Virus record (IMG/VR): IMGVR_UViG_3300042402_005088
Coordinates: 1 to 24,266 of that record
Reading direction: 5' to 3' (one strand)
DNA length: 24,266 bases
Source of the DNA: a virus
Lineage: Duplodnaviria; Caudoviricetes
Part shown: positions 1-24,266 of the stretch, in pieces
How positions within the stretch are numbered: the first letter of the stretch is position 1
How the letters are laid out: each line of letters opens with the position of its first letter
The notes under the pieces: model-generated
The model's input: the letters and a program-made list of their open reading frames with translations, nothing else
Database searches by the model: none
Told to the model about the DNA's origin: nothing
Position numbers and translations under genes: made by a program

Positions 1-3000
1 GCTCCTGCCGTGCCGCCTCGGCCTGCCGCACCAGTTCGGCCTGCTGGGTGTCGCCACCCGCGGCGAGGCGGCGGATGGACAGCGACACGTCGGACTGGCG
101 CAGGGTTTCGGTGCGCTGCGCTTCCAACGCCGCGATTGCCTTGGCGCGTGCCTCGGTGAGGCCGGTTTCGGCAACGCCGTATTGCTGGGCCGATTTGGTA
201 ACGGCGTCGAAATTGTCGTTCACCGCCTGCATTTGGGCGGTGAACGCGGGGATCGCGTCGGTCGTCAGCCCCTTGATCGTGTCCTGGATGCGGATGAAGG
301 ACTCAACGAACTGTTGCAGCCCTTCCACGCCTTGGAAGTTCCGCTGCCGGAGTTGCTCGTCAAGATTCGTGTTGTCCATCGCGGCGAAGCGGAGGCGGCT
401 GAAGCCCTCGCCGATGGTGCCAGCGTCCGCCCAGGAATAGTCAGGGCCGTTCTTGTTGCCGCCGATGACCGAGGCGCCGGCCACGCGGAGATTGCGCGTG
501 TTCAGGTATTCGTTGGTGGCGGCGACTTGCTGTTCTGCCGCCATGAAGGCGGCCTTGCCCTCTTCGTTGTAATATTCATAGGAGATCGGCTTCAGGGCGG
601 TGCCGAAGTCGTTGGTTCCGCCGACGGCTTCGTTGTAGGCGGTGGATTGGAAGCGCAGGCCGTAGCCGCGGACGGATTCGCCGGGGCCGAACAAGCCACC
701 GAGGCCGCCGCCAGCAGCGCCGCCGATCAGGCCGCCGATCAGCGTGCCGACGCCGGGGATCAGGCTTCCGATGATGGCGCCGCCGAGGGCGCCGACACCC
801 GAGCCAACCATACCCCCGGTCTGATTCCCGCCAAGCAGGTTGTTCAGCAGCATGCCAGCGCCGAAGCCCGCACCAGCGCCGCCCAAGACGCCGCCGAGCG
901 TGACGCTGCTGGGGGCCATATAGCCCGCCGCGCCCATGGCGATAGACGGTTCAATTGCGACTGCCGGGCCCGCCCAAAGCGGAGTCGAAAGCAACCCGCC
1001 GCTGCCTGTCAGGCCGATAGAGTCCAATATGGAACGGCCGCCAAAAAGCTGACCAACCCCTAGTAGATCGCCAATACCGCCGCTGCCTCCGAATGCGCCA
1101 GAGAGCGTCTCACGCGGCCCCCTGGAGCCGACGAACAGACTGTTGAGCGCCGGGTTGATCAGCGCCAGCTTAGCGAAATCCGAGACAACCGACACGGCAA
1201 TGCCGCGCGCAACGGTCGCGAAGCTGACGGCCGACGCTTCGCCACGTGTGAACGCATCCACGATGGCATCGCCGACCCGATCGAAGGCGCGTTCGCCAAT
1301 CGCCACCACCGCGTTCCAGCTGCGTTCAGTAAAGTCCTTCGCCCGCTTGGCGGCTTCCTCAGCTTCCTTGTTCGCCTTCTTCAGGTCATCCAGCTTGCGC
1401 ACGCTGGCGCCGATGGCTTCGGCCGCGCGCTTTTCCGCTTCGGTGCGCTTGTCGATATCGGGGATGCCGGCGGCGCGGATTTGGTTTTCGGTTTCGAGCG
1501 CAATGGCGGATTCGCGGCTGGCCTCGGTGCCGGCCAGGGTGCCGGCCAGGGCTTCCTCGGCGGCGCGCACCTGGAGGTTGAGCTTGTCGATGACGTCCTG
1601 GCGCTTTTCCGCGGACTTGGCGGCTTCAACGCCAGCCTTGCCTTCTTCCTCCGCCAGCTTCTTCAGCGCCTCGGCCTGCTCGCGCAGCACGCCGGCACGG
1701 GCTGCGGCGGCATCAAAGCGAGCGCCGGGCACGCCGGGGCTGCCTTGCAGCACGGAAACGCCGGCCGCCTCGGCCTCATCGATCTTGCGCAGTTTCTCGG
1801 CGGTCTCGCGCTGGATCTTCAGCCGCTTGTCTGCGGCTTCCGCCACATCTCGCACTTCAGACGACAGGCGGGTGCGGCGGCTTTCGCTGGCCTGCCGGGC
1901 CGCGTCCTCGGCTTCGGCACGTTGGGATTCGCGATCCTGCCGGCGGATATCCTGCTGCCGGGCCAGGGCCTCGCGCAGTTCCTGGTCCGCGATCTCCATG
2001 GCTTGGCGCAGCCCCGGGGAAACGTCGCCGTAGGCGCTGGCAGCGCGCTCGGCGGCGACCTGCGCGGCCACCTGCTGCTGCCGGCGCTGTGCGGCGACCA
2101 CGCCTTGGTCGGCGGCCTCGCGTTCATTCGGGGCGATCAGGCGGCCAGCAGCACCCAGAGCAGAAGCCCCGGCTTGCATGTAGCGGGCGAAGGTCTGCGA
2201 CAGGCCGGTGATGCGATCCAGCCGCGCGCCGAAGTCTTCCGTGGCGGCTATCAGAATATCCTTCGCCCGGCCCATCGTGACGGGCATCCGGCTGAATTCC
2301 TCGCCCATCTTCTCCGAGGCGCGGAGCAGGGCGGGGAAGACCTTCTCGGCGGTGAGCTGGCCCTCGCTGCCCATCTTGCGTAGCTCGCCGAGACCCACGC
2401 CGAGTTCGCGCGCCAGCGCCTGGGCGAGTTGCGGCATGTTCTCCAGGAGCGAGCGCAATTCGTCGCCCTGTAGCGTGCCGCTGGCCAGCGCCTGGCCCAG
2501 CTGCTGCACCGCGGCACCGGTTTCCTGCGCGCTGGCACCGGCCACGATGCCAGCTTTCTGGATGCCGGAGACCAGCTTCAACACCTGATCGCTAGTGGCG
2601 CCCACCTCTTTCGCGGCCACAGAGAAACGAGCGAAGCTGCCGGCGCTTTCGGCCACCGCCACGCCGGTTTGCTGGCTCAGCGCGAACAGCCGCTCATACA
2701 CCGCCTGCGCCTGTCCCAGCCCGCCGGTGGCGCTGCTGAGGCGGGCCAAGGTGGCGGTAGCGGTATCGCCGGCCTTGGCGATGGCCACGGCTCCCACCGT
2801 TGCCGCCGCGCCGAGGGCGAGGAACCCCGCCGTCAAGCCAGAAGCCACACCAGCAACGCCGGTGAAGGTGCTGCCGATACGGCCGAGCGAGCCGCCCATG
2901 CCCACGAAGGCGCGGTTGGCCACATCGCTGGCAACGGCCAGGCGCTGCATCTCCGGCGCCGCCGCGGCCGAGGCAACGGCGACACGGCGCATCGCCGCCT

Positions 3001-3094
3001 CACCAGCCGGGCCAATTGCCTCGATCTGGCGGCGTGCCTGCTCGGCGCCTTCGGCCGAAATGCGGATGCCCACAGAGGGGCGCGAACCGCTCAT
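1..3094 (-). CDS. Tail tape measure protein, 3' end runs off the window
   Basis: Not in the ORF track, presumably because no stop lies in the window. ATG at 3094 with AGGAGG RBS; manual translation MSGSRPSVGIRISAEG...LGQALASGTLQGDELRSLLENMPQLAQALARELGVGLGELRKMGSEGQLT is the classic tape-measure N-terminal domain; Ala/Gly-rich, >1000 aa, downstream of tail genes. Confidence 0.93.
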   Translation of the reverse strand, partial: MSGSRPSVGIRISAEGAEQARRQIEAIGPAGEAAMRRVAVASAAAAPEMQRLAVASDVANRAFVGMGGSLGRIGSTFTGVAGVASGLTAGFLALGAAATVGAVAIAKAGDTATATLARLSSATGGLGQAQAVYERLFALSQQTGVAVAESAGSFARFSVAAKEVGATSDQVLKLVSGIQKAGIVAGASAQETGAAVQQLGQALASGTLQGDELRSLLENMPQLAQALARELGVGLGELRKMGSEGQLTAEKVFPALLRASEKMGEEFSRMPVTMGRAKDILIAATEDFGARLDRITGLSQTFARYMQAGASALGAAGRLIAPNEREAADQGVVAAQRRQQQVAAQVAAERAASAYGDVSPGLRQAMEIADQELREALARQQDIRRQDRESQRAEAEDAARQASESRRTRLSSEVRDVAEAADKRLKIQRETAEKLRKIDEAEAAGVSVLQGSPGVPGARFDAAAARAGVLREQAEALKKLAEEEGKAGVEAAKSAEKRQDVIDKLNLQVRAAEEALAGTLAGTEASRESAIALETENQIRAAGIPDIDKRTEAEKRAAEAIGASVRKLDDLKKANKEAEEAAKRAKDFTERSWNAVVAIGERAFDRVGDAIVDAFTRGEASAVSFATVARGIAVSVVSDFAKLALINPALNSLFVGSRGPRETLSGAFGGSGGIGDLLGVGQLFGGRSILDSIGLTGSGGLLSTPLWAGPAVAIEPSIAMGAAGYMAPSSVTLGGVLGGAGAGFGAGMLLNNLLGGNQTGGMVGSGVGALGGAIIGSLIPGVGTLIGGLIGGAAGGGLGGLFGPGESVRGYGLRFQSTAYNEAVGGTNDFGTALKPISYEYYNEEGKAAFMAAEQQVAATNEYLNTRNLRVAGASVIGGNKNGPDYSWADAGTIGEGFSRLRFAAMDNTNLDEQLRQRNFQGVEGLQQFVESFIRIQDTIKGLTTDAIPAFTAQMQAVNDNFDAVTKSAQQYGVAETGLTEARAKAIAALEAQRTETLRQSDVSLSIRRLAAGGDTQQAELVRQAEAARQE

Positions 3095-3160
3095 GGTGTA
3101 GCCTCCTCTGGCTAGTGGATTGCGCATGCGTTACGGTCACAGCCCTTTGGGGAGGGTGCG

Positions 3161-3541
3161 ATGCGGGCAGGCGTTGTTGTGGTGGTGGCGCTGTTGGCAG
3201 GGTGCGCCACAGCGGTTTTGCAATCGGATGATCCGCGGCGCGCGGTAGTGCTGGCGCCTTATCTCCGCGTAATCCCACCCTTCGGGCAGGTTCACATACC
3301 GGAAGGGACAGTTTTGTATCCGGCCACCGTGGATGGGCAGCCGTCTTGGTGCTCCACTGCGCCGGTCTATTTTGTGCCTGGTGAGGCCCGCCCGCTATGC
3401 TTGTTTGATCCGAGCGGCGGAAGCCAGACCGAGGGATGGTTCAAGACTGCGTATGTCGCCGGTTCATTGGCAAGCTTACGGTATGATGTCGATGTCCCAT
3501 ATCGAGTGGGACAGCGGCCGGCGCTGCCTCCTCGGCAATAA
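3161..3541 (+). CDS. Predicted lipoprotein, moron-like (possible superinfection exclusion)
   Basis: MRAGVVVVVALLAGC: short hydrophobic signal peptide with LAGC lipobox; GGAGG upstream; opposite strand to the phage late operon; lower GC than flanks. Function is inference. Confidence 0.75.
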   Translation: MRAGVVVVVALLAGCATAVLQSDDPRRAVVLAPYLRVIPPFGQVHIPEGTVLYPATVDGQPSWCSTAPVYFVPGEARPLCLFDPSGGSQTEGWFKTAYVAGSLASLRYDVDVPYRVGQRPALPPRQ

Positions 3542-3564
3542 GGGCGGCGCTTCGGCGCCGCCCT
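3541..3564. terminator. Perfect 10-bp hairpin between convergent units; probable terminator or RNA 3' end
   Basis: AGGGCGGCGC-TTCG-GCGCCGCCCT directly after the lipoprotein stop and at the distal end of the GGY-NN array. U-tracts are weak on both strands. Confidence 0.65.
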
Positions 3565-3573
3565 GCTAACTTA

Positions 3574-3753
3574 GCCTGCCGTGCCCGGCCCAGCCTAGCC
3601 GAGCCATGCCCAACCTGGCCTCGCCATGCCTGCCAGACCACGCCTGGCCTCGCCGAGCCGTGCCCCGCCCCGCCATGCCTCACCTTGCCTGCCACGCCTC
3701 GCCTTGCCTAGCCAAGCCGTGCCTAGCCTCGCCATGCCTGCCCTGCCATGTCC
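3574..3753 (-). ncRNA. GGY-NN pentamer array; putative guide-RNA array of three complete units (VIPR-like)
   Basis: Minus strand parses as 36 GGY triplets (33 GGC, 3 GGT) separated by variable dinucleotides. Phase breaks GGC-A-GGC occur at 3736-3742, 3687-3693, 3628-3634 and 3574-3580. The array begins just after the stop codon at 3760. The repeat is certain; RNA function is inferred. Confidence 0.8.
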
Positions 3754-3759
3754 TTGCAA

Positions 3760-4227
3760 TCAGCGGCGGGCTGCCGCGATCGCCTCCGTCACCGCCGAGA
3801 ATTCGGCGAACTCGCCGTACTTCGACAGCCACACTTCCAGATCGGTCCAGCCTTGCCGGATGACCTGACCGCGTAGTTCCTTCTCGCCCAACACGACATG
3901 CCGGGCTTCGTATCCAAGGCCCACATCCGGCCTTTCGACCGAGACGAAGGCTCGCTTCGGCTCCGACACGCCGCGAGGTGCGACCTTCACCACGATGGCG
4001 CCGACGAGTTGCCGCGCCTGCGCTTCCCGGTGCCGTTCCGCCGCGATGCTGTCGTCCCACTCGAAGGCGCGGTGCAGCACCGAGGTATCCGGCCGGGCTG
4101 CATCCACCACCATGGCCGGGGTGAGGGAGCCGTTGGCACGTTGCCGCAGCAGTTCGATAGTCTCGCCGGCCTGCTGGGCGTTGATGCAAAACCGGGCACC
4201 AGACTTGAACTCGTAACGGAAGCTCAT
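3760..4227 (-). CDS. Conserved phage hypothetical protein (155 aa), partner gene between the Cas7/RAMP-like gene and the array
   Basis: ATG at 4227 overlaps the upstream stop (ATGA) with GGAGG upstream; motif LTPAMVVDAARP...LHRAFEWDDSIAAERHREAQARQLV recognised as a recurring phage family of unknown function. Confidence 0.8.
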   Translation of the reverse strand: MSFRYEFKSGARFCINAQQAGETIELLRQRANGSLTPAMVVDAARPDTSVLHRAFEWDDSIAAERHREAQARQLVGAIVVKVAPRGVSEPKRAFVSVERPDVGLGYEARHVVLGEKELRGQVIRQGWTDLEVWLSKYGEFAEFSAVTEAIAAARR

Positions 4228-4820
4228 GCGCCCTCGCCCTCCGTGGCGACATGGAACATGCCGTAGCTGCCGTCGCGCTCCGGCCGCCACTCCCCGACGC
4301 CAACACCGAAGCCGGCGCTGTTGAACAGGTGCACGATCTGCTCGGCGGAGAGCGCCCCGGCGTTGAACCGGATGGAGAGGTCCACCGACCATTCGGTGAA
4401 TTGGCCGCGGTGACGAATGTCCGCGCCGCCCATGGCGATCTTGACCATGTCCTCCCGCGGCGAGGGCGTGCCGTTGATGCGGGCCAACTCGCCGGGGATG
4501 TGGAAGGCGCCACGCGCTTCCGTCATTCTCAGGCCATCCACGAAGCGGCAGGCGGACACGGCCGCCGCCTTGAATGCGACGGTGGGAAAGCCGTAGCCGC
4601 GGCCGTCCGGCATCGGGTAGAGCGAGGCCTCGTAGTCGGCTTGCGGGTCCTTCGCCTCCCTCGCCGCCTTGGCCCGTTTCATCTGCTTGTCCAGCATCTG
4701 CTTCTTCGCCTTCTCGCTCCAGGCGTGGCAGATCAGCGGGCTGTCACCAACGAGACGCAGGCCCATCACGCGAAGGTCAAGGGGCGGCAGCTGGATTGCC
4801 TGGGTGGGTGACTTGCTCAT
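4224..4820 (-). CDS. Cas7/RAMP-like RNA-binding protein (198 aa), Vipr-like
   Basis: ATG at 4820 with AGGAGG RBS. RAMP-like hallmarks in order: N-terminal strand LRLVGDSPLICH, GFPTVAFKAAAVSA helix, RHRGQFTEWSVDLSIRF strand, and a C-terminal Gly-rich loop AGFGVGVGEWRPERDGSYGMF. Confidence 0.8.
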   Translation of the reverse strand: MSKSPTQAIQLPPLDLRVMGLRLVGDSPLICHAWSEKAKKQMLDKQMKRAKAAREAKDPQADYEASLYPMPDGRGYGFPTVAFKAAAVSACRFVDGLRMTEARGAFHIPGELARINGTPSPREDMVKIAMGGADIRHRGQFTEWSVDLSIRFNAGALSAEQIVHLFNSAGFGVGVGEWRPERDGSYGMFHVATEGEGA

Positions 4821-5089
4821 CACACCACCTCCTGCGCAGCGGCGATCCGGTTGAGGTCGCCCAGGATGCCGCGCGCAAGCCGGGCATCCGTGGATGGCGC
4901 ATGACGATGCCATGGCATACCCATGATGCTGTCCAGGCTCTCCTCGTCCGTGGCGTCAATCTGCCCATAGGTCCAGCGCAGCGCCCGGACTTTCACCAGT
5001 ATGCCTTCCATCGTCACAGGCGCGTGTTTCTCGATTTGCCGAACCACGGCGCTGGTTCGGTCCATGGCGGCGCTGGCGGCCTCGGACAT
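4820..5089 (-). CDS. Hypothetical protein (89 aa), possibly N-terminally truncated
   Basis: MSEAASAAMDR...PVTMEGILVKVRALRW...; its stop overlaps the next start (TGATG). No clear RBS, and the upstream sequence belongs to an opposite-strand gene remnant. Confidence 0.55.
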   Translation of the reverse strand: MSEAASAAMDRTSAVVRQIEKHAPVTMEGILVKVRALRWTYGQIDATDEESLDSIMGMPWHRHAPSTDARLARGILGDLNRIAAAQEVV

Positions 5090-5100
5090 CGCGTCGTCGC

Positions 5101-5202
5101 GCGTGGCGTCGGCTGCAACCCGACATCCCCACCCGCGCCGAAGCCATCCGCCGCTTGATCGAACTCGGCCTGGAAGCCTCCAAGGCAAAGCCCACGTCCT
5201 AG
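5101..5202 (+). pseudogene. C-terminal remnant of a ribbon-helix-helix (CopG/Arc-like) regulator
   Basis: Manual translation AWRRLQPDIPTRAEAIRRLIELGLEASKAKPTS*; no in-frame ATG/GTG/TTG between the upstream stop at 4924 and the motif; its TAG overlaps the convergent gene's TAG (CTAG, 5199-5202). Confidence 0.65.
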
Positions 5203-5945
5203 CGCCCGCTCGCCAACTCCCGCACCGCAGCGGCGGCGAACCAACCCGGCGCCTGTGCGCGCACCTGATCGACGTTGAGCCGCTTTCGCAGGCTGACCTG
5301 CCGGGCCAGGAAGAACATCGGCACAAAGCCCTTGGCCAGGATCTCCCGGCGGCGCTGTGCGGCGCCCTTGCCGCGCGCGGTGCCGATTTCCGTCGCGGTG
5401 CCCACAAACAGCCGCAGCCGGTTGCGGGTGCGCTTCGTCACGCCATAGGCCCCGGCCACGCGCAGGCACCAAAGGCGCAGGCGGGGGTTGGATTTGCTGG
5501 GGATGATGAACGCCTCCCCGCGCTTGCCGGCGGCGATCATCTGTTGCGGGGTGATGCGAAGGCCACCGCGCCGGCCGGCGCCGCGGCGGCCACCGACGGC
5601 GTTGTAGCCGGTGGGGAAGGCCAGATACTTGCCGCCCTTGGCCGTGATCGTGGCGCCCTGGTCGAACGCCGTCACCACATCAGGCATTCGGCTATACACC
5701 AGCGCGGCAGGCTTCAGCGTGCGCGGAGCACGGCCTGGCGGGGGATAGACGGCTAGGCGCCAGCTGTTCGCAACCGCTTTGCCGCCATCCCTGAAACCGG
5801 CAGCGCGGGCTTGGTTCCGCAGGGCGGCCTGGGTAAGCCGACCGGCGGTCGAAACTGCCCGGCGCATGCCGGCGGCCACGCGCACCAGTTCCTGATCCAG
5901 CGCCTTGGAGAGATTGCCGGTGACGGTCGCCTTGAGGAGGGTCAT
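5199..5945 (-). CDS. Phage neck/tail completion-type protein, DUF6441-like (248 aa)
   Basis: ATG at 5945 overlaps the upstream stop; basic protein with ANSWRLAVYP, AALVYSRMP, AFDQGATI, YLAFPT and VPMFFLARQVSLRKRL motifs typical of this alphaproteobacterial phage family. Confidence 0.75.
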   Translation of the reverse strand: MTLLKATVTGNLSKALDQELVRVAAGMRRAVSTAGRLTQAALRNQARAAGFRDGGKAVANSWRLAVYPPPGRAPRTLKPAALVYSRMPDVVTAFDQGATITAKGGKYLAFPTGYNAVGGRRGAGRRGGLRITPQQMIAAGKRGEAFIIPSKSNPRLRLWCLRVAGAYGVTKRTRNRLRLFVGTATEIGTARGKGAAQRRREILAKGFVPMFFLARQVSLRKRLNVDQVRAQAPGWFAAAAVRELASGR

Positions 5946-6265
5946 CAGCGCACCTGTCGTTCGGTTTCCCGCCATCCGGCGTCGATGCCCGCCAGCGTGG
6001 CGAACGCATCCACAATCCAGGCCGCCTGGTCGTTGAGGCTGCCACCGTCCGGCCAATGGGCCACCCCTGCCTCGCCGCGGCACGCCGCCCAGAGGCGGAC
6101 GAAATCGTGCCAGGGGCGCGGCACGGCCAACCGGGGGTTGTCGCCCTTCCAGGGCTCGGCCGCGGCCCCGGCGGGCACCAGCCAATCAGACCCATCAAAG
6201 GGCCTCAGCCCTCCTGCGTAGGCGCCGGGCTCTCGGGCGACGGCGAGGGCGCCTCGGAGTTTCCC
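5945..6265 (-). CDS. Tail assembly chaperone T segment, reached by -1 frameshift from the upstream gene (gpGT-like)
   Basis: Open -1 frame from the slippery heptamer GGGAAAC (6265-6259): GKLRGALAV...NPRL...WPDGGSLNDQAAWIVDAF; no good start codon of its own after the shift site. Confidence 0.7.
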   Translation of the reverse strand, partial: GKLRGALAVAREPGAYAGGLRPFDGSDWLVPAGAAAEPWKGDNPRLAVPRPWHDFVRLWAACRGEAGVAHWPDGGSLNDQAAWIVDAFATLAGIDAGWRETERQVR

Positions 6266-6810
6266 GCCGCGTCCGGGCCGAGCCAGATCAGCACCTGCGC
6301 ACGCGTGGCCAGGGCCTCCAGTTCGGCCGCCGGAATGGCGTCCAGTAGTTCCGCCGGAACGCGGCTGTCGCGCCCGCGCACCAGGGGCGGCAGGCCGGGC
6401 CCGGACCATTCACGCAGGGCGAATTGGAGCGTGATGAACGGGCTCATCTCGTTGTAGCGCAGACGGGCTTCCAGCAACTCGGCATAGGCGGGCTCCTGCC
6501 GCGCCACGCGCTCCAGCACCGCCAGCCGCGCCTGTGCGGCCTTGTCGTCTGGCGCCGCCTCGGCTGCGTCCACCGCAGCCAGGGCTTCGTGCAGGTTGGC
6601 CGGCGCCAGTTCCTCCAGGACCTGCCGCAGCACGCCGAACATGACGGCCTGGTCCGGGGGATCGCCGCCCTCCGCACGGATCTGCCGCCGCATCGCGTTC
6701 CGCTCCCGGTAGCTGAGCGGGCTCAGCACGTAGGAGCGAGGCGACTTCGGCGGCGTGTACGTGAGCGTATCCTGCACCGAGAATACGGGTTCGGAAGGGG
6801 CGATGTCCAA
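6205..6810 (-). CDS. Tail assembly chaperone (gpG-like, about 201 aa)
   Basis: Immediately downstream of the tail tube gene; TTG start at 6810 with GGAGG 6 nt upstream; ends in a low-complexity tail (AGNSEAPSPSPESPAPTQEG) after the slippery site. Confidence 0.75.
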   Translation of the reverse strand: MDIAPSEPVFSVQDTLTYTPPKSPRSYVLSPLSYRERNAMRRQIRAEGGDPPDQAVMFGVLRQVLEELAPANLHEALAAVDAAEAAPDDKAAQARLAVLERVARQEPAYAELLEARLRYNEMSPFITLQFALREWSGPGLPPLVRGRDSRVPAELLDAIPAAELEALATRAQVLIWLGPDAAGNSEAPSPSPESPAPTQEG

Positions 6811-6823
6811 GCAGGACCTCCGT

Positions 6824-7999
6824 TCAGAAGTGGCAGATCGAGAAACCAGCGTCGGCGCCGTCGGCGTCAAACTCGATGGCATGCGTGGCCAGGCCCTCGC
6901 GGTTGCGCGGATCGAAGGCCGTTGCCTTGGCGCTGGGCACGCAGAAGGCGAAGCGGTTGCCGGCGGTGCTGCCGATGATGCCGGCCAGCGGCATGGCGGT
7001 GCCGGCCTTGAAGTTCGTCATCAGCCCGGCGGCGTAGGTGGTGTGTTGATAGGGGTCGAGGCTGCCGCCCATGGCGCGTTCCACCGGCACCGCGGCGCCG
7101 AAGCCCTCGCTGCTCTCGGGATCGTCGGGAAGGATGATGTTCACGCCGGTGTTGAGCTGCAGCGTCTTGATCTGGGCAAGGCGGCGATTGAACTGGCTCT
7201 GCCCCGCCACCCAGCGCGGCGGGACGATGGCGATGCGGGTGTTGGCGGCGGTGGCGGCGGCGCTGGGCAGCGAAGTCGCGGTCTTGGCGCCGTACTGGGC
7301 GCGCATCTCGAACGTCCAGTAGCCGATGCCGCCGGCTTCGAGCTGCAGCGAGGCGTTGCCCATGGCGCCGGTGAAGGTCCACAGCATGCCGTCGGCGTAG
7401 AAGTAGATGGTGAGGGTCTTGTACACGCTCTCATCGCTGGTCGGCGTGTAGAGCACGTTGATGGGGATCTGCAGCGTGCTGGAGGTCGTCATCGTGGTGC
7501 GGGTATCGGCCACGGTGATGACGCGACCGGCGGTGTAGTCGGTGATGACCGTGGTCCCGGGCGAAACCGCGGCGATGATCAGCGGCATGCCGCGATACTG
7601 CTGCGCCGTGGTGCCGAAGGGGCTGGCCGCGGTCACGGTGGTGGTGGTGCCCGCCGTCGCCGCCGTGGGGGCGCCTACGGCGCTGGCCGTGGTGGTTTCG
7701 GCAAAGGTGCAGGCCTGGAGGAACTTGCCCCACTCCGGGGCCGTGCCTGCCGTGCCGGAGCCACGCAGGGGCATGCGGATGCGCAGGCGCGGGCGCAGGC
7801 CGCCGACCTGGCGGGCGGTGCGGTCGAGGCTGCCGTTGTATTCCGGGATGTCCAGAACCTGGGGATCGAACTGCACCTCGCAGTCGGCGCCGATCCAGTC
7901 GGTGGAGCCGACAGAGCCGCCGAAGATATCGGTGCCCACCGTGGTTTCGATCTTGGCCGCCAGCGCGGCGAACTTCATGCGGACGAGATTGGTGGACAT
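6824..7999 (-). CDS. Major tail (tube) protein
   Basis: 391 aa, Thr/Ala/Gly-rich and beta-rich; N-terminal LAAKIETTVGTD, PLRGSGTAGTAPEWGKFLQAC and TLTIYFYADG motifs; positioned between terminator and chaperone genes. Confidence 0.8.
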   Translation of the reverse strand: MSTNLVRMKFAALAAKIETTVGTDIFGGSVGSTDWIGADCEVQFDPQVLDIPEYNGSLDRTARQVGGLRPRLRIRMPLRGSGTAGTAPEWGKFLQACTFAETTTASAVGAPTAATAGTTTTVTAASPFGTTAQQYRGMPLIIAAVSPGTTVITDYTAGRVITVADTRTTMTTSSTLQIPINVLYTPTSDESVYKTLTIYFYADGMLWTFTGAMGNASLQLEAGGIGYWTFEMRAQYGAKTATSLPSAAATAANTRIAIVPPRWVAGQSQFNRRLAQIKTLQLNTGVNIILPDDPESSEGFGAAVPVERAMGGSLDPYQHTTYAAGLMTNFKAGTAMPLAGIIGSTAGNRFAFCVPSAKATAFDPRNREGLATHAIEFDADGADAGFSICHF

Positions 8000-8056
8000 G
8001 GCGCGGAGGCTCCATCAGGAATGCGGGCCTTGCCGAAGGGCGGATGCGGCGAGGCT

Positions 8057-8494
8057 TCAGGCCACCAATGGGCCGAGGCAAAGCATCGTGAAGCGGGCGG
8101 TGAACTCGCCGACCGGCTTGGCCGATTCCTCTGCATCCAGCAGCCGCAACTCCGCCCCTTCCTGGGCAGGCTCGCCCAAGCTGGAGGTGCTGGGCGTCCA
8201 ACCGGAGAGGGCGGCAACGGTGCTGGCGTGCAGTTCGGCCATGGCCTGTTCGGCGAGGATGTCGGTGCGCGCCCTGACATAGCCGGTGACGGCGAAGGAC
8301 AGCGTGTAGTGGACGGCAAGCGGTTCGGCCGCCTCGTCTGCCGACCAATCCGTGCCGGTCAGCACCAGGCGGGGCAGCGGTTCCTTGTCCACATCCACCG
8401 CGGCGCGGCGGGCGCGCTCCACCGTGGCGGTGGGGATTTGCGTGGTGAGGCGCGCGGCGATTGCGGCGAGGGCGGTTTCGCGGAGGGCGGTCAT
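8057..8494 (-). CDS. Tail terminator-like protein (145 aa)
   Basis: ATG at 8494 overlaps the upstream stop (ATGA); MTALRETALAAIAARL start typical of phage tail-completion proteins; synteny. Confidence 0.7.
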   Translation of the reverse strand: MTALRETALAAIAARLTTQIPTATVERARRAAVDVDKEPLPRLVLTGTDWSADEAAEPLAVHYTLSFAVTGYVRARTDILAEQAMAELHASTVAALSGWTPSTSSLGEPAQEGAELRLLDAEESAKPVGEFTARFTMLCLGPLVA

Positions 8495-8799
8495 GTGGTG
8501 GCCGGCTCGCTCAACGTCAGCTTCCACGACAGCCCAAGCACGTCGCGCTCCGTGTCCTCCACCGCGTAGGTGGCGGCCCCGATGCGCAGCTCGTCGCCCT
8601 TTTGCGGCGTGTCGGTGATCGCCGCCGCGCGGATCTCGGCCTGCATCGTGCCGGCGCGGGCCGTACCGATGACGTCGGTGGGCTGGGACAGGATCACGCG
8701 GACGCTCTGCCAGGTGTAGGGGGGGCGGCGGAACGAGGCCGCGGTGCCCATGTTGGCGTCGGCGTGCAGGGTGGTGAGGGCGGTGGCGAAGGCGGTCAT
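8491..8799 (-). CDS. Head-tail joining protein (gpFII-like)
   Basis: 102 aa beta-rich with PQKGDELRIGAATYAV...W C-terminal pattern; synteny after head genes. Confidence 0.75.
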   Translation of the reverse strand: MTAFATALTTLHADANMGTAASFRRPPYTWQSVRVILSQPTDVIGTARAGTMQAEIRAAAITDTPQKGDELRIGAATYAVEDTERDVLGLSWKLTLSEPATT

Positions 8800-9683
8800 T
8801 TGCTAGCCACCGCGGCAGCCACCGTAGCCACCATGTCCGCGTCACCTTGGCGCACCGCGTAGGATGAGGGGGGGATACTGGACGTTTGTCCCATCACCAG
8901 TCCCACCCGATGCACTGCAGGAGGTGCGACTGGTTTGGCAGCAGCCGGCTTCTCCTCCGGCGGGTTCACAAAGACCGAAGTCGGATCACCCTCAAACGTG
9001 GTCGTCCCGTTGTGGGTGAGCAGGATGAACGGGTCCAGCAGCACGCGCCCGCCGATCTGGCGCCAGCGCATGCAGAACGCGTAATCCTCGCTCCAATACT
9101 GGCGCGTTTCGGGATCGGTGTAGCAGCCGAACAGGTCGAGGATTTGCACCTCCCCCGTGGCGCCGTCCCGATACCAGAGATCATGGTAGGCGCCGGCCAT
9201 CTTCATCGCCACGTCGCGGGAGATGCAGACGAAGCCGCCGGCCAGGCACATGATCTCGACCAGCCCGGATTCCGACACCACCGCGCCCTGTTGCAGCGGC
9301 ACCATGGCGGGGTCGTAGCGGTCGCGGTTCTTCTTCGCGTAGGTGCCGCCCACCAGTGCGTTCGGGTTGGCCTGGGAATGGGCCACCAGCCGCAGCACAT
9401 CGCGCCCGGTGAAACCAATGTCGGCGTCGATGAAGACGAGGTGCGAGGCGTCGCTGGCCAGGAAGTCATGCAGGACGCGGTTGCGGCCCCGCGGAATCAG
9501 GCTCTCGTTGCGCACGGTATGCAGGCCCAGCGAGATCCCGCGCCGGGCGCATTCCTGCTGGAGATCGAACACCCCCAGCAGGTAGCGGTCGAAGCACTGG
9601 CCGCCGTACATCGGCGTTCCAATCAGGATGCCCGTGGGCGTCCTGGCCAGTTCCATCGGCGGCGCGGTGTCGCGTACCGTCAT
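8796..9683 (-). CDS. GT-A fold glycosyltransferase-like protein
   Basis: ILIGTPMYGG, NESLIPRGRN, DxD motif HLVFIDADIGF, GGFVCISR, SEDYAFCMRWRQIGG and LTHNG motifs; coupled to flanking head genes. Confidence 0.8.
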   Translation of the reverse strand: MTVRDTAPPMELARTPTGILIGTPMYGGQCFDRYLLGVFDLQQECARRGISLGLHTVRNESLIPRGRNRVLHDFLASDASHLVFIDADIGFTGRDVLRLVAHSQANPNALVGGTYAKKNRDRYDPAMVPLQQGAVVSESGLVEIMCLAGGFVCISRDVAMKMAGAYHDLWYRDGATGEVQILDLFGCYTDPETRQYWSEDYAFCMRWRQIGGRVLLDPFILLTHNGTTTFEGDPTSVFVNPPEEKPAAAKPVAPPAVHRVGLVMGQTSSIPPSSYAVRQGDADMVATVAAAVASK

Positions 9684-9686
9684 GGG

Positions 9687-10031
9687 CTACAGCGCGTTGG
9701 GGTTGAGCGCGATGGTTGCCGTGGTGTCGGTATTGCCCACCGCCGCCAGAAACACCCCGACCTTGGTGTTCGACGTCGCCGAGATGCCAACGATCGAGTT
9801 GGTGTTGTCCCAGTAGGCGATGGCGCCGGCCGCGGCGCTGGTGCTGACGGCGTTGGCCTTGGCCAGCGTCCAAACACCGCCGCGGGCCAGCGCCACGTTG
9901 GCGCCGCTGTCGGCATTGGCCAGGGCCACGCCGTAGAGCTGGGTGCCGACGATGACCACGCGGCCAGCGACGACGTTGTGCGGGGCCGCGACGGTCAGCA
10001 GATCGCCCGGCCCAACATAGTTGTTTGCCAT
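9687..10031 (-). CDS. DUF2190-family capsid cement/decoration protein
   Basis: 114 aa, MANNYVGPGD...GVAL...GVWTLAK...GAIAYWD pattern; directly after the capsid gene; AGGAG RBS. Confidence 0.85.
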   Translation of the reverse strand: MANNYVGPGDLLTVAAPHNVVAGRVVIVGTQLYGVALANADSGANVALARGGVWTLAKANAVSTSAAAGAIAYWDNTNSIVGISATSNTKVGVFLAAVGNTDTTATIALNPNAL

Positions 10032-10056
10032 GTCTCAGTCTCCTTGCTTGGGCCGA

Positions 10057-12024
10057 TCAGGCGCCGGGGTTGAAGTAGCCGCCGCGGTGGTCGACGGCGC
10101 CAACGGCGAAGTCGTGGATCACCTCGATGGCAAGGCCGTCGGTGCCGGGCACGTACTGCTGCACCCGAACCATCGGCGCGGTCTGGCCGTTCACGTAGCC
10201 GTAGACGTAGACCGGCGCGGACGCGGGGTCGGCGAACAGATACCAGCGATTGCCGGTCAGGTTCGCGTCGCTGATCGGGGTCAGGTCGGAGTAGAGGCCG
10301 ACATTGGCTCCGCTCTCCGGGCTCACGCGCGTGGTGTAGCGGATCGCCGCGCCACGGTAGGCCGCGCCGGTCAGCAGGTAGCGCGGGGTGATGTTCAGCT
10401 TGATGCCGTCCAGGCTGGTCTGCGCCATCATGGCAGCGTAGGCGGTATCCAGCGTGCTCTCGCTGATCGCGCCGCCGGAAGCTGCCTTGTTGGCCCGGGT
10501 GGCACCGGTGGTGAAGACCGCACCGGTGGAGGTCGAGAGCGTCGGGCCGTCGCCGCTGGCGGTGTTCACCAAGGCATAGGCCAGCGCGTTCTCGTAGTCG
10601 GCGACGCGGCGGCCGATCATGGCACCGAAATCGGTGAAGGCGCCGAGGTCGTCGTTGACCAGCGCCTGCCGGGTGATGCGGACCTGGCGGGCATAGGTCT
10701 TCGGCGTGATGCTTTCGCGCTTCTCGCTGATCGTGCCGGCGGTGATCGCGCCGCCCTCGGCCAGCTCCGCCAGCGCCGGGAAATCGCCGGCCATCAGGAA
10801 CTTGTGCGCCTTGAAGTCGGCGAACGAGCGCTGGCCGAAGAACGTGCGGTAGGACGGCGATGCCGCGGTAAAGCCGGCCATCAGCATCTTGTTCCCGGCG
10901 GCTTCCAGCAGCAGCGGGAAGTCGCTGGTGGTGTGGAACGAGCGCTCCACCAGGCGGGCGCGGTCGCGGAAGGTGACGCGCTCGCCGCGGGCCCCGGCCA
11001 GCTCCATCAGCATTTCGGAAGGGCGCAGGTTGGCGAACTCGCGAAAGCGCGGGTTGGTGTCGGCGGCCGTGGCCAGCGCCGGCATGGCGCGGACCGCGAT
11101 GGCGTCGGCCATGGCTGCGATCATCTGCGCCGGGTCGTCGTTCGACGGGCCGCTGTTCGGCGAGGCCGGGATGCTCGGCGCCGGGCCGCGCTTCACGGCT
11201 TCGTCCCACAGCGCGGAGCGCAGGGCTTCGGCCGTCCAGCCCTCGCTCTGCGCGCGCTGGTGCAGCGGGTCCACCGTCTCGGCCGGCACCATGGCGCGGG
11301 CCGCGGTCACGATCGGCAGCAGGGAGGAGATGCGGGCGCGTTCGGCCGTGACGGCCTCCTGCGTTGCACGGGCGGCGTCGGCGGCGGGGACGGAATCCGC
11401 CGGGGGCTGGTCTGTCATGGTGGGGGACTCCGTAGGAGGTTCGGGTGCAGTCACCTCGGCCGGAAGGTCCGGCTCCAGCGCGGTCATGCGGGGTTGCGGG
11501 GAATCGCTGCGGACGCCCGCAGCGGCGTCGACAGGAACGGCGACAAGGGAAATCTCGTAGGGCTCCCAATCGACGGCGCGGTGGACGGTCAGGGCGCCGT
11601 CGCGGATCGGTTCGTACTTGAACACGCGGTAGCCGACGCTGACGCTGCGGAGCGTGCCTTCCACGATGCGGTGCCAGATCGGCTCCACATCGGGCGCGCG
11701 GGACATTTGCAGCGTCGCGATGCCGCGGCCCCGCTCCACGCGGGCCGACACCACGCGGCCGATCACGCTGGCGGCGCCTTGCATGCGGTGGGTATCAAGC
11801 ACCGGTGCCTGGCCGGACGTGAGGCGGTCCATGCGGACGGCGCCCATGTCCAGTTCTTCCATAATCTGGCCGAGCGCCGGCACGTAGTTGGCTGCGCGCG
11901 CGCCGGTGCTCCAGACCACGTCAACGGTGCGGTCGGCTTCGTTTACGCTCATCGGGGCGGCCAGCGCGCGCGCGGCCACCATGACCACCTCGGGGGGCGG
12001 CGCCTGTTCCGTCTCGTCCGTCAT
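10057..12024 (-). CDS. Prohead protease-major capsid protein fusion
   Basis: N-terminal HK97-type protease motifs (APVLDTH, SVSVGY, DWEPYEISLVAVPVD), Pro/Ala linker, C-terminal capsid domain (HTTSDFPLLL, TRQALVNDDLGAF, DFAVGAVDHRG). Confidence 0.92.
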   Translation of the reverse strand: MTDETEQAPPPEVVMVAARALAAPMSVNEADRTVDVVWSTGARAANYVPALGQIMEELDMGAVRMDRLTSGQAPVLDTHRMQGAASVIGRVVSARVERGRGIATLQMSRAPDVEPIWHRIVEGTLRSVSVGYRVFKYEPIRDGALTVHRAVDWEPYEISLVAVPVDAAAGVRSDSPQPRMTALEPDLPAEVTAPEPPTESPTMTDQPPADSVPAADAARATQEAVTAERARISSLLPIVTAARAMVPAETVDPLHQRAQSEGWTAEALRSALWDEAVKRGPAPSIPASPNSGPSNDDPAQMIAAMADAIAVRAMPALATAADTNPRFREFANLRPSEMLMELAGARGERVTFRDRARLVERSFHTTSDFPLLLEAAGNKMLMAGFTAASPSYRTFFGQRSFADFKAHKFLMAGDFPALAELAEGGAITAGTISEKRESITPKTYARQVRITRQALVNDDLGAFTDFGAMIGRRVADYENALAYALVNTASGDGPTLSTSTGAVFTTGATRANKAASGGAISESTLDTAYAAMMAQTSLDGIKLNITPRYLLTGAAYRGAAIRYTTRVSPESGANVGLYSDLTPISDANLTGNRWYLFADPASAPVYVYGYVNGQTAPMVRVQQYVPGTDGLAIEVIHDFAVGAVDHRGGYFNPGA

Positions 12025-13532
12025 ACTTGTGGCTCCGGTGCCGGCTCGCGCCGAGGCTGCGCGGCGCCGGTGGCCGCAATCTCAATCGCCGCGATCTGCG
12101 CGGCATCCTGGGCGGCGCCCGACTTGGCGACGCGGCGGGGGTCGGTGTCGAGCGACACGCCGGCACCATCAAGCAGCGCGTTGTTTTCTTTGTAGCTGCC
12201 CACCGTCTCCTTGACGGTGTAGCCAAACCCGGCCACCGCCTCGGAAAGCGGCACAAACCCGGCGCGAACCTGCGCCACAAGCGCCGTCGTGTCCTTCAGC
12301 GGATCAATCATCTCATGCGGCGGCGGGACATGCTCCACCGCGGGCATCTCTGCTTCCCACAACCCCAGCATCGCGCCTTGCACGTGGAACCGATCGGCGA
12401 CGCGCGCCACAAACATCGGGATCAGCATCCCGTATTGGATTTGCTCGCACAGCCGGCGGAACTCGATCTTGCCGGCGCGCAGGCTGGAATAGTTGGCCTG
12501 GGTCAGGTCGCCGGAAACCTGGTCGTAGGTGAGTCCAGAGCCTACGGCGCCGGCTTCCAGCGCGCGCTTGGCCAGCGAGACATGGGAACCGCCACTGGAG
12601 GGGTTGATGGCATCGAAAGACGAGCCGGCACCGTTGGTGCGGCGATACAGCAGCAAGCCCGGCTCGAAAGTCTCCACCACGTTGCCGCGGGCATCGCGGA
12701 ACAGGCCATCCGAGCCTTGCGTTTCCGTGCCCGAGGTTGACGCGGCGCCGATGACGCCCTCGCTCTCATCCGTCACGGCGCCGACCAGGCAAGCCTCGAT
12801 CTTGGCCTTCTGCAGCAGCGCGGCCTCGTAGTCGCTGAGGTCGCGAAGGTGGCGCAGCACCGGCGCCAGCCACGACACGTCGCGCAACTGGCCGGGCCGG
12901 CGCTTGCGGAAGACGTGCATCACCTCCGAGGCCGGCACGCGCACGCTTTCGACCGCGACGGCGTCAAAGATCCAGGAATTCCCGGGGTGGGTTCGATACA
13001 GCCAATAGGCAGCTGGGCGGCCCGTTTCGTCCAGGCCAATGCCCTGCACGGTGCGCTCGCCGTTGATGATCCCGTTGCGCGAGGAATCGAGAAAGTCGCT
13101 TTCCAGCACCTGCAGGCGCAACCCGATCGGGTTGGCTGGCGTCGGCCGGGAAAACAGGAATCGAACGAAGACCTCGCCGCTCTCGACCACGCCGCGAATC
13201 ACCAGCGCCTGCATGGCCGCGAAGTTTTGGTGCCCTTCGGCGTCGCATTCCAGGCCGCCAGCCCAGCGCTTCCAAACTGCCGCGTGCTGTTCATCCGGCC
13301 AGGCGGTTGTGATGCCGGAGCCGACTGCATTGCCCGCCCAGAGATCCACGATGCGCGCGCCGTAGGGGTTGTTCCGCACCGCCTCGCGAGCGCGCCGCGC
13401 AACAGTGTGGGCAGCCGCGCCGACCTCCGCCGTGGCAGAGGCGCCGCTGTCCCGAAACGTCGTCCCACGGTCGTTCTGCGCCGCCGCATAGGCACGCTTG
13501 GCGCCAAACCCGAGCCAGGAGAGCAGGCCCAT
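12021..13532 (-). CDS. Lambda-family portal protein (503 aa)
   Basis: ATG at 13532 coupled to the upstream stop; AREAVRNNPY, ESGEVF, LQVLESDFLD, RPGQLRDVSW, GDLTQANYSSLRAG and IDPLKD motifs. Confidence 0.93.
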   Translation of the reverse strand: MGLLSWLGFGAKRAYAAAQNDRGTTFRDSGASATAEVGAAAHTVARRAREAVRNNPYGARIVDLWAGNAVGSGITTAWPDEQHAAVWKRWAGGLECDAEGHQNFAAMQALVIRGVVESGEVFVRFLFSRPTPANPIGLRLQVLESDFLDSSRNGIINGERTVQGIGLDETGRPAAYWLYRTHPGNSWIFDAVAVESVRVPASEVMHVFRKRRPGQLRDVSWLAPVLRHLRDLSDYEAALLQKAKIEACLVGAVTDESEGVIGAASTSGTETQGSDGLFRDARGNVVETFEPGLLLYRRTNGAGSSFDAINPSSGGSHVSLAKRALEAGAVGSGLTYDQVSGDLTQANYSSLRAGKIEFRRLCEQIQYGMLIPMFVARVADRFHVQGAMLGLWEAEMPAVEHVPPPHEMIDPLKDTTALVAQVRAGFVPLSEAVAGFGYTVKETVGSYKENNALLDGAGVSLDTDPRRVAKSGAAQDAAQIAAIEIAATGAAQPRREPAPEPQV

Positions 13533-13732
13533 CAGTAGCCCCGATCGAAACGCACGAGGGTGGACCGCGGCGGGCGGCTGGTGCTGACCACACCCGCGAT
13601 CGTGGCGCGCACCTTCAGCAGTTCGGTTGCGCTCTGGTACGTCACTTCGCGACCGTCGGCGTAGCGGACGCGCAGGGCGCCGGTTGCCAGCGCTGCCTCC
13701 ACCGTGGCGAGGTCGGCTGTTGTCCACGCCAT
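13532..13732 (-). CDS. gpW-like head completion protein
   Basis: 66 aa between terminase and portal; ALATGALRVRYADGREVTYQS motif; GGAGG RBS. Confidence 0.85.
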   Translation of the reverse strand: MAWTTADLATVEAALATGALRVRYADGREVTYQSATELLKVRATIAGVVSTSRPPRSTLVRFDRGY

Positions 13733-13748
13733 TGCCGCCTCCTTCGCC

Positions 13749-15671
13749 TCAGCGGCGCTGAATCCAGTTGCTCTCGCGAAACTTGACCGCCGGGGCCGCT
13801 ACCGCAGGTGCCGGCATGACCGCGGCCACATCGGCCGGCACCGGCGCGACCTGCACGCCCATGGCATCCGCCATCCGGTCCCAGCGCCCGACGCTCCAGG
13901 CATCCATGCCCATCGCCGCAGTTGCCGCCCGGGCGTACACCCGGCAGTCAAGCGCCTCGTTGCGTTCGCGGGTTTTCACCCATTCCATCTTGGTAAACCC
14001 GCCTTTGCCGCGGCGGGCCATCAGCTGCTCGGCGGTGATCTGCCGGCAGAATTCTTCCCCGGCGGCGTGGGTGGGGAGATGCACGTAACCCTGGGGGAAC
14101 GGCTCGCCGCTTTCTTCCGTCGGCCGGTCCAGTTTCAGCCAGCCGTAAAGCTCGCCCTTGAGGTAGCTTGACCCCACTGGCCAGACCTTGAGGCCGCCCA
14201 TCTTCGCGCCGTTGCGCCGGATCTCGGTCTTGCTCGGCAGGCCGATGGCTTGCCGCAGTGCGTCCTGGCCCTTCACCGCTATCACCCGGGGGCCAGCGCT
14301 GCGCGTGAAGGCGTAGACCTCCGCCGTGGTGGTGCCGTCGCCGCTGTCCACTGCGGTCATGGACAGGCCCAGCAGTTGCCCGCTGGCGTGGCGCCATTGC
14401 TCATCCAGGACCGTCCGCAGCGCCTGCCACACGGCGGATTCGAAAGGGTTGCCAGGCAAGACGCGGTGCCCGATCAGCCAACTCTGCTTGTCGCGGCCCC
14501 AGGCGTAGATGCTGACCTCAATCCGGTCCCGCTGCACGTCTGCGCCCGCCGTCAGAAACAGCCCGCCGGCCGGGATCGTGCCGGGCTCCCATTCCTCGCG
14601 CCGGTCATAGAGCCGTTGCCAGTCCGGGGCCTCGCCGCGTTCCTGCCAGGTCTCGCCCAGCACGGTGTTCTTGAACGTCTTCAGGGCTTGATCCTTGCCC
14701 TGCGCCGCTTCCCAATCGCGCGCGATCTGTTCCCAGGACAGCCAACCCACCGGGGAATACAGGCTCGAAATATGGAACCCGACGACGCCCGGCGAAGTCG
14801 CCTCAGCCGTTGCGCGCCACTCGCCGGCACCGAGCATCCACGTCTTGTGGCGTTCCGGGATCGGCGTTTCGCAGTCTTCGCACACATAGGCGGCCGTTTC
14901 GGGCCGGCCCTTCTCCCATCGCAGGCGTTCGAACTGAAGCCATTGCATGGCGCCACAATGCGGGCACGGCAGGAAGTAGCGCCGCTGGTCGCTGGCCTCG
15001 TATTCCCGTTCGATCCGCGACTGGCCCGCGATCGTCGGCGTGGAAACCAGAAATTCCTTCTTCCGCCGGCCAAAGGTGCGGGCGCGCGCCGACGCCAGCG
15101 CGATCGGATCGCCTTCGCCCTCCACATCGCCCGGATAGGCGTCCACCTCGTCCATGAACAGGTAGCGGGCCGACATGGACCGCAGCCCGACGGCACTGTT
15201 GGCGCCGGTGATGACGAGCTGGCCGCCGGCAAAGTCCTTCGACAGCATCGTGTTGCCGCTGTCGCGTTCCCGGGCCGCGGCAACGTAGCCGCGCAGGCTC
15301 GGGGTTTCCTCCAGCAACGGCTCGATGCGCTGGCGGCTAAACCGCTTCCCCAGTTCCACCGTGGGCTGCACGGTCAGCATCGGGCCCGGCGCGTGCTGGA
15401 TCACGTAGCCGATCCAGTTGTTTCCGCTCTCCGTCGCGCCGACCTGTGCGCCCTTCATGAACACCACCCGTTGCGCCGAGTGGGACGGCGAAAGGCAATC
15501 CATGATTTCGGCGAGGTATGGCGTGCGAGCGTTGCGCCATGGGCCCGGTTCGGCGCTGCCCTTGCTGGACAGCATGCGGTTTGCTTCGGCCCATTCGGAG
15601 ACGGTGAGGAGCGGTTCGGGCTTGATCCCGGCACGCCACGCGGCCTGGATTTCCGCAACGCCGTCGGACAT
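13749..15671 (-). CDS. Terminase large subunit, lambda GpA family
   Basis: 640 aa; PGPWRNARTPY, Walker A-like KGAQVGATE, Walker B YLFMDEVD, STPT, CPHC/CEDC, nuclease LTAGADVQ and RNEALDC motifs. Confidence 0.96.
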   Translation of the reverse strand: MSDGVAEIQAAWRAGIKPEPLLTVSEWAEANRMLSSKGSAEPGPWRNARTPYLAEIMDCLSPSHSAQRVVFMKGAQVGATESGNNWIGYVIQHAPGPMLTVQPTVELGKRFSRQRIEPLLEETPSLRGYVAAARERDSGNTMLSKDFAGGQLVITGANSAVGLRSMSARYLFMDEVDAYPGDVEGEGDPIALASARARTFGRRKKEFLVSTPTIAGQSRIEREYEASDQRRYFLPCPHCGAMQWLQFERLRWEKGRPETAAYVCEDCETPIPERHKTWMLGAGEWRATAEATSPGVVGFHISSLYSPVGWLSWEQIARDWEAAQGKDQALKTFKNTVLGETWQERGEAPDWQRLYDRREEWEPGTIPAGGLFLTAGADVQRDRIEVSIYAWGRDKQSWLIGHRVLPGNPFESAVWQALRTVLDEQWRHASGQLLGLSMTAVDSGDGTTTAEVYAFTRSAGPRVIAVKGQDALRQAIGLPSKTEIRRNGAKMGGLKVWPVGSSYLKGELYGWLKLDRPTEESGEPFPQGYVHLPTHAAGEEFCRQITAEQLMARRGKGGFTKMEWVKTRERNEALDCRVYARAATAAMGMDAWSVGRWDRMADAMGVQVAPVPADVAAVMPAPAVAAPAVKFRESNWIQRR

Positions 15672-16021
15672 CAGGGCTCCAGGACGATCTCCGCCCGCTC
15701 GGTCAGGTGGGCACGTAGGCTTGCATCAAGCGCGGACTGCAGCGCGTGTTGGTCGACACCCATCTCGGCGGCCAGGATCGGGGCAGCGCGCGCCGGCCAG
15801 GCCAAAATGGCGTCGCGCTCGGCCTGCGCCATCTCCTGCACGGCCTCCAGAACCTTGCCGCGATCGATCAACTCGCCGCGCATCTTGCCGGTTTCGAGTT
15901 CCGCCTTTTCGGCCAGCGCGGTGATGCGCCGAGTCTGGGCTTCCTCGTGCGTTTGCTTCCGTTTGCCCCAGCGTTTTTCGTTCATTGCCAGGGCGGCGTC
16001 GGTGGAATCGATTTTGGCCAT
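15671..16021 (-). CDS. Terminase small subunit (Nu1-like coiled-coil/C-terminal part, 116 aa)
   Basis: Coupled to terL (TGATG); RGELIDRGKV...ERDAILAWPARAAPILAAEMGVD motif. Short, and no N-terminal winged HTH is apparent. Confidence 0.8.
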   Translation of the reverse strand: MAKIDSTDAALAMNEKRWGKRKQTHEEAQTRRITALAEKAELETGKMRGELIDRGKVLEAVQEMAQAERDAILAWPARAAPILAAEMGVDQHALQSALDASLRAHLTERAEIVLEP

Positions 16022-16046
16022 CAGAGTCCGGAGGCCGGAGGAATCT

Positions 16047-16112
16047 AAATTCTGGGACTAGCGATGTTACGCGCTTATGCTGCCCGCATAGTGAGACGGC
16101 CAGGGAGAACCT
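16047..16112 (-). other. Candidate cos site (cosQ/cosN-like)
   Basis: Minus strand AGGTTCT-N20-GGGCAGCATAAG-CGCG-N5-TCGCTA-N7-AATTT parallels lambda GGGTCCT...GGGCGGCGACCT-CGCG-N5-TCGCTA; located between HNH and terS. Confidence 0.6.
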
Positions 16113-16123
16113 ACGATTGCGCA

Positions 16124-16867
16124 TTACAGCAGGTGCTCAACCCTCGCGCCCTTGGCGATGTTCTGCTCGGCCCAAAGCGGGCGCAGATTGGGCAGCGAGA
16201 ACGCCTCGCGGAACTGCGGCTCGTCAGATAAGTCGAACGCAGACAGCGGGCGAATGTGGTCGATGTGGATTTTGCCTTGCCCGAACGCCTGCCAGTCCAT
16301 GCGCTTGGTAAACTGGCGCTCTATGTGCGTCTTCAGTTGCTCAGGGGTGTAACCGAGGCGTTGAAGCAAAGTGGCCGACTTCGCCTTGCCGAGCGCGGCA
16401 TTGCGGATAGCCTCGGACACGCCATCACGACGCATCTTCTTCTTCACGCGCATCCGCAGCAATTCGGCACAGCGGTAGGTTTGATCCAGTCTGTAACGCA
16501 TCTTCCAGGCTTCGGCTTCCGACAGCCTGGGATTACGCCAAGGCATCCCGCTGGATTCGTAGAATGCCGCCACCCATTCATCAGGCGCCCGGCGCTTGAT
16601 CCATTCACGCCAAGCTGACCGCGCTTCCACGATCTCTCGCTGGAATGCCTTTGGTCCCGACTTGACGTATGGCAGCCCCAACTTGCCCAGCGACTTGTTG
16701 CTGAGCGTTTCGATAGGGCGCTCGCGACGCTTGGCCCGCTTGTCGGCTGCCCGGCACGGCTTACAATGCCCACTCGGCACACCGTTTCGACGTCCACTTG
16801 ATATCCGCCCGACCATCTGCGTCGGCTCTTTAGCAACACCACATGCCCAACACTTGACCAGCAGCAT
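16124..16867 (-). CDS. HNH endonuclease-like protein with N-terminal CxxC-CxxC zinc finger (about 247 aa)
   Basis: CWAC...CKPC at the N-terminus; HIDHIRPLSAF...NLRPLWAEQNIAKG HNH motif at the C-terminus; start codon uncertain. Confidence 0.8.
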   Translation of the reverse strand: MLLVKCWACGVAKEPTQMVGRISSGRRNGVPSGHCKPCRAADKRAKRRERPIETLSNKSLGKLGLPYVKSGPKAFQREIVEARSAWREWIKRRAPDEWVAAFYESSGMPWRNPRLSEAEAWKMRYRLDQTYRCAELLRMRVKKKMRRDGVSEAIRNAALGKAKSATLLQRLGYTPEQLKTHIERQFTKRMDWQAFGQGKIHIDHIRPLSAFDLSDEPQFREAFSLPNLRPLWAEQNIAKGARVEHLL

Positions 16868-16901
16868 GCGTGAGCTGGCCTCCAGGCGACGACGGTGGGG
16901 T

Positions 16902-16937
16902 AAAAACACCAACGCCCGCCGGGGTGAGTGGCGGGCG
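16902..16937 (-). terminator. Candidate intrinsic terminator upstream of the late operon (tR'-like)
   Basis: Minus strand CGCCCGCC-9 nt loop-GGCGGGCG followed by TTGGTGTTTTT. Confidence 0.5.
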
Positions 16938-16969
16938 GGCAAGGCTTGAAGTCAAATCGTGCAGCCTCT

Positions 16970-17002
16970 GCTTTCCTGGCACAATTCACCGCCCGATGTC
17001 AA
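16970..17002 (-). promoter_or_regulatory. Candidate late promoter (pR'-like)
   Basis: Perfect TTGACA at 17002-16997 in the intergenic gap before the late genes; the -10 element is non-consensus. Confidence 0.4.
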
Positions 17003-17128
17003 GCCTTCCGTCACATCCGCGTGCACCCCGATTTTCCGGGCCGTACAGCCCCGCAACCAGCCGCCCGCACCCACCATACCACCGCACCCCCAAAAACCCG
17101 CCCAGCGCCACCACAGAGGCGCCGCGCC

Positions 17129-17668
17129 CTATGCCAGCCGATACTCGACCACCAACCGCTCCAACGCCGCCAGCAGCTCCACCTTGCCGCGCCCCTCGCG
17201 CCACTTCCGCTCCGCGTCATAGGCCGACAACGCGCCGCCCCTCAGCACCACCCAGTTGACCACCCCCTGGCTCGCCGCCAGCCCCATCGCCTGCACGCCC
17301 CGCCGGTGCCACTCCGCAGCACTCAGGGCCGCCTCCTGCGGCAGCAGCGCCACGCCCAGCCCATCGCCGCGCCTGGCCTCCTGCACGCGGTCAGAGGCCC
17401 ACGGCATCGGGCCCATGCCCCTGCCCGCTTCGACGTGCTCCACGGCTTGGCGGTAGATCGCCGCGGCTGTGCGGTGGGCGTCGGTGCATTCGGCCACGCG
17501 GTTGAGCGGGTCGGCTCGGCGGGCGCGGGGGTGGGTGCTGCGGGTGCCAACGGCGACGTGCTCCACCACCACGGCAATGCCGGGGCTCCCCATGTCGTAG
17601 CCCTGCGCCTCGGCCTGCTGGCGGGGGTCGGACGGCGTGGTGCGGCGGCGGCGGGCGGGGCGGGTCAT
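17129..17668 (-). CDS. Putative late-gene regulator/antiterminator (DUF6456-like)
   Basis: 179 aa; last gene before the late promoter gap; HRTAAAIYR and C-terminal HTH-like VNWVVLRGGALSAYD...LLAALERL pattern. Function inferred from position. Confidence 0.55.
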   Translation of the reverse strand: MTRPARRRRTTPSDPRQQAEAQGYDMGSPGIAVVVEHVAVGTRSTHPRARRADPLNRVAECTDAHRTAAAIYRQAVEHVEAGRGMGPMPWASDRVQEARRGDGLGVALLPQEAALSAAEWHRRGVQAMGLAASQGVVNWVVLRGGALSAYDAERKWREGRGKVELLAALERLVVEYRLA

Positions 17669-17673
17669 GGGCG

Positions 17674-18123
17674 CTATGACACCACCCGCAGATTAGCCCG
17701 CGCGTCAGCCCGTAGCTTTTCCAGCGTGGCAGGCGCCAGCGTGTGCGCCCGCACCTTCGGCCGCGTGTCGGGATTGCGGGCCGCCATCATGTCCGCCAGT
17801 TCCTTCAACTGCCGCGCTACAGCCGCGCGCTCCTCAGCGCTAACCTGCGTTTCAGGCTCCGGCGGCGGGGCGGGCAGCGCCACACGCCGCGGGCCGTTGT
17901 CGCGCCACCACGATTGCAGGGGTTCCTTGACCTCCCGCAGCGTGCGGATGTGCAGGTTTTGCGGCGTCATGGCGACGGCTTCGAGGCTGGCCGGCGTGAA
18001 CGCGGCTTCGGGCAGATCGGCCATCAGCGGCAGGTAATGCAACATTGCCTCCATGGCCTTGACGGGATCGTGCGGGGTGGACATGCGGGCCAGCATCGCC
18101 AGCCATTCGCGGCGCGGGATCAT
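17674..18123 (-). CDS. Replication-associated protein (helicase-loader position, 149 aa)
   Basis: ATG at 18123 overlaps the initiator's stop (ATGA); helical protein in the lambda P-equivalent position. Confidence 0.55.
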   Translation of the reverse strand: MIPRREWLAMLARMSTPHDPVKAMEAMLHYLPLMADLPEAAFTPASLEAVAMTPQNLHIRTLREVKEPLQSWWRDNGPRRVALPAPPPEPETQVSAEERAAVARQLKELADMMAARNPDTRPKVRAHTLAPATLEKLRADARANLRVVS

Positions 18124-18893
18124 TGGGCCAACCTCAACTGCGGTTCGGTGTCGCGGGCCAGTCGGATCAGTTGTTCGTTCTGGTCGTAAGTGGACAGGTG
18201 GCTCGTCTTGGCAGGCGGGGCGCGTGTGCGGCTTTCGGCGTCGCGCCGGCACCAATTGCGCCAGGTGGCCTGCCAATCCGTCTTTCGGCCCCGTGCGCCG
18301 GGCTGGGCGCGCCAATAGTCGCGGAACTTGGCGAGGGTTTGCTGGGTGGCGCCTTCGAAGCCGGGTTCGTCCGGAATCCAGGCGTCGGGAAGGCGGGCTC
18401 CCGTGCGGGTTGGCGACGACGCGGAACGCGGCGCGCTCTCCCCTTTCTTATCTGCTTCTGTATCTGCTTCTGCTTCTGCTTCTAGAGCATAAGGGGGTTG
18501 GATAACGGGGGGGGTTAACCCCCCATCGACTTTTAGCTTAAGGGTTGGGTTTCCCCCGCGCTTGCCATCCCTTTGACCTTGCTCGCTTATTTCTTTATCA
18601 CGCACCATACGACGGCAGAAAATCACTCCCGTTTCGGTGCGGGAAAACACGCCGCTTTTTTCCAATTCCTGCACGAGTTTTTTTGTTTTTCCTTCGGAAA
18701 CGCTCGCAAGCATGCCGATTTGCCGATCGGTCGGTGGCTGCCCATTGATTGTCAAATGGCCATAAGGCGTGCCCTTGTGCATTACGCAAAGCATGCGCAT
18801 CCAAAGCCCTTGAGCAGCCAAAGACACCACGCGGAGCGCGTCGTCTCCTTCGTAGTCCGCCCACCAAAACTTTGACCAGCGGTGCTCGGTCAT
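18120..18893 (-). CDS. Phage replication initiator (O-like; YdaU/DUF1376-like N-terminus, DnaT-like C-terminus)
   Basis: WSKFWWADY...VSLAAQGLWMRMLC...ELEKSGVFS...RRMVRD N-domain; low-complexity linker; RLPDAWIP...FRDYW...KTDWQATWRNW C-domain. Confidence 0.8.
   Translation of the reverse strand: MTEHRWSKFWWADYEGDDALRVVSLAAQGLWMRMLCVMHKGTPYGHLTINGQPPTDRQIGMLASVSEGKTKKLVQELEKSGVFSRTETGVIFCRRMVRDKEISEQGQRDGKRGGNPTLKLKVDGGLTPPVIQPPYALEAEAEADTEADKKGESAPRSASSPTRTGARLPDAWIPDEPGFEGATQQTLAKFRDYWRAQPGARGRKTDWQATWRNWCRRDAESRTRAPPAKTSHLSTYDQNEQLIRLARDTEPQLRLAQ
18491..18557. repeat. Candidate replication origin iterons/palindrome inside the initiator gene
   Basis: Perfect palindrome GGGGGGTTAACCCCCC (18509-18524) plus several GGGTT motifs nearby in an AT-richer stretch encoding the linker. 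Confidence 0.55.
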
Positions 18894-19234
18894 GCCGCAA
18901 TCCTCATTAGAGCGGCTTTCCATATATCACCACGAACCTCGCCGCGTCGCTTGTGGACTGCGGGGATTTTCATGGGAGAAACGGGACAGCGGCTCTTTGC
19001 TACTGGAGGCGTCTCTCGGCCATCGCCTAGCCGCACGATGTGCCAATGGTTCGATTCATCGTGCCGGAACGACACCAAGCCCCAAGTCACGAGGTCTCGG
19101 GTCGCCCGCATGATTTCTGTTTCGTTCCGTGCCAAATCATCGGCCATCCGCTTCTGAGTGCGGAACGGAATGCGCCGGTCGCAGTGCCATTCGAGGTAGC
19201 AGAGCACGGCGTGATGGACTGGCCGGATCTTCAC
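18890..19234 (-). CDS. Winged-HTH-like DNA-binding protein (114 aa)
   Basis: GTG start with GGAGG; TQKRMADDLARNETEIMRATRDLVTWGLV HTH-like pattern; stop overlaps the initiator start. Confidence 0.6.
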   Translation of the reverse strand: MKIRPVHHAVLCYLEWHCDRRIPFRTQKRMADDLARNETEIMRATRDLVTWGLVSFRHDESNHWHIVRLGDGRETPPVAKSRCPVSPMKIPAVHKRRGEVRGDIWKAALMRIAA

Positions 19235-19374
19235 CCCACCACCTCCCACCCCGGCCAGAACGACAGATACAGCGCGCGGTTTTCAGCCGAGAGCAGGCCG
19301 GCGAGGTGCAGGCCGGTGTCGGCGCAGACCACGGTGTAAAGCGCGCCGTCGCGGAGGAGGCGGACGCGGCGCAT
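19231..19374 (-). CDS. Small hypothetical protein (47 aa)
   Basis: Not in the ORF track; MRRVRLLRDGALYTVVCADTG...WEVVG* exactly fills the gap with start/stop overlaps at both ends. Confidence 0.6.
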   Translation of the reverse strand: MRRVRLLRDGALYTVVCADTGLHLAGLLSAENRALYLSFWPGWEVVG

Positions 19375-19709
19375 CACCACGTCGCCACCCCAAACATCGC
19401 CGCCATCGCCGCATCACTCACGACCACCTGCGCATGCCCGGCCAGCACCGCCCCATTCTTCCGGCACTTGAACAGTTGCCACCGCGGCGCATCCGTCCCG
19501 TTGCCGATGGTGAGCCCGCCGCTGATCCAGCCGTTTTCGTCGGGGGCGTTGGTGGCGAGGGTGACGCGCTGGCCGTCGGTGGTGGTGGCGAGCATCAGGC
19601 CCTGCCCCGCGTTGTGCCAGGTGGCGAGCGCCCATTGCCGCTCCTGCACGCCTTCGCCGATGCGGATCGTGCCGGCGCGGGGGTTGGTGGTGAGGGTGAT
19701 GCGGATCAT
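19374..19709 (-). CDS. Hypothetical protein (111 aa)
   Basis: ATG at 19709 overlaps the upstream stop (ATGA); stop overlaps the next start. Confidence 0.65.
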   Translation of the reverse strand: MIRITLTTNPRAGTIRIGEGVQERQWALATWHNAGQGLMLATTTDGQRVTLATNAPDENGWISGGLTIGNGTDAPRWQLFKCRKNGAVLAGHAQVVVSDAAMAAMFGVATW

Positions 19710-20209
19710 CGGCGCCACCACTTCCACGCAGCAAACCCTGCGGAGGCGTAGCACTTGGCCAGGATCAGCCCCGGCGCCCACTTCACGGTCCCGAACGCCA
19801 GCGCGGAAAACAGCAGGCTATCCAGCACGGCGCCAACGAAGCCCGACGCCAGCACAGCTGCCCACATGGCCCGCTTGCGGAGCCGGTCATAGACAGCGAA
19901 ATCCGCCAGTTCTGAGAGCAGGAACGCGACAGCCGACGCCATGGCGAGCGCGGGCGGGGAGAACGCAAGGGATAAGCCGGCGCTGGCTGCGATCAGCGCC
20001 GCCACGGCCCATCGCGGCAACCGCTCATGCAAGGCGTCTCGAAGCGCCAGCGCGGCCCCGATCAGCAACACGCCAGACGGCGCCATGAGGCCGGGCGCCA
20101 CTGGGATAAGGCACGGGCCGTTGGAAATGCACGATCCCACGTTGCCGATCAGCCAATTGGCGGCGGGGATGGTGGCGAGGAAGGAGGCGGAGAGAAGGGC
20201 GGTCTTCAT
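19706..20209 (-). CDS. VUT/YhhQ-family (queuosine precursor transporter-like) membrane protein
   Basis: 167 aa, multi-TM; ANW, LRDALHE, ASAVAFLLSELADFAVYDRLR and VGAVLDSLLFSALAFG motifs. Confidence 0.85.
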   Translation of the reverse strand: MKTALLSASFLATIPAANWLIGNVGSCISNGPCLIPVAPGLMAPSGVLLIGAALALRDALHERLPRWAVAALIAASAGLSLAFSPPALAMASAVAFLLSELADFAVYDRLRKRAMWAAVLASGFVGAVLDSLLFSALAFGTVKWAPGLILAKCYASAGFAAWKWWRR

Positions 20210-20887
20210 GCGAACAAGGTTCCCTGTGACGCGCGCTTGCCGATGTGGCGCGGGTTCCGCGCGTCAATGCGCTGGGCCATGCGTTCCGGCTCCTGCGCTG
20301 CCCGGTTCATCGTGCCGGCGTGGTTGCGGGCGATATTCGTGCTGTCCGCCGAGGCGAAAGGGCCACGCGCCTTCGCTCGCCTCCTTCATCGCCCGGAGCA
20401 TGTGAACCCAAGTTGTGGGCGGAATGACTTGCCACGCAGCGTCGATGCGTTGACTCCACGCGGGAGAGCCAGGCGAGGTGAACGCGCCGGAACTACCGAT
20501 GCAGATACGGGGATACGCGCTCGCCAGTCGCACGAGACGCCCTAGGCTTTCGTGCATGTGCCAGACCGGCGCAGCGAGTTCGCGCGGGAGCGGACACGAG
20601 GCAAGCAACTCGTCGTTCGCCGCTTCGTCGCCGTCGATCACATCGGGGATCACAGCCCAATGCGGGTGGCGAATATGGGGCGTTGCCCAAGCGTAGAACG
20701 ACGGCCAATCCATGGCCTGACCACGCGTCCATGCCGAGAATGCGCCGTTGTCGAGCATGACGGATGCGCCATAGGCGAGGCACCAAGCAAGGTCGCCCGG
20801 CGCCGCCCATGAGACGCAGAAATGCCGCCCCGCCATGGGGGCGAGTGCGGCGCGCGGGGTGATCGGGGTCCCGTGGTAATGGATCAC
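20206..20887 (-). pseudogene. TGT/DpdA-like transglycosylase gene with an internal +1 frameshift
   Basis: MIHYHGTP, MLDNGAFSAW, IPDVIDG, PVWH, IGSSG and HML motifs; the conserved tail FASADSTNIARNH...RID lies in the +1 frame after CCC-TTT-CGC (20362-20354) and ends at 20206, overlapping the next ATG. Confidence 0.75.
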
Positions 20888-21408
20888 CGCGGGCCCCTCG
20901 CCATCGCCAACGCCATCCTGTTCCCGCGCTCCACCTGCCCGCGCGTCGCTTTGGGTTTGGCGATGCGGGGGTTGCGGGGTTTCTTGGCGAGGGGCTTGGG
21001 GGTGTCGAGCGCGGCGTCGTGGTGTTGGGCTGCGATGCGCCAGCCGGCGGCCATGGGGATGCCGTGGCGGTCGAGGGCCTCGGCCAGCTGCTCCACAGAC
21101 CGCGGCACCTCGTAGCCATGCCCCATGGCCCGCAGATCAGCCCCCCATGCCTCCTGCGCATCGGACTCGGTGTTCCGGCCCGCCTTCAGCTCGCAGCACA
21201 GGATGAAGCCGGGCATGATGTACCAGAGGTCGGACAGCCCCTTCTTCACGCCCTTGCGCTCCAGCCGCTGCCATTCGCGCGCCCTCTGCTCGGTCGTGCC
21301 GGCGTGCTTCCGGCCATGCTCAATGGCGGTCCATTTGCACGGCGCGAGGACGTGCGACTTGGAGAACATGGCGCAGCGGATCTGGAGGCGTTCTTCCGGG
21401 GCTGCCAT
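20884..21408 (-). CDS. VRR-NUC/PD-(D/E)xK nuclease-like protein
   Basis: GVKKGLSDL...ELKAG...SDAQEAW...GHGYEVPRS motif spacing typical of phage VRR-NUC proteins. Confidence 0.8.
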   Translation of the reverse strand: MAAPEERLQIRCAMFSKSHVLAPCKWTAIEHGRKHAGTTEQRAREWQRLERKGVKKGLSDLWYIMPGFILCCELKAGRNTESDAQEAWGADLRAMGHGYEVPRSVEQLAEALDRHGIPMAAGWRIAAQHHDAALDTPKPLAKKPRNPRIAKPKATRGQVERGNRMALAMARGPR

Positions 21409-21411
21409 GCG

Positions 21412-21687
21412 CTACATCCCCAGCGCGCGCCGGTAGACGTCCAGAAGCGTCTCATGCTCCTCGACCTCGGCCGGCTCCTGCTTGCGCAGCCGGATCAGTT
21501 GCCGCATCACCTTCACATCAAAGCCGGCCGACTTGGCTTCGGCGAAGATGTCCTTGATGTCGGACGAGAGCCCCTTCTTCTCCTCCTCGAGCCTCTCGAT
21601 ACGCTCGATCAGGCCGCGGAGACGCTCGGCGGAGATGTTGCCCCATTGGGCGGCATCATCCCCGCTGTTGTGCCCCGGCTCGCTCAT
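21412..21687 (-). CDS. gapR: GapR/DUF2312-family nucleoid-associated protein
   Basis: ERLRGLIERIERLEEEKKGLSSDIKDIFAEAKSAGFDVKVMRQLIRLRK...LLDVYRRALGM is the DUF2312 signature. Confidence 0.93.
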   Translation of the reverse strand: MSEPGHNSGDDAAQWGNISAERLRGLIERIERLEEEKKGLSSDIKDIFAEAKSAGFDVKVMRQLIRLRKQEPAEVEEHETLLDVYRRALGM

Positions 21688-21911
21688 GCGGGCAGCTTCC
21701 CGCCCAGCGCGGCATACTGCGCCGCCGGATCGCCCTTGTCGGCGCCGCGGGGGCGGGGCGCGACGAGCTCAACATCCACCTTGCCGCCCATCTTGGTCAT
21801 GGCTTCGGTGAACGCTTCCACCACCGGCTTGGCGGTCGAGAGCTTGTCGGTCTGCGCCCAGATATCGTCTGGCACTTCGACAACGGCCGAAATGCGGAGT
21901 TCCTTTGGCAT
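21684..21911 (-). CDS. Hypothetical protein (75 aa)
   Basis: ATG at 21911 with AGGAG RBS; stop overlaps the gapR start. Confidence 0.7.
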   Translation of the reverse strand: MPKELRISAVVEVPDDIWAQTDKLSTAKPVVEAFTEAMTKMGGKVDVELVAPRPRGADKGDPAAQYAALGGKLPA

Positions 21912-21955
21912 GCACGCTCCTGTGCGGAATTGCCGGCTACCGGCCGGCGCGGGAG

Positions 21956-22534
21956 TCAGGCGGAGAGCCAGCCGAGGACCGGCGGGCCTTGGTGCGCGCG
22001 GTCCCAGACGAACCACGCGAAAGCAATGGCGCCGTCCCTGTCCCGCTTGTCGGCGTCATCGCCGCGCCACAACGTTTGCCGGCCGCTGAACTGCCAGATG
22101 CGAGCGGGCGGATGCGGCTGCCACAGCACAGCATGCCGGGCGCGGCCTTCCAGCCATGCCGTGCGCTGAAAGATCGCCACCTTCTCGGCGCCTAGATGCA
22201 GGGCGTGCAGAGTGAACTCGTCGGCCAGCTTGAAGGGTGGGTTCGTGACGACGGCGGGGGCGGCAAGAAACGTTTCCATTAGAAAATCGCGCCGTGCCGC
22301 CCCATACCCACGATCAACTAGGTCGGTGCTGACAACCTGATGGCCGGCAGCAATGAGAACGTTGGAAATAGCGCCGTCGCCGCATGCCGGCTCCCACACG
22401 CGATGGGGGAATGTCTCAACGGCCAGCAGTGCCGCGGTGCAGCGCGCGGGGGTAGCGTAAAAGTCGTCAGGCTGCCGCTCGCCTGTCGTGTAGCGGCGGG
22501 TGCGCGTGGCGGAATTGGTGAGGGTGTCGCGCAT
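21956..22534 (-). CDS. Orphan DNA N6-adenine methyltransferase-like protein (192 aa)
   Basis: DDFYATP, SAM-binding VWEPACGDG, catalytic VTNPPF, and C-terminal FAWFVW motifs. Confidence 0.85.
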   Translation of the reverse strand: MRDTLTNSATRTRRYTTGERQPDDFYATPARCTAALLAVETFPHRVWEPACGDGAISNVLIAAGHQVVSTDLVDRGYGAARRDFLMETFLAAPAVVTNPPFKLADEFTLHALHLGAEKVAIFQRTAWLEGRARHAVLWQPHPPARIWQFSGRQTLWRGDDADKRDRDGAIAFAWFVWDRAHQGPPVLGWLSA

Positions 22535-22653
22535 CAGCACAAGCTCCAGACCACGCACCACCAGCGGGCAAACGCGATCAGCGGCATCCCAATGATGATG
22601 GGAAGCACACAAATCCCAAGGCCAAGGGCCGAGCCGATCAGAATGGGGCGCAT
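22534..22653 (-). CDS. Small hydrophobic protein (39 aa)
   Basis: Not in the ORF track; MRPILIGSALGLGICVLPIIIGMPLIAFARWWCVVWSLC* fills the gap with TGATG overlaps at both ends. Confidence 0.55.
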   Translation of the reverse strand: MRPILIGSALGLGICVLPIIIGMPLIAFARWWCVVWSLC

Positions 22654-22880
22654 CAAAAGAAATTCCCCCGGCCCGGCGGCTCGTCCGCAAACTCAAACCC
22701 CGCCAGCGCCATCTTGGCCCGCGTCTCCGCCTCCATGTCGGCGCGGAACGTGATGCGCGGCGGGTTGTCCATGGCCACGTCGCCGATGCGGCGGATCGGG
22801 CGCGTGACCACATGAACGCCAGCTGCGTGGGCTTGGCGCTTGGCCGCATAGGCGGCTTGGAGTGCGCAATGGTCGGTCAT
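22653..22880 (-). CDS. Hypothetical protein (75 aa)
   Basis: ATG at 22880 overlaps the upstream stop (ATGA); stop overlaps the next start. Confidence 0.6.
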   Translation of the reverse strand: MTDHCALQAAYAAKRQAHAAGVHVVTRPIRRIGDVAMDNPPRITFRADMEAETRAKMALAGFEFADEPPGRGNFF

Positions 22881-23803
22881 ACCGCCGCCTTCCCATAGAA
22901 AATCCGCCCCATCTTCTTCTTCGCCCTCTGCTTCCACGTCCCGCTCTCCTGCGCGTTCTTGGCCGCGTAGTAGGCGCGGAGCGCTTCGGCATCATCGGGG
23001 CTCGGAGAGTGCGTGGTCGGCGCCAGCACGGCGGCGGGGCAGCGCGTGACGATGCCTCCGGCCTTCACCCACTCGTCCACGGTCTGGAACACGGCGCGGG
23101 GCTTGGGTGGCTCGGTGGGGGTGCGTACCCAGGACTTGGGGACGGCCTTGGGTCGCTCAGGCTTGGGCGGCTTGGTGGCCCGCACCTTGGCCGGCTTGGG
23201 GGGCTTGTCCGGATACCGGATCACCCCGTCGCGCATCATCCGGGCCGCGCGCTTGGGGCTCATGCCCAGCTGCGTCGCGGCCTGAATGCGCGACATGCCG
23301 CCATCAAGCAGCGCCTGCATCTTCGGCGCCATGGCCAGGCGGGCGGCGGCATAGAGCGCGGCCGTTCCCTCCCGCGCATTCAGCGCCGACGCGCCCGGGA
23401 AGCTGCGAGGCCGGCTAGCGCGGATGCGGGCCGCGTGCAGCCGCATGGCGTGAATCGTCACCTCGGCGCCGCGCGCCTCACGGTAGCGCCGCAGCACGTC
23501 GCCGAGATCCGGGTTCGTGCCGTAGTGCTCGCGCAACACCTTGGTCGAGGCGTCATCGTATGTCAGCCGGCGGGCGCGATCCAGATTGTGCTCTTTGCAA
23601 AACCGCACCAGCGTGCCGCGGTAGACATTCTCCTTGCGCGATATCTCCCGCCCGCTCGCGCCGGCCAGCACCATCGCCTTGATGCGCGCCACCTTGGCGG
23701 CATCCCAATCGTAGCGGGCCCGCGCGCTGGCGCTGATCTTGGCGCGGGATTCCGCAGAGTGCTTTCGCCTGGACGATGCCGATGGAACGCGCTGACCACT
23801 CAT
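22877..23803 (-). CDS. Basic multi-HTH DNA-binding protein with NUMOD3-like motif (about 308 aa)
   Basis: KHSAESRAKIS NUMOD3-like motif; two HTH-like segments (GASGREISRKENV; GMSRIQAATQLGMS); Pro/Lys linker. The frame is open up to 23962, so the start is uncertain. Confidence 0.6.
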   Translation of the reverse strand: MSGQRVPSASSRRKHSAESRAKISASARARYDWDAAKVARIKAMVLAGASGREISRKENVYRGTLVRFCKEHNLDRARRLTYDDASTKVLREHYGTNPDLGDVLRRYREARGAEVTIHAMRLHAARIRASRPRSFPGASALNAREGTAALYAAARLAMAPKMQALLDGGMSRIQAATQLGMSPKRAARMMRDGVIRYPDKPPKPAKVRATKPPKPERPKAVPKSWVRTPTEPPKPRAVFQTVDEWVKAGGIVTRCPAAVLAPTTHSPSPDDAEALRAYYAAKNAQESGTWKQRAKKKMGRIFYGKAAV

Positions 23804-23958
23804 CCCCGCCCCCTCAAAAAGCGCCGCCGGCACGCACACGGCGGCCGGCGACGAGTTTGTTGGGAGGTCACACAGGCCCGCTTCCGCGCCAACACCGTGC
23901 GCGGGCCAAGACACGGACACACATCCCCCCTCGGGGACGGCGCGGAATTCTTCAGGCA

Positions 23959-24266
23959 TCACGCCACCGCCCGCAGCGCCACCGGCGCCAACGAAGCCAT
24001 CGTGGCCTCAGCCGCATTGCGGACACTCTCCGCCCGAGCCAGCAGCGACGCCCGCTCGCCCTCGTCCAGCCGCCCATCCGCCTGCGCAGACAGCAGCTCC
24101 GACGCCAACGCCCCGGCCTGCGCCACAGCCGCACCCACGGACGCGCCGATGGCGGGCACTTGCACCGCCTCAGGCCGCGCCACCGCCAGCCCCTGCAACC
24201 GCGCCATCGCCCCGGTGACGATCGGCTCGCCCGCGCATTCCTCGAGCTGCAGGATCACGTCCAGAG
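23959..24266 (-). CDS. Phage regulatory CII-like protein, C-terminal part (start outside window)
   Basis: Frame open to the window edge; LDVILQLEECAGEPIVT...LSAQADGRLDEGE pattern typical of CII-like phage regulators at the head of the early operon. Confidence 0.6.
   Translation of the reverse strand, partial: LDVILQLEECAGEPIVTGAMARLQGLAVARPEAVQVPAIGASVGAAVAQAGALASELLSAQADGRLDEGERASLLARAESVRNAAEATMASLAPVALRAVA

Follow-up and report, generated by a model that had tools for sequence, protein, structure and literature searches.

Two guides of a VIPR array in a phage tail gene cluster match the tape measure gene of kin phages more closely than that of their carrier

We analysed a stretch of 24,266 nucleotides from a virus of the Caudoviricetes (Duplodnaviria; IMG/VR record IMGVR_UViG_3300042402_005088, positions 1 to 24,266), and refer to this whole stretch as the window. 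Its genes include those for terminase, portal, capsid and the tape measure protein (TMP), and represent a lambda-like head and tail cluster. The early region also carries a GapR-like DNA-binding gene (21412-21687, minus strand, Pfam E = 1e-33) and a gene of the Vut_1 family (19706-20209, minus strand, E = 2e-10). The stretch is present in lake-water metagenome runs, and no RNA run is found among those listed as containing it. Relatives are found in bins of Acetobacteraceae and Rhodospirillales as well as in Roseomonas-type genomes, and a search of INPHARED for a close cultured phage gave 858 matches, every one below 60%. The TMP gene runs off the window and encodes 1667 aa in a longer record (P0121). 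The genes at the locus are as follows:

1..3094, minus strand, 5' part of the TMP gene (Pfam TMP_3, E = 4.8e-48)
3161..3541, plus strand, 126-aa ORF convergent on the array, without a Pfam match and found only in the phage's own record
3760..4227, minus strand, vap-like accessory gene of 155 aa, with a homolog in 30 of 41 other vipr loci
4224..4820, minus strand, vipr, encoding a 198-aa RAMP-like effector that matches the Vipr of SUSP1
4820..5062, minus strand, 80-aa ORF immediately preceding vipr, seen solely in the phage's own record
5199..5945, minus strand, DUF6441 gene, which adjoins TMP in relatives

Because the DUF6441 gene adjoins TMP in relatives, the genes between the two represent an inserted cassette. 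No vipr was found in the flanks of the relatives' DUF6441 and TMP genes, and 2 of 24 other related records carry a distant vipr elsewhere in the record. Two orphan ORFs (3161-3541, plus strand, and 4820-5062, minus strand) accompany the cassette and are absent from every other fetched locus. The first of them is a passenger of the insertion, and its N-terminus presumably resembles a lipoprotein motif. A single-sequence structure model of the vap-like protein has a pLDDT of 42.5.

In VIPR systems, guides pair under a 1-nt skip rule and align with the wobble positions of their targets, no PAM is used, and the outcome is transcriptional repression (Yoon et al., 10.64898/2026.04.26.720920). The VIPR preprints describe a Vipr protein that oligomerises on the RNA and hides GGY while the NN bases pair. 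The 198-aa protein of the window matches SUSP1 Vipr 36pp_D (phmmer E = 1.1e-5, profile E = 1.2e-7), mainly over the C-terminal 60 residues, and judged by its sequence it has what defines a Vipr, a RAMP homolog with G-loop and thumb. Its residues H32, R138, E177, W178 and R179 align to H17, R138, D177, W178 and R179 of SUSP1 and are invariant across 111 homologs. In the accessible part of the report on the Vipr-vrRNA-DNA R-loop triplex (10.64898/2026.04.26.720927), H17, R138, D177, W178 and R179 are the GGY-binding residues, so that each has a counterpart here, with Glu in place of D177 in a comparison made by sequence. The 30 ORFs scanned in the window include no Cas families and the locus has no Rfam match, and it holds what a minimal VIPR locus requires, vipr with one vap gene in a phage without cas or CRISPR.

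The guide array lies between the TMP gene and the vap-like gene:

3572..3747, minus strand, whole array; 36 of 36 parsed steps start with GGY, and the units are parted by 4-nt GGCA slips (staggered type)
3694..3738, minus strand, vrRNA unit 1, 9 GGYNN repeats
3635..3689, minus strand, vrRNA unit 2, 11 GGYNN repeats, followed by a 4-nt GGCA slip at 3634-3631
3581..3630, minus strand, vrRNA unit 3, 10 GGYNN repeats
3541..3564, minus strand, 10-pair GC hairpin that ends the array

The unit lengths of 9, 11 and 10 repeats fall within the 9-16 GGY/NN pentamers that characterise VIPR guides. The junctions at 3693, 3634 and 3580 read GGCA|GGC, as they do in many related loci, and neighbouring vrRNAs share 1 nt where one finishes and the other begins, which agrees with the staggered arrays of Yoon et al. 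as described in the legend of their fig. S18. Type II VIPR (SUSP1, P. fulva) is marked by a conserved, structured 3' tail behind every repeat tract; such tails are absent here, and the units abut through 4-nt slips, where SUSP1 has a pseudoknot tail of about 40 nt between units. The terminal hairpin is likely a terminator or 3' cap, although it has no T run and a terminator scan did not call it. We assign the locus to VIPR, with an array of the staggered type, and therefore the NN-skip-1 code was already known; the code itself is not new, and the initial annotation had rediscovered a published rule. VIPR arrays are widespread according to the accessible part of a genomic-language-model preprint (10.64898/2026.10.21.760802). 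Long staggered arrays of about 6-13 units occur at L071:11059-11670, L072:2248-2990, L073:4404-4910 and L079:11320-11650, and have many GTC, GAC and GCG scaffold variants of GGY inside their units.

We compared the dinucleotides of each unit with the window itself, and two sites in the TMP gene are central to what follows:

2579..2611, minus strand, own copy of the unit 2 footprint, TMP codons 162-172, KEVGATSDQVL, 17/22
560..586, minus strand, own copy of the unit 1 footprint, TMP codons 837-845, ISYEYYNEE, 12/18

With a 1-nt skip, unit 2 matches TMP codons 162-172 in frame at 17/22 nt and 7/11 dinucleotides, with the wobble base skipped and 9/11 residues compatible. The initial annotation had read the dinucleotides, the codons, the match and the wobble skip in exactly this way and had also counted nine agreeing residues. 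This site is the best in the window at skip 1, where the runner-up scores 14, and the best window site at skip 3 scores 16/22. Among order-shuffled unit 2 guides, 34 of 3000 score 17 or better somewhere in the window, and 28 of 3000 do so at the wobble-aligned sites of the 19 ORFs only. Since three units and four skip rules were tried, the self match alone is only suggestive, and the earlier view that the nucleotide match is not decisive by itself is borne out by these shuffles. The best self scores in the window are 17/22 for unit 2, 12/18 for unit 1 and 13/20 for unit 3, none of which reaches 80%.

At the homologous TMP site, unit 2 scores 18-20/22 in 34 of the 41 related loci, or in 26 of 31 when only distinct contexts are considered, a count that leaves out the phage's own record (L006) and the distant loci L030-L032, L049 and L050 (14-16/22). 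Most relatives therefore match the guide better than the carrier's own copy, the outcome on which the initial annotation had made its reading of unit 2, as a guide with an NN-skip-1 code against the TMP gene of a related phage, depend. In a permutation set of 44 TMP-family loci, which keeps L030-L032 and L049, unit 2 scores at least 18 in 33 loci, and each of 150 shuffles does so in 0-1 of 44. With skips of 0, 2 and 3 it never scores above 15 on the TMP loci, and we rejected these skips as the pairing rule because only the 1-nt skip gives the relatives' matches. The TMP target of unit 2 is decisive because the relatives' loci match far beyond the shuffles, and at skip 1 only.

The guide's Ile164 is found in 93 of 120 TMP homologs and its Gly166 in 56 of 120. 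The peptide predicted earlier as the target, KEIGGTSDQVL, exists: homolog P0243 reads exactly this sequence and is fully compatible with unit 2. Homolog P0136 reads KDIGGTSDQVL, is likewise fully compatible and scores 19-22/22 depending on its Ser and Leu codons, and the sister P0122 scores 20-21/22, both being known as protein only. The best TMP homologs are in general known only as proteins, reaching up to 22/22 by peptide, and the best TMP match in DNA is 20/22 (L007). No 22/22 unit 2 site was found in TMP DNA in IMG/VR, GTDB or the JGI metagenomes. The perfect pattern has no occurrence in IMG/VR and none in GTDB, patterns with up to 2 mismatches have none in 401 genomes from the family of an Acetobacteraceae bin, and relaxed patterns recovered only L001, L002, the phage's own record and the contig of L007. 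The search for the perfect target that the earlier proposal had called for yielded two unrelated metagenome contigs (L004 and L005), which carry a 22/22 site in the same small non-TMP ORF; we take these matches as chance. By eye this ORF appears helix-turn-helix-like (L004:4900-5130 and its equivalent in L005).

If the TMP match were due to chance, the true target would lie elsewhere, for example in this small ORF of DNA-binding type, and its 22/22 match, together with a P of about 0.01 for the self match alone, would fit that explanation. L004 and L005 represent the same unrelated locus, though, and such an occurrence is of the order that chance permits in a collection of 241 million records. 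Chance would leave unexplained both the signal across the TMP family and the fact that another guide falls on this gene too. We consider a chance match very improbable. Unit 2 is very probably a VIPR guide directed at the TMP gene of related phages.

For unit 1, the best site in the window is 586-560 (12/18), which is insignificant alone because most shuffles reach that level. P0122 and P0189 read IDYTYYNEE at this site and would match unit 1 at exactly 16/18 whatever codons are used, and among 1000 shuffles a single one attains this score over 122 proteins. A further homolog that another search brought up, P0364, has IDYTFYNEE there and gives 17/18. In the DNA of the TMP loci, unit 1 scores at most 14/18, in 6 of 44 loci; a single shuffle among the 150 came to 5 of 44. 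Compared by sequence, unit 1 appears to target the same gene as unit 2, at TMP codons 837-845. A perfect unit 1 pattern in L094 and L095 was rejected, since these are unrelated AT-rich records and 18 bases are at chance level; one match is antisense in a large ORF and the other lies in a helicase-like gene. Both units thus have what is expected of VIPR targets, a skip of 1, mostly wobble alignment and at least 80% NN identity in another element, and for both a target in the TMP of relatives is very probable. For unit 3, no target was found in IMG/VR, 0 of 25 related records matched at 3 mismatches, and its scores in the TMP proteins and loci are at shuffle level. An antisense site at 75-103 with 13/20 was rejected for unit 3 because its peptide is identical in the three nearest homologs.

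The guides might instead be relics of an attack on an ancestor of the TMP family, decaying together with their targets and without a present function. The lack of a perfect TMP target in DNA and of any target for unit 3 would be expected of relics. Decay is difficult to reconcile with the 36 of 36 scaffold steps that keep GGY, unlike the degenerate arrays of two related phages, with the intact vipr and vap genes, and with the existence of fully compatible peptides, and we regard relics as improbable.

To describe the divergence of the carrier's own TMP, we compared it with its nearest homologs inside and outside the two footprints. In a quick tree it groups with P0122 (support 83), and the other 9 members have Ile164 and 8 of them Gly166. 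Relative to P0122, 5 of 20 footprint residues differ, versus 25 of 889 elsewhere (P = 3e-4), where the background consists of high-identity stretches defined without the footprints; with a looser cut the background becomes 33 of 996 (P = 6e-4). Relative to P0189, 2 of 9 residues differ in the unit 1 footprint versus 8 of 851 elsewhere (P = 0.004), and the two comparisons are not independent because both share the same two unit 1 changes. P0122 and P0189 are identical to one another across this footprint. Between residues 798 and 1000, the own TMP differs from P0189 only at S838 and E840, which are private to it among the three nearest homologs, and each of the two changes loses two matched bases. 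In the unit 2 footprint, V164 differs from 12 of the 12 nearest homologs and A166 from 11 of 12. The own copy matches the guides at 77% (unit 2) and 67% (unit 1) and the sister's at 91-95% and 89%, so that the carrier lies below and the sister above 80%, a value that is the search threshold of Yoon et al. and not a measured binding limit. That the changes are directed away from the guide adds no further evidence, because this is expected of a copy derived from a well-matched ancestor.

The footprint signal is non-synonymous. The initial annotation had read the synonymous codon-family swaps at Ser168 and Leu172 as escape-like, an argument that fails for Ser and is weak for Leu. Codon 168 in 31 distinct relatives is Asn AAY in 29, AGC in 1 and CAG in 1, with no TCN; the own AGC, which a single step separates from AAC, gives no lower score than AAC and is the commonest Ser codon of the phage (100 of 270). 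Ser codon-family differences are frequent outside the footprint (33 of 69 pairs with nine relatives, pairs that are not independent), and two such swaps, at residues 875 and 887, distinguish the two lake alleles at 302-502. We thus rejected a synonymous escape swap at Ser168, as relatives mostly have AAC and such swaps are background, and a path from TCN via the Thr of the sister would be possible. At Leu172 the own TTG is rare, since 27 of 28 Leu codons of relatives at this site are CTN; TTG makes up 26 of 343 Leu codons in the phage, and Leu codon-family differences outside the footprint occur in 22 of 154 pairs with the nine relatives, again not independent.

The TMP gene (window 1-3094) is strongly mosaic, and stretches that are 96-100% identical to P0122, P0189 or P0166 alternate in it with others at 25-60%. 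Each of the two lake runs X1 and X2 contains a pair of TMP alleles at 302-502 that differ at 22 of 201 bases, nearly all of them third positions, and this patch is a recombination patch segregating in the population. No alternative allele over either footprint was found in the lake runs, of which X1 also contains a contig with a diverged TMP. Because the gene is mosaic and two alleles coexist in the lake, recombination could supply the footprint residues without selection, and the guides would still target the TMP of relatives while the mismatches in the own copy reflect ordinary family variation. The sites do vary in the family, with Val164 in 27 and Ala166 in 63 of 120 homologs and Ser838 in many distant ones; other clades ordinarily have V164 and A166, Val-Gly-Ala being standard there at 164-166, and L001 and L002 share the Val, the Ala and the AGC Ser. 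The variable unit 1 site, the mosaic identity, the polymorphic patch 302-502 and the common Ser and Leu family swaps point in the same direction. Variation without selection does not readily explain why the residues that distinguish the own copy from the sister are concentrated in two footprints separated by 675 codons (P = 3e-4 to 6e-4), or why the sole two differences from P0189 over residues 798-1000 fall inside a 9-codon footprint. The codon usage inside the footprints is not unusual, and hence no foreign patch is evident. We consider this alternative unlikely, though it is the strongest of those weighed here.

A partial self match could also be functional, with Vipr weakly binding the own TMP gene and damping late transcription, for example in a lysogen. 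The 77% match lies beside the cassette, a guide in the unrelated phage locus L073 has a self match of 82%, and the passages searched in the VIPR preprints do not give a mismatch tolerance. We think such a role rather improbable, since relatives match better at both sites, the own unit 1 site at 12/18 is at shuffle level, and the own gene has changed away from the guide rather than towards it. On these comparisons of sequences, the own TMP has probably been driven out of range of the guides by amino acid changes at both sites, as a form of selected self-avoidance. The earlier proposal that the carrier avoids self-targeting through first- and second-position changes stands as far as the divergence is concerned, which exceeds that elsewhere in the gene, while the avoidance itself is something that we infer.

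The explanation that we favor, and hold to be reasonably probable as a whole, is that units 1 and 2 steer Vipr onto the TMP gene of related phages and that the own copy has escaped. A VIPR cassette would have been inserted into the tail cluster of the phage, with the array as its guide array, most likely cut into three RNAs that would each be coated by Vipr. With GGY hidden by Vipr, the NN bases would pair with the template strand of the relative's TMP gene, and Vipr filaments on this gene may block transcription of the tail cluster in a relative that co-infects the cell or resides in it. The array would accordingly be expressed, the tail assembly of relatives silenced, and the own gene placed under selection. 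As there is no PAM and wobble changes are not protective, a carrier can be protected only by differences at the first or second position of a codon, and here these would consist mainly of amino acid changes. The order of events may be either escape followed by capture of the cassette, or capture followed by escape.

Similar patterns were sought in other carriers. We screened 40 guides taken from 14 further vipr loci; 2 of them have a self match that is reached by 0 of 300 shuffles, and only 1 of the 40 gave a significant wobble-aligned self match; flanks of at most 10 kb per locus make this count a lower bound. In L073, a guide (4699-4753) matches the phage's own portal gene (5149-5181, minus strand) at 18/22 (82%), wobble-aligned and above the 80% cut. 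The commonest form among 120 portal homologs scores 21/22, 58 homologs certainly match better than the own copy, and the own portal Cys is rare, being common to 4 of 120, which by sequence comparison appears similar to the TMP case of the window. A guide of L072 (2248) matches an own portal-like gene (218-259) at 20/28, which 0 of 300 shuffles reach; we did not count it as a second case, as the skipped base is off the wobble position. Two phages of the TMP family have a distant vipr of their own, together with degenerate arrays, at G407:9339-9965 (L099) and G406:34018-34623 (L100). The seven guides parsed from these arrays have no significant target, and the TMP genes of the two phages match unit 2 of the window at 19/22 (G407) and 18/22 (G406), so that VIPR carriers may target each other.

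Phage-borne mini CRISPR arrays hold guides against related phages, from which the carrier is protected by differences at the target site. CRISPR relies on contiguous pairing and on a PAM or the repeat for discrimination, and wobble changes suffice for escape. The case described here is similar in that guides are aimed at relatives and the carrier is protected at the target site, and differs in pairing and in discrimination.

With the systems of Yoon et al. the locus shares a phage vipr and vap pair, 9-16 GGY/NN repeats per guide, the wobble skip and targets in competing phages. The targets reported there are a satellite, switch genes of a resident prophage and other VIPRs, and self hits of at least 80% are reported to be absent. 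Here, unlike in those cases, the target is the ortholog, in relatives, of an essential gene of the carrier itself, and the changes cluster in the footprints. The SUSP1 system acts against F5 satellites and uses solo vrRNAs (Lopez et al., 10.64898/2026.10.15.759431), and in the accessible part of that report wobble-aligned guides on a conserved essential gene are also described. The same part reports a lower self than non-self match only for guides aimed at vrRNAs, and holds that a coding target has no escape that would leave its gene intact, with decoy RNAs as the counter-measure. In the carrier studied here, a structural gene appears to have escaped through tolerated amino acid changes, unlike what that part of Lopez et al. 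describes. We found no report of VIPR self-avoidance at the protein level in the VIPR preprints consulted or in searches of the literature, and the supplementary target tables may hold similar cases.

VIPR is blind to the wobble position and uses no PAM, which raises the question of how a carrier avoids silencing itself when its targets lie in near relatives. The locus provides natural pairs of sites, one pair for each of two guides directed at a single gene, with 17/22 and 12/18 for the own copy versus 20/22 and 16-17/18 for relatives, so that the mismatch threshold and the rule separating self from non-self become directly testable. The view that wobble-aligned coding targets cannot escape would have to be qualified, as the TMP appears to have done so. 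We propose, tentatively and as somewhat less probable than the reading of this locus alone, that VIPR carriers wage war on their kin, targeting the orthologs of their own essential virion genes and rewriting their own protein at the footprints. If this is true, guide footprints would be a predictable cause of amino acid divergence in phage structural proteins, the mismatch threshold that holds in nature would be marked by the genes of the carriers themselves, and every gain of a cassette would divide a phage population into silencers and silenced.
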